DNA from: Synechococcales cyanobacterium VAR_4_metabat_354
GTDB lineage: Bacteria > Cyanobacteriota > Cyanobacteriia > Cyanobacteriales > Chamaesiphonaceae
NCBI GenBank assembly: GCA_031414775.1
Contig: JANOQI010000033.1
Location: forward strand, 30,581-94,580
Direction of reading: 5' to 3'
DNA: 64,000 bases
Shown: piece by piece, positions 1 to 64,000 of the stretch
Layout of the letters: each line of letters opens with the position of its first letter
Position numbering within the stretch: the stretch's first letter is position 1
The notes under the pieces: model-generated
Database searches by the model: none
What the model saw: only the letters and a program-made list of their open reading frames with translations
What the model was told of the DNA's origin: nothing
Made by a program: the position numbers and the translations under genes

Positions 1-48
1 ACTTAGCGCTATAACTATTACCATAAAATTCGTCATCAATAAAAAAAC

Positions 49-1020
49 ATGGCAGTCAAACAATCAATGAAAACTCGCACAATTACACAAAAGACCACTG
101 CTACTGGCAAAAAAAGCGTAGCTACTAAGGCAACTGAAGCCGCCAAGACTCCTGCTGTGAAAGCCGCTAAAGCTCCTACTACTCGCAAAGCCAAAGCTCC
201 GGCAGCGAAAGCCGCTAAAGTTCCTACTACTCGCAAAGCTCAAGCTCCTGCTGCCAAAGCTGGCCGAATTGCTAAAACCCCTCGGGCTAAAGCTGTCAGC
301 AACAGTCCATCAGCACTGAATAGTAATCAAGGGCAAGATTTGCTGCAACAAGCTATTCAAACTCAAGCCTGGATGACCAATGAAATTACTCAGCTGCGTC
401 AGCAATTGGCTAAAGCCAATCAATTGCAACCATCGTCTCAGCAAAATTCGGAAATCGAACGACTCCAGCAAGAAAATGCTGAACTTCGGGAAAAAGCCGA
501 TCGTCTTGATCAAATGACTTCTTTACTGCAAGGCCAGCCTGCTACTGCCCGAGCGACCAAGGCTGTCAAGAAAACTGTTCAAAAGACTAGCCAGAAGGTC
601 TCTACTCCTACTCCCACTCCCCGAAAAGCAAAAGCACCGAAAGCAGTTCCAGTTGCCAAAGTCTCTGCTAAGTCTATCAGCCCCGCGCCAGCCGCACGTA
701 AAGCCAGAAGTGGTGGCGCTTCGATTCTCCAAGATGCCGCCGCTAAGGATGTGAATCGTACTTATAAGAGTTGTTGGCCAATTGTTTTCAAAATTGAAGA
801 ATGGAATCAAAAGCATCCCGGTCAATTGGCTAAAGTTAGTCAAACTATGCTCAATAAATCTGGGGTGAATTTCAGTAGAGCCAAGGGTTTCATGGACAAC
901 TATGGTGATTTGGTGGAATCCTACCATCAGCAAATTGGTTTGAGTAAGGCTAATAGCGGGAAATTCAATGAAGTTTATGAGTTTATCCGATCGGCATTGG
1001 GTAAAGGGAAGAAAGCTTAG
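49..1020 (+). CDS. Lys/Ala/Pro-rich histone H1-like protein with central coiled coil and small C-terminal helical domain
   Basis: 323 aa ORF; PAAKAAK/KAKAP low-complexity tracts; QQENAELREKADRLDQM coiled coil; globular C-terminus from SCWPIVFKIEEWN. Confidence 0.6.
   Translation: MAVKQSMKTRTITQKTTATGKKSVATKATEAAKTPAVKAAKAPTTRKAKAPAAKAAKVPTTRKAQAPAAKAGRIAKTPRAKAVSNSPSALNSNQGQDLLQQAIQTQAWMTNEITQLRQQLAKANQLQPSSQQNSEIERLQQENAELREKADRLDQMTSLLQGQPATARATKAVKKTVQKTSQKVSTPTPTPRKAKAPKAVPVAKVSAKSISPAPAARKARSGGASILQDAAAKDVNRTYKSCWPIVFKIEEWNQKHPGQLAKVSQTMLNKSGVNFSRAKGFMDNYGDLVESYHQQIGLSKANSGKFNEVYEFIRSALGKGKKA
160..255 (+). repeat. Two tandem 48-bp coding repeats (16 aa KAAKAPTTRKAKAPAA / KAAKVPTTRKAQAPAA)
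   Basis: aaagccgctaaag(c/t)tcctactactcgcaaagc.. starts at 160 and 208. Confidence 0.85.
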
Positions 1021-1067
1021 GACTTTTGTCGCCATTACCATCTTTCGGGTCTGGCTATGAATGATAA

Positions 1068-1095
1068 GATGTTCGCCAGCTAGCTGGCGAGCATC
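1068..1095. terminator. Hairpin between convergent genes, probable bidirectional terminator
   Basis: gatgttcgccagc-ta-gctggcgagcatc inverted repeat. Confidence 0.6.
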
Positions 1096-1119
1096 TCGAT
1101 TATTAGTTGTTTTATTTTG

Positions 1120-2502
1120 CTAGTTTGGGAAGTTTTCCCGAACAACGGCAACGAGCTGAGCAGTCCAGTAGTCTACTAGTTCTTGGTCAGCTGCTTCCAC
1201 CATGACCCGAATCAGTGGCTCCGTACCAGAAGCCCGCACTAAGATCCGGCCATGCTCACCCATTGCTAATTCGGCTTGGGCAATCGCCGTTTGTAGAGGA
1301 GCACAGTTTTTCCAATTAACCCGTTGTTCGCGGTTCTCAACTCGGACATTTTGTAAAATCTGGGGATAGGTACGGAAGCTATCATCTACTAGCTGTGCTA
1401 ACGATCGCCCAGACTGCTGGACAATTGCGGCTATATGCACTGACGTTAAAACGCCATCGCCACTAATACTATGTTGGGGCGACAAAATATGACCAGACTG
1501 TTCTCCACCCATGCGGGCACCACTGCGATCCATTTCGGCTTGGACATATTGATCACCCACATCAGTGCGGACTAGTTGACCACCCAGTTTTTGCCAAGCC
1601 CGCTCAAAGCCTAAATTGGACATTACTGTCGTGATGATTTGGTTCTGGGGCAACTGATTTTTGGATTTAAGATGTTGACCCCACAGATACATAATGTAAT
1701 CGCCATCAATCCGTCGCCCTTGATTATCGACGGCGAGCATCCGGTCAGCATCGCCATCGAAAGCAAAACCGATCTGAGCCTGATGCTTCACGACCTGAGC
1801 TTGCAGTGCTTCCATATGGGTAGAACCACAACCCACATTGATCCGATCGCCATCGGCTTCATTGTGGAGGGCAATGACTTCGGCACCCAGTGCCGTAAAA
1901 ATAGGCATCCCAGTTTGGACGGCAGCGCCATAGGCCAAGTCCAAGACAATCTTCATCCCAGTCAAACTAGCACCATCGCCTAATGAGTCCACTACGGCTT
2001 GGACATATTGCTGCACTAACTCTGGCATAAAATAGTGCTTGCCCCACTGTGCCGGTAGCTCGGGGCGAAGCTGTTGACCACGCAAGCCAGCTTCAATTCG
2101 AGCTTGCAAGTCTTTCGATAACTTTTTGCCGTTATTGCTAAAGAATTTGATGCCGTTATCGGCGGGGGGATTGTGGCTAGCTGAAATCATGATGCCTCCG
2201 ATTGCATCACTAGTAGCCGTTAGATGGGCAACGCCAGGAGTCGGACAGAGTCCTAAATTCCACACTTCTACTCCCGCTGCTGTGATCCCAGCAGCCAAGG
2301 CACTAGCCAACATATCGCTAGAATTTCGGGAATCTTGACCAAGAATAATCGGAGCTGGATCGTCCTGTTGATCGGTTAAAATCACGGCGGCCCAGTAGCC
2401 AATCTGGAGGGCTAAATCAGCAGTCAATAGTTCGCCGACTTTGCTGCGAATGCCGTCAGTGCCAAAGAGAGGAGTAGTAGGCAGGTTACTAGGGTAGGTC
2501 AT
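1120..2502 (-). CDS. glmM: Phosphoglucosamine mutase
   Basis: [13 protein letters not shown] phosphoserine loop, DGDADR, GGEQSGH, RASGTEP. Confidence 0.95.
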
Positions 2503-2688
2503 GGTGTTGCAATGAATTCGATCAGGAGAATAACATATCCAACTGACACATTATCTAATGCGATAGCTCATAACTGGAGTTTAGACTAAGCGAGTCCACA
2601 GAAAAACACTTCAGACAGAATCTAATTCAGCTGAATGGAAACATTGAGTAATAGAAAGTACTAATAGGTTCAAGCCTTTCGACTAGAA

Positions 2689-3140
2689 TTAGGTTGAGGG
2701 GAATCCCCGCAGCTCCATAAAATATAATCCTGTCCACATTCTTACTCGGACTTGAACACAAATCAGATCTGATAATTCTAGCGAGAACTCTGGTTCAGCC
2801 CAAGTCAGGGGGTCTGCAATCTTAAACTTTTTACCATGTTTGGGCGGACGAACCCGACCACTATAAATAGGTGGAACACCATACAGGCAAGTATTTGTAC
2901 AAATTCGCATTATACATTCTGCTGGAAGCTTTGCTATAGCTAATACCCATTTGGCATTTCCATATTCTCGGTCAAGAAGTACTAGCACCTTTTCTTGACA
3001 ATGCTTGAGGACTTATTTTAGTTGCCAACTTTACCAATCGGAGACTCCCTGCTGGTAATTCTTTTATGTCTTAGTGGCAATGCCCAACAGCTCTCTCCAT
3101 CTGGTAACCAAGCGATAGTACTATACCCGTGGCCCATCAC
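2689..3140 (-). pseudogene. Degraded DDE transposase fragment (IS4/IS701-like)
   Basis: Frame-broken pieces GHGYSTIAWLPDGESCWALPLRHKRIT and LLDREYGN...YSGRVRPPKHGKKF...QVRVRMW resembling cyanobacterial IS transposases; no intact ends seen. Confidence 0.65.
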
Positions 3141-3173
3141 TATAATTATCTATCTACACATGAACACTATTGG

Positions 3174-5084
3174 CTAAATAACTGCTTTTTGCTGACGCTG
3201 TTGGAGTTCTAGCCAAACTAACAAAGCATTAATATCAGATGGATTCACCCCACCAATCCGACCAGCTTGACCGATCGTTAGGGGCTTAAAGCTATTCAAT
3301 TTTTCCCGGGCTTCTTTGGAGAGCGTGGGAATCAGACTGTAATCGACATCTGGACTTAGTTTGCGGTTTACCTGCTTACTAATTTGATCAATTTGGTTTT
3401 GCTGGCGTTGCAAATAGCCCGCATATTTAATATCAATTTCCACTGCTTCTTTTTCTACCAAAGTCAGCTGAGCGTCACCAGCTAGGCCAAATTTAGCTAG
3501 GTCACTATAGTGAAAATCTGGGCGACGCAACAGGTCAACCAACGTAATGGAACCACCCTTAATTACTTGCTTGGCAATCTCCATAATGGCTTTACCCGCA
3601 GGCTCGTGAGCCTTTACCCGCGTGCTGTGCAGCCGTTCTTTTTCGGCAATGATTTGGTTTTGCTTATTGGTATAAATTTGCCAACGGCGATCGTCAATTA
3701 AACCCATCTCCCGGCCAGTGGGTGTTAAGCGTTGGTCAGCATTGTCCGATCGCAATACCAACCGATACTCCGATCGACTAGTTAGCATTCGGTAAGGTTC
3801 ACGCAGATCCTTGGTGCAGAGATCATCAATTAGTGTACCCAGATAACTTCCTTCACGGGGCAAAATCATAGGGGCTTGACCATGCACGAGCCGAGCAGCA
3901 TTGATACCAGCGACAATCCCTTGGCCAGCAGCTTCTTCATAACCTGTCGTGCCATTGATCTGGCCAGCGCAAAACAAACCCGGAATTTTTTTGGTCATCA
4001 TGGTGGGATAACACTGAGTAGCGGGTAGATAGTCGTAATCTACGGCGTAGGCGGGTCGGAGCATTACACATTTTTCCAAACCCGGCAGGGTGCGCAGCAT
4101 TTGCACTTGCAGGTTTTCCGGCAGGCCAGTAGAAAAACCCTGGATATAGAGTTCCGGAATATCCCGGCCTTCTGGTTCGATAAAGATTTGATGACTTTCC
4201 TTGTCGGCAAAGCGCACGATTTTGTCTTCGATGCTTGGACAGTAGCGCGGTCCTTTAGAATCTACCCAACCACCGTAAACTGGCGATAGATGCAGGTTGT
4301 CGCGAATAATTTGATGAGTGGCGACGGTGGTACGGGTTAAATAACAGGGCATTTGCTCCCGCTCTTGCCAACAATTTGGATCAAAGCTAAACCAGCGCAC
4401 TTCGTCGTCACCGGGTTGCGGTTCCATCTGGCTGTAGTCTACCGATCGTTTATCGACCCGTGCCGGAGTACCAGTTTTTAGGCGACCAGTTTCAAAACCC
4501 AGTCTTTGCAGGGTTTCGGTCAAGCCCGTAGCCGCGAATTCCCCGGCCCGGCCAGCGGCCATCGACTTATTGCCAACCCAGATGGTGCCGCCTAAAAAGG
4601 TGCCCGTGGTCAAGATCACCGCTTTACAGCCAAAGGCTACCCCAAAGTAGGTTTCGACTCCGATTACTTCGCCACTTTTGCCCAAGACCAAATCGGTCAC
4701 CATACTTTCGCGAATGGAGAGGTTGGGCTGATTTTCGACAATATTTTTCATGACAGCAGCGTATTCTCGCTTGTCTGTTTGGGCGCGGAGTGCCCAGACG
4801 GCTGGCCCCCGTGAAGCATTCAGGACTCTTTTTTGCAGATAAGTACGATCGGTAACTTTGCCGATTTCGCCGCCTAATGCATCAATTTCGTGGGTCAGCT
4901 GGGATTTTGCCGGACCACCGACGGCGGGGTTACAGGGCTGCCAAGCAATTTTGTCTAGGTTGAGGGTGAGTAGTATCGTTTTACAGCCCAGCCGTGCCGC
5001 TGCCAGAGCCGCTTCACAGCCCGCATGGCCAGCTCCGACCACTACTACTTCAAATTCATCTTGAAACTCTACGGGGTTTGGCAT
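3174..5084 (-). CDS. mnmG: tRNA uridine-5-carboxymethylaminomethyl(34) synthesis enzyme
   Basis: [44 protein letters not shown]; likely ATG at 5084 (ORF extends to 5147). Confidence 0.96.
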
Positions 5085-5188
5085 GACGGGAAAATTAAAA
5101 ACTGGTCGCTCTTCTCTATGATAGTGCTGGTTTGAAGAATGCTCCATCGCTTCGTATAATGAAGCGACTCAATAATTAGCCATCTGCC

Positions 5189-6277
5189 ATGAGCGAACTT
5201 CAGCGCACTCCACTCTACCAACAGTCGATCGATCTCCATGCCCGGATGACTGGTTTCGCTGGCTGGGAAATGCCCGTACAGTTCAGTGGTCTGACTGCCG
5301 AGCACCAAGCTGTCCGGAACGCGGCTGGGATGTTTGATATTTCTCACATGGGTAAATTTGTCTTTCAAGGTGTTACGGCGCTGGCTCAACTTCAGCCGCT
5401 GGTGCCCTCCGACTTGAGCCGCTTAACAGTGGGACAGGCTCAATACACCGTATTGTTAAATCCCCAAGGTGGGGTAATCGATGACATTATTGTTTACCTA
5501 GAAGCCGATGGACAAGTAGTCTTAATTGTGAATGCGTCTACTAGAGAGCAAGATTGGCAGTGGCTGACCAGTCATTTGGATCAAAACCAAGTACAGTGCC
5601 AAGATTTGTCAGCGGACTTGGCTTTAATCGCTGTTCAAGGTCCGGAATCGATCTCTAAATTACAGCCCTTGCTCAATCAAAGCATTACCAACCTTCCCAA
5701 CTTTGGTCACTGTCGGGCAGAGGTGTTGGGTCATCCGGCTTTTATCGCTCGCACTGGTTACACTGGCGAAGATGGTGTCGAAATCATGTTGGAACCAGCG
5801 GCGGCGATTGAACTGTGGCAAAAGCTACTGTCTTTAGGCGTATTACCTTGCGGCCTGGGTGCTAGAGACACCCTAAGATTAGAAGCAGCCATGTGCTTAT
5901 ATGGTCAAGAACTTAGCCCTAGTATTACTCCCCTAGAAGCTGGTTTAGGCTGGTTAGTTCATTTAAACAAAGGCGAATTCATCGGTAGTGATGTGCTCAA
6001 CCAACAAAAAGCCGCTGGGTTAGAGCTGCGGTTAGTGGGTTTAGAGTTAACTGGGCGCAATATTGCCCGCCACGACTATTCGATCGCTTATCAAGGTCAA
6101 GCCGTGGGATTAATCACCAGTGGCACCCTGTCGCCAACTCTAAACAAGCCGATTGCCTTAGGCTATGTCCCCAATCACCTCAGTAAGTTAGGCCAGAAAC
6201 TGGAAGTTGAGATTAGAGGCAAGTATTACCCGGCTACGGTCGTGAAAAAGCCCTTCTATAAAGCTAGCTATCGTTAG
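5189..6277 (+). CDS. gcvT: Glycine cleavage system aminomethyltransferase T
   Basis: FAGWEMPVQF, FDISHMG, RTGYTGEDG, GLGARDTLRLEA. Confidence 0.96.
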   Translation: MSELQRTPLYQQSIDLHARMTGFAGWEMPVQFSGLTAEHQAVRNAAGMFDISHMGKFVFQGVTALAQLQPLVPSDLSRLTVGQAQYTVLLNPQGGVIDDIIVYLEADGQVVLIVNASTREQDWQWLTSHLDQNQVQCQDLSADLALIAVQGPESISKLQPLLNQSITNLPNFGHCRAEVLGHPAFIARTGYTGEDGVEIMLEPAAAIELWQKLLSLGVLPCGLGARDTLRLEAAMCLYGQELSPSITPLEAGLGWLVHLNKGEFIGSDVLNQQKAAGLELRLVGLELTGRNIARHDYSIAYQGQAVGLITSGTLSPTLNKPIALGYVPNHLSKLGQKLEVEIRGKYYPATVVKKPFYKASYR

Positions 6278-6290
6278 TTTTAAATACTCC

Positions 6291-8243
6291 CTATTGCACA
6301 ATCTCATCGGTTTGCTGTTTTTTGCCATTGAAGTTCGGGCGCTTGAACTTGCTGGCCGGTTGGAAGTTTTCGACAGGGGTGTTTTCTAGGGCAGCATTCA
6401 TAAACCGCCGCCAGATTGGTGCGGCATAGGTACCACCAGTAACCCCTTTGCCTAGCGGCGTATTGTTATCTTTACCAATCCAAACCGCTGCGGCTAGCTG
6501 AGGAACATACCCGACAAACCACACATCCCTTTCTGAAGAAGTTGTACCCGTTTTACCAGCCGCTGGGCGACCGATCGCCGCGTTTTTACCAGTACCACCG
6601 CTACCATAAATAACTGACTCTAGGGCATTAGTAATTTGCGCCGAAGCCCAAGGATCTAAGACCAGCTTGCGGTTTTCCTTGTCTGGTGAATTATCTAGTA
6701 GCACACTTCCTTCACTGTCCGTAACCCTCACCACACTGGTGGTGGGAGACTGCCAACCATTACTGGCAAAGGTGGCAAAAGCACCAGCCATTTCCATTGG
6801 AGAAACTCCGATCGCTCCTAATGGTAGCGAAACGACTGGATCCATCGGACTCTTAATACCTAGTGTGCGGCAGGTGTCAATTACTTTATCCAGACCCACT
6901 GTCTTACCCATCTTTACAGCCGGGACGTTGGCCGAAAATTTCAGGGCAGTGCGGATACTAATGGGACCAGAATAACTTCTACCATAGTTTACTGGTGAAT
7001 AATAACCAGCCCCATCTTTGTAGCGAACGGGAGTATCATAAACGGTCGATTCTGGGGTGTAGCGACCGGTGGCAAACGCGGTGTAATAGACCAATGGCTT
7101 AAAGGAAGAACCCGGTTGCCGCTTGGCTTCCATCGCTCGGTTAAAATTACTTTTGTTGTAGTCAATGCCCCCAACGATCGCTTTGATGTAATGGGTACGG
7201 GGATCGATCGCGGCTAAGCCAATTTGGTAATCTTTGCCATAGTTGCGCGAGGCATTAGCTACAATTTCTTCGGCTGCCTGCTGAAACTTGTAATCTACGG
7301 TAGTTTGGATTCGCATGCCGCCCTTACGGACAGTTTCACGACCAAACTTCTGATTCAATTCTTCGATTACCGTATCGGTGACATAAGGTAGCCGACTGCG
7401 CTGCCAAGTTTTAATTTTGCCGATTTTAATTTTGTAGTCTTTGGCAGCTTGTGTTTCAGCCGGGGTAATCCAGCCTAAGGTACGCATCCGGTTTAAAACC
7501 TCGGTTTGCCGCTCCTTCGCTTTCTCCATACTTTTAAAAGGACTCCAACGCTCCGGTGACTGAATTAGCCCCGCCATCATGGCGCCTTCAGCCAGATTTA
7601 AATCTGCTGCTTTTTTACCAAAATAGCTTTGAGCTGCTGTTTCTACACCGTAATTATTGTGTCCCCAATAGACCTGATTCAAATACATTTCCAAAATCTG
7701 GTCTTTGCGAAAGATTTGCTCCAAGCGAATGGAGAGAACCGATTCAGCTAGCTTACGAGTGAATTCTTTTTTCTGGGATAGAAATAAATTCTTGATTAGC
7801 TGCATGGTGATCGTAGAACCACCTTCTGCTTCTCGACCCTTGCTAAGGTTGGCTACCAAAGCCCGACCAACACCGCTGGGGTTGATGCCGTTGTGATAGT
7901 AGAAATTACTATCTTCGATCGCTAGCAATGCTCGCTTCAAGTGGGGCGAAATCTGATTGAGGGTAACAACTTCTCGATTGGCCTCACCGTGGAGACTAGC
8001 CAAGGGGACACCCTTCACGTCGGTGATGTAGGTGGTCTCGGTGGGAGCATAACTGCGCAGAATTCTGACATCTGGCAGGTTGCGAAAACTGAGTGCCAAT
8101 CCAACTAAGCTACCAGCTAGCACCGCACTAGCTAACATCGTCACGCCCAGTATGGTGCCACCAGCGTTCTTTAAAACACCAGTAGCAAAGTTACTAGCGG
8201 GGTGTTTGATGGATTGTTGTTCGTTAATGGCTCTAGAAGACAC
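6291..8243 (-). CDS. Class A penicillin-binding protein (PBP1A family, transglycosylase/transpeptidase)
   Basis: EDSNFYYHNG, GGSTITMQL, RKLAE transglycosylase motifs; SSFK, SAN, KTGT transpeptidase motifs; N-terminal TM. Confidence 0.92.
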   Translation of the reverse strand: MSSRAINEQQSIKHPASNFATGVLKNAGGTILGVTMLASAVLAGSLVGLALSFRNLPDVRILRSYAPTETTYITDVKGVPLASLHGEANREVVTLNQISPHLKRALLAIEDSNFYYHNGINPSGVGRALVANLSKGREAEGGSTITMQLIKNLFLSQKKEFTRKLAESVLSIRLEQIFRKDQILEMYLNQVYWGHNNYGVETAAQSYFGKKAADLNLAEGAMMAGLIQSPERWSPFKSMEKAKERQTEVLNRMRTLGWITPAETQAAKDYKIKIGKIKTWQRSRLPYVTDTVIEELNQKFGRETVRKGGMRIQTTVDYKFQQAAEEIVANASRNYGKDYQIGLAAIDPRTHYIKAIVGGIDYNKSNFNRAMEAKRQPGSSFKPLVYYTAFATGRYTPESTVYDTPVRYKDGAGYYSPVNYGRSYSGPISIRTALKFSANVPAVKMGKTVGLDKVIDTCRTLGIKSPMDPVVSLPLGAIGVSPMEMAGAFATFASNGWQSPTTSVVRVTDSEGSVLLDNSPDKENRKLVLDPWASAQITNALESVIYGSGGTGKNAAIGRPAAGKTGTTSSERDVWFVGYVPQLAAAVWIGKDNNTPLGKGVTGGTYAAPIWRRFMNAALENTPVENFQPASKFKRPNFNGKKQQTDEIVQ

Positions 8244-8449
8244 TCTGTTTTTTCTCTAAAGATATAAATAAGTTGGAGATATAAACCACGATCACCGATG
8301 GTGATCGATCTCAGTTGAGAAGTTTAGTCATAATTGATTGGCTAAATCCTCGATATTGTTTATTATACTTGTCCTGCGGAGTTTGATTGCTTCCGAGTTG
8401 GCTGAAGTTTGATATTTAAGTATTTGTGGCTATTTGTATGATTTTAAGT

Positions 8450-9655
8450 ATGTCTGATGCTCGCCAGCCGGAATGGTTATGGCGGGGGACTAATGAGATT
8501 TTCCCCGATCAGGGCAACACCCCTCAAGATAATTTAAGTGTCAAGATAGGTCAGCTTAACAGACCATTGCGGGTTAAGTTGGGGATCGACCCCACCGGCA
8601 CGGATCTGCACCTTGGTCATAGTATTCCCATGCGTAAGCTCCGATCTTTTCAGGATGCTGGACATACTGCAGTACTGATCATTGGTGATTTTACCGCCCG
8701 CATTGGTGACCCCACTGGTAAGTCGGAAGTACGTAAACAATTGACCGATCAACAGGTGCAAGACAATGCGGCTACTTACTTAGAGCAACTGAAGCCAGTT
8801 CTAGATTTTGACACGCCGAGCCGCTTAGAGATTCATTACAACTCGGCTTGGTTGTCCCAGCTGGATCTGGGTAAAATTGTCGATTTGCTCTCGACGATGA
8901 CCGTGGGGCAAATGCTGGCCAAAGAAGGATTTGCCCTCCGCTACGACCAAGAGAGTCCGATTTTTCTCCATGAGTTTCTCTATCCTTTGATGCAAGGCTA
9001 CGACTCTTTTGCCATCCAAGCTGATGTGGAAATTGGCGGTACTGATCAAAAGTTTAATTTGGCAGTGGGGCGCGATTTACAACGGTATTTTGGCCAAGCT
9101 CCGCAATTTGGCCTATTGATGCCGATTTTGTTGGGGACGGATGGGGTGCAAAAGATGTCCAAGTCTTTGGATAATTATGTGGGCTTGCGGGAGGATGCCC
9201 TGAGTATGTATGCCAAGCTGGAAAAAACACCGGACAGTATTATTAAAGATTACTTTGAGTTGCTGACGGCGGTGCCTTTAGATCAAATTCCGGCTAATCC
9301 ACGTGAGGCTCAAAAGTTGTTAGCCATGACAGTGGTGACTGGGTTTCATGGCCAAGCGGCTGCTGAAAATGCCCAACGAGATTCGATCGCCTTGGTGGGT
9401 GGTCAACCGACAGCGGGAGAAAGTATTCCCGAATTCGCCCTAGATACATTGAGTTTTCCGGTGCGGATGTTTCAGGTTTTAGCAGCGGCTGGTCTTTGTT
9501 CCGGTAGTAATGATGCTAAACGCCAAATGCAGGGCGGAGCGGTGAAATTAGATAGTAAGCCGCTTCAGGATATTGAGTTAGTGATAGAGGCTGTTGACGA
9601 GTTGCGTGGAAAAGTATTGCAAGTGGGCAAGAAGCGCTTCCGGCGGTTGGTTTAA
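8450..9655 (+). CDS. tyrS: Tyrosine--tRNA ligase
   Basis: [35 protein letters not shown]-terminal S4 domain. Confidence 0.96.
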
Positions 9656-11010
9656 GTGTTGGTTTCGTTATTATCTGTGGCATCCGCTGTTTGAGCAAAA
9701 GCCACTCGCAGAAATGGCGGTGCCAAGAAGGTCGTGACGATCACCATGATGATCATGGCTGCTGCTAGTGGTTTATCAATGATGCCACTAGCCGAGCCAA
9801 TTCCAGCAAATACCAAACCAACTTCACCACGCGGAATCATGCCTACTCCGATCGCCAACCTATTAATATCGGGTTGGCCGAATACGACCCAACCGGTGAT
9901 TAGTTTACCGACTATGGCGATCGAAATCAGAAACACCGCAATAATCAAACTCTGCCGATTACTGGCAACCATCGGATTTAATACGCTTAAATCGGCACGG
10001 GCACCGACAGTGACAAAAAAGATCGGGACAAATAAATCGGCGACAGGTTTAATCAGGGCATCTAACTCATTGCGAATATCAGTTTCATCGAGCACTAGCC
10101 CGGCGGCAAAGGCACCCAAGATGGCCTCTAAGTGAATGGCATTACCCAAAAAGGCCATAAAAAAAGCAAAAGTGAAGGCCGGGACGATGATATTACCGCG
10201 AGTTTTTAGGTTCTCGACGATAGTGATGAAAGTTTTGTTGAACAAACCACCCAGGAAGATCGCACCAATCAAAAAGGCGGTGGCACTAAATATTAAGTAG
10301 ACGACGTTCGCAACGTCTATTTCGCCAGTTTTAGCCAAGCTAGCGACCACGGCCAGTACGATAATGCCTAACACATCGTCAATAATGGCCGCGCCGACAA
10401 TGATTTGGCCTTCTTTCGATTTGAGCTGGCCGATTTCCGACAAAACTTTAGAGGTGATGCCAATGCTGGTGGCGGTGAGGGCGGCTCCGGCAAAAATTGC
10501 TGGAATAGCTGATATATGAAATATCAACATCAATCCGGCGGTGCCAGCGGCAAAGGGCGCGACAACGCCGACACAGGCAACGACTATGGCCTGGAAGCCG
10601 ACTTCTTTCAGCTGGCGCAGATCGGATTCCAAGCCAATTTCAAAGAGCAAAATAATTACGCCTAACTCGGCTAATACCCCAATGATTTCGCTCTGGGAGG
10701 TAAATACGGCGGTGAGGGCAGCGGGGGTCATGGGGCTAATTTGTTGCAGAAACTGCATGATGACAGAATCGGCAGCGGTCAGGCCATTGCCTGGGAAGAT
10801 GATCAGGTGAAGGGCGGAGATGCCGACGAGTACGCCGGCGATCAGTTCGCCGAGAACGGGGGGCAGGTCAAAGTATTTGGTGGCTTCGGCTCCTAGTTTA
10901 CTGGCTAGGTAGATGACGACAAGGCTGAGGAGGACACTGTTTAGAATAATCGGGGCGTTGGCGGCACTGGTGGCTAAAAGTGGTGGGAAGAGCGAGGTGG
11001 TCAGATACAT
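9652..11010 (-). CDS. Na+/H+ antiporter (CPA2, NhaS3-like)
   Basis: Polytopic; [29 protein letters not shown]. Confidence 0.9.
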
Positions 11011-11022
11011 AGGTGCAATAGG

Positions 11023-11538
11023 CTAAATTTTAATGCTTTGATACAGCTCTGCAACTGATTTCATTGGCAAGTATAGTTTCACCGGTTCCTGCTGAAATGC
11101 TTGAAAGCCATACTTGATATAAAAACTCAATGCTTTTTCATCCAAAGCTTCGGCGATCACTGCTAGGGATGCGATGTGTTGTGATGTGTCCAAGGATTTT
11201 TTGAGAGCATCCAGCAAGAGTAATTCGCCTAATCGTTTGCCTTGCTGGCTATCATCAACAGCCAAACGACCTAATAGGGTAGCTGGCAATGACGGATAAC
11301 GAGGCAACCGTTTGGCGAAGGATTCATCCAAAACTGCAGTGTCAACTGTGTAAAAAGAAAGCGTGTAGTAAGCCAATACATCGGTGTTAGGGTCGTCAGT
11401 CAAAACAAATACTGTGGCGACTTTTTTTTTTAGATCTTGGGAAGCTTTTTCGCGAATGTAATTATCTAAGCTAGTTTGACCGCAGCTGAAGTTATCCCGG
11501 AGGTGTTTACTATCGAAGGGGTCAATTTTGAGAGCCAT
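11023..11538 (-). CDS. GNAT acetyltransferase toxin (AtaT/TacT type)
   Basis: FSCGQTSLDNY, LLGRLAVDDSQQGKRLG, FYIKYGF; coupled to upstream DUF1778 gene. Confidence 0.88.
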   Translation of the reverse strand: MALKIDPFDSKHLRDNFSCGQTSLDNYIREKASQDLKKKVATVFVLTDDPNTDVLAYYTLSFYTVDTAVLDESFAKRLPRYPSLPATLLGRLAVDDSQQGKRLGELLLLDALKKSLDTSQHIASLAVIAEALDEKALSFYIKYGFQAFQQEPVKLYLPMKSVAELYQSIKI

Positions 11539-11825
11539 TAGACTGGTATTTCCTGGTGGTAGCGCATGGCGGCTGACGTTAGTGCTGCATTGGGTGGGGG
11601 CGGGTTGAGAACTGCATCCACAAAAGCTGTGCTATCTTCCATGCTCAGTTTGAGGGTTTGATGTTGTTCAATCACTTTGCAAGCTGCTGTTTGAACGCTG
11701 GCAATCACAAAATCGGTGAGGGTGCGTCCTTCTAAGTCGGCTGCTTTTTGGATGAGGGCTTTGGTTTCTGGGCTAATCCGAGCTTCTAGTCGTGCTGTTG
11801 TTTTGGTAAGAGTTTTAGCAGTCAT
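11538..11825 (-). CDS. DUF1778 RHH antitoxin
   Basis: ARLEARIS..KALIQKAADLEGRTLTDFV..LNPPPPNAAL; stop overlaps toxin start. Confidence 0.88.
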   Translation of the reverse strand: MTAKTLTKTTARLEARISPETKALIQKAADLEGRTLTDFVIASVQTAACKVIEQHQTLKLSMEDSTAFVDAVLNPPPPNAALTSAAMRYHQEIPV

Positions 11826-11871
11826 GGTTTTAAATTTAAGCTGTGAGGTGAAGTTTTCAGCTTGATCGTAT

Positions 11872-11886
11872 CCGGCAATTTGCCGG
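11872..11886. promoter_or_regulatory. Palindromic operator of the DUF1778/GNAT operon
   Basis: ccggcaa-t-ttgccgg about 50 bp upstream of antitoxin start. Confidence 0.55.
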
Positions 11887-11943
11887 GTGTCAATATAGTC
11901 GAAGCCATCACATCACAGAATAGGTTTGAAATGTTGTCTTGCT

Positions 11944-12990
11944 TTAGTTTTCATTGGGCAATACCCGCACCCGAATAGAGTTTTGACCCATTTCATCCAG
12001 GGGCACTTCCACAATTTCCCCCGATAGCCGCTCCAAACAATTCAGTAGCGATCGCAAGTGCGGTGTACTTGCCCCGGTATCTACAAATAACCTATCGGCT
12101 AAAGTGCCCACTCGCTTCCAGGTCATATAAAACTTGGTCAGTGTTTGCTCCAGGGTAGCCGCCTGTTTCAGTAAATCCGCTGCCACCGGCAAACAACCCA
12201 CCCGCATAGCTTCTTCTAAGGCGATCGATAGATCCACCGCCGACTGATTTAGGGTTTGCACCTGTGCCCCAGCATCCAAATAACGGGATAAACTGCGGGC
12301 ATTAGCCGTCAACTCTTTTACATTATCTACTTCCGGATTGTCGGTCATTTCTCGCTGGAGAGCCTGTTGATGCAGCTCCGGTAGCTTCTCCATCTCCCGC
12401 ACCAAAGGAGCCAAGTAACGCGGCGGCATCGAGCCACTGGCCGCTCTTTCCTTTAACTCTTCAGGCAATAGATCTGAACTCATTGCCGTCCATTCTTCGG
12501 AGAGCTGTTTCACTTCTCGTCGGGAAATTTTGTCGCCGCGCGTCGCGGCTTCTGTCACCATCTGCTGAACTTCTGGTGAAGACTTGGCCGTTTCCACAAA
12601 AGCGCGTTTGGTGAAATTGTTTAAAGTTTGGGGTGATAGCTCGCCTTGCGCCATCAGTGCATCGGCGCTATTGGCTAATTCAATCCAGGCGTAGGCTTGA
12701 CTTTTACTCAGTTCTCGTTCTTTCAGCCAGTTCAGAAAACCTTGACCGCGACTGTCACCACCGCGTTTCTCTCGATCGCGTACCACTCGCAAAATCCGAC
12801 CACGCCAAATTTCAGTTTGCAAATCGAACCGATCGCAAACCGCCCACGCACTATCAACTTGCAGCTGAAAGTCGTAATCACCAACACTTTCATCGTCAGG
12901 ATCGGGGAGTTCTAAGTTGATATCATTACCTGCTTCTAAAGCCAAGGCAATGTTTTCGGCGGGCAGTGAATGTTCATGAGAACTTACCAT
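11944..12990 (-). CDS. Conserved cyanobacterial hypothetical protein
   Basis: 348 aa ORF; FDLQTEIWRGRILR, GFLNWLKE motifs. Confidence 0.75.
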   Translation of the reverse strand: MVSSHEHSLPAENIALALEAGNDINLELPDPDDESVGDYDFQLQVDSAWAVCDRFDLQTEIWRGRILRVVRDREKRGGDSRGQGFLNWLKERELSKSQAYAWIELANSADALMAQGELSPQTLNNFTKRAFVETAKSSPEVQQMVTEAATRGDKISRREVKQLSEEWTAMSSDLLPEELKERAASGSMPPRYLAPLVREMEKLPELHQQALQREMTDNPEVDNVKELTANARSLSRYLDAGAQVQTLNQSAVDLSIALEEAMRVGCLPVAADLLKQAATLEQTLTKFYMTWKRVGTLADRLFVDTGASTPHLRSLLNCLERLSGEIVEVPLDEMGQNSIRVRVLPNEN

Positions 12991-13050
12991 TGGTCACTTT
13001 TGGTACACACGGACCTTAGATTATAGGGACAAGCATCCAAAATCTGCAAG

Positions 13051-13530
13051 CTAGGGAAAAAACGATTTGAGGAATCTAAATAACAGGGCAATCAGAGCAG
13101 CAAAGCTAGCTACCATCAGGGCTAGAACTATTACGAGGAAGATAATAAAGAATAGGTCAACCTTAGCCTGAAACTGAGGCTGATCAACGTGAGCATCCAC
13201 TAGTTTCAAATTGCGGGTATTTGCTTTGGAGATAGCATCAAATAAATCTCCGAAGATTGGCACTGTGCCAGTTAAACCATCGATCACAATATTTAAGACC
13301 ATCCGCAGTAAAGTAGCCTTTGGCAATCCGAGCAAAGCCGCCTCTACTACAATGTAGGCAGAAAGTAACATACCAACTGTATCGCCTCCACCTGGAAACA
13401 AACCAATGATCGGATCGAGACCAATACGTTTATTAGTACCAGGGATCAAAATTGCTTCATCCAGCAAGCGAGAAAGTTGGCGAATGCGCTGGAGTCTTTT
13501 CTGCTGAGTAGGGTGCAGGTGAGCAAGCAT
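13051..13530 (-). CDS. DUF4112 membrane protein
   Basis: LLDEAILIPGT.RIGLDPIIGLFPGGGD, VPIFGDLFD..KANTRN. Confidence 0.85.
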   Translation of the reverse strand: MLAHLHPTQQKRLQRIRQLSRLLDEAILIPGTNKRIGLDPIIGLFPGGGDTVGMLLSAYIVVEAALLGLPKATLLRMVLNIVIDGLTGTVPIFGDLFDAISKANTRNLKLVDAHVDQPQFQAKVDLFFIIFLVIVLALMVASFAALIALLFRFLKSFFP

Positions 13531-13634
13531 AGCAAGATAAATTAAAAGTCCAATCCTATCATGGAAGTTTTGACTGGTTGGAGATCTGTGATCCATCAGG
13601 TATGATATTTGGAAGCTTTTGTCGATGCAATCCT

Positions 13635-14300
13635 GTGCAAATACCACATTTCTTTGAAGCCGATCACGAATTGATTCGCTCCCTAAGGTCTTCCAGTGAT
13701 ACTGAATTGATTCAAGGCTGTTGCCAAGAGATGGATCAAGCTAAGTTTTTTACGGCTTTTTTCTGTCGCTATAGCGCGGTGACCTACAGTATTTTTCAAC
13801 ATGTCTCTAGTTCTCAGATTCAGGTAGACTATACATTTGCCAGAGCTTGGCAACACATTTTTGAACGCATTCAGCAGCTTGACGAGCAAAGAATAAACAA
13901 TACTGTTTGGCAAAATTGGGTAGTGGATATCGCTGGCAATTTTTTAGATAACTTCCAAGTGCCACCAATAGAGGAAATTCATTACCAGCTAGCAACTGTG
14001 TCGCCCCCATTACTCTGTTATGTGCAAAGATCGTTGAATTTGATGCAACCTCTGTTACGACTAATGCTGATGATGGATAAACATTGGCATTGGTCAGCAT
14101 CGAGCATTGCCAGCCATTTAAGAGCCGAGGGTGAACAATTTGAGGATAGCGATTTGCCGCTGTATTTAGCCGAGAGCCAAAAGGCTTTTGAGAAAACACT
14201 CCCGATCGATCTCCACGAAATCTATGGAGAATCAGCGGCGATGGATTTTGATATTAGTACGTCTGGGGATATTGTTGATCGCAGCTCAACCAAACAATAG
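13635..14300 (+). CDS. Divergent sigma-70/ECF-like protein of cyanobacteria
   Basis: GTG start QIPHFFEADH; region-2-like FTAFFCRY...FARAWQHIF; region-4-like RSLNLMQPLLRLML...WSASSIA. Confidence 0.55.
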   Translation: MQIPHFFEADHELIRSLRSSSDTELIQGCCQEMDQAKFFTAFFCRYSAVTYSIFQHVSSSQIQVDYTFARAWQHIFERIQQLDEQRINNTVWQNWVVDIAGNFLDNFQVPPIEEIHYQLATVSPPLLCYVQRSLNLMQPLLRLMLMMDKHWHWSASSIASHLRAEGEQFEDSDLPLYLAESQKAFEKTLPIDLHEIYGESAAMDFDISTSGDIVDRSSTKQ

Positions 14301-14311
14301 TCCATCACAAA

Positions 14312-15268
14312 TCAACTCATCGCTAGCATCCGTTGAATCGGCATTAAGGCTAATTGTTGAATCTCGGTGGGTATGGTAATTTCTGGGGTTCGATCGCGTA
14401 GTGCTAAATACACTTTTTCGAGGGTATTCAGTCGCATGTAAGGACATTCATTGCAGTTGCAATTATTGGCATCGGGGGGCGCGGGAATATATTCTTTATC
14501 GGGTCTGGCCTTCTGCATTTGGTGAATAATCCCTGGTTCGGTCACCACAATAAAACTTTGATAATCATCTTGCTGGGTAAATTTCAAGAGTGCACTGGTC
14601 GAACCAATAAAATCAGCATGGCGCAGCACCGGTTCTTCGCATTCCGGGTGAGCAATTACGGCGGCGGTAGGATGTTGAATCTTCAACTGCACCAACTTTT
14701 TTTCAGAAAAAGTCTCATGGACAATGCAACTGCCTTGCCACAGAACTAAATCCCGCCCCGCTTGCTGAGCGACATAGCGACCCAGGTTGCGATCGGGTGC
14801 AAAAATAATTCCTTGCTCTGGGGCGATTTGCTGGACGATTTTCACCGCATTGGAGCTAGTACAAATAATGTCGCTGAGCGCCTTAATCTCCGCCGTACAG
14901 TTAATGTAAGAAATCACCACATGGTCGGGGTGCTGAGCTTTAAAAGCTGCAAACTTATCCGGTGGGCAGCTATCGGCCAAGGAACAACCAGCTTCTAGAT
15001 CTGGCAATAGCACTAGCTTGTGGGGATTAAGAATTTTGGCCGTTTCGGCCATGAAATGTACCCCGGCAAACAAAATTACATCAGCGGGAGTGTCCGCTGC
15101 TCGCCGCGATAGCTCTAAGGAATCACCAATAAAGTCGGCGATGTCTTGAATTTCGGATTCTTGGTAGTAGTGCGCCAAAATCACGGCGTTGAGTTCTTGC
15201 TTGAGCGATCGAATTGCCCCGACTAAATCGGTCGGAATTTGGTTGACTGAGCGGTTGGTAACAAACAT
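14312..15268 (-). CDS. nadA: Quinolinate synthase
   Basis: ILAHYYQ, GVHFMAE, AGCSLA, CTSSNA, AHPEC, CPYM. Confidence 0.96.
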
Positions 15269-15605
15269 GGCTGAGGAGTGGCAAAATCGTTATTTTTTAA
15301 TTATAGTGGATTTCACCAAAAAGCCAAGTGATTCTGCTCAGTTCATGACTCTCTGCCCAGGCGACCAATGCTATCCCAAAATTATTTACGCTGCCTGTAA
15401 CAGTCAAGGCATTCCACATTTTTTATTAAATTTTGAGAGAACATACTTTTTCTTACTGACTATATTAGTATTTTCTATATATAATTCTTTTTAATCATAA
15501 AATCATTTTTATTTACTTATAAACTATATTAGTAGTTAGATATAGCATTCACATGGGACTTGTTCGTGAGTTGACTTCTGTTAATTTTGAATGAAGAGTT
15601 TGAGC

Positions 15606-16046
15606 ATGGAAATTACTACTTTGACTGCTTTTATTAGTCCCTTTTTGCCATTTTTGTTGAAACTGGGCGGCAAGGCGCTGGAAAAATCGACGGAATCGGC
15701 CTCGGGCAAGTTTGGGGAGGCGGCGTTTGCGAAAGCCCAGGCGGTTTGGGGAAAGTTGGAGCCAAAGGTGGAGGCGAAGGAAGCAGCCAAAGAGGCCGCG
15801 ATCGATCTAGCAAATAATCCAGATGATCAGGATTTACAGGCGGCGCTGCGGGTGCAGTTGAAGAAGTTGTTGGAACAGGATGAGGAGTTATTTAGAGAGA
15901 TCGAGCAGATTCTGGCAGAAGATACGCCGGATGGTACTTCTGGCACCCAAATTGTGCAAAATGTCACGGGTAATCAAAACCTGGTCATCGGTCAAATGAT
16001 GGGTGGTAAGGTGATTGGCAATATTTCTGGCGATGTGACGATGTAA
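15606..16046 (+). CDS. Bell/HeLL-like helical effector with C-terminal amyloid-like motif
   Basis: N-terminal hydrophobic helix FISPFLPFLLKLG, helical body (..W.KL....A..DLANNPDD.D..AALRVQLKKLL), C-terminal QIVQNVTGNQNLVIGQMMGGKVIGNISGDVTM. Confidence 0.7.
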   Translation: MEITTLTAFISPFLPFLLKLGGKALEKSTESASGKFGEAAFAKAQAVWGKLEPKVEAKEAAKEAAIDLANNPDDQDLQAALRVQLKKLLEQDEELFREIEQILAEDTPDGTSGTQIVQNVTGNQNLVIGQMMGGKVIGNISGDVTM

Positions 16047-16071
16047 TTGTAAATGAGCCTGGAGAAAATTT

Positions 16072-18081
16072 ATGGCAGATCTAGTCCCTAATCCATCTAG
16101 CGATGATTCAAATTCAAGATCTCAGAATCAGCAAAATATTGAGGGTAATGAAAATCAAGTTATTGGTGAGGTGATAGACGGTACCGCAATCCACACAGTC
16201 AGCGGTAATGTTATTTATAACTATTATTATCGGAAAGAAATACCGATTGAAAATACCACTGAATCTGCTGAGACCGCTCTACTTCCTTGTCCTTATCGAG
16301 GTTTGTCTCACTTTGAGCCGGGGGATGCGAAATATTTTTTTGGCCGGGAAAGCTTTGTGGAAGAATTAGTCGAGGCAACGCAAACCCGTAATTTTATTGC
16401 TCTGCTGGGGGCTTCGGGAAGTGGTAAGTCTTCGGTGGTTTTTGCAGGATTAGTTCCTAAATTGCAACAGGCTGGTCATTGGCAGTTTACCCATTTTCGG
16501 CCCGGTTCAGATCCTTTCCATACACTGGCTTTAGCACTAATTCCGCTTTACACAAAGAATTTGGATGAAACGGAACAAATACGTCAATCTCGTAATTTAG
16601 CTGGCTATTTTCGGACGGGAGAGGTTTTATTAGCTGATGTTTTTGCTCAAATTCAGCAGAATTTTCCAAATGATCGAGTATTGCTAATTGCCGATCAATT
16701 TGAGGAACTCTATACCCTCTGCAAAGATGAGACTACCAGCGATTTCCTTAGTATATTACTGGCTGGTATTGATAAAACCCCCTTTGCCCCAGTACTCGTG
16801 GCAACGATGCGGGCAGATTTTTTAGGCAATGCCCTTTCCTCTAAACACTTTGCGGATGTGTTGAAGAATGCTGACCTAAAACTGGGCCCGATGAATCGGG
16901 AAGAACTAACAGAGGCAATCAGTAAACCCGCAAAAATGGCAAGGCATCCCTTAGATTTAAGTACAATCAATCTATTAATCGAGCAGACCGCAGATCGGGC
17001 AGGAACTTTGCCTTTGCTCCAGTTTGCTCTGACCCAAATTTGGGAAGGTTTAGCAGCAGGAACAACACCCGCAGAGACGCTCAGATTGATCGGTGGTGTT
17101 GGTGGGGCTTTAGCTCGCAAAGCTCAAGATATTTATGACAAACTTACCTCTGACAAAAAAAAAATTGCACAGCGGGTGTTTTTGAGTTTGGTGCAGTTGG
17201 GGGAAGGAGACAAGACAACTTGTCGTCAGGTGAAGATAAAAAACTTGGTTTCAAAACAAAATAGTCTAGATCTCTTGCAGGAGACGATCTATCTGTTTGC
17301 TAGCCCTGATGCTCGGTTGATTACCTTGGCAAATGATGGGGATGCAGAAACTGCTGAAATAACTCATGAGGCATTATTTGACAACTGGCAGCAGTTAAAA
17401 AACTGGCTGAAGGGTAGTCGTGAATATCTATGGACTCGGCAGCGGTTAGATGATGCGATAGAAACTTGGGAAAGACGTAATCGACCAGAAGGAAGCTTAT
17501 GGCAAGCGCAGGATTTAGAATCTCTGCGAAACTTTTATAAACATGCTGGCATTGACATGACACAGCGGCAAATTTATTTCTTTAATGCCTCAAAGCAATC
17601 TGCAAAATGGAAGAAAGTTAAAGATATATCACCATATTGTATGTTTGGCGCGTTAATCACATTATGTTTCTTTTGGGTAACAGATGTTGAATACATTACA
17701 GCTAAAATTCAGAATGAAAACACGTTTTTTGTTAAAAAGCCAACATCTGGAAAGGATAAATATTATTATGATTTACTCCGCTTAGTACTTCGTGAAGCGC
17801 TCCCGGGTAAAAAAATAGAATTAAAACTTAGAAAAGCAAATTCTTCTCAAGGAGAAGCGACAATTGCACTAAATACAGATGCAATAGATCTTAAGAACCG
17901 AGCAAATAAAATCAAACTGGATATTGATTGGATGATGGGAAACGATGACAGGCGTTCACAAGCAAAGAATATAAATTTTCCACTTACATTTGGATTGCTA
18001 TCTCATAGATTATGTCTTGTACGTAACAATGACTTTGAATTTCGGAAGATATCTAATAAAAATTTATTCCTCAAAAAATAA
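16072..18081 (+). CDS. nSTAND1 (NLR-like) NTPase with N-terminal amyloid-like motif, TM helix and first half of a periplasmic-binding-like domain
   Basis: CPYRGLSHF..FFGRE, Walker A GASGSGKSS (16408), Walker B LIADQFEELYT, LPLLQFAL, HEALFDNW; TM ISPYCMFGALITLCFFWVT (~17626-17682). Confidence 0.85.
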   Translation: MADLVPNPSSDDSNSRSQNQQNIEGNENQVIGEVIDGTAIHTVSGNVIYNYYYRKEIPIENTTESAETALLPCPYRGLSHFEPGDAKYFFGRESFVEELVEATQTRNFIALLGASGSGKSSVVFAGLVPKLQQAGHWQFTHFRPGSDPFHTLALALIPLYTKNLDETEQIRQSRNLAGYFRTGEVLLADVFAQIQQNFPNDRVLLIADQFEELYTLCKDETTSDFLSILLAGIDKTPFAPVLVATMRADFLGNALSSKHFADVLKNADLKLGPMNREELTEAISKPAKMARHPLDLSTINLLIEQTADRAGTLPLLQFALTQIWEGLAAGTTPAETLRLIGGVGGALARKAQDIYDKLTSDKKKIAQRVFLSLVQLGEGDKTTCRQVKIKNLVSKQNSLDLLQETIYLFASPDARLITLANDGDAETAEITHEALFDNWQQLKNWLKGSREYLWTRQRLDDAIETWERRNRPEGSLWQAQDLESLRNFYKHAGIDMTQRQIYFFNASKQSAKWKKVKDISPYCMFGALITLCFFWVTDVEYITAKIQNENTFFVKKPTSGKDKYYYDLLRLVLREALPGKKIELKLRKANSSQGEATIALNTDAIDLKNRANKIKLDIDWMMGNDDRRSQAKNINFPLTFGLLSHRLCLVRNNDFEFRKISNKNLFLKK

Positions 18082-18665
18082 TCATAACACAAGTAACGAG
18101 TTGGCCTGACACAGCTATTTTGAGAAGTAATGATAAGTTGACATTAAAGCAGACACAAAACCAAAAAGAATCAGAAAAGCAACTATTAAATCGTCAAGCC
18201 AATTGTTTTTTGCGTGGTTTGAGCGAGATATATATTGAACAAAAAGAACTTAAGGAAAGCGAGAAAAAAGATTTCTCGATATTAAACACTTTTTTCTTTC
18301 AATATCATTCTCCCATAAATTTCTATGTTGCGAAAGACAATGAATATTTGCATGACAAAATAGATAGAGGATTGGAAAAAATATTAGAATCCGGGCAACT
18401 ATTATGTATATACAAACATCATTATGGCGAGTTTATAAAGAGGGCAAAGTTAAAAGAAGATAATAGAATTTTTCTTGGCAGTGGCAAACCAGAGAAAACA
18501 GAGCATCCGGAGTTATATCTAGATTTCACAAAGGATTATACAAACATTTTTAAAGATATAGAGGAAAAACAGACTTCTCAATTGACTCCATCAAAATGTA
18601 ATTCCTTGATTGAAAACCTAGAACATGAAAACGAACAACTATATCCAAATAAATTAAAAAAATAG
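18078..18665 (+). pseudogene. -1 frame continuation of the NTPase gene: C-terminal half of a substrate-binding-protein-like domain
   Basis: Frame open from 18060 reads IIITQVTSWPDTAILRSN...CFLRGLSEI...YHSPINFYVAKDNEYLHDKIDRGLEKILESG; no convincing own start. Confidence 0.65.
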
Positions 18666-18916
18666 CCATGCCGCCTCCGCTATAGGGGCATCACAATGAA
18701 AACTAGTGAACATTTCGGGCACACAGTTTCTTAGAGAACAACACCAAAGTTAGTAAAAGCAACAAGCACCTCAGCGATAGCATGGCACCAAAAAACAGTA
18801 ACCAGACTTTGAAAATTCATGACAGAGCCGCCCCTTTTAGCCAATTGATCTAAATTCCCATATTGCGATTCAGCCAGATCTAAAGGTCGATCGAAATCAG
18901 GCGATCAGTGATAATT

Positions 18917-19177
18917 TCAATTGCCTTCTATATATTGACGTAAAACGTTGTTTATGAGGGTTTTATACTGTTCGCCTTGCGCCTGAAACCATTTTTGCAC
19001 GTCCGGATCAAGCTGAACTAGGTTATGTGCTTGTTCTGCTGGAATACGTAAAGTAGCCCGTTCAAAAAATTCGTCAGTTAGCGGTGGAATGTCTGAGTAG
19101 TCAATATTTTCTTCTGACTTCGACTCTAAAGCTGCCCAATTAGTACGAGAGGTACTGTTCAAATTTTTTTTGTTCAT
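18917..19177 (-). CDS. BrnA-like antitoxin
   Basis: IDYSDIPPLTDEFF, LDPDVQKWFQAQGEQYKTLINNVLRQY. Confidence 0.85.
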   Translation of the reverse strand: MNKKNLNSTSRTNWAALESKSEENIDYSDIPPLTDEFFERATLRIPAEQAHNLVQLDPDVQKWFQAQGEQYKTLINNVLRQYIEGN

Positions 19178-19418
19178 GACGATTGGCTCTTCGCGCTGAA
19201 ATAATTCGAGTTACATCCTTGTGACGCTCTGTCCAGACTACCAATGCTATCCCAGAACCGAGAAAACCAATTCCGAACCAGCGATCTTCGCCATAATCAA
19301 AACGCTCATCTAGCTTAATCAGCATTTCCCCATCAAACATTGGAGGAACATCAGCAAAATCAATCTCATGTTTACGGATGTTTTCAAGGTTTTTTGCTTC
19401 GTCCCACTCAAATTGCAT
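19140..19418 (-). CDS. BrnT family ribonuclease toxin
   Basis: MQFEWDEAKNLENIRKH.IDF, YGEDRW, RIISARRA. Confidence 0.9.
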   Translation of the reverse strand: MQFEWDEAKNLENIRKHEIDFADVPPMFDGEMLIKLDERFDYGEDRWFGIGFLGSGIALVVWTERHKDVTRIISARRANRHEQKKFEQYLSY

Positions 19419-19523
19419 GAAGGATTAGGAATATGACAGACTGCACTAACTTCTTTCATTATCCCGCATTTACTTAGGCTAGATCTACCCTGCATAGTAT
19501 CGCCCTCAATTCCATTATCTACC

Positions 19524-20576
19524 TTAGAGATTCGGATAGAGCAAAATCTTATAGGTTTCCGGAGTAGGAGCCGAAGCTTGAGCCACCGCCTTAGCCAGAT
19601 CCTTCAGATGATACTTATCACTAATTAGCGCATCCACATCAATCCGCTGATTAAAAACAATATCCTGCGCCAAACCCTGCACCCGAAAAGAAGAACTATA
19701 ACTGCCCATCAAATCGATCTCCCGCTGGTACAAAACATTAGGATTGAGGGGAATAGTCACTTCATCCGGAAATTCCGCAAAAAACAAAATCTTGCCGCCC
19801 TTGCGCGTACAGTCCAAAGCCTGGAAAAAAGCCTTATCGCTGGACACAGCCAATAGACTAACATCCACGCCCATCCCGCCAGTCAGATCCTGAATCTTGC
19901 TAGCCAAGTCGGGGTCAGTCGCTAAAAAAGCCGCATCAGCTCCGATCGACAATGCCTTTTCTACCCGACTGGGAATTAAATCAGTCGTAATCGCCCGGCC
20001 ACCAAAATACTTCACCAACATCGCAAACATTAAGCCGATCGGACCTGCCCCGGTAATCAAAACCGTATCCCCGGCCTGGATATTAGCCTTCTTCACCGCT
20101 TTTAAACAGCAATTGGTGGGTTCTACAAAACTAGCCTGCTCAAAAGTAATCCGGTCAGGAATCGCAATCAAGCCGCCATTTTGGACAATATGCCCCGGCA
20201 CTTTTACATAATCAGCAAAACCACCACCACTGGGCGTAAACCCGGCTGTTGTTGTGACTTGCTTATAGACATCACACATCGAATAGTTTTCGTGCAGACA
20301 ATAAGCACAGCGCATACAGGGAATATGGTGCATCACCACCACCCGCTGACCCACTTGCCAATTTTGCACGTCCGCCCCAACTTGCGAAATCACCCCCGCC
20401 GTTTCGTGACCAAAAATTCGGGGCGGTGCATAAAGCGGATAGCGAATTTTTTTGATATCTGATTGGCACAAGCCCACTACCTTTACGGCTACTAGTACTT
20501 CATCAGCAGCTAATTCTGGGACTGGTAATTCCTCATAGCTGAGTTGATTTACACCGCGAAATACTTGTGCCTTCAT
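19524..20576 (-). CDS. Zinc-dependent alcohol dehydrogenase family protein
   Basis: GLCQSD, GHE, CMRCAYC..C, GAGPIG. Confidence 0.9.
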   Translation of the reverse strand: MKAQVFRGVNQLSYEELPVPELAADEVLVAVKVVGLCQSDIKKIRYPLYAPPRIFGHETAGVISQVGADVQNWQVGQRVVVMHHIPCMRCAYCLHENYSMCDVYKQVTTTAGFTPSGGGFADYVKVPGHIVQNGGLIAIPDRITFEQASFVEPTNCCLKAVKKANIQAGDTVLITGAGPIGLMFAMLVKYFGGRAITTDLIPSRVEKALSIGADAAFLATDPDLASKIQDLTGGMGVDVSLLAVSSDKAFFQALDCTRKGGKILFFAEFPDEVTIPLNPNVLYQREIDLMGSYSSSFRVQGLAQDIVFNQRIDVDALISDKYHLKDLAKAVAQASAPTPETYKILLYPNL

Positions 20577-20676
20577 ATCAATGCTGCCGGAAAGAAACTC
20601 TGACACAAATTGTAATGTAGAGCTAGCTGCTTTGGACTAAGGTTACAAACTTTAAACTTATGTGGCCTTTTCGTGA

Positions 20677-21006
<330 letters not shown>

Positions 21007-21030
21007 TCTATAGTAATAGCCTATCCATTT

Positions 21031-21065
21031 TTCCCCTGCGGTTATGCTGCACGGGAATTTTTTTT
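21031..21065 (+). terminator. Intrinsic terminator after psaC
   Basis: ttccc..gggaa stem followed by a long T-tract. Confidence 0.6.
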
Positions 21066-21160
21066 ACAAATTCAGCGATGCGGCGCTCAGCGTCTGAAGA
21101 AATAAAGTGTAGACTAGTATAGAAAATTAGGCATTTTTAAAGTTTTACTCTGACAAATAT

Positions 21161-22033
21161 ATGAAGCTGAAGCACCTCCAACGAGATCGCGCGCTGTTAA
21201 TGACGAGTATGTTATTGGTATTGATGCTAGGGGCAGGCATCTTCAGCGGTATTGTAGGATTTACACTTGGTCATGCCGCCCTCAAAGGTGTTACCCAGCC
21301 AGATATTCGTCTTAATAACAAAGCGGTTACTGACCAAAACCCCAAAACTCGGGGAACAGAAATTTTGAATGAAAAAGAGCTGGTTACTAATGCTCAAAAC
21401 ATAATGGGGATTAAGGCCGGAGCCGACGATAAACCAGATAAGTTTGCAAACAAAGATAAACCAACTGCGGTCTTTCCGATCGAGAACAAAGATCAAGGAA
21501 TTGTGATGGTGGTGAAGTCGGTGAAGCCCGAGGGAACCAATCTGAAGCTGGATTTAATCCTCCGGAACCAAGGTGGGCAAGAAGCCAAATTTGTGCCCGG
21601 GGTGTTAACGGTTACAGATGACCAGAACAAGCCGATTATGGCTAATTCTAACGGTCTACCCCAAAAATTGATGCCCAATGGTAAGGATGTGGCCTTAAAA
21701 ATGACGGTGCCAAAAACGGCGGTGGCCAAGGCCAAAACGATCACATTGCATTTGACCGATGCCGATAAGAAGCTGGGTTTAGACGTTGCCAATATTCCAG
21801 TAGAGCCCACGGTCAAAATCAATATTCCAGATGGTCAGCTTGATACAGTTGAGGAGAAAGAAGACCAACCCAAAAACCAGAATGCTGGTGGCAATGCCAA
21901 TCAAAATCCTGCTGCACCCAAAAGACTCAGAGGGAATCGATCACTACAACCCAAGACCAATTCCCAATCAAATCCTAGCGTCCCACCCAAGCGATCGATC
22001 AAACCCACCAATAACGTAAATCCCCAGAATTAG
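21161..22033 (+). CDS. Membrane-anchored hypothetical protein (Ig-like periplasmic region, disordered tail)
   Basis: N-terminal TM then GHAALKGVTQPD; beta-rich middle; N/P/Q-rich tail. Confidence 0.7.
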   Translation: MKLKHLQRDRALLMTSMLLVLMLGAGIFSGIVGFTLGHAALKGVTQPDIRLNNKAVTDQNPKTRGTEILNEKELVTNAQNIMGIKAGADDKPDKFANKDKPTAVFPIENKDQGIVMVVKSVKPEGTNLKLDLILRNQGGQEAKFVPGVLTVTDDQNKPIMANSNGLPQKLMPNGKDVALKMTVPKTAVAKAKTITLHLTDADKKLGLDVANIPVEPTVKINIPDGQLDTVEEKEDQPKNQNAGGNANQNPAAPKRLRGNRSLQPKTNSQSNPSVPPKRSIKPTNNVNPQN

Positions 22034-22106
22034 CGATGAATCGCACTCATAGCTTGGTTTGGAGAATCAGCTCCAGTTGGTTTAAACAGGGGTCTCGATA
22101 CTAAAT

Positions 22107-23429
22107 ATGGGGACTGTAAATTCCTCCATTCAAGAAATTGCCCCCCGGCTAGCTGTGATTTTCTTGCTCATTGCGATTAATGCTTTCTTTGTGACAGCAG
22201 AATTTGCGGTGGTCTCCGTCCGCCGATCGCGGATTAACCAGTTAGTACACAGTGGTGATCTGCGCGCGCGCTCTGTCCAAAAATTGCAGGAACAGCTTGA
22301 TCGGCTACTGTCCACTACCCAACTGGGTATCACCCTCTCCAGTTTGGCTTTGGGCTGGATTGGGGAGAGAGCAGTCGCTCAATTTATTGCACCAGCATTA
22401 AGCAACTGGCTAAGCGGTATCTATGTGGCTCATTCTTTAGCCATCATTTTGACTTTTTCACTACTAGCTTATCTACAAATTGTGTTGGGAGAATTGATTC
22501 CTAAATCGATCGCTTTGCTATATGCCGAGCAACTAGCGCGAGTGTTGGGCGCTCCGAGTTTAACTATTGCTCGGATTTTTCGGCCTTTAATTTGGGTGTT
22601 GAACCAATCTACCAACGTCATTCTGTGGCTGATCGGGGTTAAAGATACAGACCCGATGCGTCACCGGGTGTCTTCTCAAGAATTGCAGTTGATGATTGCA
22701 ACCGATCGAGAATCTATTGGGCTAGAAACTAATCAACGCAAGATTCTCAGCAAAATCTTTGCCCTCAATACCGTGACGGTGGCAGAAGTGATGGTACCCA
22801 GACCCCGCATGACCACGGTCCCCGCGACCGCCACTTGGCGGCTAGTGATGGAGCAAGTAGCACAGACCAATTTTTCACGCTACCCAGTTACGGGCATTTC
22901 TACTGACGAAATTATTGGAATTATTCATTTTCGCGATTTGGCGAAGCCCTTAGCGGCTGGCCGGATTAGCTTAGATAGCCCCATCAAATCTTTGATTCGT
23001 CCGCCGGTTTTTGTGCCGGAAGCTACTTCGATCGATGAACTAATTCTGCAAATGCAAGCCTCCGGCACCGCGATGTCCATGGTTGTAGATGAGTATGGGG
23101 GCATTGTGGGTTTACTAACTCGCAAAGATGTTATTGCTAAAATTTTAGGCGAGCAAAAAGAGGACTATCCTAAACCCAGCCCAATTTTACCGGCGGGCAA
23201 AGATACTTTTTTGGTGCAGGCGCAGATCAATATTAGCGAACTGAACAATAGTCTCCAGCTCAACCTCCCGCTAGCTGATGAGTATCAAACTCTGGGCGGC
23301 TTTCTCATGTACAGATGGCAACAAATGCCCCAAATTGGGGCACCCTTAAAGTATCAAAACCTCGAACTAACAGTAGTACTCACTGATGGAATGCGGCTCG
23401 ATCGAGTGCGTATTCATCGCGGGTCGTAG
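22107..23429 (+). CDS. HlyC/CorC family (DUF21-CBS-CorC) protein
   Basis: NAFFVTAEFA, QLGITLSSL, GELIPK, VMVPR, SRYPV, VVDEYGG. Confidence 0.9.
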   Translation: MGTVNSSIQEIAPRLAVIFLLIAINAFFVTAEFAVVSVRRSRINQLVHSGDLRARSVQKLQEQLDRLLSTTQLGITLSSLALGWIGERAVAQFIAPALSNWLSGIYVAHSLAIILTFSLLAYLQIVLGELIPKSIALLYAEQLARVLGAPSLTIARIFRPLIWVLNQSTNVILWLIGVKDTDPMRHRVSSQELQLMIATDRESIGLETNQRKILSKIFALNTVTVAEVMVPRPRMTTVPATATWRLVMEQVAQTNFSRYPVTGISTDEIIGIIHFRDLAKPLAAGRISLDSPIKSLIRPPVFVPEATSIDELILQMQASGTAMSMVVDEYGGIVGLLTRKDVIAKILGEQKEDYPKPSPILPAGKDTFLVQAQINISELNNSLQLNLPLADEYQTLGGFLMYRWQQMPQIGAPLKYQNLELTVVLTDGMRLDRVRIHRGS

Positions 23430-24097
23430 GGCAAGGGATCTGATAGTTCTAACTCAGCAAAGGCCGCCAGCCGAAGCCGACAAGAATCACAGACCCCACA
23501 AGATTGCTCGGTGCCGCTATAGCATGACCAAGTATCTGCCCAGGGCACTCCTAATTGGTTGCCCAGCAAGATAATTTCGGTTTTGCGTAGTTGAATGAGA
23601 GGTGCCTCAATCGTAATTGGTTGACCCTCTCGTCCCTGCTTAGTTCCTAAGGTAAACACGGTCTGCATCGCCTGAATATAATCCGGGCGACAGTCGGGAT
23701 AGCCGGAGTAGTCCAGAGCATTCACACCAATATAGACCCGCTCGGCACCAATGGTTTCGGCATAGGCCAGCGCAAAGCTCAAGAAAATCGTATTTCTAGC
23801 TGGGACGTAGGTAACGGGAATATCGGCGGCCATTTGGTCTAAATCGCGATCGATCGGTAAGTCGATTGATCGATCGGTCAAAGCCGAGCCACCCCAACGT
23901 TGCAGGTCAAAGTTTATGACTTGATGTTCCACCACCTGCGCAGCTGTGGCAATAACTTGGGCGGCCACCAGTTCGCGCTGGTGGCGCTGTTGATAATCAA
24001 ACGACAGGGCATAGCAACTGTAGCCATCCTGGCGAGCTTGATATAAAACAGTGGATGAATCGAGTCCACCGGAGAGGAGAATAACTGCTTTAGGCAT
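23414..24097 (-). CDS. queC: 7-cyano-7-deazaguanine synthase
   Basis: SGGLDS, YVPARN, YPDCR, TWSCY..CGVCDSC. Confidence 0.96.
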   Translation of the reverse strand: MPKAVILLSGGLDSSTVLYQARQDGYSCYALSFDYQQRHQRELVAAQVIATAAQVVEHQVINFDLQRWGGSALTDRSIDLPIDRDLDQMAADIPVTYVPARNTIFLSFALAYAETIGAERVYIGVNALDYSGYPDCRPDYIQAMQTVFTLGTKQGREGQPITIEAPLIQLRKTEIILLGNQLGVPWADTWSCYSGTEQSCGVCDSCRLRLAAFAELELSDPLPYDPR

Positions 24098-24317
24098 GAA
24101 CTTGGTAAAAATCTACAAAAATTAGGTAGAGAGAAAACGTGAAGAATCACTTACAATTGGATGGTTGCACTTAACAATTTGCAACAAATAGGTTAACTAG
24201 ATTGGAACACTAAGTCTCAATTCTTGGTCTCCTAGAAATAATGGCTACTGAGGTGGTCTCTGGGATAACTGGATCAGGGTTCTATCAAGTGGTGTTGGTG
24301 GAGGAGTTATATTTAAG

Positions 24318-25382
24318 GTGAAACATAACATGTCAGCAAGACAAATAAATGGACAGCTGCGTACACAAATGACAATGCCACAACAACCACTAAGAGTGGG
24401 GTTGATTGGCGTTGGTAGCATGGGTCAACACCATGCTCGGGTTTTGAGTTTACTCAAAGGCGTTAAATTTGTGGGCATTGCCGATGTCAATGTTGAGCAA
24501 GGTCTTGAGACCGCCAGCAAGTTTCGGGCACGTTTCTTTGAAGACTATCAAGAATTAATTGAACATGTCGATGCTGTCTGTATCGCTGTCCCCACCCGTC
24601 TTCATTACGAGGTGGGTATTAAATGTCTAGAAGCTGGTATTCATGTTTTAATCGAAAAGCCGATCGCCGCCACCATCGAAGAAGCTGAAGCCCTCGTCAA
24701 TGCTGCTGCCGAATCTCAAGCGATTCTACAAGTTGGCCACATCGAAAGATTTAATCCGGTGTTCCAAGAACTGAGCCAAGTGCTGAAAACCGAAAAAGTT
24801 TTAGCACTAGAAGCTCACCGAATGAGTCCATATTCTAACCGCGCCAATGATGTGTCGGTGGTTTTGGACTTGATGATTCATGATATTGATCTGTTAATGG
24901 AACTAGCTGGTTCCTCGGTGGTAGGTCTCACCGCTTGTGGTAGTCGGAGTGGCGAATCTTCTAGATATTTGGACTACGTGACCGCGACCTTGGGTTTTGC
25001 TAATGGGGTAGTGGCGACTTTAACAGCGAGTAAGGTCACTCACCGCAAAACCAGAAGTATCACAGCGCACTGTAGTCATTCGCTGACCGAAGCTAACTTC
25101 TTAAACAATGAGATTTTGATTCATCGTCATCATGCTGACAAGCTCAATGAATATCATCAGGGTCTATATCGTCAGGATGGATTGATTGAGAAGGTCTATA
25201 CCAGCAACATTGAGCCACTTTATGCCGAGTTAGAGCATTTTGTGAACTGTGTCCGCTGTGGTAATCAGCCATCGGTGGGTGGTGAGCAAGCACTGAAGGC
25301 TTTGCGGCTAGCGATCGATATTGAGCAAATGGCTCTGGATGGTAAAGTCTGGCAACCGGCGCTGGCTGCTGTTCCTGTCTAA
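24318..25382 (+). CDS. Gfo/Idh/MocA oxidoreductase
   Basis: IGVGSMG, EKP, GHIERFNP, DLMIHDID; exact start uncertain. Confidence 0.88.
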   Translation: MKHNMSARQINGQLRTQMTMPQQPLRVGLIGVGSMGQHHARVLSLLKGVKFVGIADVNVEQGLETASKFRARFFEDYQELIEHVDAVCIAVPTRLHYEVGIKCLEAGIHVLIEKPIAATIEEAEALVNAAAESQAILQVGHIERFNPVFQELSQVLKTEKVLALEAHRMSPYSNRANDVSVVLDLMIHDIDLLMELAGSSVVGLTACGSRSGESSRYLDYVTATLGFANGVVATLTASKVTHRKTRSITAHCSHSLTEANFLNNEILIHRHHADKLNEYHQGLYRQDGLIEKVYTSNIEPLYAELEHFVNCVRCGNQPSVGGEQALKALRLAIDIEQMALDGKVWQPALAAVPV

Positions 25383-25417
25383 GATTGTATCAACTATTCA
25401 TATTGTTAATTAATAAC

Positions 25418-25451
25418 AACCCCAGCTTTTACTAAAACTGGGGTATTTTTT
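25418..25451 (+). terminator. Intrinsic terminator
   Basis: accccag..ctggggt stem then T-tract. Confidence 0.6.
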
Positions 25452-25601
25452 GTCGGTAAAACCGCAACCAGCATCTGTTTCCTGGTAGCAAGCTTTAGAG
25501 TGAAATTAATTCAATTTTTGGAGTGTGAGGATGATGGGTTTATTTTTAGCCAATGGGCGAAAAAATTCATGTAATCCATCCCCAGCGGAACCGCCATATC
25601 A

Positions 25602-26663
25602 TCAACATTCAGATCGCGAATCTCCCTCATACAAATTCATCACTTCCGTAATTGGTAATCGCGACTGCACTGCCAAATCCAACGACGACACATGACCGCG
25701 ACCCAGATGATCCGCTGCCGCACACCCGATCATCGCGGCATTATCTGTACAAAACTTCAGCGGCGGAAAAATCACCCGCCAGCCTTGAGCAGCCCCGGCC
25801 TCTTGTAAATGCTGACGCAAACAGCTATTCGCGGCCACTCCACCGCCCACCGTAATGGTCGTTAAGCCATAATCCAAAGCACAATTCATGACCCTTTTAG
25901 TAAGCGCCCGCGCCACGCTGTGTTGAAAACTAGCCGCGATATCTGCCACCGGCAACTCTGGCTCAGTCAGTTCTAACTTTTGTACCAACCGTAACACCGC
26001 AGTCTTCACCCCACTAAAACTAGAATCGTAACGATGAAAACCACCCGTGGGCAGTGAGACGTTACCTTCGGGTAAGGGATATTTGAGCGGATTGCCTTGA
26101 ATGGCCATTCGATCGATCTCTGGCCCCCCCGGATAGGGTAGTTTCAGCAACCGAGCTACCTTATCAAAAGCCTCCCCAGCCGCATCATCGCGAGTTTCGC
26201 CCAACTGTTCGTAAACGCCACAATCTTTCACATAAATCAAACTAGTATGCCCACCCGAAACCAACAAACTTAAAAATGGCGGCTGTAAATCTGGCTCGCT
26301 CAGATAGTTCGCATAAATATGACCTTCTAGGTGATGCACCCCAATCAAAGGTTTATTGTGTAAAATCGCCAAAGTTTTAGCCGCCGTCATCCCAATCAGC
26401 AAAGCACCCACCAAACCAGGTGCTGCTGTCACGGCCACCCCATCGATCATAGGCCAACCCATCCCAGACTCAGTAAGGGCTTGGGCAATTACATGATTCA
26501 CCGTTTCCAGATGTTCGCGGGAAGCAATTTCTGGAACGACCCCGCCAAAAGGGGCATGAGTAGAGATTTGGCTAGCCGTTACCTGACTCAGAACTTCACG
26601 TTTATTTACAATTGCCACTGAAGTTTCGTCACAACTTGTTTCAATCGATAAAACTGTTGGCAT
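25602..26663 (-). CDS. tsaD: tRNA N6-adenosine threonylcarbamoyltransferase
   Basis: [45 protein letters not shown]. Confidence 0.96.
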
Positions 26664-26820
26664 TAGCTGATAATTTATTGTCAGATGGTTCAGTACTATA
26701 TCCACCATAGCTCAACTTTCAGCTGAGTTATTTGGGCATAGTGCCTATATCAAGATCAAAGCACCATTTGGTGTTTTGTACATAAAACTTTGTGTTTTGT
26801 TGCAAAAGGAAACAATCGCG

Positions 26821-27318
26821 ATGCGGAAAATTTTAGGTATTATTTTTGCTGTCTGTTTGTGGTTTAACTTTGCGCCTTCAGTTGATGCTTCTGAAGTAGC
26901 TGGGTTAGTACCTTGCAGTGAGTCTAGCGCGTTTCAACAACGGGCGGCGAATGCACGGAACACGACATCAGACCCTGATTCGGGTAAAAAACGTTTTGAA
27001 CGTTACTCTCAAGCTCTTTGTGGTCCAGAAGGTCTACCTCATCTCATCGTAGATGGTCGGCTCGATCGCGCTGGTGACTTCCTAATTCCTGGCGTGATGT
27101 TCTTATACATCGCGGGTTGGATTGGTTGGGTAGGCCGTGCTTACATCATTGCTGCTCGGAAGAGTGGTAAAGCTGAAGAAAAAGAAATCATCATCGATTT
27201 ACCTTTGGCAGTTAGCTGCATGGCTCAAGGTCCCCTCTGGCCACTAGCCGCCTTTAAAGAGTTTGCCTCTGGTGAACTGATTGCCAAAGAATCAGAAATT
27301 ACTGTTTCTCCCCGCTAG
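26821..27318 (+). CDS. psaF: Photosystem I subunit III
   Basis: Signal peptide; [40 protein letters not shown]. Confidence 0.97.
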
Positions 27319-27360
27319 AAATAGTTTTTGACTTACGACATCAATTTTGGAGAACCATTC

Positions 27361-27486
27361 ATGGATCACTTCGTTAAATTCTTGAGCACTGCACCAGTAG
27401 TAGCTACCCTATGGATGACCGTTACCGCCGGGATTTTGATTGAATTCAATCGCTTCTTCCCCGATCTCCTCTTTCATCCTTTGTAG
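27361..27486 (+). CDS. psaJ: Photosystem I subunit IX (not in ORF track)
   Basis: Translated by hand: [41 protein letters not shown]. Confidence 0.96.
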
Positions 27487-27557
27487 TGGATGATGAGAAG
27501 TAGTGCTAGTTCACTATTTCTCATCATAATATTTATCTTTTATTAGAGAGGTTCCTA

Positions 27558-28031
27558 ATGCCTAATCAAGTTGTAACTAATGTTGGCGATAGCCAAATCG
27601 GCAACCTAGCAACTCCGGTCAATGCTTCCGGTATTGTTAAAACTTTTATCGGCAATTTGCCTGCTTACCGCCAAGGTCTATCGGCACAACGTCGGGGCTT
27701 GGAAGTAGGCATGGCACATGGCTATTTGCTCCTCGGCCCTTTCACTTTGCTAGGTCCACAGCGTAATGGTGAACATGCTCACCTATCAGGTTTGTTGGCG
27801 ACTGTTGGATTGATAGTCATTCTCACTGTTTGTCTGTCCCTATATTCCAGCGTGATGCCTGCTGCTCCTTTAGCGAGTGTTACTGTTCCCAAGATGCCTG
27901 CTGACTTACAAGGTCAATCGGGTTGGAATGAATTTACTACTGGCTTTTTGATCGGTGGAATGGGCGGTGCTGGTTTTGGCTATTTATTATTGGCTAATAT
28001 CCCCATGCTCAATAGTTTGGCTCCTTTTTAA
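27558..28031 (+). CDS. psaL: Photosystem I subunit XI
   Basis: GNLATPVN, NLPAYRQGLS..RRGLEVGMAHGY, GW..F..GFLIGGMGG. Confidence 0.95.
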   Translation: MPNQVVTNVGDSQIGNLATPVNASGIVKTFIGNLPAYRQGLSAQRRGLEVGMAHGYLLLGPFTLLGPQRNGEHAHLSGLLATVGLIVILTVCLSLYSSVMPAAPLASVTVPKMPADLQGQSGWNEFTTGFLIGGMGGAGFGYLLLANIPMLNSLAPF

Positions 28032-28057
28032 AAGTTGTAGTTCAAACATGTTTTGCT

Positions 28058-28088
28058 AGAGGCGTAACCAAATACGCCTCTAATTTTT
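28058..28088. terminator. Terminator after psaL
   Basis: tagaggcgt..acgcctcta stem plus T-tract. Confidence 0.65.
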
Positions 28089-28099
28089 TGGTTTCCAAT

Positions 28100-29791
28100 T
28101 CATCCGAAAAATTTATCTAACTGTTCTTGCCAAATAAACTGCAGCAAATAGCGTAGTCCCACTAAACCACTCAATCCAGCTAAGCCAAAACAACACCAAA
28201 CCCAAATGATTTGTGAAATGGGGAGCAATAATATTCCGGCTACCAAACTAAAGGCGCTGACAAATAGATACACCAGGCTGCGCCCTGCCAACTGCAAACG
28301 TTTCAATAATTTGGCCTGAGCGATCGATCTAGCAGTCAACTCGGCTTCTGTTTCTGCTAATTGATCTTCTAACTGCTGAATCAATGTGGTGGCATCGGCA
28401 TTGCCTCGCAGTCGCTGAGTAATAAAGTTGCGAGCCTGTTGACCAATGCGCCGTCCGATCGTCTTCCGCTCAGATATAACAATCCGCCTAATAAAAGGCT
28501 GGGCGGCGGCGACCAAGTTATATTCTGGGTCTAAAGTGCGGGCGATGCCGTCCAAAGTCGAAAGCGCTTTCAAAATAGCAACCATCTCTGATGGTAACCG
28601 AAAGGGTTGCTGAGCATACATATTGGCCACCTCTAAGCGGATTTCCTCAAGCTCCTGCATATTGACCGGTCGTTCGGTAAATCGATCGAGCAAAAAGCTA
28701 ATTACTTTCTTAATCGGTCGCATATTTTCGACTTCGACGAGTAAACCCATGGCAGTCAGATTCTGCACCACAGCTGCCGAGTCTTTCCGAATAATTGACA
28801 AGAACGTGTCAATCATCTGCTCTTTGGCATTGGACGGCAGCTGGGTCATCATCCCAAAATCATAGACTGCTAGCTTACCCTCGCTAGTAATGGCCATATT
28901 GCCGGGATGGGGATCGCCTTGGAAAAAGCCATCAATCATCAGTTGTTGCAAATAACAGCAAATTCCGATTTGATTGATTTTCGCTGGCTGAAAACCAGCT
29001 GCGATTAATTCTTCCTTTCGATCGATCTTAATACCCGGTAGATAGGACATGGTGAGAACTTTGCTAGTCGTCAAGCGCCAGTAAATAGTCGGGGCAATCA
29101 CCATCTTTTGGTGGCGAAAATTATGCCGGAATCGATCGGCATTTTGGCCTTCATTTACATAGTCAATTTCTTGAAATAACAGGGTGAAGAAGTCTTGATA
29201 AATAGCGGTTAGTCCGTAGGTGCGCGTCCAGGGAAACCTACTTTCACAGAACTGCAATAGCTGCTGTAAAATCTGAAAATCCAGCTGAAACAGTTCTTCT
29301 AAGCCCGGTCGCTGCACTTTTACCACCACCAGCTCGCCACTGTGTAGCCGAGCCAGGTGAACCTGACCCAAACTAGCAGCAGCGATCGGCTGAGGTTCAA
29401 ATTCTTGGTACAGCTGGCCTAAAGGCTGGCCGAACTCTCGTTCAATAATCTTGATCGCAGTAGCAGTGCTAAAAGCTGGCACCCGATCTTGGAGCTGAGC
29501 CAAAGCTTCCACGTACGCAGTTGGTAGCAAATCGACCCGCGTGGAGAGAGTTTGACCAATTTTAATGAAGGTTGGTCCTAACCTAATCAAAGTATTAACT
29601 AATTTCTGAGCCGGGCGGCGTTGACGCTGAGGACGATTTTTATTGAGTAATAAATCGGTGGAAATGAACAACAACACATCGCCCAATGCCTGAAAAATTT
29701 TGATCTGACGCTGCAATGGCAAGAGCTTTTTGGTAATTCGATGGCGGTTGGTCACCAAATCAGCAGAATTGATAGACTGCTGCCTAGTCAT
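28100..29791 (-). CDS. AarF/ABC1/UbiB kinase family protein
   Basis: LGPTFIKIGQ, AAASLGQVH, VKVQRPG, DPHPGN, DFGM. Confidence 0.93.
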   Translation of the reverse strand: MTRQQSINSADLVTNRHRITKKLLPLQRQIKIFQALGDVLLFISTDLLLNKNRPQRQRRPAQKLVNTLIRLGPTFIKIGQTLSTRVDLLPTAYVEALAQLQDRVPAFSTATAIKIIEREFGQPLGQLYQEFEPQPIAAASLGQVHLARLHSGELVVVKVQRPGLEELFQLDFQILQQLLQFCESRFPWTRTYGLTAIYQDFFTLLFQEIDYVNEGQNADRFRHNFRHQKMVIAPTIYWRLTTSKVLTMSYLPGIKIDRKEELIAAGFQPAKINQIGICCYLQQLMIDGFFQGDPHPGNMAITSEGKLAVYDFGMMTQLPSNAKEQMIDTFLSIIRKDSAAVVQNLTAMGLLVEVENMRPIKKVISFLLDRFTERPVNMQELEEIRLEVANMYAQQPFRLPSEMVAILKALSTLDGIARTLDPEYNLVAAAQPFIRRIVISERKTIGRRIGQQARNFITQRLRGNADATTLIQQLEDQLAETEAELTARSIAQAKLLKRLQLAGRSLVYLFVSAFSLVAGILLLPISQIIWVWCCFGLAGLSGLVGLRYLLQFIWQEQLDKFFG

Positions 29792-31029
29792 TAGGGCACT
29801 CCCAGGGGCAGAAATATTTCAAAACAGGTGATGGCCAACTGTCCATCGGCGGGCTGTTCTGCTAAGGGGAGACTACTCACCATAATTTCACCTTGTAAAT
29901 GCTGTACTAAGGACTTCACCAATGCTAATCCTAGGCCAGTACCACCGATCGCCTGTTGGGTCACGCCTTGACCCCGCCGGAACTTACTAAAAATATAGAT
30001 TTGTTCCTCGACGGTGATCAGCTGACCGTGGTTTACGACCCGGATTGCTAGTCGCTCTCCAGTGATTACCTGGAACTCTACCGTGGTAAGAGGCTCAGCA
30101 AACTTCCCAGCATTGGTCAATAATTCTTGCAGAATACGACTAATACTCTCTGGTTCAGTCTGCCAGTTCCAAGCTGCGGGCAGGTCAACCCGAAGCTGGA
30201 GCTGTTTGCTAGCCCAGGTTGCTTGAAACTGTTGCAGCAAGGGCTGGACTAATTCGGGTAAATTTACTAGCTGTCGATCGAACTCCAGTTGTTTGGACTC
30301 CAATTGCTGGAGGGTCAGCAAGTCATTAATTAAATTAATTTCTTGGGTACATTGCTGTTCCACAATTTCCAGATATTTAGTGCGCCGCGCTTCATCCAAA
30401 TCGGGCTGTCGCAGCATCCGAATTGCCAGCGACATACTAGTGAGTGGAGTGCGCAGTTCATGGCTAATAGTGCTGATGAATTCATCCTTAATCCGGTTAC
30501 TTTCATCCAGTTGTTTAATCCGGCGCCGGTTAGCATCTTGCAATTTAGACAACAAATTTTGGCTGCTTTTCAATTGAGCCGTGCGCTCATCAGCAAGTGC
30601 TTGCACCTGACGCATCGATTGCTTGGAAACTTCTACTTGCTGCTGAAGATGAGCCTGGGTAAAAGTCAAGGCCAGCAAATTGGCAATGCCCCTTAAATTT
30701 TCTTGGTCAACCGTTGTCCAATTCTCCTGAAATTTGGCCACCGCCAAAAGCCCTTGGGCGACAGCAATCCAGATCACCTGATAACCAGCCAGCTCCAAGG
30801 CTTCCCCTGCGATAGCTGTTTGGATGCTGGTATATAATTGCGCTGCATTCAGGTCTGGTCGATCGTTATAGACCACCACCTGACCAGACATTGGCCACAG
30901 CCAACAGGTATCTGCTGCCCAAAACTTCGTCAAGCACTGGCCAACTTGGAGGAGATTGGTGGAGTTGGAATTCCCCATAATACTCACCAGCTGGCGGCTA
31001 AGTTGATCGATCGCGGTGGGATCTGACAT
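29791..31029 (-). CDS. Sensor histidine kinase (GAF-like input)
   Basis: SHELRTPL H-box, ELLTNAGKF N-box, GTGLGL G2-box. Confidence 0.9.
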   Translation of the reverse strand: MSDPTAIDQLSRQLVSIMGNSNSTNLLQVGQCLTKFWAADTCWLWPMSGQVVVYNDRPDLNAAQLYTSIQTAIAGEALELAGYQVIWIAVAQGLLAVAKFQENWTTVDQENLRGIANLLALTFTQAHLQQQVEVSKQSMRQVQALADERTAQLKSSQNLLSKLQDANRRRIKQLDESNRIKDEFISTISHELRTPLTSMSLAIRMLRQPDLDEARRTKYLEIVEQQCTQEINLINDLLTLQQLESKQLEFDRQLVNLPELVQPLLQQFQATWASKQLQLRVDLPAAWNWQTEPESISRILQELLTNAGKFAEPLTTVEFQVITGERLAIRVVNHGQLITVEEQIYIFSKFRRGQGVTQQAIGGTGLGLALVKSLVQHLQGEIMVSSLPLAEQPADGQLAITCFEIFLPLGVP

Positions 31030-31172
31030 GAATATCTAGATTGATGGTGGACTCGCCCAATAGTATCTATACTATTCCCAAGTTTATGATTGACAGTCGA
31101 ATTTCTGGGCAAAAATCGCCGATCGGCTGATAATAAGAAGGGATTTCTGCCAGCAGGTCTGCTGCTTTTTCT

Positions 31173-31514
31173 ATGTTACTAAAGTCTACAACCAGACACA
31201 TTCATATCTACACCGCCGAAATTAAAGATAATGAGTTGCAGCCCAGTGACCAAGTCCTCACCCTAGATGTTGATCCCGATAACGAGCTAGTTTGGGGCGA
31301 TGACGATCTGCAAAAAGTGTACCGCTACTTTGATGATTTGGTGGAAGCCTATAGCGGTCAAGACTTGACTGAATATAATTTACGGAAGATTGGCTCAGAC
31401 CTGGAGCATTTCGTGCGATCGCTGCTCCAAAAAGGTGACATTAGATATAATCTCAACAGTAGAGTATTGAACTACAGCATGGGCTTACCACAAGTGGCAA
31501 ATCCAACTGTATAA
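31173..31514 (+). CDS. ndhM: NAD(P)H-quinone oxidoreductase subunit M
   Basis: MLLKSTTRHIHI, LDVDPDNE, YNLRKIGSDLEHF, NYSMGLP. Confidence 0.95.
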   Translation: MLLKSTTRHIHIYTAEIKDNELQPSDQVLTLDVDPDNELVWGDDDLQKVYRYFDDLVEAYSGQDLTEYNLRKIGSDLEHFVRSLLQKGDIRYNLNSRVLNYSMGLPQVANPTV

Positions 31515-31867
31515 GTCATGACGGTATTGATTTCTGTCCCATTCTTGATCGTCTCGTTTATGCAACTTTTCATATCTTCTAATTCCCCATAGACCTTCCC
31601 TAGAGATGGCTGGGGCGTTTTTCCGGGACTAGCCAATAGCGGCATAACGCAAATGTCGAGTCTAAAAGTTACGCCTTTTGTCTCATGAATTTTAAACATG
31701 CTTCGGCTATTCTAATTTTGATAGGTAAGAGTAGCGACATTTTTCATTCCTTCAATAGGTTTGATAACCCTTTTAAAACTGATATAAAACCGAGTTACTA
31801 AATTTTAAATCCACTTTTTCAATAGACATTGAAGTTGCTCCCACCCTGTTTACTTAATTTTATTGGC

Positions 31868-31903
31868 TGTCCCTAGCGCTTCCCAGTGCCAGGGACATTT
31901 TTA
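31868..31903 (+). terminator. Intrinsic terminator upstream of the cbi promoter
   Basis: tgtccct..agggaca stem then ttttt. Confidence 0.5.
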
Positions 31904-31965
31904 TTGAGTAGTAAAGTTTCTAAAACTTCACGGCACCGGGCGATGGAGACTGATATACTGAGAAA

Positions 31966-32086
31966 AATTTTCAGAATGGGGAAAGCTTGGTGAAAATCCA
32001 ACACTGTCCCGCAGCTGTGAGGAGAGCGCTCGTCTCTAAGTCAGAATGCCCGCTGAAAAATTAATCCTATCTGCGAGGCACAGGTG
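31966..32086 (+). ncRNA. Cobalamin riboswitch
   Basis: GGGGAAAGCTTGGTGAAAATCCAACACTGTCCCGCAGCTGTGA...AAGTCAGAATGCCCG core, directly upstream of cbiMNQO; ends approximate. Confidence 0.85.
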
Positions 32087-32170
32087 ATAATTACTAAAAC
32101 CATTGAGTTTTGGAATCGGTGAACTACTGAGTTAGATTCGTCTCCACTTCATACCTTCACTGAAACCATC

Positions 32171-32953
32171 ATGAAAACAAAACGTCAAAAACTGGCATCT
32201 TTATCAGCGATGCTGGGATTAAGCTGTTATCTAATTCTTGGCTCCCCTCCCCCAGCCCACGCCATGCACATTGCGGAAGGATATTTACCTATCCAGTGGG
32301 CAGCATTTTGGTGGTTAGCAGCATTACCTTTCTTTTTATTAGGCTTACGTTCTATTAATCGCATTACTCAAGCACATCCGGAGCTTAAGCTGCTCTTGGC
32401 TTTGTCTGGAGCTTTTACATTTGTTCTTTCGGCGCTCAAAATCCCATCAGTTAACGGGAGTAGCTCCCACCCTACTGGAACTGGATTAGGGACAATTCTG
32501 TTTGGCCCACTGGCCATGTCGGTAATGGGAGGATTAGTGTTGTTATTTCAAGCGGTACTCCTTGCCCACGGCGGACTGACCACTTTAGGTGCCAATGCGT
32601 TTTCGATGGCGGTTGTCGGTCCAATGGTCGCTTATGTTGTCTACAATGCAATCGCCCGCACTGGACACCAGAAGATTGCCGTATTTATGGCCTCAATGCT
32701 AGAAGATTTGTGTACTTATTTGGTGACTGCGGTGCAGTTGGCTTTGGCTTTTCCGGCTGTCCAGGGTGGGTTTATGGCTGCTTTTATCAAATTTGTAGGT
32801 GTTTTTGCAGTTACCCAAATCCCCTTGGCGATCAGTGAGGGTTTATTGACCTTGTTAGTATGGAACTGGCTCCAAGATTATGGTCAGCAAGAATTGAAAG
32901 TACTCCAACTGTTTCAAAAGGGAAATAATTTAAATGCGGAAGTTACCGATTAA
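32171..32953 (+). CDS. cbiM: Cobalt ECF transporter substrate component
   Basis: Signal peptide ending AHA then [37 protein letters not shown]. Confidence 0.95.
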
Positions 32954-33254
32954 TATTTGGCTACTGAGCGGTGCCGTTATCTTATCTATGGCTCCGGTTT
33001 TAATGTATCAAGGCAAAGAATTTAAAGCGACAGATAGCATTAATATCACTGCGATCGAAGCAGTCAGACCTGGATATAAACCTTGGTTTGAGCCAATTAT
33101 CAAGCCCTCTGGTGGCGAAATAGAGACTTTTTTGTTTGCAACTCAGGCGGCGATCGGATCAGGGATCACCTGTTATATATTGGGTTTATATAAAGGCCGC
33201 AATGAACGCCGACAAGCAGAAAAAGACTCCACACTGCTCAAGAATCGCGATTAG
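32934..33254 (+). CDS. cbiN: Cobalt transport protein
   Basis: [27 protein letters not shown]. Confidence 0.93.
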
Positions 33255-34051
33255 TGCATATTCAATTCGATACTCTGGCTTATACTAATCGACTGCGCCA
33301 CTTACCCCCAGGGCAAAAGTTGTGGTTCGCGGTCTTGGTATTGCTCATAGCGCTGATATCTCATTATCCTGTGCAAATTGTCATATTTGGGTGGATGAGT
33401 ATTTGGAGTATCTTATATGCTGGCATTCCGCGCCAAATTTATGGTTCGATGATCCTAGGCGTGTTGGTATTTATGGTGACTAGTTTGCCAGCCTTAGTAT
33501 TTGAGTATGCTACCACCATCTCATTAGACATGCAGACGGATGCTTGGTGGCAAATGGATCTATGGGGTGGGCATATCTACCTCAGTCATCGCGGTTTAAT
33601 CCGCGCCATGGAAGTTTTTAGTCGATCGTTGGCGAGTACTGCGGCGCTATTTTTTATTGTTCTCACTATTCCAGCGATCGATCTAGCAACTGTTGGCCAA
33701 AAAATCGGTTGCCCACCGATCTTAATTGAACTATCGCTGTTGGTCTACCGTTTTATTTTTTTGTTAGCAGACACCGCCCAAAAAATAGTCACAGCTCAAG
33801 TGTCACGAGGTGGATATCGTACCAGTAGGCTCCGGATGAATAGCTTGAATCTACTGGTTCGGCAACTAATTCGGCGGACTGCCATCCGTTATCAGCAGTT
33901 GATCTTGGGCGTGAAAGCAAGGGGATTTCAGCAAGAATTTCGGTTCTGGCAGCCCCATAATTATCAATACTCCCACCGCTATGGTTTAGAAGCGATCAGC
34001 GGTTGCTTATTATTGATTACCGGGGAGATTTTCTACCGTGTCTATGTCTGA
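33254..34051 (+). CDS. cbiQ: Cobalt ECF transporter T component
   Basis: YRFIFLL, AQVSRGGY, ARGF; operon position. Confidence 0.9.
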   Translation: MHIQFDTLAYTNRLRHLPPGQKLWFAVLVLLIALISHYPVQIVIFGWMSIWSILYAGIPRQIYGSMILGVLVFMVTSLPALVFEYATTISLDMQTDAWWQMDLWGGHIYLSHRGLIRAMEVFSRSLASTAALFFIVLTIPAIDLATVGQKIGCPPILIELSLLVYRFIFLLADTAQKIVTAQVSRGGYRTSRLRMNSLNLLVRQLIRRTAIRYQQLILGVKARGFQQEFRFWQPHNYQYSHRYGLEAISGCLLLITGEIFYRVYV

Positions 34052-34895
34052 ATATTTGCTGGAATTTCAGGATGTTTACTACAGCTATCCGATGGCCGAG
34101 TCGCCAACGATCGATGGTTTAAGTTTTCGTTTACCTACCGGCAAAAATACGGCTCTGATTGGTCAGAATGGCTGTGGTAAATCGACACTATTCTTATTAG
34201 CAGATGGTCTATGTCAGCCTAGTCGGGGTGTCATCCAACTAGATCAAACGCCGCTGACGTTCGATCGAACGGCGCTCAATCGGTGGCGGCAACGGGTAGG
34301 CTTGGTATTTCAAGACCCCGAACAGCAACTGGTCGCCCCTACGGTAGCTGCTGATATTTCTTATGGGCTATGCAATCAGGGTTTATCGGAAGTTGAAGTA
34401 GCTAGTAAAGTCACCAAGACTTTAGCCGATTTCCACCTAGAAGACCTGGCCATGTCTCCGCTTCAGCATCTCAGCTTGGGTCAAAAAAAGCGGGTGAGTA
34501 TCGCGGGGGTGATGGCTTTACAGCCAGAATTACTACTGCTAGATGAACCCACGGCTTATCTCGATCCGATTCAAACTCGGAACCTGTTAACCGAGCTAGA
34601 GTCTATTGCCCAACTGGGTACAACCTTATTAATTGCCACCCACGATTTAGATTTTGTGTACGAGTGGGCGGATTGGGTATTGGTAATGAATGAAGGCCGG
34701 TTGCTGATGGAAGGTGCCACTCTAGAGGTGTTCGATCGATTGCAAAATATATCGGAGTTTGAGTTGGGAATGCCACTGCTGTGGGAAATGTGGCAGATTT
34801 TACCACCCCAGATGCAGCAGCAGCAAGGTGTACCCCGCTCGATGGCCGAGTTCCGTCAGCTCTTGAAAGCTTTTCCACTTTTGGACAAAGGTTAG
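34038..34895 (+). CDS. cbiO: Cobalt ECF transporter ATPase
   Basis: GQNGCGKS, FQDPEQQL, LSLGQKKR, LDEPT. Confidence 0.9.
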   Translation: MSMSEYLLEFQDVYYSYPMAESPTIDGLSFRLPTGKNTALIGQNGCGKSTLFLLADGLCQPSRGVIQLDQTPLTFDRTALNRWRQRVGLVFQDPEQQLVAPTVAADISYGLCNQGLSEVEVASKVTKTLADFHLEDLAMSPLQHLSLGQKKRVSIAGVMALQPELLLLDEPTAYLDPIQTRNLLTELESIAQLGTTLLIATHDLDFVYEWADWVLVMNEGRLLMEGATLEVFDRLQNISEFELGMPLLWEMWQILPPQMQQQQGVPRSMAEFRQLLKAFPLLDKG

Positions 34896-34943
34896 GATAG
34901 AAGTTCAGTTAGTCGCCCCTGGTCTGGAGAGGACATTCGATCG

Positions 34944-36485
34944 ATGAGCTTTACCAACACCATCATCTTGCAAATCATTATTTTTTACTGTTTGGTGATT
35001 GCCTTTCACAAATCTCCAACGGTTAAAAGCATCAGATTTAGTGCGATCGGACTGCCCATGATCATTGGCCTGTGCTGGTATTTTGCGCCCAAATACACCT
35101 TGGTGGTTGGCCTCGGGCTGTGGCTACTGCTAATTCTGTGGCCGATCTCGCTGATGCGTCGCTTGAATATTCTCACCTCCCAAGCTCAATTCGATCAGGC
35201 CAGTCGCCATGCGGCGCGGATGCGTTGGCTGATTCCCACCGACGGGATGTGGATCTATCCCCAGATTTTACGTGGCTTAGCTTTGTGGCAACAGGGCGAA
35301 GTCACCACCGCTGAAAAAATCCTGAGCCGTTACCAAGCTGACCAGCGGATGATGCCCCGCAATGCGATCGCCCTCAGTTACCGGGTTGCTAATCGATGGG
35401 CAGAATATTTGGCTTGGGTCGATGGCCACATGAGTCCGATCGAATTAGAACGCGACCAGTCGCCACTCAGAACTTACTACTTACGAGCTTTAGGCGAAAC
35501 CGGTGATTTACCGAGGTTACTGGCGTTGATCGACAAGTTACCACACAGTAGTAACCTGTTGATATCACGGCTCCAAACCTTGGCCTTTTGCGGCAGAACG
35601 GAATCGGTAGCTCCCCTTGCTCCCTACGCCCTGCGCCCCTTTCCGTTTACCAGTCAAGAATTTTGGTTAGGCACGGCAGAATTAGCAGCTGGTCAAGGTG
35701 CACAAAGACTACATCAGCTCCAGACCACTGATAATTTTTATCTCCAGCAAGATTTGTCCTGGCGGTTGGCTCATCCCCTCCCCAACCTTCAAAAATTACA
35801 TCCCAATGATTGGGCGCTGGTCTCGCACATCGAAGCCGCCACTCTCCAAGAAATTAATCATGACCAAATAGTCCCAGCACAAGTCTCCATGCCAGCTACT
35901 AAATTTTTGCTATGGCTCAATATTAGCGTATTCGTCGCCGAACTTGGCTGGAAAATGTTTTCAGCTGCGCCCCAAGTACCCTGGCTCAGTTGGGGTAGTC
36001 TAATTGCACCGTTGGTGATGGCCGGGGAGTGGTGGCGACTAATTAGTGCTAACTTTTTGCACCTCAATTTCATTCACCTATTTATGAACATGCTGGGGTT
36101 AAACTATCTAGGCAAATTTGTCGAGCATCGCTTAGGAACGGTCAAATTCATCGTGGCCTATGTGCTGACTGGGATCGGGGCGATGGCCTGTGTTACCTAT
36201 GTAGACCTGTGGCAACCAGCAACCCAAATACGAGCTACCGCTGGAGCCTCCGGCGCAATTATGGGTTTATTGGGAGTAATGGGGGCAATTTATTTGGTCA
36301 GCTGGTGGCAGCATCGGGCACCCACTGCCAGCCGAGAACTGAAGTCGATCGGGGTGGCGGTGGGGTTGCAGTTGTTGTTTGATATCACCAATGGGCAGAC
36401 CAGCATTGTTGGTCACTTTTCCGGGCTGGCGATCGGATTGGTAGTGGGGGTGGTGTTAGCGAGTATCAAGAGCAAGAAAGTTTAA
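34944..36485 (+). CDS. Rhomboid intramembrane serine protease with N-terminal extension
   Basis: WWRL..NFLH..HLFMN, GASGA, GHFSG. Confidence 0.9.
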   Translation: MSFTNTIILQIIIFYCLVIAFHKSPTVKSIRFSAIGLPMIIGLCWYFAPKYTLVVGLGLWLLLILWPISLMRRLNILTSQAQFDQASRHAARMRWLIPTDGMWIYPQILRGLALWQQGEVTTAEKILSRYQADQRMMPRNAIALSYRVANRWAEYLAWVDGHMSPIELERDQSPLRTYYLRALGETGDLPRLLALIDKLPHSSNLLISRLQTLAFCGRTESVAPLAPYALRPFPFTSQEFWLGTAELAAGQGAQRLHQLQTTDNFYLQQDLSWRLAHPLPNLQKLHPNDWALVSHIEAATLQEINHDQIVPAQVSMPATKFLLWLNISVFVAELGWKMFSAAPQVPWLSWGSLIAPLVMAGEWWRLISANFLHLNFIHLFMNMLGLNYLGKFVEHRLGTVKFIVAYVLTGIGAMACVTYVDLWQPATQIRATAGASGAIMGLLGVMGAIYLVSWWQHRAPTASRELKSIGVAVGLQLLFDITNGQTSIVGHFSGLAIGLVVGVVLASIKSKKV

Positions 36486-37258
36486 TATCCACCGCCAGTA
36501 GAATTCAAAATCTGTCCCGTAATCCACTGGGCATCATCGGTGGCTAGCCAACCAATCAACCGAGCCGTATCTTCGGGCTTGCCCCAGCGCCCCTGCGGAT
36601 TGGCAGCGCGAATTAGCTCATAGAGTTCGGCATTAGCCCAGCCCGTATCGGTGGCACCAGGATTTACAGTGTTTACGGTAATGCCGCGTGGCACCAGATG
36701 AGCCGATAAACTCAGCGTCAGTTGATGTAACGCCCCCTTAGATGCCACGTAAGCAAGTTCACTAGGCATCGGGTTGAGATGTTGCCCAGAGGTTAACAAG
36801 ATAATTCGACCACCAACATTCTTATGATGTTGAGTGGCAAAGGCTTGGGTGAGCAGCAAGGTACCGCGCACATTAACTTGAAAATGGGTATCAATTTTGG
36901 CGGCAGTTAGTTCTTCTAGATTCTCTGATGTACTGTAGGTATGGTTTGCCACCAAAACATCTACATGTCCAAAAGTTTGAACTGCACTATTCATGATTTG
37001 TTGAGGCACTGCTGGATCCAAGAAGTCTCCTTCAGCATGGGCAATCTTGGTACCATGCTCTTGCAGTGTAGTTATTAGTGCCGAAATTCCGTCAGGATCG
37101 GCACCCCAATCTCGATCAGCATCGTAGGGAGAAAAAGAGTGAATGAAAACATCGGCACCTAACATGGCAAGTCGTTGGGCGATCGCAAAGCCAATTCCTT
37201 TGCGCCGACTCACCCCTGTAACCAAGGCAACACGACCTTTTAAGACTGATTCAGACAT
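36482..37258 (-). CDS. SDR oxidoreductase
   Basis: TGVSRRKGIG, YVASK, VNPGATDTGW. Confidence 0.9.
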   Translation of the reverse strand: MSESVLKGRVALVTGVSRRKGIGFAIAQRLAMLGADVFIHSFSPYDADRDWGADPDGISALITTLQEHGTKIAHAEGDFLDPAVPQQIMNSAVQTFGHVDVLVANHTYSTSENLEELTAAKIDTHFQVNVRGTLLLTQAFATQHHKNVGGRIILLTSGQHLNPMPSELAYVASKGALHQLTLSLSAHLVPRGITVNTVNPGATDTGWANAELYELIRAANPQGRWGKPEDTARLIGWLATDDAQWITGQILNSTGGGY

Positions 37259-37407
37259 AATATCAACAATCCCTAAATTATCTGAACAGTCTATTTACAC
37301 AGATATATTAGCGTTCCATCGGCATAGATAATGAGAACAAAGGAAAATCGGGCTACAATTGATAACTAAGAGAGCAATTTATTGAATAACCTTCACCCGC
37401 CAAAGGC

Positions 37408-37719
37408 TTGACAATGCTTATTCAATCATCTAAATCAGAATTAACTGTCAGAGTTGAAAGTACTATTGATGGTCGAGTTGTGGCAACCTCTGTTGACCTA
37501 CCGGATCTTCAATCCCAAGCAGATAGCCGAGAAGAAGCTCTATCCAATTTAGAGACTAAAATCAGGGCGCGTTTGGTTACAACGGAAATTGTAACTTTAC
37601 GATGGGAGCTAACACCGCACAACAACCCTTGGTTAAATTTTGCTGGCAAGTATGCGACAGATCCTGACTTCGATCGGATGTTGTATCACATTGAAACAGA
37701 TCGTGAGTCGTTAGGATAG
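37408..37719 (+). CDS. HicB-like antitoxin
   Basis: ATSVDLPDLQSQADSREEAL..NPWLNFAG; directly upstream of PIN toxin. Confidence 0.65.
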   Translation: MTMLIQSSKSELTVRVESTIDGRVVATSVDLPDLQSQADSREEALSNLETKIRARLVTTEIVTLRWELTPHNNPWLNFAGKYATDPDFDRMLYHIETDRESLG

Positions 37720-37760
37720 ACTTTTTCGTGAAGAATCGCGCTCCATCCTAAATAGCTACT

Positions 37761-38186
37761 ATGACAAAATGGATATTAGATACTGACCACTATTCATTAG
37801 TCCAGCGAGGTAATCAACAAGTTATCGGTCGTCTTAAAAAAATAGATCCGACTGAAATATATATTACGATCATTACGGTACAAGAGCAGATTAAAGGTCG
37901 GTTCAAAAATATTGATGAAGCTAAAAACTCACCAAAACTAATAGTAAGTTACGACTGGCTTCAAACAACAATTTCTGATTTTAATCAGTTATCGGTATTG
38001 CCATTTGATGAAAGAGCCTATTATCACTACGATCGATTTCGCATTCAGCAGTTGAGAGTAGGTTCTCAGGATTTGCGTATTGCGGCAATAGTCATGGCAA
38101 ATGATGGAATTTTGGTTACCAGAAATCGTCGAGACTTTGAGAAGGTTCCTGATCTATCAATTGTTGATTGGGCGCTCAATTCTTAA
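37761..38186 (+). CDS. PIN-domain (VapC) toxin
   Basis: ILDTD, ITVQE, DLRIAAI, LVTRNRRDF. Confidence 0.9.
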   Translation: MTKWILDTDHYSLVQRGNQQVIGRLKKIDPTEIYITIITVQEQIKGRFKNIDEAKNSPKLIVSYDWLQTTISDFNQLSVLPFDERAYYHYDRFRIQQLRVGSQDLRIAAIVMANDGILVTRNRRDFEKVPDLSIVDWALNS

Positions 38187-38295
38187 AAGTAGCCACTCAA
38201 CGAGTAACGAACAGCGCCGATTTATATCTGAAAGGTACGATTTCTAGACCAGTCGTTAGAATATTAGGACTGTGCTTTTAGGAGGAATCTGAGTA

Positions 38296-39498
38296 ATGTC
38301 GATCGATCTCCTCCTCATGTTGGGATTAGGCTTTTTTGGGAGTTTTGGCCACTGCGTAGGGATGTGTGGTCCGCTGACTGTGGCTCTAGCACTTGCCAGC
38401 CAGTCGCCATCACCCACTTGGCAAAACTCCCTGCGGTTTCATAGTCTTTTGAATCTTGGTCGGCTGCTGAGTTATTTAATAGTGGGCGGCTTGTTAGGAG
38501 CAGTGAGCGCGACGATGGTTGCCACTGGCCAGCTAGTCGGGATTGGTAGTGATTTGCGCGCCGGGGTGGTGCTGATCAGTGGCTGTTTACTAATTTGGTG
38601 GGGTTTGGTGCAAATTAAGCCCCAGTTATTGCCACCCGCTCCCCAGTTTCTATATCGTCAGCTGCATCACTTAGTTAGTTCCAGCATGGCTAGCCAGCAA
38701 TCACCAGTGCTATTGGGTTTGATGTGGGGACTGATGCCCTGCGGTTTTTTGTATGCCGCGCAGTTAAAGGCGATCGAAACTGGTGATCCCTGGTGGGGTG
38801 CGGCCACAATGTTGGCCTTTGGCCTGGGTACCATGCCGATGATGCTGGGGGTCGGTGTCGCCAGCAGTCATTGGAGTAGCGATCGACATAGCCAATTACG
38901 CCGCGCCGGGGGTTGGATTACGGTGATCGTCGGGCTGCTCACCCTGGGACGCACTGGCGATACGATGGTCGATATTACTGGTTACGCCGCGTTAATCTGT
39001 TTAGCCACAGCGCTGTTGGCTCGGCCACTGAGCCGTGTCTGGCCACAGCTATTGTCCTATCGGCGCTTGTTAGGAGTTGGTGCCATGGTGTTATCGATCG
39101 CTCATATCTGGCATATGGTCGAACATACCTGGGGCTGGCATCTGGAAGCTTTGTTTTTTATGCTGCCCAGTCAACAGGCCGGAATTTGGAGTGGGGTAGC
39201 TGCTCTACTTTGTTTGGTATTGCCTGCTGCTACTAGTTTTGATTTGGCGCAAGAGCATCTCGGTCAAGCTTGGCGGCGGCTCCATCTATTAGCACTGCCC
39301 GCTTTGCTCTTGGGTACGACCCATTGTCTGTTGATTGGAGCCAAGTACTTCGGTACAGTACAGGTCAGTAGTGATCAACAACTGCGATCGATCGGCCTGG
39401 TTATATCTGTTTTGTTGATTTTGTTGCTGCGCTGTCGTTGGTTTTGGTCACTGTTATCGATCGAGAGATTATATGCCCCGCCTAAACAAAATAGTTAG
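38296..39498 (+). CDS. TauE/SafE (DsbD_2-like) membrane protein fused to a ferric-reductase-like TM domain
   Basis: GHCVGMCGP, GLMPCG; C-half RRLLGV..H..H, TS.D, WRRLH. Confidence 0.8.
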   Translation: MSIDLLLMLGLGFFGSFGHCVGMCGPLTVALALASQSPSPTWQNSLRFHSLLNLGRLLSYLIVGGLLGAVSATMVATGQLVGIGSDLRAGVVLISGCLLIWWGLVQIKPQLLPPAPQFLYRQLHHLVSSSMASQQSPVLLGLMWGLMPCGFLYAAQLKAIETGDPWWGAATMLAFGLGTMPMMLGVGVASSHWSSDRHSQLRRAGGWITVIVGLLTLGRTGDTMVDITGYAALICLATALLARPLSRVWPQLLSYRRLLGVGAMVLSIAHIWHMVEHTWGWHLEALFFMLPSQQAGIWSGVAALLCLVLPAATSFDLAQEHLGQAWRRLHLLALPALLLGTTHCLLIGAKYFGTVQVSSDQQLRSIGLVISVLLILLLRCRWFWSLLSIERLYAPPKQNS

Positions 39499-40033
39499 TA
39501 GATTGATGATTTGGGCTAGCGTTAGCAGTCTCGCACTGCCAGTGCTGGCGCACAAAGTTAAAACCAACAATGAAATTGGGGCGACCTTGCATGTGGAACC
39601 AGCCGATCAAGCTCGCACTAATGAACAGACTGTAGTTTGGTTTGCTCTCACTCAAAAAGGTGGCCAAACTGTGCCGCTCCGCCAGTGCCAGTGCCAACTC
39701 CAAGTTTTACAACTACCAAGTAAAAAATCTGTCATGCAACCAGCCTTGCGATCAATCAACGCCGAAAAATACCAAGGTATTCCCAGTGCGACGGTGTTAT
39801 TTAAGCAACCGGGAGCTTACCTACTAGAATTAAGCGGTCAGCCTGCGGCTGGCACGAAGTTTCCACCTTTCCAACTGCAATTTGATCTCACTGTGGCACC
39901 TGGCCGAGCAGTCAGCCTACCGGCAAAATCTGCCCAGCCAGCACCATTTAAGATCATGTTGGTGCTGTTGATACCAGCAGTCTTATTAGTCAGCGCGATC
40001 ACACTAGTACTGCTCAAAATCAAAAAAAAGTAA
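39473..40033 (+). CDS. Exported, C-terminally anchored hypothetical protein
   Basis: Signal peptide VLA-HKVK, HVEP, CQC, C-terminal TM plus Lys tail. Confidence 0.75.
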   Translation: MPRLNKIVSRLMIWASVSSLALPVLAHKVKTNNEIGATLHVEPADQARTNEQTVVWFALTQKGGQTVPLRQCQCQLQVLQLPSKKSVMQPALRSINAEKYQGIPSATVLFKQPGAYLLELSGQPAAGTKFPPFQLQFDLTVAPGRAVSLPAKSAQPAPFKIMLVLLIPAVLLVSAITLVLLKIKKK

Positions 40034-40121
40034 GCTCAACATAATTTATGAGCCATACCTAAAAAAATCTCACCGGCTAATGTCAGTGAGATATTTGATG
40101 AGGAGTATTGAATTACGAAAA

Positions 40122-40195
40122 TCGGGATGACAGGATTCGAACCTGCGGCATCCTGCTCCCAAAGCAGGCGCGCTACCAAGCTGCGCTACATCCCG
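40122..40195 (-). tRNA. tRNA-Pro (UGG)
   Basis: Reverse complement CGGGATGTAGCGCAGCTTGGTAGCGCG-CCTGC-TT-TGG-GA-GCAGG...GGTTCGAATCC...CATCCCGA. Confidence 0.97.
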
Positions 40196-40255
40196 TTAAA
40201 GTATTTTTACCTCAACAGTCTCTGAGTATAGCAAACAATTGTCTAATTGGCAAAA

Positions 40256-41890
40256 TTATTTACTAGGTACTGTCCACCAAGCTAACGCGTAAGCCTGACG
40301 AGGTAAATTCATCTGCTGGTGGAACTGTACCCGAATCTTATAGCGCCCCGTAGTGGGCACTTGATGGAAGATATGTTCCACACTATCAACACTACTCACT
40401 GATGACCAAATACTTTTCTTGATATCAGTATCTTCAGCACGCATCAGATAGATATCGAGATTATTTAAGCCTCGATCAGTGAATGTTTCCCCCACCATAT
40501 ATTCGCCATCAGCATTTTGGTCATTTAACTCTACCAACCTGTCCCAAGCCAAGGTCGCAGAAACAAAGCTGCCTTGGCGGAGAGGCTTGGCTAAGACATA
40601 ATCGCGATAATTGCCAGTCGTGATGTGATTGTAGTCCCAAGCGGTGGTGGCAACAGGTTTCGGTGGTGACCATTGACCGGCGCTAAATTGTTGATAAGCG
40701 CGAAAGGCATTAAGTTGACCAGCGCCCATTTGGTAGTCGAGCGGAATCTCTGGATCCTGGTAGGCATCACTCTCTAGCCAACTGAGATTATTTTTGGTCA
40801 AGATGGTGCGCGACATGCCTAACCGATCACCATTCCCCAGATCTTGAACTTTGTCGGCGGAATTCATCAACACCGCTTTCATTACTTCATGTTGCCGAGT
40901 GGCCAAACTCCAATGGTTAATACTGGGTGCCAGCGGATCAGGGTTGAATTTGCGCCGCGCCGCCCGCAGTTGTCGATCGCCAAATTCTTGCAAAAGTGCG
41001 ACAGTGGCGGTCAGATGGGGGGTGGCGAAGCTAGTACCATTAACTGTAATAGTTTTGCCATCAAGACCATACAGGCTAAAGCCGCCGCCGGGAGCAACTA
41101 AGCCGATCGATCGCCGCTTCCCAAAGTTAATCTCCCGATCTTGAATTTTTTTGGCCACTCCGATCGGCTGCTGACTTAAATTAGAAAAATCCACTTTCCG
41201 AAATACTCCATCGCGCTGGATGGTATAAGCCACATTGATGCCATTGAAGTTATCAGTAGGAATGGGAATGCCGCCTTTGCCTTGATTGCCTGCAACCAAA
41301 TGCAGGACGTTATTGCTACGGCTAGACCAATCTAAACATTGAGTGAGGAGGGCATTGCCATCCAACAGAGGAGTTTTACGATCGTCGCGGTTCAGTGGTT
41401 CACCAAAACTAAGGTTGATGGCGCGCACATCATTGCCATTTTGGTGGGCAATAAATTGAGCTGCGGAGCACTCAGCGGCCTGATTGGTTTGGCGAGATGT
41501 GCCCACTGCTGTACTATACAACCGAGCATCAGGAGCGATGCCTGGCCTAGCTTTATCGCGGGCGATCATCACGCTACCGACCATGGCCGCATGTTGCTCA
41601 ACGTTAATGTTCGATAAGGCAACTTCGTCGCGAAAAAAAATTTGCTCTGGTTGAAAAGTACTAAAGCGCGCTGACGATTTGTCGAAACGGAAAGCACCGG
41701 GTCTTCCCAATTCCACCTGTCCGATCGCAATTTTCTTACCAGTGAGATTGTAGGGAGGCTGCTGGAGTTTTTGGGCATCAATCCCATTTCGATCGATCGA
41801 AGACACCGAAGATAAAGGGCTAGCAACAGCGGCCATGCCCCAACCGCTACTAATTAATATCCATTTCAAACGCTGCCAACGCCGGATCAT
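40256..41890 (-). CDS. Secreted S8 subtilisin-like peptidase
   Basis: Signal peptide; IGQVELG, QHAAMVG, AGNQG, GTSFATPH. Confidence 0.85.
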   Translation of the reverse strand: MIRRWQRLKWILISSGWGMAAVASPLSSVSSIDRNGIDAQKLQQPPYNLTGKKIAIGQVELGRPGAFRFDKSSARFSTFQPEQIFFRDEVALSNINVEQHAAMVGSVMIARDKARPGIAPDARLYSTAVGTSRQTNQAAECSAAQFIAHQNGNDVRAINLSFGEPLNRDDRKTPLLDGNALLTQCLDWSSRSNNVLHLVAGNQGKGGIPIPTDNFNGINVAYTIQRDGVFRKVDFSNLSQQPIGVAKKIQDREINFGKRRSIGLVAPGGGFSLYGLDGKTITVNGTSFATPHLTATVALLQEFGDRQLRAARRKFNPDPLAPSINHWSLATRQHEVMKAVLMNSADKVQDLGNGDRLGMSRTILTKNNLSWLESDAYQDPEIPLDYQMGAGQLNAFRAYQQFSAGQWSPPKPVATTAWDYNHITTGNYRDYVLAKPLRQGSFVSATLAWDRLVELNDQNADGEYMVGETFTDRGLNNLDIYLMRAEDTDIKKSIWSSVSSVDSVEHIFHQVPTTGRYKIRVQFHQQMNLPRQAYALAWWTVPSK

Positions 41891-41975
41891 GCCTCTGCTC
41901 CTAATTGCATCCCAGCTTCAACTGTAAATCGGTTCGGCGAAATTAATGAAGAGTTGAGCAAAGAATTTTGCTAAA

Positions 41976-42695
41976 ATGGCCACAAAGAACTCCACGGTAG
42001 CGAAAATGACAGCAAAATCCACAGTAATTTCTCCTTCAATTCTCTCCGCCGATTTTGGTAAGCTTGGTGCTGAGATCCAAGCTGTTGACCAGGCTGGAGC
42101 CGACTGGATTCACATCGATGTCATGGATGGTCGGTTCGTCCCGAATATTACTATTGGACCAATGATTGTGGATGCTGTCCGCCCCTACACCAAAAAGCCT
42201 TTGGATGTACATTTGATGATCGTGGAGCCAGAACGCTACGTAGCCGACTTTGCTAAAGCTGGGGCTGATATTATTTCGGTACATGCCGAAACTAGCTCGA
42301 CTACGCACCTGCACCGCACTCTGGGCATGATTAAAGACCTAGGCAAGCAAGCTGGCGTGGTACTGAATCCTGGTACTTCATTAGATACGATCGATTACGT
42401 CTTAGAGCTTTGCGATCTAGTCCTAATCATGAGTGTGAATCCCGGCTTTGGTGGTCAAAGCTTTATTCCTGGCGTGGTGCCCAAGATTGCCAAGTTGCGT
42501 CAAATGTGCAACGAGCGTGGCTTAGATCCTTGGATTGAAGTGGATGGTGGCCTGAAAGGCAATAACACTTGGCAAGTTTTGGAAGCGGGAGCAAATGCGA
42601 TCGTCGCTGGCTCGGCGGTATTTAATGCCCCAGACTATGCTGAAGCAATTACTGGTATTCGGAATAGTCGTCGTCCAGAATTGGCAGCAGTTTAG
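41976..42695 (+). CDS. rpe: Ribulose-phosphate 3-epimerase
   Basis: [36 protein letters not shown]; start may be 42006. Confidence 0.97.
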
Positions 42696-42834
42696 AAACT
42701 GTTTTAATGAATTGAAATCTCCCTTGTTCTTTTTGTAAAAAGAGATTGAGGGGGATTGTTTTGTATTTGATGGCTGCATTACCGACAGAATATAATCAAA
42801 ACATGGCAGTAGTGCGATCGAGGGAATAAAACTG

Positions 42835-43446
42835 ATGACTAGTCTACAAATCCGCAACGAACCAGCATCGATGACAGTGGATATTTCTGCTCTGATGACA
42901 TTCCCGAAAATGAGCGAGGAGCAATTCTATGAATTTTGCCATCACAATCCAGATCTCCAGATTGAACGTAATGCCCAAGGTGAAGTAATTATCATGCCTC
43001 CAGCTTTTTCGGATACCGGTAATCGTAATAATAAAATTAGCTATCAACTAACATGCTGGGCAGAGCAGAATAACACTGGAGAGGTTTTTGATTCTAGTGC
43101 CGGATTTACTTTACCCAATGGAGCTATGAGATCACCCGATGCTTCCTGGATTAAACTTGATCGCTGGAATGCCCTAACCAATCAACAAAAATCTTCGTTC
43201 GCGCCGATTTGTCCTGATTTTGTGATTGAACTACGCTCTGCTAGTGATACGCTCAAAAGTTTGCAAGCCAAGATGCAGGAATATATTGAGAATGGGGCGA
43301 GTTTGGGATTATTGATCGATCGAAAGACTCATACTGTCTATTGCTATCGAGCGGATGCTTCGGTAGCTGTGTTAAACAATCCAGAGCTAGTCAGTTGTGA
43401 CCCAGAATTACCAAGCTTCACGTTGCAAATGGCTAAGATTTGGTAA
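42835..43446 (+). CDS. Uma2 family endonuclease
   Basis: FDSSAGFTLPNGAMRSPDASW, CPDFVIELRS, KMQEY. Confidence 0.92.
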   Translation: MTSLQIRNEPASMTVDISALMTFPKMSEEQFYEFCHHNPDLQIERNAQGEVIIMPPAFSDTGNRNNKISYQLTCWAEQNNTGEVFDSSAGFTLPNGAMRSPDASWIKLDRWNALTNQQKSSFAPICPDFVIELRSASDTLKSLQAKMQEYIENGASLGLLIDRKTHTVYCYRADASVAVLNNPELVSCDPELPSFTLQMAKIW

Positions 43447-43473
43447 TCAGAGAAAGCTGGTGGCTTCAACTCA

Positions 43474-43581
<108 letters not shown>

Positions 43582-43594
43582 TTACCAAATCAAA

Positions 43595-43882
43595 CTATTT
43601 GGCACCATAGAAAAAAGCGATTTCTTTATCTTTCAGCGGCGTAAAATCGGCAGCGGCCAACATCGCATTTAACTCATCGATCGGAATATGCTTAGCACCA
43701 ATCCGCACAATTCTTGATCGCATCGTATTAGAAACACCACTGCGTTGCCGACCAGCCTCCAAGCCCATCACTTTGCCATACAAATCTAGCTTAGCTGCTG
43801 GAATCGGGGTACCATCAAAATCAATCCCCTGGGCAATGGCTACATCGATCGCATCAGCACCTGTAGTCTGGTTATCAGTCAT
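43595..43882 (-). CDS. DUF4090 / Ssr1528-like protein
   Basis: TTGADAID.AI..GIDFDG, RQRSGVSNTMRSRIVRIGAKH. Confidence 0.8.
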   Translation of the reverse strand: MTDNQTTGADAIDVAIAQGIDFDGTPIPAAKLDLYGKVMGLEAGRQRSGVSNTMRSRIVRIGAKHIPIDELNAMLAAADFTPLKDKEIAFFYGAK

Positions 43883-43990
43883 ATCAATAGAATCCTGGAT
43901 AAAGTTAGTAATGCAATTAATTTTACGCTGTCAGGGAAACCTAATAGAGAGAATCAACATCATAAGAAATTGAAATAGGAAATTAAGACC

Positions 43991-44245
43991 ATGGCTAAAA
44001 CCCCCAGCGAATATGCCGTCCATATCATGATTAGCGGTGGTCACCGCGAAGAAATTCGCTTTGCCAGTATTCAAGATTTCCAGAAATGGTACAGTGGGGA
44101 GCTGGTACCTAAATCTAATTCCGACGATTTCATCACAGTTCCGATCAAGAACATTCAGGGAGAATATATGGTTGTCCGTCCATCTAGTGTGATGGCGATC
44201 CGGGTAGAGCCTATTTTCATGTCCAGTGTGGATCGGGATTACTAG
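43991..44245 (+). CDS. Conserved small hypothetical protein
   Basis: 84 aa ORF with RBS; GGHREE.RF..FQKWY, QGEYMVVRPS. Confidence 0.75.
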   Translation: MAKTPSEYAVHIMISGGHREEIRFASIQDFQKWYSGELVPKSNSDDFITVPIKNIQGEYMVVRPSSVMAIRVEPIFMSSVDRDY

Positions 44246-44262
44246 TAGTAACTAAATATTTT

Positions 44263-45498
44263 ATGCTTAAAACAATGGTATTGCTGTCCCTGCCAATGGG
44301 ACTAGCATTAGCTAACACCAGCAATCTACCCCTCCGGCTTACACCGCTACCAGATACGGCTGCGATTGCCCAATCATCACCTAAACCTAGCTCTAACATA
44401 CCGAAACCGACTAGTTCTAGCTCCCCCACCCCTTGCTGTACCGAGCCAGCCCAAGGCGACTTAGTAGGTTTGGATGATCAGTTGTTGGCGGCCAATGGCG
44501 ATCGGAAGGCCATGTTGGAGTCGATCGATAACAGTCTCCGTTATCTAGGAACACCATTAGCGGCCAAAGCTTACAGCAGCTACCAAGTTCCTGGCATCAA
44601 TCAAGACCGCGTGAAGCGATCGCTAGTGCGTTTTAGGCAACTAGTCGCCAAGTCCAAATCGGCTAGCCAGCTACGGGATGCTGTCAAAAAAGAATTTGTT
44701 TTCTATCAAGCGATCGGCAAAGACAATAAAGGCGCTGTGCAATTTACTGGCTACTATGAGCCAATTTATCAAGCCAGCCGCATCCCCACCAAAGAATATA
44801 AATACCCACTCTACAAGCAACCAGCTAATTTTGATGCTTGGCCTAAACCGCACCCCAATCGCCTGCAATTAGAGGGCATTGATGGCTTGCAGTCTGCGCG
44901 TGGTCCATTAGCTGGTAGCGAACTGTTGTATATGGAAGATCGCTTTGAGGCGATTTTGGTACAAATTCAGGGTTCTGCCAAATTTGTCTTGCCAGATGGC
45001 AAAACTACCACTGTGGGCTATAACGGCGGGACAGATTATCCCTACGATAGCATTGGTAAAATGCTAGCTAAGGATCAAAAACTAACGGCTAGCCAACTCT
45101 CTCTACAAGGCATTATCCGCTATTTCAAAGAAAACCCCCAAGAAATGGATGTCTATTTGCCTCGCTATAATCGATTTGCCTTCATGAAGGAAACTTTCAA
45201 TAGCAAGCCGATGGGGAGTATCAATGTGGCTGTAACTCCAGAACGATCGATCGCTACCGATAAATCGTTGATGCCACCTGGTGCTTTAGCGCTAGTTCAT
45301 ACCCAATTGCCGGTCTACACCGGACAAAAAATCCAACAACGCTTAGTCAGCCGCTATGTTCTCGATCAAGATACGGGCAGTGCCATCAAAGGTGCTGGCC
45401 GAGTAGATTACTTCATGGGTGTAGGCAAAAACGCTGGTGAAAGAGCCGGTGTGACAGGCGGTAATGGTCAACTCTATTATTTATTACTTAAGAAATAG
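44263..45498 (+). CDS. mltA: Lytic murein transglycosylase A
   Basis: FTGYYEP, QIQGS, SIATD, DQDTGSAIKG.GRVDYF.G (3D domain). Confidence 0.9.
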   Translation: MLKTMVLLSLPMGLALANTSNLPLRLTPLPDTAAIAQSSPKPSSNIPKPTSSSSPTPCCTEPAQGDLVGLDDQLLAANGDRKAMLESIDNSLRYLGTPLAAKAYSSYQVPGINQDRVKRSLVRFRQLVAKSKSASQLRDAVKKEFVFYQAIGKDNKGAVQFTGYYEPIYQASRIPTKEYKYPLYKQPANFDAWPKPHPNRLQLEGIDGLQSARGPLAGSELLYMEDRFEAILVQIQGSAKFVLPDGKTTTVGYNGGTDYPYDSIGKMLAKDQKLTASQLSLQGIIRYFKENPQEMDVYLPRYNRFAFMKETFNSKPMGSINVAVTPERSIATDKSLMPPGALALVHTQLPVYTGQKIQQRLVSRYVLDQDTGSAIKGAGRVDYFMGVGKNAGERAGVTGGNGQLYYLLLKK

Positions 45499-45714
45499 TT
45501 TAGTCATTTTATAAAATGTCCCGATTAAGTCACTACCCCATGGGATACATAGGTGGTAGATGCACCCTGATCGACTTTCCCGGCTCCAGTAATGGCGTTG
45601 GGAATTTTTCTATCAAAAAATGGCAGAGCTGTAAAAATCTACCATTGTTTTCGATCAAAATAATCGATTTAGATAGCTGGAGCAATGCAGGTGCAACACC
45701 GCCATCATATCTAC

Positions 45715-46002
45715 TTAATATTTATCGTTGCGGAAGCCACCGCCACCACCACTACCCTCATCTTTGGGGCGAGCTTTGTTTACTTTGAGAGTGCGACCCA
45801 TCCAGTCTGCACCGTCGAGGCTCTCAATAGCTTTATCTTCGCTGGTGTCATCAGACATTTCAACGAACGCAAAGCCACGCATCCGGCCTGTTTCCCGATC
45901 GCTTGGTAGAACTACGCGCTTGACAGTGCCATAGTCTTCAAATACGGATTTCAGGTCTTCTTCAGTGGCCTTATAGGAAAGGTTGCCAATATAAATGGTC
46001 AT
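45715..46002 (-). CDS. RRM RNA-binding protein (Rbp family)
   Basis: IYIGNLSY (RNP2), RGFAFVEM (RNP1), Gly-rich tail. Confidence 0.93.
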   Translation of the reverse strand: MTIYIGNLSYKATEEDLKSVFEDYGTVKRVVLPSDRETGRMRGFAFVEMSDDTSEDKAIESLDGADWMGRTLKVNKARPKDEGSGGGGGFRNDKY

Positions 46003-46288
46003 GTGAATCGATGATAGCTGAGATTGAAACAATTACAGGTTTAATAACATGTTCCAGTCGCTACAAATGTTACGGCTGGCTAGTTCTAGAATTAACTAAT
46101 AATGGCAAGATGGCTAAAATTATAGATTTCCCTAACTAAAGAGTTATCAATATTTAAAAGCTTTCTAAGTTCACCACAGCAAAAACTTAAACCTATAAAA
46201 CTACTCACCAATCATAACCTAATTCACTCGGTTTGGAGAGTCAAATAGGCTACAGCAATTTTGGAAGTAACAGCATGAAACTCATTAA

Positions 46289-46492
46289 CTAATCAATTTC
46301 GATCGATTGGGGACCAGGCGCCGACGATGCATGGGGAGTAGAAATGGTAGAACCAGATTGCTTGTTCAGCCAACCTTTAACAGGATCATCATTCAAATTA
46401 AGGCGGAGAATTCCGGAAACGAAACCGCCCGCAAAGGCTACCGGATTTTTCACTAATTCTTGGGCAATGGGAGTTAATTCATCTAGAAACAT
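46289..46492 (-). CDS. Conserved small hypothetical protein
   Basis: MFLDEL.P...PVAFAGGFVSGILRL..DDPV..WL...GPQSIEID. Confidence 0.75.
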   Translation of the reverse strand: MFLDELTPIAQELVKNPVAFAGGFVSGILRLNLNDDPVKGWLNKQSGSTISTPHASSAPGPQSIEID

Positions 46493-46546
46493 AATCAAAA
46501 TCTCTTATTTACTGGCAATTCATCCCAGCCTTAATTTTAGATCAAA

Positions 46547-47194
46547 TTAGATCAGATCGGGGTTGCTCAGGGTATTGGCCAGCTTATCAGCAATGCCTGC
46601 AATCCAGATTTCGTCTTGCTGAGTATAGCTACGGGGAGCATTAGCCGCCAAGATCAAAACACCCTGATCTCCGATCGGCTGACAAATTATTCCCTGAGTA
46701 TTTTCTGGCAAATAGTTGAACTCGATCCGGCCAGGGTAAATTTTGAGATTTACTAAATAGACTGGCTGATGAGTTTTCAGCACCCGTTCCAGAATCACGC
46801 CTGGCACTACGGTAGCAGTGGGAGCCAACACCCCTCGCCGCAAAATAGTTTGGCCCTGATAATAAACAACTATCGATCGAGTGGCTGTGTTGGTCAGCAA
46901 TAAATGAGATGCCCAAGCCAACTCGGTTTGGGAGAATGCCGGCAAATCAGTGGCCATTTCCATCCCCTCGACCCCCGCTAAAGCTACTGAATCTGGTGTT
47001 TTAGGCTGAACGCGCTGCCACAAGAGTCCCGTCAGAATTAAAACAGCACAGGCAATCACCCCAGCAATATCGGACCTAGCCTGGGAAGGTAGCAATTGGA
47101 CTGTTAATATCCGATTGATCATCAGACCGGTGCCGACTAATCCCCCGACAGCCAGCGGTAAAGTGCGGAGCCACCGATCCCCATCAGTTTTCAT
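46547..47194 (-). CDS. Cofactor assembly of complex C subunit B (CCB2/CCB4-like)
   Basis: ELAWASHLLLTNT, YPGRIEF.YLPENTQ; lies downstream of rpaB. Confidence 0.75.
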   Translation of the reverse strand: MKTDGDRWLRTLPLAVGGLVGTGLMINRILTVQLLPSQARSDIAGVIACAVLILTGLLWQRVQPKTPDSVALAGVEGMEMATDLPAFSQTELAWASHLLLTNTATRSIVVYYQGQTILRRGVLAPTATVVPGVILERVLKTHQPVYLVNLKIYPGRIEFNYLPENTQGIICQPIGDQGVLILAANAPRSYTQQDEIWIAGIADKLANTLSNPDLI

Positions 47195-47209
47195 CTTGGT
47201 CTCTCAGCA

Positions 47210-47950
47210 TTACAGCTCATCAGGTTCAATGATCCGTTGAAACAAATAGCCAGTGCCCCGCGCCGTCAAGATCAATTCGGGATTGCTGGGATCTTCTTCC
47301 AGCTTGGCACGCAGTCTCGAAATATGTACATCTACCACTCTGGTGTCTACATGCCGCTCTGGGGTGTAGCCCCAAACTTCTTGGAGGATTTCAGACCGCG
47401 AGAAGGCTTCACCCGATCGACTAACCAACAGCTCTAACAAGCTAAATTCCATCCCAGTTAACCGAATCCGCTCATCACCTTTATAGACTTGCCGCTTGTT
47501 GGTATCCACTCGAATACTGCCAATGTGAATTACCCCAGAACTAGGGATCCCATTAAGATTGTTTTTATCGACCCGCCGCAATACCGAGCGAATCCGAGCT
47601 TCCAATTCTTTGGGAGAGAAGGGCTTAACTACATAATCATCAGCACCCAGTTCCAGGCCAGTGATCCGATCGGCCACATCGCCTAAGGCTGTGAGCATGA
47701 TGATTGGCACGTCAGATTCTTTTCGTAGTTCCTGGCAAACGCCATAGCCATCAAGTTTCGGCATCATCACATCCAGCACCACTAAGTCTGGACAGGCATC
47801 TCGAAAGATTTCCAGGGCTTCTTCACCATCAGCGGCAGTAACAACATCGTATCCAATCATCGAAAGCCGAGTTTCCAGAATTCGGCGGATACTTGCTTCG
47901 TCATCAACTACTAAAATTCTTTCTTTATTATTTTCCAAAATGCTGTCCAC
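47210..47950 (-). CDS. rpaB: OmpR-family response regulator RpaB
   Basis: ILVVDDEASIRRILETRLSMIGY, VWGYTPERHVDTRVVDVHISRLR. Confidence 0.96.
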   Translation of the reverse strand: MDSILENNKERILVVDDEASIRRILETRLSMIGYDVVTAADGEEALEIFRDACPDLVVLDVMMPKLDGYGVCQELRKESDVPIIMLTALGDVADRITGLELGADDYVVKPFSPKELEARIRSVLRRVDKNNLNGIPSSGVIHIGSIRVDTNKRQVYKGDERIRLTGMEFSLLELLVSRSGEAFSRSEILQEVWGYTPERHVDTRVVDVHISRLRAKLEEDPSNPELILTARGTGYLFQRIIEPDEL

Positions 47951-48434
47951 TCCATTTTATAATAGTAAATTTATAATTCTTAACAATAGCCGTTCATTTT
48001 AAATAAATATTTTATTTAGTTATTAAGCTATATTATGATTTATTTCAAACGATTTTTAACAGCTAAATCATATAGCGTGCTAGTTTTAATGCTTTCTTAA
48101 TAAAGATAATGTCTAAAAAGAGGTGGCGGTGGACTGTGGTGCCGATGGTTGGCCATTATTATTTTTCTCCGAACAGAAGTATACATTACTTTTACAGCTT
48201 AATTCCAGTAAGGCTTTGCTAACTGGGGTCGATAGAAATAACTGACGAAATACAGTGCAATAGCGGTTGCGATTTAAGATGAACAAGTGTAACTAAAAGC
48301 GATCGATCAACTCTAGAATAAAGTTAAGGAATATTTCATTTAGGCCAGCTAACCCACTCGATCGACCACCTCTCCAGGGAGTACGTGCTAACATTTTCGC
48401 TTGTAGGCATAAATAGATTTTTAAGAGAAGTGCT

Positions 48435-49661
48435 GTGGTGTTAAAAGTTGCTGTTGTTGGTGGCGGTCCAGCTGGCTCCTGTGCAGCGGAGACGCTGGCT
48501 CAGGCTGGAATTGAAACATATTTGATCGAGCGCAAGCTAGATAATGCGAAACCCTGTGGCGGTGCCATCCCCTTATGTATGGTGGACGAGTTCCAACTGC
48601 CGCCAGAGATTATCGATCGCCGAGTGCGCAAGATGAAGATGATCTCACCTTCCAATGTGGAAGTGAACATTGGTCAGACCCTCAAAGAGGGGGAATATAT
48701 TGGCATGTGTCGGCGGGAAGTTTTGGATGGCTTCTTACGGCAACGCGCCGAAAAACTGGGTGCCAAACTAATTAATGGGACTGTTCATAAGATCGAAATT
48801 CCTGGCAACGACACCGCGCCCTATGTTCTACACTATGCGGATCACAGCACTGGCAAAGTAACAGGCGAAGCCAAAATCTTGAAAGTAGATATGATCGTGG
48901 GTGCCGATGGAGCAAACTCCCGAGTAGCCAAAGCGATCGATGCTGGCGACTATAGGTATGCGATCGCTTTCCAAGAACGGATCCGGTTGCCGGAAGATAA
49001 GCTGGCCTATTACGAAGAATTAGCCGAAATGTACGTTGGGGATGATGTATCTACCGACTTCTATGCTTGGGTTTTTCCCAAATACGACCACGTTGCCGTC
49101 GGTACTGGCACCATGAGTCCGAACAAAGACAGCATCAAACGCCTACAAGCCGGAATTCGAGCACGGGCAGCGCACCGACTAGAAGGCGGCCAAATTATTA
49201 AGGTAGAAGCTCATCCGATTCCGGAGCATCCCCGTCCGCGCCGGGTTGTTGGTCGAGTCGCATTAGTAGGTGACGCTGCTGGCTACGTTACCAAGTCTTC
49301 TGGCGAAGGCATCTACTTTGCCGCCAAGTCTGGTCGGATGTGTGCAGAAGCGATCGTCGAGCTATCTGAAAATGGTGCCAGAGTTCCCACTGAAAAAGAG
49401 ATAAAAAATACTTACATCAAGAAATGGGACAAGACCTATGGCTTGACCTATAAGGTTTTAGATATTTTACAGAGAGTTTTCTATACATCTGACGCAGCAC
49501 GGGAAGCATTTGTGGAAATGTGTGCTGACATTGACGTGCAAAAACTAACTTTTGATAGCTATTTATATAAAACTGTCGTGCCAGCTAATCCATTGGTGCA
49601 GTTGAAGATTACAGCCAAAACGATCGGCAGTTTGATACGCGGCAACGCTCTAGCTCCCTAA
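48435..49661 (+). CDS. chlP: Geranylgeranyl reductase
   Basis: GGGPAG, AKPCGGAIPLCM, GDAAGYVTKSSGEGIY. Confidence 0.96.
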   Translation: MVLKVAVVGGGPAGSCAAETLAQAGIETYLIERKLDNAKPCGGAIPLCMVDEFQLPPEIIDRRVRKMKMISPSNVEVNIGQTLKEGEYIGMCRREVLDGFLRQRAEKLGAKLINGTVHKIEIPGNDTAPYVLHYADHSTGKVTGEAKILKVDMIVGADGANSRVAKAIDAGDYRYAIAFQERIRLPEDKLAYYEELAEMYVGDDVSTDFYAWVFPKYDHVAVGTGTMSPNKDSIKRLQAGIRARAAHRLEGGQIIKVEAHPIPEHPRPRRVVGRVALVGDAAGYVTKSSGEGIYFAAKSGRMCAEAIVELSENGARVPTEKEIKNTYIKKWDKTYGLTYKVLDILQRVFYTSDAAREAFVEMCADIDVQKLTFDSYLYKTVVPANPLVQLKITAKTIGSLIRGNALAP

Positions 49662-49676
49662 CAAATTTTAGACCTA

Positions 49677-49716
49677 CCAAAAATCCTACCCATCTTAATT
49701 GGGTAGGATTTTTGGT
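49677..49716. terminator. Bidirectional terminator between chlP and the TPR gene
   Basis: accaaaaatcctaccca..tgggtaggatttttggt inverted repeat. Confidence 0.7.
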
Positions 49717-49732
49717 GTATCAATCGCTAAAA

Positions 49733-50632
49733 TTATCGCCAACGCTTATCTTGGGTGTGAAAACCAGTTGAGCAGATAGCCCTATTACCAAGAGGGCTAG
49801 TATGTTGTATTTCATAGACAAAATTTGTGGATAACTTCGCTTGCCCAAGAAACGATAGCTGCGCTTGCATCAAAGGTGATCGCCAATTATTAACACTGGG
49901 TTTATCCTTTTGGCGAAAAACGTGAACAGTTAATGCTTGATCATTGACTTTCTTACGTTTCAAAAAGCCACAATTGACGTAAGCTTTAGCAAATTTTGGT
50001 TTGAGAGCCAACGCTTGATTGAAATCATCCATCGCCCCAGCCAGATCATTCAGCTTCTCTTTCAGACGGCCACGATTATAGTAAGCTCTAAAATCTTGGG
50101 GTTTAAGAGCTATTGCTCGGCCATAGGAAGAAATAGCCTCTTCGTCTCGGCCAACTTTACTTAGAGCCAGTCCTCGGTAATACCAAACATCAGCATTATC
50201 TGGATTGATTGCTAATACCCGGCCATAGGAAGAAATAGCCTCTTCATCTCGGCCAACTTTACTTAAAGCCGCTCCTCGGTAATACCAAGCCTTAGAATTA
50301 TTGGGATTAATTGCTACTGCTCGGCCATAAGAAACGATCGATTCTTCATATCTACCATCTTTACCTAAAACAACTCCTCGGAAATACCAAGCATCAGAAT
50401 TGTCTGGATTGATAGCGATCGCCCGGTCATAAGAAGCAATCACATCTTCATATCTACTAGCTTTACCTAGCAAAGTTCCTTGAAAATACCAAAAATCAGA
50501 TCGATCAGGATGAATGTCTACCAATCGGTCAGGCGTAGTGCCATCCTTTTCATATTCACCTAAGTTGTATGGAGAATTTCCGGGATCGACATATTGTTGA
50601 TCGGTAACAAATTGCTCGATTGGTTTAGACAT
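49733..50632 (-). CDS. Tetratricopeptide repeat protein
   Basis: Five to six 34-aa units WY.RG..L.K.GR.EEAI.SY.RA.AI.P; likely ATG at 50632. Confidence 0.85.
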   Translation of the reverse strand: MSKPIEQFVTDQQYVDPGNSPYNLGEYEKDGTTPDRLVDIHPDRSDFWYFQGTLLGKASRYEDVIASYDRAIAINPDNSDAWYFRGVVLGKDGRYEESIVSYGRAVAINPNNSKAWYYRGAALSKVGRDEEAISSYGRVLAINPDNADVWYYRGLALSKVGRDEEAISSYGRAIALKPQDFRAYYNRGRLKEKLNDLAGAMDDFNQALALKPKFAKAYVNCGFLKRKKVNDQALTVHVFRQKDKPSVNNWRSPLMQAQLSFLGQAKLSTNFVYEIQHTSPLGNRAICSTGFHTQDKRWR

Positions 50633-50720
50633 AACTAATACCTGATTTACTCCACATCTCAACAAAGGGCTGGCTGATTGCAGGAAGCTACACAGCACTT
50701 CAAAAAGATTACGGAAAGTC

Positions 50721-50738
50721 TTTACAAATCTTTACAAA
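50721..50738. promoter_or_regulatory. HLR1-type direct repeat (putative RpaB site)
   Basis: TTTACAAA-TC-TTTACAAA fits (G/T)TTACA(T/A)(T/A)-N2-repeat. Confidence 0.55.
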
Positions 50739-50895
50739 TCTTGAAACTATTACTAGTTATCTAATTTGCCGTTTCGATGTGATTTAAAGATGCCAAATTC
50801 GTGACCTGAAAAATGGTTACCGGTGAAAATCAAAATTTTTTGCCCTGATTGTGTAATGGTTTGACAAAACCTCTAAATGCAGAGAGTAATCGAAC

Positions 50896-52137
50896 TTAAG
50901 TCAGCTCCTGCAAAACCAACTTTAACAACACTAAAGCTCGATCGATCTCAGCAGCAGTCACAATCAACGGCGGCACAAACCGCAACACCTTCGCCCCCGC
51001 TGGCACTAACAGCAGACCCTTAGCCATTGCCGCCTTCACCATATCGCCAGCTGTCAGTGGGCTATCAGCTCTTAGCTCCAAACCATCAATCAACCCCCAG
51101 CCCCGCACTTCTTGCAGGTGCTGCGGGTACTGAGTCAGCAACAGCTGCAAACCTGTCCGTAATTGCTCACCACACAGCTGGGCATTCACTAACAAATTAT
51201 CTTGCTCTACTTGGCGGCAAACAGCCAAAGAAACAGCGCAGGCCAAGGGATTACCCCCAAAAGTACTGGCATGATCACCAGGCTGGAACACATCACAAAA
51301 CTCTTGGCAGAGCAAGGCTCCGATCGGCACACCACCGCCCAAGCCCTTCGCACTGGTAAAAACATCTGGCTCGATGCCCAGGTTTTCGTAGCCCCAATAT
51401 TTGCCAGTCCGCCCCATCCCAGTCTGGACTTCATCCAGGATTAGTAAAATGCCAATCCGATCGCACAACTGCCGTACCTGCTGAAAATACTCGACCTGAC
51501 CAGGATATACGCCTCCTTCACCCTGTAAAGGTTCCAGCATAATTGCCGCTACCTGGCGCTGGTCTTGATCTAGAGACGCAACAGCAGATTCTAAAGCCGC
51601 AAAATCGTTATAGGGCACATAGTGAAATCCAGGTACCAACGGACTAAAATTCTGCTGATATTTGGACTGGCCAGTAGCGGTAATAGTCGCCATCGTCCGC
51701 CCGTGGAAGCTAGCTTGAGCCGTAATAATTACTGGTGATTCAATCCCTAACTTGGTATGACCATATTTCCGTGCCAGCTTGATCGCCCCTTCGTTGGCCT
51801 CCGCTCCCGAATTACAGAAAAACACTCGATCAGCACAGGAATGTTGCACCAACCACTGAGCCAATTCCCCTTGGACAGGAATGTAATAGAGGTTAGAAAC
51901 ATGGGTCAGCTGCTGCATCTGCTGGGTCACAGCGGCTACCATCGCCGGATGAGCATGTCCCAAGGAGCAGGTGGCAATACCCGCCACAAAATCCAGGTAC
52001 TCACGCCCCTGGTCGTCCCAAACCTGACAGCCGCTACCTCGGACTAAGGCCAAGGGAAACCGCCCGTAGGTAGCCATTACATAGGCATCAAAGTCAGCAG
52101 TATCAAATACAGAGGGGGCGGCTACAGTTTGGAACAA
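50896..52137 (-). CDS. argD: Acetylornithine aminotransferase
   Basis: DFVAGIA, NSGAEANE, SFHGRT, EPLQGEGG, DEVQTG, SAKGLGGG, HASTFGGNP. Confidence 0.93.
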   Translation of the reverse strand: MFQTVAAPSVFDTADFDAYVMATYGRFPLALVRGSGCQVWDDQGREYLDFVAGIATCSLGHAHPAMVAAVTQQMQQLTHVSNLYYIPVQGELAQWLVQHSCADRVFFCNSGAEANEGAIKLARKYGHTKLGIESPVIITAQASFHGRTMATITATGQSKYQQNFSPLVPGFHYVPYNDFAALESAVASLDQDQRQVAAIMLEPLQGEGGVYPGQVEYFQQVRQLCDRIGILLILDEVQTGMGRTGKYWGYENLGIEPDVFTSAKGLGGGVPIGALLCQEFCDVFQPGDHASTFGGNPLACAVSLAVCRQVEQDNLLVNAQLCGEQLRTGLQLLLTQYPQHLQEVRGWGLIDGLELRADSPLTAGDMVKAAMAKGLLLVPAGAKVLRFVPPLIVTAAEIDRALVLLKLVLQELT

Positions 52138-52165
52138 TTTTCTACTCCGATAATTATCAATTTAA

Positions 52166-52951
52166 TTATAAATTCAAATTTCTGCTAACCAGCGTGGGGG
52201 TCGCTTGGGCGGTGGGCATCAGCAACACTTCACTGATATTGACATGAGCCGGGCGGGTGATCGCAAACAAAATGGTTTCGGCGATATCCATGCCGATGAG
52301 GGGGGTCAGACCCTGATAGACTTGATCGGCTTTTTCCCAGTCACCGTGGAAACGCACGGCGCTGAACTCCGTTTCCACCAAGCCCGGATCGATGCTCGTC
52401 ACCCGAATGGGGGTACCGAGTAAATCAATTTTCAAACCTTCGGAAATTGCGCGGACAGCGGCTTTAGTGCCGCAATAAACGCCTCCGGCTGGATAGGTTT
52501 GATGACCAGCGATCGATCCCAAATTCACCACATGTCCGCGACCGCGTTCGACCATTCCTGGCACAATCGCCCGCGTCAGATATAACAGACCTTTGACATT
52601 GGTATCGATCATTTCTTCCCAGTCAGCAATCGCCCCTTCCTGGAGCTTGCTTAACCCTCGGCTGAGACCAGCGTTGTTGATTAGGATATCGATCGATTGC
52701 CACTCCAGCGGTAATTGAGCGATCGCCATATTAAGGGCAGTTCGATCGCGGACATCAGCAGTAATTTGCTGGAGATTCTCGGGCGTAGCCCCCGCCGACA
52801 CACATAGATTTACCACTTGTTGCAGCCGTTCGGTGCGCCGTGCCAGCAGAATTAATTTCACTTGCAAAGGAGCCAGCAATTGGGCACAAGCGGCTCCAAT
52901 ACCGCTACTAGCACCGGAGATCAACACAATTTTGCCAGCAAGATCTAACAT
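52166..52951 (-). CDS. SDR oxidoreductase (YdfG-like)
   Basis: SGASSGIG, NNAG, YCGTK, PGLVETEFS. Confidence 0.9.
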   Translation of the reverse strand: MLDLAGKIVLISGASSGIGAACAQLLAPLQVKLILLARRTERLQQVVNLCVSAGATPENLQQITADVRDRTALNMAIAQLPLEWQSIDILINNAGLSRGLSKLQEGAIADWEEMIDTNVKGLLYLTRAIVPGMVERGRGHVVNLGSIAGHQTYPAGGVYCGTKAAVRAISEGLKIDLLGTPIRVTSIDPGLVETEFSAVRFHGDWEKADQVYQGLTPLIGMDIAETILFAITRPAHVNISEVLLMPTAQATPTLVSRNLNL

Positions 52952-52955
52952 TTGG

Positions 52956-53756
52956 CTATCTCTTAACTACATGGACACGTTGCGTCACCGTCGTGATCCC
53001 CCCCGCTCGCACCAAGACAGCCGATAGCCAGTAGTCACCGGGCTTACTGGGAGCCTTGGCCTTCTTAAACAAACCACCAGTAGCCAGAATATCTAAGCTG
53101 TATTCAACTGGTTTAGAGTAACCATTAGCACTCACCGATTGTTCCACCACTTTTCCCATCATCACATCTTCCCCTAATGGTTCAGTAACGATCGCATCAA
53201 TGTCATAAATTTCATTAATTTTCAGCTGTTTGGGCACATTGAACTCTACTGTCGGCGGCTTGCTACCACTAGTGATCGTGGTATTTTCGCTGAGCACCTG
53301 CTGCTGGGTAATTTTACCACCAACAATTCTTTGACGCGATCTCAGTTGAGAAGTGAGCTTCAATAGCTGACTGTTTTGAGTTTGACTACCAGTAATAGTG
53401 GTCAGTGTTTCCACTGAAATACCACCGCCCTCTGGTTTCCAGGACTGGATTACGGTTTGATAGCGGAGGTTAGGATACCGCTGCCACAACTTCTTCAGTC
53501 CTTGCTCCCAAGCCGTACGATTGAGTCCATCGACGGTGTAATTAGGTGCAAAACTATTGTTCAGGGCGGCTATTTGCTTACTGTTTGCCGATTTATCTAT
53601 TTGAGCCAACAGGTTACTAATGGCCGCTGGTGCCAATGGGGGTGCAGCTACTGCATTACTACTGGCTAGGCCAATGATCAAACTGGTAACAGATAAAAAC
53701 TTGAGAGATTGGAATCTAGCCATTGGAGAGAGAGTTAAGGTAGATTTGGTAGTCAA
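52956..53756 (-). CDS. Exported NTF2-like hypothetical protein
   Basis: Signal peptide; DGL...LWQRYPNL.Y, GGLFK; divergent from murG. Confidence 0.7.
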   Translation of the reverse strand: MTTKSTLTLSPMARFQSLKFLSVTSLIIGLASSNAVAAPPLAPAAISNLLAQIDKSANSKQIAALNNSFAPNYTVDGLNRTAWEQGLKKLWQRYPNLRYQTVIQSWKPEGGGISVETLTTITGSQTQNSQLLKLTSQLRSRQRIVGGKITQQQVLSENTTITSGSKPPTVEFNVPKQLKINEIYDIDAIVTEPLGEDVMMGKVVEQSVSANGYSKPVEYSLDILATGGLFKKAKAPSKPGDYWLSAVLVRAGGITTVTQRVHVVKR

Positions 53757-53817
53757 TTAATGATTTAATTGTCGCAGGCAATCAGGCCAATTGCAGAAAA
53801 ATTAAGGAAAAAATAGC

Positions 53818-54900
53818 GTGTCTCAGTCTTCAGGTAAGCTTCTCATTGCTGCTAGTGGTACTGGTGGCCACCTTTTCCCGGCGGTGGCCGTCGCCGAAAA
53901 ATTGACAGATCTAAAAATTGAGTGGCTGGGCGTACCCGATCGACTAGAAACAAAGTTGGTACCAAAGCAATACCCCATGAATTTAATCCGGGTGCGCGGT
54001 TTTCAGGGTAAGTCTATGGTCGCCAATCTGCAAACAGCTTGGTTACTGACCACCGCTATTTTCACCACCAGAAAGATTCTTAAAGCTGGCAAATTCACCG
54101 GGGTTTTCAGTACTGGTGGCTATATTTCAGCCCCAGCTATTTTGGCCGCGCGCAGTTTGGGGTTGCCAGTGATTTTGCACGAGTCTAATGCTCTACCTGG
54201 TAAAGTGACGCGGTGGTTAAGCCCCTTTTGTACGAGGGTGGCGCTGGGTTTTAGCAGTGCTTCTAAATATTTGCAAAAATCCGCCAATGTCTATTTAGGC
54301 ACTCCGGTGCGCCAACAGTTTCTCCAGCGCCAAAAACTCGATCTAGCCATTCCGCCTGATATGCCGGTGATTTTAGTGGCGGGTGGCTCTCAGGGTGCAG
54401 TAGCTCTCAATAACATTGTCAGGGAATGTGCCCCCGCTTGGATTGCCGCCGGAGCTTTCATTGTGCATTTGACTGGTGATAAAGATCCCAGCTCACAGGC
54501 GTTGACCGATCCCCACTATCTAACGCTCTCTTTTTATGACAACATGGCCGGACTGCTCCAGCGCACGACGATGGCAATTAGTCGATCGGGTGCGGCCACG
54601 CTAAATGAATTAATGGTCTGCCGGGTGCCGTCGATTTTGATTCCATATCCCTTTGCCGCTGAAGATCACCAATATGTGAATGCCAGTTGTTTAGCATTAG
54701 AAGGAGGCGCAATCGTTTTTCGCCAGGAAGATTTAACGGCGGCTGTTCTCACCCAAGAGGTTTTAGATTTGCTACAATCTCCCCAGCGACTCCAAACCAT
54801 GGCTTACAATACCGCCAATATGGGGATTCTCAATAGCGCCGATCTACTAGCAGACCTAGTGCGAGAGTTAATGAGTCTGTCACCAGCAACCAAATCCTAA
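53818..54900 (+). CDS. murG: Undecaprenyl-PP-MurNAc-pentapeptide GlcNAc transferase
   Basis: SGTGGHLFP, HESN, GGSQGA, SRSGA, AEDHQYVNA. Confidence 0.96.
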   Translation: MSQSSGKLLIAASGTGGHLFPAVAVAEKLTDLKIEWLGVPDRLETKLVPKQYPMNLIRVRGFQGKSMVANLQTAWLLTTAIFTTRKILKAGKFTGVFSTGGYISAPAILAARSLGLPVILHESNALPGKVTRWLSPFCTRVALGFSSASKYLQKSANVYLGTPVRQQFLQRQKLDLAIPPDMPVILVAGGSQGAVALNNIVRECAPAWIAAGAFIVHLTGDKDPSSQALTDPHYLTLSFYDNMAGLLQRTTMAISRSGAATLNELMVCRVPSILIPYPFAAEDHQYVNASCLALEGGAIVFRQEDLTAAVLTQEVLDLLQSPQRLQTMAYNTANMGILNSADLLADLVRELMSLSPATKS

Positions 54901-54919
54901 AACACCGAGATTTTTGACC

Positions 54920-55204
54920 ATGGCTAAAGCAACTTGGAAAGGCGTAGTAATTGCAGAGAGCGATCGAACCGAAGTTGTCGATGGCAATCATTACTTTCCA
55001 CCCACCAGCATTCATCAGCAATACTTTCAGCCCAGCAGTACCCACACCACCTGTAGCTGGAAAGGTTTGTGCAGTTACTACAATATAGTGGTCGATGGCA
55101 ACACCAATGCCGATGCGGCTTGGTACTATCCTACCCCCAAAGATGCGGCTCAAAATATTGCTGGCTTCGTGGCTTTTTGGAAAGGGGTGCAGGTAGAGTC
55201 TTGA
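54920..55204 (+). CDS. DUF427 protein
   Basis: VDGNHYFPP, CSWKG.CSYY, AAWYYPTP. Confidence 0.9.
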   Translation: MAKATWKGVVIAESDRTEVVDGNHYFPPTSIHQQYFQPSSTHTTCSWKGLCSYYNIVVDGNTNADAAWYYPTPKDAAQNIAGFVAFWKGVQVES

Positions 55205-55572
55205 TTATCAGCAGTGCCGAAATCAGCAGATTGCAGTCCCAGTTGGCCGATCATCCAGATGCTTTAACCGCTCTGGCAATTATTGCCGACTGTGAAGGTG
55301 ATATTGAAGATGCCGCCATGACACTGGGGATCAGGGCTGGGCAACAACCTGGTCTAGATAATAGTGCTTGGCTACCGGCGATTGCCAAACGGTGTCGAGC
55401 AGCGCTGTGTCAAGAAGATCTACGGCTAGATTTAATGAACGGCAACTGGGTCGCAGCGCTGCATTTTTTGCAAACCCATAAAGTTTGCCCCAGCTTATTA
55501 GCCGTACCAGTATTGCTATATGTAGACAGTGTGGGAATAAACCGATTTTGTGAGCCGTTAGATCGACCATAG
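55201..55572 (+). CDS. Conserved hypothetical protein
   Basis: TTG start overlapping DUF427 stop; DCEGDIEDAA, G..RFCEPL. Confidence 0.7.
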   Translation: MIISSAEISRLQSQLADHPDALTALAIIADCEGDIEDAAMTLGIRAGQQPGLDNSAWLPAIAKRCRAALCQEDLRLDLMNGNWVAALHFLQTHKVCPSLLAVPVLLYVDSVGINRFCEPLDRP

Positions 55573-55593
55573 TGTGATATAGTTGAGAACCAT

Positions 55594-55673
55594 GCGGACG
55601 TGGCGGAATGGTAGACGCGCTAGTCTTAGGAACTAGTATCTTGTATGTGGGAGTTCGAGTCTCCCCGTCCGCA
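55594..55673 (+). tRNA. tRNA-Leu (UAG)
   Basis: GCGGACGTGGCGGAATGGTAGACGCG-CTAGT-CT-TAG-GA-ACTAG, variable arm, GTTCGAGTC, CGTCCGCA. Confidence 0.96.
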
Positions 55674-55692
55674 TTTTAGAAGGTAAGTAACA

Positions 55693-56661
55693 TTACTGTT
55701 GAGCATTTGCCATTACCACTCGATCGCGACCCTGATCTTTGGCTTGATATAAAGCTCGATCGGAAGCACCAATCAAATGAGCACTATCTATTTGGGGAGT
55801 AGGATAAACCATCGCTACTCCCAAACTCATGCTGACATAATTCCCCACTGCTGAGCTTTTGTGCGGGATCTTCAATAATTTAATCGCGGCTCTCACACTT
55901 TCTGCCACAAATACTGCGCCTAAAATATCAGTATTGGGAAGCACGATCACAAATTCTTCCCCCCCATAACGAGCCAATAAGTCGCCACTGCGGCGCACCG
56001 TATTACGCATGGCCGCACTCACTTTAATCAGGCATTGGTCGCCAGCGGGATGGCCATAAGCATCGTTGTAGTTTTTAAAAAAGTCGATATCACACATGAT
56101 CAGTGACAGCGGTGAGCCAAGCCGCAGCATCCGCTCCCACTGCTGCTGCAAGTACTGCTCAAAACCACGCCGATTGTTTAATTTAGTGAGACTATCTAAA
56201 CTGGCTAAAATCTTGAGCTGCCGATTGTCTTGTTGTAATTCTTCGGCAATCCGCAACTTGTCTTGGACTTGTTGGGACTGCTGGAGCATATTCCGAATCC
56301 GCTGACGCAGAATCGCTAAGTTGACCGGCTTCGTGATGTAGTCATTAGCTCCAGCGGCAAAAGCCCTCTCGACAGAATGGTCATCGTCTAAAGACGTAAT
56401 CATCAGAATAGGTGTCAAGCGGTTAACATCTAGCTGTTTGAGCTTTTCACAAAATTCAAAGCCATCCAATAAAGGCATCACAGCATCAACCAACACTAGG
56501 TCTGGTTGATACTTAAAGTAGGCATCAATTCCATCATTGCCATTTTTAGCTAAAATCACTTCAGCAGCATCTAATTCTAATGCTTCACTGATAGTAGCTC
56601 GCACGACTAAATCATCATCAATCAGTAATATTTTGGGTGGTTTTGGCAGTTCAATAACCAT
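55693..56661 (-). CDS. REC-GGDEF diguanylate cyclase response regulator
   Basis: LLIDDD..D..KP receiver; DIDFFK.YND.YGH, RSGD I-site, GGEEF. Confidence 0.92.
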
Positions 56662-56852
56662 ACTAATTGCTAACTTTCGTTATTTTAAAAAATGTGTTGG
56701 CAGGCCGATGAGTGAAAATATAAATGGTAAGTTTCAGATTTAGTCAACGTTCCCTAGTGTACCCTAGCCGATTGTCTAAATTAGCATCGCTGATCATGCT
56801 TTGTGGTGACCTGTCATATTTTTTCTTGTACAAATTAGGGTAATTGAACTCC

Positions 56853-58340
56853 ATGCCAAAATCAAAGTTGTTGCGGTTTCAAACTTGGTGTTGGGGGTGT
56901 AGTTTGTGGTCTGGCCTAGCAATTGACCCAATGATGATGCCTGCTGGTGCTCAAAGTCCGCCAGTCGCCATTTGTCCAGCAGCGATCGATCGAACCATCC
57001 AAAGTGTGGCTAGCCGCTATAACTTGCAGCGTTATCACTGGGGTTTATATGTACAGCCACTGACCGGAGCAGCTCCCTTAGCCAACTATCAAGGACAGAG
57101 CCTATTTATCCCCGCTTCTACCACCAAGCTACTGACTACGGCGGCCACCCTGCGCCAGCTGGGGAGCCAATATCGCTTGCGTACCAGCATTTATCAGACT
57201 CCAGCTGGCAATGCTCTAGCGCCGACTTTGACGGTAGTAGGACGGGGCGACCCGACGATGACCATTAATCAGCTGAAGAGTCTGAGTGAACAGCTCAAGA
57301 TTAAAGGTTTCCGGCAGATTGCCCAGCTAAACATTGGAGCTGGCTATTTTCGGGGATCAAGCACTAACCCAGACTGGGAATGGGGAGATTTAACTACTGA
57401 TTATGGGGTGCCTACTACTAGTTTGATCTTGCAGCAAAATGCGGTGGATTTGGTAGTTAGCCCCCGACAAACTGGCCAGCCCGTCAGCTATAGCTGGCGG
57501 AATCCACTCAGTGCTGCACATTGGCAACTTGATAATCGCAGTTTAACTGGGCCCGTCAGCAGCGCCAATAATATTAATGTGCAGGGTGTGATCGGCAAGC
57601 CTTGGTTACAGCTCAATGGCCAACTACCCGCCAATAGCAATCCCCAAACTTTGAATGTGGCGATGCTTGATCCGATCGATACCTGGCGCAGTCAGTTTCA
57701 GTCTAATTTGATGCAGCAGGGCATTAATGTCAATCGGACTCAAGTGCTAACCGGAGAACCACCTCAAGGCGGTGTCGAAGTAGCCGCTGTTGAATCCCCC
57801 ACCCTAGGTGAGTTAATCAAGGAAATTAATCACCAAAGCAATAATTTGTATGCCGAAGTCCTACTACGCACCTTGGGTCGAGCAAACCCCAGCCATGCGA
57901 CCAGCAAAAATGATACCGCCGATTTGGGTTTAGAAATGGTCAGCAAAAAACTCACCGAAATTGGAGTCTCGCCCGCTTATTATCGGCAAGCCGATGGCTC
58001 CGGTCTGTCGCGCAAGAATTTGATAGCTCCGATCGGTTTAGTGCAAACCCTAATTGGCATGTCTAAGACTCCAGAGGGTCAACTCTACCGCGATTCCCTA
58101 GCTGTGGCGGGAGTAAATGGCACTTTAACCAATCGATTCAAGGATAACAAAAACATTATTCAGGGCAAAACTGGTAGTTTGACTGGGGTGGCGGCCTTGG
58201 CTGGTTATATCAATCCGCCCCAGTACCAACCGTTAGCTTTCAGCATCATCGTCAACAATCACGATCGACAAAACAGCGAAATTAGGGCGGCGATGGATGA
58301 AATGGTGGGTACCTTTGCCAAGCTGCGCTCTTGTTCCTAG
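56853..58340 (+). CDS. dacB: D-alanyl-D-alanine carboxypeptidase/endopeptidase (PBP4)
   Basis: PASTTK, SNN, DGSGLSR, GKTG. Confidence 0.92.
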   Translation: MPKSKLLRFQTWCWGCSLWSGLAIDPMMMPAGAQSPPVAICPAAIDRTIQSVASRYNLQRYHWGLYVQPLTGAAPLANYQGQSLFIPASTTKLLTTAATLRQLGSQYRLRTSIYQTPAGNALAPTLTVVGRGDPTMTINQLKSLSEQLKIKGFRQIAQLNIGAGYFRGSSTNPDWEWGDLTTDYGVPTTSLILQQNAVDLVVSPRQTGQPVSYSWRNPLSAAHWQLDNRSLTGPVSSANNINVQGVIGKPWLQLNGQLPANSNPQTLNVAMLDPIDTWRSQFQSNLMQQGINVNRTQVLTGEPPQGGVEVAAVESPTLGELIKEINHQSNNLYAEVLLRTLGRANPSHATSKNDTADLGLEMVSKKLTEIGVSPAYYRQADGSGLSRKNLIAPIGLVQTLIGMSKTPEGQLYRDSLAVAGVNGTLTNRFKDNKNIIQGKTGSLTGVAALAGYINPPQYQPLAFSIIVNNHDRQNSEIRAAMDEMVGTFAKLRSCS

Positions 58341-58354
58341 GTAAATTAAATTGC

Positions 58355-59131
58355 TTACAACTTAACAACTGGCCAATCAGCTTCCCGGTGGTAATTGCTC
58401 ATGTCGCTAAAACGCCGCAATTCCACTTGGGAAATCGATAGCTCTTGCGGCTGATCAATCCACTGAAGATTAAGATCCTGTAAGAGATTGGAGAAATTAG
58501 TGCGATCGAAGGTTTGTGCCACGTTCCCAAAATAGGCAATGGTAATATGCGCCGTGAAATAATACTGCTGCTCAATGCTTAAATCCATCAAACCCGGATT
58601 TTGATAAATCGTACGCCGATAAGCAATCATTCGATCGTAGCTATTTTCGTCGCAGGGCACTAGGCTAACGGCAATCGCCCGAGGTCGCAACATTAAACCC
58701 ATTATTTGCCAACGCACTGGCGTAGAATTGCTGTCTTGGTAAGACTGAGAGCTATCCGCAATCTGCTGGCAGAGTTTCGCCTCAAAACTAGCATCAGCGT
58801 TGACTGCTGCCGTATAAGACTGATCCCAAATCAGATCAGCCACGGTCAGATGTAAACTTTCTGGCGTCACCAAGGCGATTAAATCTGGCTCCAAATTTTT
58901 GACCAACTGCTGCTGGCAATCTTGCAAATTTTGATAGAAAGCTTGATTGGCAGCGTCCACAGCCGCCGGGGGTGTAATTACCGAGTAGCCGGGAAAGTTC
59001 TCTGGCAACCGCTGCTGCCCCTGAAGCTTAAACTTAGGAGACTCCTGAAGGTTGTTTATCTGAGAATCATAAGTGGCTGGCATTGTCAGCTTGGCCACCC
59101 GATTGAGATAGCTGTGATAATTATCGTCCAC
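58355..59131 (-). CDS. DUF1868-like 2H phosphoesterase family protein
   Basis: Two HxT motifs (HLT, HIT); likely GTG start at 59131. Confidence 0.75.
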   Translation of the reverse strand: MDDNYHSYLNRVAKLTMPATYDSQINNLQESPKFKLQGQQRLPENFPGYSVITPPAAVDAANQAFYQNLQDCQQQLVKNLEPDLIALVTPESLHLTVADLIWDQSYTAAVNADASFEAKLCQQIADSSQSYQDSNSTPVRWQIMGLMLRPRAIAVSLVPCDENSYDRMIAYRRTIYQNPGLMDLSIEQQYYFTAHITIAYFGNVAQTFDRTNFSNLLQDLNLQWIDQPQELSISQVELRRFSDMSNYHREADWPVVKL

Positions 59132-59252
59132 TGTTGATCGTCTCCTGGGCTGTTGTCGGTAATCAGGCCGAATATAATTTTTCAAACAATTCATTCGATG
59201 CCCACCTATCCAAGATATCGGATTAGGGGACGAGATTTCTAGAGTTTTTTCT

Positions 59253-60266
59253 TTACATTTGGTTTATTACTGGATTTACCACTGGCTGCCCACCACCACT
59301 AAAAACTCTGCCGATCACCTCTTCCACTGGCGGATCAGTCACTGCTAAGTCTGTAACCGGTAGATTTGCCAGCATTCTGGCCACATTGGTGGTGAGGTCG
59401 CGCCGATCGACTAACAACCGCACCTGATGCTCAGTCAAGTCAGCGACTTCGCCATATTCTGCCAATTGCGCAGCCGGAATGCTGTGAGACAACTCTAGCT
59501 TTACTTCTCGGTAGGGGGCAAACTGCTCTAACAATTCACTGAGTTCCCCGTCGTAAATCAGCTGACCACTGTGAATCAATAGCACTCGATCGCACAGCGC
59601 TGTAATGTCGGCCATGTAATGACTGGTGAGCATGATGGTAGCTTGGTAGCGCTGGTTGTAGTCTTTCAGAAACTCCCGGACATTCACCTGGGCGTTGACA
59701 TCTAAGCCCAGGGTGGGTTCGTCCAGAAATAGTACCTGGGGACGATGCAGCAACGCCGCTAGGATTTCGGCTTTCATCCGTTCGCCTAAAGAGAGTTTGC
59801 GGACAGGCTGGGTAAGTTTACCCTCAATCAATAGCATTTCGCTCAGTTCACCGACCCGTTGTTTGAACTCGCCCTCGCTGAGACCGTAGACAGCGCTGTT
59901 GATCCGCAGAGAATCCATCGCTGGTAAATCCCAAATCAGCTGCTGCTTTTGTCCCATAATTAGGGTGATTTGCTGGAGAAAGCCATTTTGTCGCCGGTAG
60001 GGAATATAATCGGCGACCCGCACCAGACCAGCGGAAGGATGGATCAGGCCGGTAAGCATTTTGAGGGTAGTGGTTTTCCCGGCACCATTGGCTCCTAAGA
60101 AACCAACGACTTCACCTGGTTCGATCGAGAAAGATACATTCTGGACGGCGGGGATTTGTTTGTAGCGACGTTTGAAAAAATGCGACAGGGTACCCTGGAT
60201 GCCAGCTTCTTTGTCAGCCACTTTATAGATTTTGGATAGGCTTTCAACCTGAATAATTGGTGTCAT
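59253..60266 (-). CDS. ABC transporter ATP-binding protein
   Basis: GANGAGKT, LSLGERMK, LDEPT, TSH. Confidence 0.92.
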   Translation of the reverse strand: MTPIIQVESLSKIYKVADKEAGIQGTLSHFFKRRYKQIPAVQNVSFSIEPGEVVGFLGANGAGKTTTLKMLTGLIHPSAGLVRVADYIPYRRQNGFLQQITLIMGQKQQLIWDLPAMDSLRINSAVYGLSEGEFKQRVGELSEMLLIEGKLTQPVRKLSLGERMKAEILAALLHRPQVLFLDEPTLGLDVNAQVNVREFLKDYNQRYQATIMLTSHYMADITALCDRVLLIHSGQLIYDGELSELLEQFAPYREVKLELSHSIPAAQLAEYGEVADLTEHQVRLLVDRRDLTTNVARMLANLPVTDLAVTDPPVEEVIGRVFSGGGQPVVNPVINQM

Positions 60267-60370
60267 ACATTCTCTGGGGCGGTGGCTTTTACAATCTAAC
60301 ACGGCTCCATATATCGTCTGCACGGGTTCGGAGGAGAGGTTTTATGCGTTGGCGTAGCCTCTCGCAAGAG

Positions 60371-60429
60371 AATCGATTCCGCACAATTCTAATAATCTCA
60401 ATCAAACCCGCCCTCGCCCACAAACAATC
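60371..60429 (+). repeat. 59-bp direct repeat, copy 1
   Basis: 54/59 identical to 61024-61082. Confidence 0.9.
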
Positions 60430-60463
60430 GTCACTATCTACAAATCCCAACAATAGATAACAT

Positions 60464-60730
60464 TCAGGAATTGTAATGATATCGACATGAAATAATGGTT
60501 AGGTATTCATCTTCAACAGCATAAATTAAACGATTTGTATCATCAATGCGTCGCGACCAAAAGCCAGATAAATTTTCCCGTAATGGTTCAGGCTTGCCGA
60601 TGCCTTCAAATGGATCGCGCATCGTTTCTTCGATCAGTTTATTAATTCGTTTTAGCGTCTTTTTATCTTGTCCTTGCCAATAAATATAATCATCCCAGGC
60701 TTCATCCGTCCAAGCCAGTTTTCTATTCAT
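60464..60730 (-). CDS. yoeB: YoeB/Txe family toxin
   Basis: AWDDYIYWQ, GIGKPEPL, WSRRI, CRYHY. Confidence 0.93.
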   Translation of the reverse strand: MNRKLAWTDEAWDDYIYWQGQDKKTLKRINKLIEETMRDPFEGIGKPEPLRENLSGFWSRRIDDTNRLIYAVEDEYLTIISCRYHYNS

Positions 60731-60977
60731 CTAGCAAGTCTCGTTCTACTGCTTTGCCTGCTCTGAACTGAGCGATCGATCTTTCTAGATGAGCCGCATT
60801 TGCAGGAGATTTCAATAAATGAACCGTCTCCATCAGGCTATTAAATGACTCTAGCGACATTACCACTACGTCATCAGCATCGCGGCGAGTGACGATCGTA
60901 TAGTCTGCATCCTCTACTACTCGATCGAGTACTGTCTTGAGGCTATTTCTTGCTTCGCTAAAGGATACAACTTTCAT
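60723..60977 (-). CDS. yefM: YefM/Phd family antitoxin
   Basis: SFSEARNSLK, ETVHLLKSPANAAHL. Confidence 0.92.
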   Translation of the reverse strand: MKVVSFSEARNSLKTVLDRVVEDADYTIVTRRDADDVVVMSLESFNSLMETVHLLKSPANAAHLERSIAQFRAGKAVERDLLDE

Positions 60978-60985
60978 AAGCTCAC

Positions 60986-61009
60986 ACTTGTACAATTTTT
61001 AGTACAAGT
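60986..61009. promoter_or_regulatory. yefM-yoeB operator palindrome
   Basis: ACTTGTAC-N8-GTACAAGT immediately upstream of yefM. Confidence 0.7.
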
Positions 61010-61023
61010 ATAGCATCATCAAT

Positions 61024-61082
61024 AATCGATTCCGCATAATTCTAATAATCTCGATCGAACCCGCCCTCACCCACAAGCAATC
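61024..61082 (+). repeat. 59-bp direct repeat, copy 2
   Basis: 54/59 identical to 60371-60429. Confidence 0.9.
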
Positions 61083-61083
61083 T

Positions 61084-61170
61084 ATCGAACATCATCATTT
61101 ACACACGATCGATCAAACATTACCATCCCTGAAATGAGATCGAACGTCATCATTTACATACGATCAATCA
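61084..61170 (+). repeat. Pair of 32-bp imperfect direct repeats
   Basis: atcgaac(a/g)tcatcatttaca(c/t)acgatc(g/a)atca at 61084 and 61139. Confidence 0.8.
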
Positions 61171-61241
61171 CCACCAATCTCGATTCAACAATAGACTCAA
61201 TCAATCAAAATAATTTAGTCGCTTCTACCGCGTAGGCGTAC

Positions 61242-61550
61242 TCAATTCATTCCAGTCAAATGTCTAATAATAAGATCTAGCTTGCCATTCATTTCAGTAC
61301 TAACATCATCGATCTGCTGCTTTATGCGTTGATTACTCTGTTTGACTCCATCAACTTCAATCGCCAAACTATCAACTTTATAGTGTAGATCTGTCATGTC
61401 TTGATACACACGATCAAATGACCGTCTAATGTAATCGTTTGGTACGGTGGTTCGTTCTATCCGAGATAGCCGCTCTTCTAGTCTAGCCAGTCTAGCTTCG
61501 ACTTCTCGCTGGTGTGGTCTGTCTTCTGGAGAATCGTTTGCTTGAGTCAT
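61242..61550 (-). CDS. Small coiled-coil hypothetical protein
   Basis: 102 aa heptad-rich ORF ending KLDLIIRHLTG. Confidence 0.65.
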   Translation of the reverse strand: MTQANDSPEDRPHQREVEARLARLEERLSRIERTTVPNDYIRRSFDRVYQDMTDLHYKVDSLAIEVDGVKQSNQRIKQQIDDVSTEMNGKLDLIIRHLTGMN

Positions 61551-61806
61551 GGTATGAAAGAGGCAAATCCTTACTATGTGACAATTCTAGCATTGGATTT
61601 TCAAAAGTGGTTTTAAATTTTCGATCAACAGTGAACTCGATCGAAATAATTAAATCGCGATCAATACACGGCTCCACAAGGATTCAAGTTGGTACCAGCT
61701 TTCATCCGAATAGCTCTAGAGATTTTTATACTCATAAATAGTTAGATAGCATTCATATTAGGGATAACTAGCTAATAAAGATACAACAATCTAAGGTGGT
61801 TAGTCT

Positions 61807-62526
61807 ATGTCCTCTGATAATCTCCAGGAAGCAGCTAGAAAAGGCGATTTATCTGCAATCGCTGATTTAGTCAAACAAGAATTCACTAGTCATGAAGTTC
61901 ATGTAAAAGCTGAAATGCTTCTTGGAAAAATACTTTGGATAAAGTTAAATGATAATAAATGCAGCGCTTTTAGTTCTCGAAATAGTATAAATATTGTTGC
62001 TAAAGCATTAGATAGTATTAAGCCGGAGAAGATCACTGCTGTTAGGGTTTCTGGGATTTCTCCTCAAAACTCTTCTCAGCAGATTTGGGATAAGTATCTT
62101 GCTCTTCAACAAGGTGAATTTATTGATCGAACGAAGGAAACCAACCTTATTGTTATTATTTTATTTGGATTAGTGGTTTTTGGGGTATTGCGCAACACTA
62201 TGTGGAAAAATAATCCTACGGCTTCTTCTGCCCCAGTTGTTACTATCCATTCGACGACCCCTGTACAAGTCACAAGTTCAGATCAAGAAGCTCAATCCAT
62301 TTTAAGTGAAATAAAACAAAAATATGGTTTCTCGCATTTTGTTGATACATGGGGTTTAGGGACAAAAGGTTTATTTCTACCTGAAACAGCTTGGGATAAT
62401 TTATCCACCGGTCAGCAAAATGTATTAATTAACTATGCTCAATCTAAAAATTTCAAAGCGATTATAATCGGTGCACAGCTTGCACCTAACAATATTGCAT
62501 TAGACCGTACAGTATGGGGTGATTAA
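61807..62526 (+). CDS. Hypothetical bitopic membrane protein
   Basis: N-terminal ARKGDLSAIA domain, central TM LIVIILFGLVVFGVL, S/T linker. Confidence 0.7.
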   Translation: MSSDNLQEAARKGDLSAIADLVKQEFTSHEVHVKAEMLLGKILWIKLNDNKCSAFSSRNSINIVAKALDSIKPEKITAVRVSGISPQNSSQQIWDKYLALQQGEFIDRTKETNLIVIILFGLVVFGVLRNTMWKNNPTASSAPVVTIHSTTPVQVTSSDQEAQSILSEIKQKYGFSHFVDTWGLGTKGLFLPETAWDNLSTGQQNVLINYAQSKNFKAIIIGAQLAPNNIALDRTVWGD

Positions 62527-62634
62527 TATTAATCCTTGATACATCTCTTGGGTCGCGCTAGTAAGCTAGGCGCTCTGCACGGTCTAGAATTCAGCAACTT
62601 TCCAGTGAATTATAACCATCCACGTATATGACAA

Positions 62635-62829
62635 CTATAAATCTTGCCATGCCCCTTCTTCTTCTGGCTTTAACCAGTCTTCTGAGAGGAACGCTTCACT
62701 AAGTAAAGTAGTTTCCATTACCCCTTGCTGATGCTTAGTTTTCAGATATTGTAAATAATCCAAGACCTCAATCAAAATTTGATCGGGCGTGTTTTCAGTT
62801 TCCTGGATAATTTTTTCTCTAATACTCAT
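62635..62829 (-). CDS. DUF2281-like small protein (putative antitoxin)
   Basis: PDQILIEVLDYLQYL, LSE..L.EDWLKPEEE.AWQDL. Confidence 0.7.
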   Translation of the reverse strand: MSIREKIIQETENTPDQILIEVLDYLQYLKTKHQQGVMETTLLSEAFLSEDWLKPEEEGAWQDL

Positions 62830-62941
62830 GTTCAATACCTGACCTACTATCGCGACCTTACTCAATTTTAATCGTCTCAATAAAAAATGGGATGAACTAG
62901 ATCTAAAAAATCCTGTCCATCCCAAAATCCTACAATCCTGC

Positions 62942-64000
62942 TCAGCCTTTAATTAACTTCTTAACCGCAGCCATAATCCCAGCCGGATCAATACCTTGAT
63001 GTGGGAACTGCTCCCACAAACCACCACAACCCTCAACATGAGTACCAAGATGATTATAGTTAGGCTTATAACCACGCTCCAATAACTGCGAACCGAAGCG
63101 ACTACCCAAACCAGTTTTACGGTTAAAAGATTCCACCACCAATACCATTGGTGACTTCCCAATCTTTGCCATCATTTCTTCATCGATCGCATTCAAAGTC
63201 GGCTTATTAATCAAGCCCACATCAATGCCCTCTTGCTTCAGGCGTTCTACCGCATCTAAGGAGCGATATAAGGCTTCACCAAAACTGACAATATAGCCTT
63301 GAGTACCTTCCCGAATTACTTCATCTTTACCGGAAACAAACTTGTAATCGCCGCCGAAGAAATCTTTGCCATTAGTATCTAAAATAGCGGGTACTTTAGA
63401 ACGAGTGGAGAATACAAACCGCAAACCAGGATTGTGGAAAATGGTTTCCAAGCAAGCCATCATTTGATTAGGATCAGCGGGAAAATACAGATTAGTCGCA
63501 AAACCATCGCTCAAACCATTGTCGGCGAACATATTGTTCAAACCGAAGTGGCAAGTGTTATCGGCCATGTCATCAATCCCAGAGTGGGAGAAGTGACTGA
63601 GGACGTTGGAATTGTTCAACCGCGCCATCGTGATTTCGGAAATACACATTTCCAGGAACGCGCTGAAGGTGCCGAAAATCCCTTGTTTGCCTAGTTCCAT
63701 GCCGAATCCAGCGGCGGCGGAGACGTTACCGCGCTCCATGATGCCGGCGGAGATGAAGATGTCAGGATAGGCATCGTGAATCTTTTTCAGACCGCAGGAG
63801 CCTTCGAGATCGCTATCGATCACCTTGACTTTTTCGACGCGCTCGGCTTCACTCATCCGTCCGAGGATGGCGACAGCAGCATCGCCGAAGACGTTGCGGT
63901 TGGCATCCCATTTATCGCTCGAACCCATGAATGTATAGGTATTCTTGGGTGCGGTGATGCCTTTGAGGTGGTCTGCTGCGGCTTGTTGACTGTGGGATTC
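62942..64000 (-). CDS. Transketolase-like ThDP enzyme, C-terminal part (5' end beyond window)
   Basis: DSDLEGSCG, GIMERG, TFSAF, HSG..D...H pyrimidine-binding domain; C-terminal domain with G.EA, INKP, VVE. Confidence 0.8.
   Translation of the reverse strand, partial: ESHSQQAAADHLKGITAPKNTYTFMGSSDKWDANRNVFGDAAVAILGRMSEAERVEKVKVIDSDLEGSCGLKKIHDAYPDIFISAGIMERGNVSAAAGFGMELGKQGIFGTFSAFLEMCISEITMARLNNSNVLSHFSHSGIDDMADNTCHFGLNNMFADNGLSDGFATNLYFPADPNQMMACLETIFHNPGLRFVFSTRSKVPAILDTNGKDFFGGDYKFVSGKDEVIREGTQGYIVSFGEALYRSLDAVERLKQEGIDVGLINKPTLNAIDEEMMAKIGKSPMVLVVESFNRKTGLGSRFGSQLLERGYKPNYNHLGTHVEGCGGLWEQFPHQGIDPAGIMAAVKKLIKG

Follow-up and report, generated by a model that had tools for sequence, protein, structure and literature searches.

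Matching amyloid-like motifs on a Bell-type effector and an adjacent nSTAND1 receptor suggest a cell-death or defence module in a cyanobacterium

Introduction

Immune receptors and death effectors are known to communicate by amyloid signalling in fungi and mammals and, since 2020-2024, in bacteria as well. The locus studied here lies in a cyanobacterial stretch of 64,000 nucleotides (the window), where the C-terminus of a small protein resembles the N-terminus of the NTPase encoded next to it. A first-pass annotation read this resemblance as the mark of an amyloid-signalling pair. We asked whether the likeness is real and specific, whether homologous pairs retain it, and what the two proteins are. 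The question bears on the range of receptors involved: the published pairs of Bell proteins and NLRs with bacterial amyloid signalling sequences (BASS1-10) come from a screen restricted to NB-ARC and NACHT partners, as given in the part of Dyrka et al. (2020, 10.1101/2020.01.06.895854) considered here.

Results

The shared motif

The two genes and their motifs are located as follows.

15606..16046, plus strand: gene of the Bell-type effector, 146 residues from MEITTL (an in-frame ATG at 15591 adds five residues)
15948..16043, plus strand: effector-side amyloid-like motif, QIVQNVTGNQNLVIGQMMGGKVIGNISGDVTM (alignment, composition, motif HMM)
16072..18081, plus strand: reading frame of the nSTAND1 NTPase receptor, 669 residues, shortened by a frameshift (Pfam PF20703, alignment to the relative P0272)
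16123..16218, plus strand: receptor-side motif, QNQQNIEGNENQVIGEVIDGTAIHTVSGNVIY (alignment, specificity search, motif HMM)

The genes are collinear, effector first, and the intergenic gap of 25 nt (16047-16071) confirmed the spacing reported by the first-pass annotation. The two 32-residue segments it had aligned were exact translations with 14 of 32 identities and no gaps. In a Smith-Waterman alignment (BLOSUM62) the match grew to 36 residues with a score of 82. When the last 40 residues of the effector were shuffled and aligned to the first 70 residues of the NTPase, the mean score was 24.3 (sd 4.9) and the maximum 51; with both sequences shuffled the maximum was 46. A score of 82 was reached in 0 of 5000 trials in either setting.

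The match was also specific. Among the 12,278 six-frame ORFs of its own genome, the top non-self match of the effector tail was the adjacent NTPase (E 3.7e-4), and the sole non-self match of the NTPase head was the effector (E 3e-4). A motif HMM derived from 30 instances at other loci, the window being excluded, identified three carriers in the genome: the effector with an E of 1.1e-11, a second Bell paralogue, located on contig C30, with 2.4e-8, and the NTPase head with 5.4e-7. The next match had an E of 0.77. For a second nSTAND1 protein (contig C46) and its upstream ORF the motif alignment was non-significant, its score being reached in 156 of 1000 shuffles.

The core tetrad of BASS3/RHIM is (I/V)-Q-(I/V/L/C)-G, a pattern that agrees with the published C03 entries examined. 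This tetrad was absent from both 32-mers in a search by regular expression. Inspection by eye of the examined part of the PMC8086366 supplement, which comprises motif segments only, revealed one Bell-side entry nearly identical to the motif, C01_s033 of cluster C01; five other core spellings of the motif were absent from that part. Judging from cluster sizes, C01 probably corresponds to BASS1.

Q, N, G, V and I made up 23 of 32 residues in the effector motif and 22 of 32 in the receptor motif (72% and 69%, versus 30% in genome ORFs), while K, P and L amounted to 2/32 and 0/32 (6% and 0%, versus 20%). Both motifs agree with the bias of BASS motifs as far as the consulted part of the publication describes it, which is an excess of Q, N, G, V and I, a shortage of K, P and L and a length of at least about 25 residues (10.1101/2020.01.06.895854).

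This composition bears on the possibility that the motif is a homotypic adaptor through which the effector would bind the oligomerised NTPase without prion-like templating, either by beta-strand augmentation or by a small shared fold like that of the effector-associated domains (EADs). The systems described in the consulted parts of PMC7159879 and PMC8195603 do couple nSTAND1 proteins to effectors by matching EADs of adjacent genes, the adjacent copies being most alike. Yet according to the same parts EADs are folded and mostly alpha-helical, whereas the motif of about 32 residues is of low complexity, 70% Q/N/G/V/I, free of proline and predicted to be disordered, which is BASS-like. Pfam searches with the two proteins returned no EAD family at E<=1. 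Furthermore, the like motifs BASS1, BASS3 and BASS11 have been demonstrated to form fibrils and prions in the published work consulted. A complex prediction with alignments for two receptor heads (residues 10-58) and two effector tails (103-146) scored 0.02 against a mark of 0.32 and was given no weight either way.

The effector

15606..15917, plus strand: globular helical (Bell) domain, residues 1-104 (AF2 model)
15609..15668, plus strand: hydrophobic N-terminal helix, residues 2-21, EITTLTAFISPFLPFLLKLG (hydropathy, AF2 model)

At E<=1e-3 the family of the effector comprises 1303 clusters, mostly of proteins of about 140 residues; most homologues have 146 residues and begin with MD or ME. 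The N-terminal consensus of 64 homologues was MDIAxLTxFLxPFLPxLL, with P12, L14, P15 and L17 invariant or nearly so. The most hydrophobic stretch of 19 residues in the effector falls within residues 2-21 (Kyte-Doolittle 1.46). In the AF2 model the hydrophobic helix comprised residues 3-20, in agreement with the N-terminal helix that had been predicted before, and the helical bundle residues 3-104. Six DSSP helices fell within this range, and the mean pLDDT of the model was 70; the pLDDT of 10-residue blocks was 56-68 at residues 21-40 and 83-90 elsewhere in the bundle. The tail, residues 109-146, was disordered in the monomer model with a pLDDT below 50. By analogy, the N-terminal helix is the proposed membrane-targeting element.

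Bell proteins are characterized by a length of about 120-140 residues, an N-terminal helix that is hydrophobic and a negative charge at residue 2 or 3; the effector with its 146 residues, its helix and Glu2 conforms to this description. It was 41% identical to the Bell protein of a homologous locus, L056 (E 1e-24). In the examined part of the PMC8086366 supplement the tail of the L056 Bell protein matched the Bell-side entry Ccya03 and several UniProt-labelled entries, and the head of its NB-ARC neighbour matched published NLR-side BASS entries (Cnlr26). Judged by sequence through L056, whose Bell protein has a tail of BASS9 type, the effector is a member of the published Bell-domain family. 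The earlier reading as a Bell-type protein was thus upheld at the level of homology.

The published Bell domain is predicted to be a bundle of five helices akin to the HeLo, HeLL, MLKL and CC domains. Structure searches with the effector did not add to the homology. Foldseek against the PDB with the effector model had a best E of 1.3, an Rx-CC domain at rank 4 had an E of 1.8, and none of the matches was significant. The best Z in VIA fold searches was 4.5, which is under the chance level for helical bundles. Entries of HeLo, MLKL and Bab were missing from the lists of the Foldseek search and of the wide and second-look VIA searches. A profile search of PDB sequences returned designed proteins only (E>=0.07), Pfam yielded VG15 alone (E 0.16), and the PADLOC and NCBIfam libraries gave no meaningful match. 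Because the fold searches (HeLo, MLKL, CC bundles) were non-significant, we ascribe the Bell fold to the effector by sequence homology alone. An identification of the effector as EACC1 was ruled out on the published description of EACC1, as far as consulted.

The receptor

16291..17490, plus strand: nSTAND1 NTPase domain, residues 74-473 (Pfam PF20703)
17626..17682, plus strand: predicted single transmembrane helix, residues 519-537, ISPYCMFGALITLCFFWVT (hydropathy)
17683..18665, plus strand: AT-rich putative sensor ectodomain, in two reading frames (GC, Pfam, Atlas, relatives)

PF20703 matched the receptor with an E of 5.1e-105 and 352.7 bits (cut-off 27.1), covering profile positions 1-378 of 379. 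The gene that had been annotated as an NLR-like NTPase is therefore a STAND NTPase of the nSTAND1 clade, and neither NB-ARC nor NACHT. Downstream of the NTPase domain the predicted transmembrane helix constitutes the highest hydropathy window of the receptor (1.66) and is kept in the relatives P0271, P0272 and P0273. It is preceded by KWKKVK and followed by TDVEY. By the positive-inside rule the N-terminus of the receptor would reside inside and the C-terminus outside.

The ectodomain has a GC content of 0.31-0.33 versus 0.42-0.46 upstream; its identity with the C-terminal parts of P0271, P0272 and P0273 is 53-59%. SBP_bac_3 (PF00497) matched its second half only, with an E of 0.014 and 15.6 bits, below the gathering score of 26.4; with the ectodomains of the intact relatives this Pfam family gave no match. 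The Atlas feature score of the ectodomain was 0.93, with 17 of 30 matches in SBP_bac_3 clusters, and P0272 is labelled 'solute-binding proteins, family 3' in one source. An Atlas search with receptor tail residues 500-669 gave no usable match, and the AF2 model of P0273, a natural protein of motif, transmembrane helix and ectodomain, had a mean pLDDT of 44.5 (5-row alignment). Taken together the ectodomain weakly resembles solute-binding family 3. In related systems, transmembrane helices followed by periplasmic-binding-protein domains are variable sensor modules according to the consulted parts of PMC7159879 and PMC8195603. The receptor is a mosaic of motif, nSTAND1 domain, one membrane helix and AT-rich ectodomain with no repeat domain, and in close relatives WD40 repeats replace the transmembrane helix and ectodomain.

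The ectodomain is interrupted in this genome.

18073..18081, plus strand: frameshift site, an A6 run (18073-18078) followed by TAA (sequence and three-frame translation)
18087..18665, plus strand: continuation of the receptor in another frame, with an ORF of 181 residues at 18120..18665 (translation, relatives)

The 669-residue ORF aligned to residues 18-665 of P0272, which is intact with 850 residues, and stopped exactly there. In a comparison made on contigs, near-identical ones of another study had A7 and an intact receptor frame of 850 residues; the contigs of runs X7 and X8 had the extra A behind 18072 by which the frame stays open, and run X1, a possible source of this DNA, had A6. Because of the frameshift (A6 versus A7 in other samples) the receptor allele of this genome may be switched off, and as its ORF is shortened the module may be inactive here.

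Paired motifs across homologous loci

The first-pass annotation had named the loss of matching motifs in homologous pairs beforehand as a refuting test. We compared 48 non-redundant homologous loci and took a match as significant with 0 of 400 shuffles reaching its score and z>=5. The tail/head match was significant in 31 loci, switches of motif class included, so this test did not refute the reading. In the other 17 the match to the next gene was non-significant; in six of these the neighbour was an NB-ARC or NB-ARC-TPR protein and the score lay at the mean of the shuffles. Cognate pairs had a mean score of 55.5 versus 34.0 for non-cognate pairs, and 0 of 10,000 permutations reached the observed sum. 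We distinguished at least seven unlike motif classes, each matching inside its own pair, so that both sides change class together. Within the motif class of the window (16 loci) cognate identity was 14.06 versus 12.51 of 32 positions, a difference reached in 13 of 20,000 permutations, and paired double motif changes were seen in L043 and L005. The shared Gly, Asn and Gln were invariant on both motif sides and adjacent positions drifted.

The partners carrying the motif class of the window were nSTAND1 (14 loci), NB-ARC (9), NACHT (1), CHAT (1) and iSTAND (1), and relatives sharing it carry NB-ARC, NACHT or WD40. Among the 31 matched pairs nSTAND1 receptors accounted for 14. Natural fusions joined the Bell domain to nSTAND1 (P0128, P0130), to NACHT-TPR (P0125), via the motif to TIR (P0132) and via the motif to CHAT (P0121, L006, L011, L014, L015, L022, L023).

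These data speak to the docking alternative from the other side. The cognate pair was seldom the best match within its motif class (ranks 3-17), which suggests a generic interface, and the motif is also found inside proteins, where it separates the Bell domain from a CHAT or TIR domain. Weighing this against the BASS-like composition, we consider docking without templating unlikely.

The similarity of the two motifs might instead be a functionless by-product of neighbour duplication or gene conversion. P0130 with a single hybrid motif at its Bell-nSTAND1 junction indicates that natural recombinants seem to exist. However, the match was retained across loci whose Bell domains are just 41-89% identical and whose partners fall into five families, motif-class switches were joint on both sides, and the constancy of the shared Gly, Asn and Gln amid drifting neighbours likewise argues against a by-product. 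We regard this explanation as scarcely credible.

Island and host

15329..19524, no strand assigned: accessory island of about 4.2 kb with effector, receptor and BrnT/BrnA, flanked by nadA and the gene of a Zn-dependent alcohol dehydrogenase
18917..19177, minus strand: BrnA antitoxin (Pfam PF14384, E 3.9e-10)
19140..19418, minus strand: BrnT toxin (Pfam PF04365, E 2.7e-24)

Two genomes of the same genus, with NadA 97% and 94% identical, were without the island; in both, nadA is directly followed by adh and psaC. Homology to these genomes ended at 15328 and restarted at 19525.

The gene content of the island is relevant to a further alternative, in which Bell is activated by proteolysis like gasdermins and EACC1, the motif being a recognition or cleavage segment. 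Small membrane effectors adjoining caspase-like proteases are cleavage-activated, as stated in the consulted part of 10.1101/2025.11.14.688446, CHAT was present in 7 of 9 scanned fused forms, and L019 has a CHAT neighbour that carries the motif. On the other hand, there was no protease gene among those encoded on the 4.2-kb island, and a cleavage site would not need a copy of the motif on the NTPase itself. We thus hold activation by proteolysis to be very improbable.

Bell/BASS systems are tied to multicellular bacteria in the consulted part of 10.1101/2020.01.06.895854. The host resembles a Chamaesiphon relative with a small genome, which counts against the Bell/BASS reading.

Discussion

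We favor the view that the two genes form a cell-death or defence module of Bell/BASS type which works by motif templating, and consider this probable. The receptor carries a Gly/Asn/Gln/Val/Ile-rich motif in its first 50 or so residues, then the NTPase, the predicted membrane helix and a putative extracytoplasmic sensor domain. In the proposed sequence of events the ectodomain would sense a cue and the NTPase would oligomerise, gathering the N-terminal motifs as a cross-beta nucleus. This nucleus would template the same fold on the near-identical C-terminal motif of the Bell protein. Refolding of the tail would then release the hydrophobic N-terminal Bell helix, leading to membrane damage and cell death. 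By analogy with HET-S/NWD2, BASS1/3 and Bab/Agp we propose that the motifs form and template amyloid and that the helix attacks the membrane; the trigger is proposed on the same grounds.

A more far-reaching reading is that the protein is a transmembrane NLR-type receptor which converts an outside cue by prion-like templating into Bell-mediated death, with a sensor exchangeable by recombination (WD40 or transmembrane helix plus ectodomain) and A6/A7 slippage as a toggle. We put this forward tentatively, as it is rather doubtful in its entirety. If it held, the STAND NTPase and its amyloid-like head would be cytoplasmic and the solute-binding-like domain would lie beyond the membrane. The cue would then be extracellular or periplasmic, e.g. 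a metabolite, a signal of kin or foreign origin, or a phage product of the envelope stage, so that the trigger could be an outside signal instead of a cytoplasmic phage protein.

In this locus and its relatives, the Bell effector and the paired motifs go together with nSTAND1 receptors, and with receptors in which a membrane helix is joined to an external domain of ligand-binding-like character. This widens the range of receptors possibly using templated signalling. For comparisons of on, off and absent states, natural material exists in the A6/A7 alleles and in the sister genomes without the island.

Comparison with known systems

HET-S/NWD2 of the fungus Podospora anserina has a HeLo domain, an HRAM motif that occurs as two pseudo-repeats, and a receptor of the NACHT-WD type. 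The proposed logic of our locus is alike, in that the N-terminal motif of an NLR would template the C-terminal prion-forming domain of a neighbouring helical pore-former. Fold searches and PDB profile searches revealed no sequence or significant structural similarity between HET-S/NWD2 and the locus proteins.

The Bell/NLR pairs in the consulted part of Dyrka et al. share with the locus a small helical protein whose N-terminal helix is hydrophobic and whose second residue is acidic. In both cases its C-terminal motif, about 30 residues long and rich in G, N, Q, V and I, recurs at the N-terminus of the STAND NTPase encoded by the next, collinear gene, and the host is cyanobacterial. The close collinear layout (25 nt here) is likewise that of most published pairs. 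In contrast to those pairs the partner here is nSTAND1 instead of NB-ARC or NACHT, the sensor is a transmembrane helix with an ectodomain instead of WD or TPR repeats, and the host is non-filamentous.

The nSTAND1/EAD conflict systems of Kaur et al. (2020/2021) have the same NTPase clade and a matching short module on adjacent products; the consulted parts of PMC7159879 and PMC8195603 contain no link of nSTAND1 to Bell domains or amyloid motifs. The EACC1-caspase system is similar in that a small 5' gene for a death effector acting on membranes precedes a large gene for a modular sensor, and in its enrichment in multicellular bacteria (PMC7159879 and 10.1101/2025.11.14.688446, parts consulted). 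As described there, EACC1 differs by a single transmembrane helix with alpha+beta extensions, by activation through cleavage and by having no shared terminal motif, and a protease is missing from the island here.

Bab/Agp (BASS11), an abortive infection system of E. coli, has proven fibrils, phage defence and membrane relocalisation, according to the consulted part of Ibarlosa et al. (2024, 10.1101/2024.11.07.622273). Bab differs by its 109 residues and another motif family, and our locus is described from sequence analysis. Yet both systems consist of adjacent genes with a small Bell-related helical effector, whose C-terminal amyloid or amyloid-like motif matches the N-terminus of the sensor, both are located in variable islands, and in both the glycines of the motif are spaced as likely strand breakers.

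Coupling of the effector and receptor genes through a shared motif

The effector and receptor ORFs are collinear on the + strand:

15591/15606..16046, + strand: effector ORF, 146 amino acids counted from MEITTL
16072..18081, + strand: receptor ORF, 669 amino acids

The spacer of 25 nt was as claimed in the first-pass annotation. Its 14 gapless identities between the 32 last residues of the effector (15948-16043) and residues 18-49 of the receptor (16123-16218) were likewise reproduced with exact translations. Local alignment of tail and head covered 36 residues with a score of 82. Shuffled effector tails gave 24.3 ± 4.9 and at most 51; the real score was reached by 0 of 5000 shuffles, and again by 0 of 5000 when both sequences were shuffled. 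To assess specificity, we searched six-frame translations of the genome that the window comes from (12,278 ORFs; 3.56 Mb in 64 contigs, completeness 99.96%); the top non-self match of either motif was the partner gene (E 3.7e-4 and 3e-4). A motif HMM built on 30 instances from other loci, leaving the window out, detected three carriers in this genome, i.e. the effector (1.1e-11), a paralogous Bell protein encoded on contig C30 (2.4e-8) and the receptor head (5.4e-7); the fourth-ranked match had an E of only 0.77. The data show that the two genes are coupled through the motif.

The C30 paralogue (140 amino acids, C30:13286-13708, - strand, corresponding to L071:5287-5709) carries the same motif class in its tail. 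Its downstream neighbour, at a distance of 11 nt, encodes a 1137-residue protein without a Pfam family (C30:9861-13274, - strand; L071:1862-5275). Their tail/head match was marginal, as its score was reached by 75 of 400 shuffles with standard and 28 of 1000 with gentler gap penalties. By eye, the contig has putative ParA/ParB-like and Tn3-like genes. The nSTAND1 receptor could have a second client in this paralogue.

The effector and the Bell family

The effector matched no family in Pfam, NCBIfam or PADLOC. Its own family comprised 422 near-length proteins at E ≤ 0.01 and 1303 clusters (50% identity) at E ≤ 1e-3; 128 of the best 150 of these clusters were of 250 residues or less. Of 401 genomes sampled from the phylum, 37 had Bell proteins, and these represent 27 of 156 genera. 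The N-terminus common to 64 aligned homologues reads MDIAxLTxFLxPFLPxLL, in which P12, L14, P15 and L17 hardly vary or do not vary at all. An AlphaFold2 model based on this alignment (mean pLDDT 70) placed helices within residues 3-104, where blocks of 10 residues reach pLDDT 83-90 except at residues 21-40 (56-68); residues 109-146 form a disordered tail whose pLDDT stays under 50. Compared with solved structures the model gave no significant match, which does not refute a possible relation to the HeLo/MLKL/CC bundle.

Over the helical domain, the effector shares 41% identity (E 1e-24) with the small protein encoded at locus L056. In the available part of the BASS data set of PMC8086366, the tail of this small protein matches entries in Ccya03, a Bell-side cluster, and the head of its NB-ARC neighbour matches entries in Cnlr26, an NLR-side cluster. 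On these sequence grounds the effector is a member of the published Bell family, as the first-pass annotation had proposed.

A mosaic receptor with a truncated allele

The NLR-like NTPase postulated next to the effector was borne out by Pfam:

Receptor residues 74-473, + strand: nSTAND1 domain (PF20703), full-length match, E 5.1e-105
Receptor residues 519-537, + strand: single hydrophobic helix after the NTPase, preceded by KWKKVK and followed by TDVEY
18073-18078, + strand: frameshift site, an A6 run followed by TAA

In 50-residue bins the receptor was compared with the nSTAND1-WD40 proteins of L001 and L002 (two Chamaesiphon-labelled genomes) and with the relatives P0271 and P0272. Residues 1-500 were 38-88% identical to the WD40 proteins, whereas residues 501-650 showed 14-24% identity to these versus 54-64% to P0272/P0271. 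The receptor is an unusual mosaic. The GC content is 0.31-0.33 over about 17600 to 18700 versus 0.42-0.46 upstream. The intact relatives P0271 (879 amino acids) and P0272 (850 amino acids) consist of motif, nSTAND1, transmembrane helix and ectodomain. The ectodomain of the receptor only weakly resembles solute-binding family 3: Pfam gave E 0.014 for the second half only and nothing for the intact P0271 and P0272, Atlas features scored 0.93, and one source names P0272 accordingly.

The metagenomic protein P0273 (418 amino acids) lacks the NTPase domain but has the receptor-side motif, the transmembrane helix and the whole ectodomain, so that its signalling motif connects directly to a membrane sensor. 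Its model shows the motif (residues 31-60) as four short β-strands at pLDDT 26-38 only and hence is no evidence. A second nSTAND1 NTPase of the genome (734 amino acids, C46:22493-24697, + strand) has a Q/N/G-rich head and overlaps an upstream 191-residue ORF with a G/N/Q-rich middle (C46:21930-22505, + strand); similarity of the two was not significant (score reached by 156 of 1000 shuffles).

The receptor ORF stops exactly at residue 665 of P0272, and the next ORF (18120..18665) resumes the alignment to the relatives with 53-59% identity over 92-93% of its length. At the break, contigs of sequencing runs X7 and X8 from another study carry one additional A and so an uninterrupted frame; otherwise the X7 contig shows only five differences over 2.1 kb. 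A6 was found in X1, a possible source run of this DNA. The comparison was made on contigs and would miss minor variants. In the window's genome the receptor allele is truncated. There the module may be off, whether because the gene was inactivated recently or because the tract is prone to slippage and this is one of its states. Beside the frameshift, one contig of low depth (4.2) in run X5 fuses 18078 to 18168, skipping 89 nt, and may represent a different allele or a different organism.

Paired motifs in homologous loci

Co-variation of the motifs in homologous loci, suggested as a check in the first-pass annotation, was found both between and within motif classes. The 66 loci compared came from reference genomes (5), metagenomes (31) and the 401-genome sample (30); the window and the C30 paralogue were added. 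The family profile matched 67 frames; removal of 10 that ran off the contig or had no near-complete domain left 57, and minus 8 without a downstream ORF under the criteria used and one duplicate, 48 loci remained. Tail and head matched significantly in 31 (0 of 400 shuffles reaching the score, z ≥ 5). Among the other 17, five were borderline and nine at the shuffle mean, six of the latter with NB-ARC or NB-ARC-TPR neighbours. Partners in the matched loci were nSTAND1 (14), NB-ARC (9), NACHT, CHAT and iSTAND (1 each), and proteins with no Pfam family or a weak TPR match alone (5). In L041, L045, L046, L051, L054 and L055 the Bell gene lies directly upstream of an NB-ARC or NB-ARC-TPR gene whose NTPase domain begins near residue 50, without a motif matching the Bell tail.

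Over the 48 loci, cognate pairs had a mean score of 55.5 versus 34.0 for non-cognate pairs. The summed cognate score of 2665 exceeded all 10,000 permutations (mean 1652, SD 84), a test inflated by locus relatedness. More telling than this score is a qualitative finding: at least seven dissimilar tails occur on the same Bell domain, each mirrored on its own neighbour. We consider it hardly credible that the likeness of the motifs is functionless gene conversion. Within the window's motif class, 16 loci could be aligned in register, leaving out the window because its effector has NL where others have NQ. The cognate identity of 14.06 of 32 positions (vs 12.51) was reached by 13 of 20,000 permutations. 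In L043, Gly-to-Asn and Asn-to-Gly changes occur on effector and receptor sides alike; in L005 both sides read Arg-Asp, whereas elsewhere the effector side has Gly-Asn and the receptor side varied residues.

Natural fusions

Natural fusions tie the parts of the module together. Bell is fused directly to nSTAND1 in P0128. P0130 (860 amino acids) combines Bell and nSTAND1 in one chain; where they join it has just one motif, a hybrid that looks like the product of recombination between the effector and receptor copies. As its sensor P0130 has a transmembrane helix and, after it, a region weakly matching Peripla_BP_6/ANF_receptor (E 1e-4). Further combinations are Bell-NACHT-TPR (P0125), Bell-motif-TIR (P0132), CHAT-Bell-motif (L038), Bell with a partial motif and a DUF900 hydrolase (L003), and seven cases of Bell-motif-CHAT, including L006, L011, L014, L015, L022 and L023. 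As Bell and motif are often fused to the CHAT protease, the motif becomes internal to the protein. The many CHAT fusions speak for activation of the effector by proteolysis, but a protease is absent here and we regard this route as very improbable. In L006, L022 and L023 a matching head is still present on the next gene.

Genomic context

14312..15268, - strand: nadA, left flank
18917..19418, - strand: BrnA/BrnT toxin-antitoxin pair, right side

To the right of BrnA/BrnT follow genes for a Zn-dependent dehydrogenase and a psaC-like ferredoxin. In two same-genus genomes these directly follow nadA; homology ends at 15328 and restarts at 19525. Thus the Bell/nSTAND1 pair and the toxin-antitoxin module form a 4.2-kb accessory island. 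A 240-residue ORF without a Pfam family (13578-14300, + strand) is 100% identical over its last 143 residues in the same-genus genome G401 (L067, a locus starting mid-gene) and 75% over its last 111 in a second one, G407 (L068).

Proposed mechanism and comparison with known systems

The locus probably is a switch of the Bell/BASS type. The ectodomain would sense a cue upon which the NTPase would oligomerise; the oligomers would nucleate a cross-β fold of the receptor heads, which in turn would template the effector tail and free the N-terminal helix for membrane damage. We infer amyloid formation, membrane attack and trigger by analogy with HET-S/NWD2, BASS1/3 and Bab/Agp. That the motif serves as a docking module of the effector-associated domain kind, pairing the proteins without templating, is unlikely in our view.

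The RHIM/BASS3 tetrad was found in neither effector nor receptor motif. Among the supplement entries examined of PMC8086366, the Bell-side entry C01_s033 almost equals the window's motif and five other core spellings were absent; from cluster sizes in its Table 1 we infer that C01 is BASS1. The preprint of Dyrka et al. (10.1101/2020.01.06.895854) describes a screen restricted to NB-ARC and NACHT neighbours; in its list BASS7-10 are cyanobacterial and BASS3-6 shared, and one pair from Chamaesiphon minutus is named. Full-text searches returned no paper describing an nSTAND1-amyloid or Bell domain-STAND combination, on which the journal version of Dyrka et al. or its Table S2 may bear; the passages available of PMC10907252, PMC8195603 and PMC12261475 do not mention a Bell/nSTAND1 amyloid combination. 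Taken together, the locus truly belongs to a known mechanism class, and what is new compared with that class is the receptor clade, the receptor architecture and the motif class.
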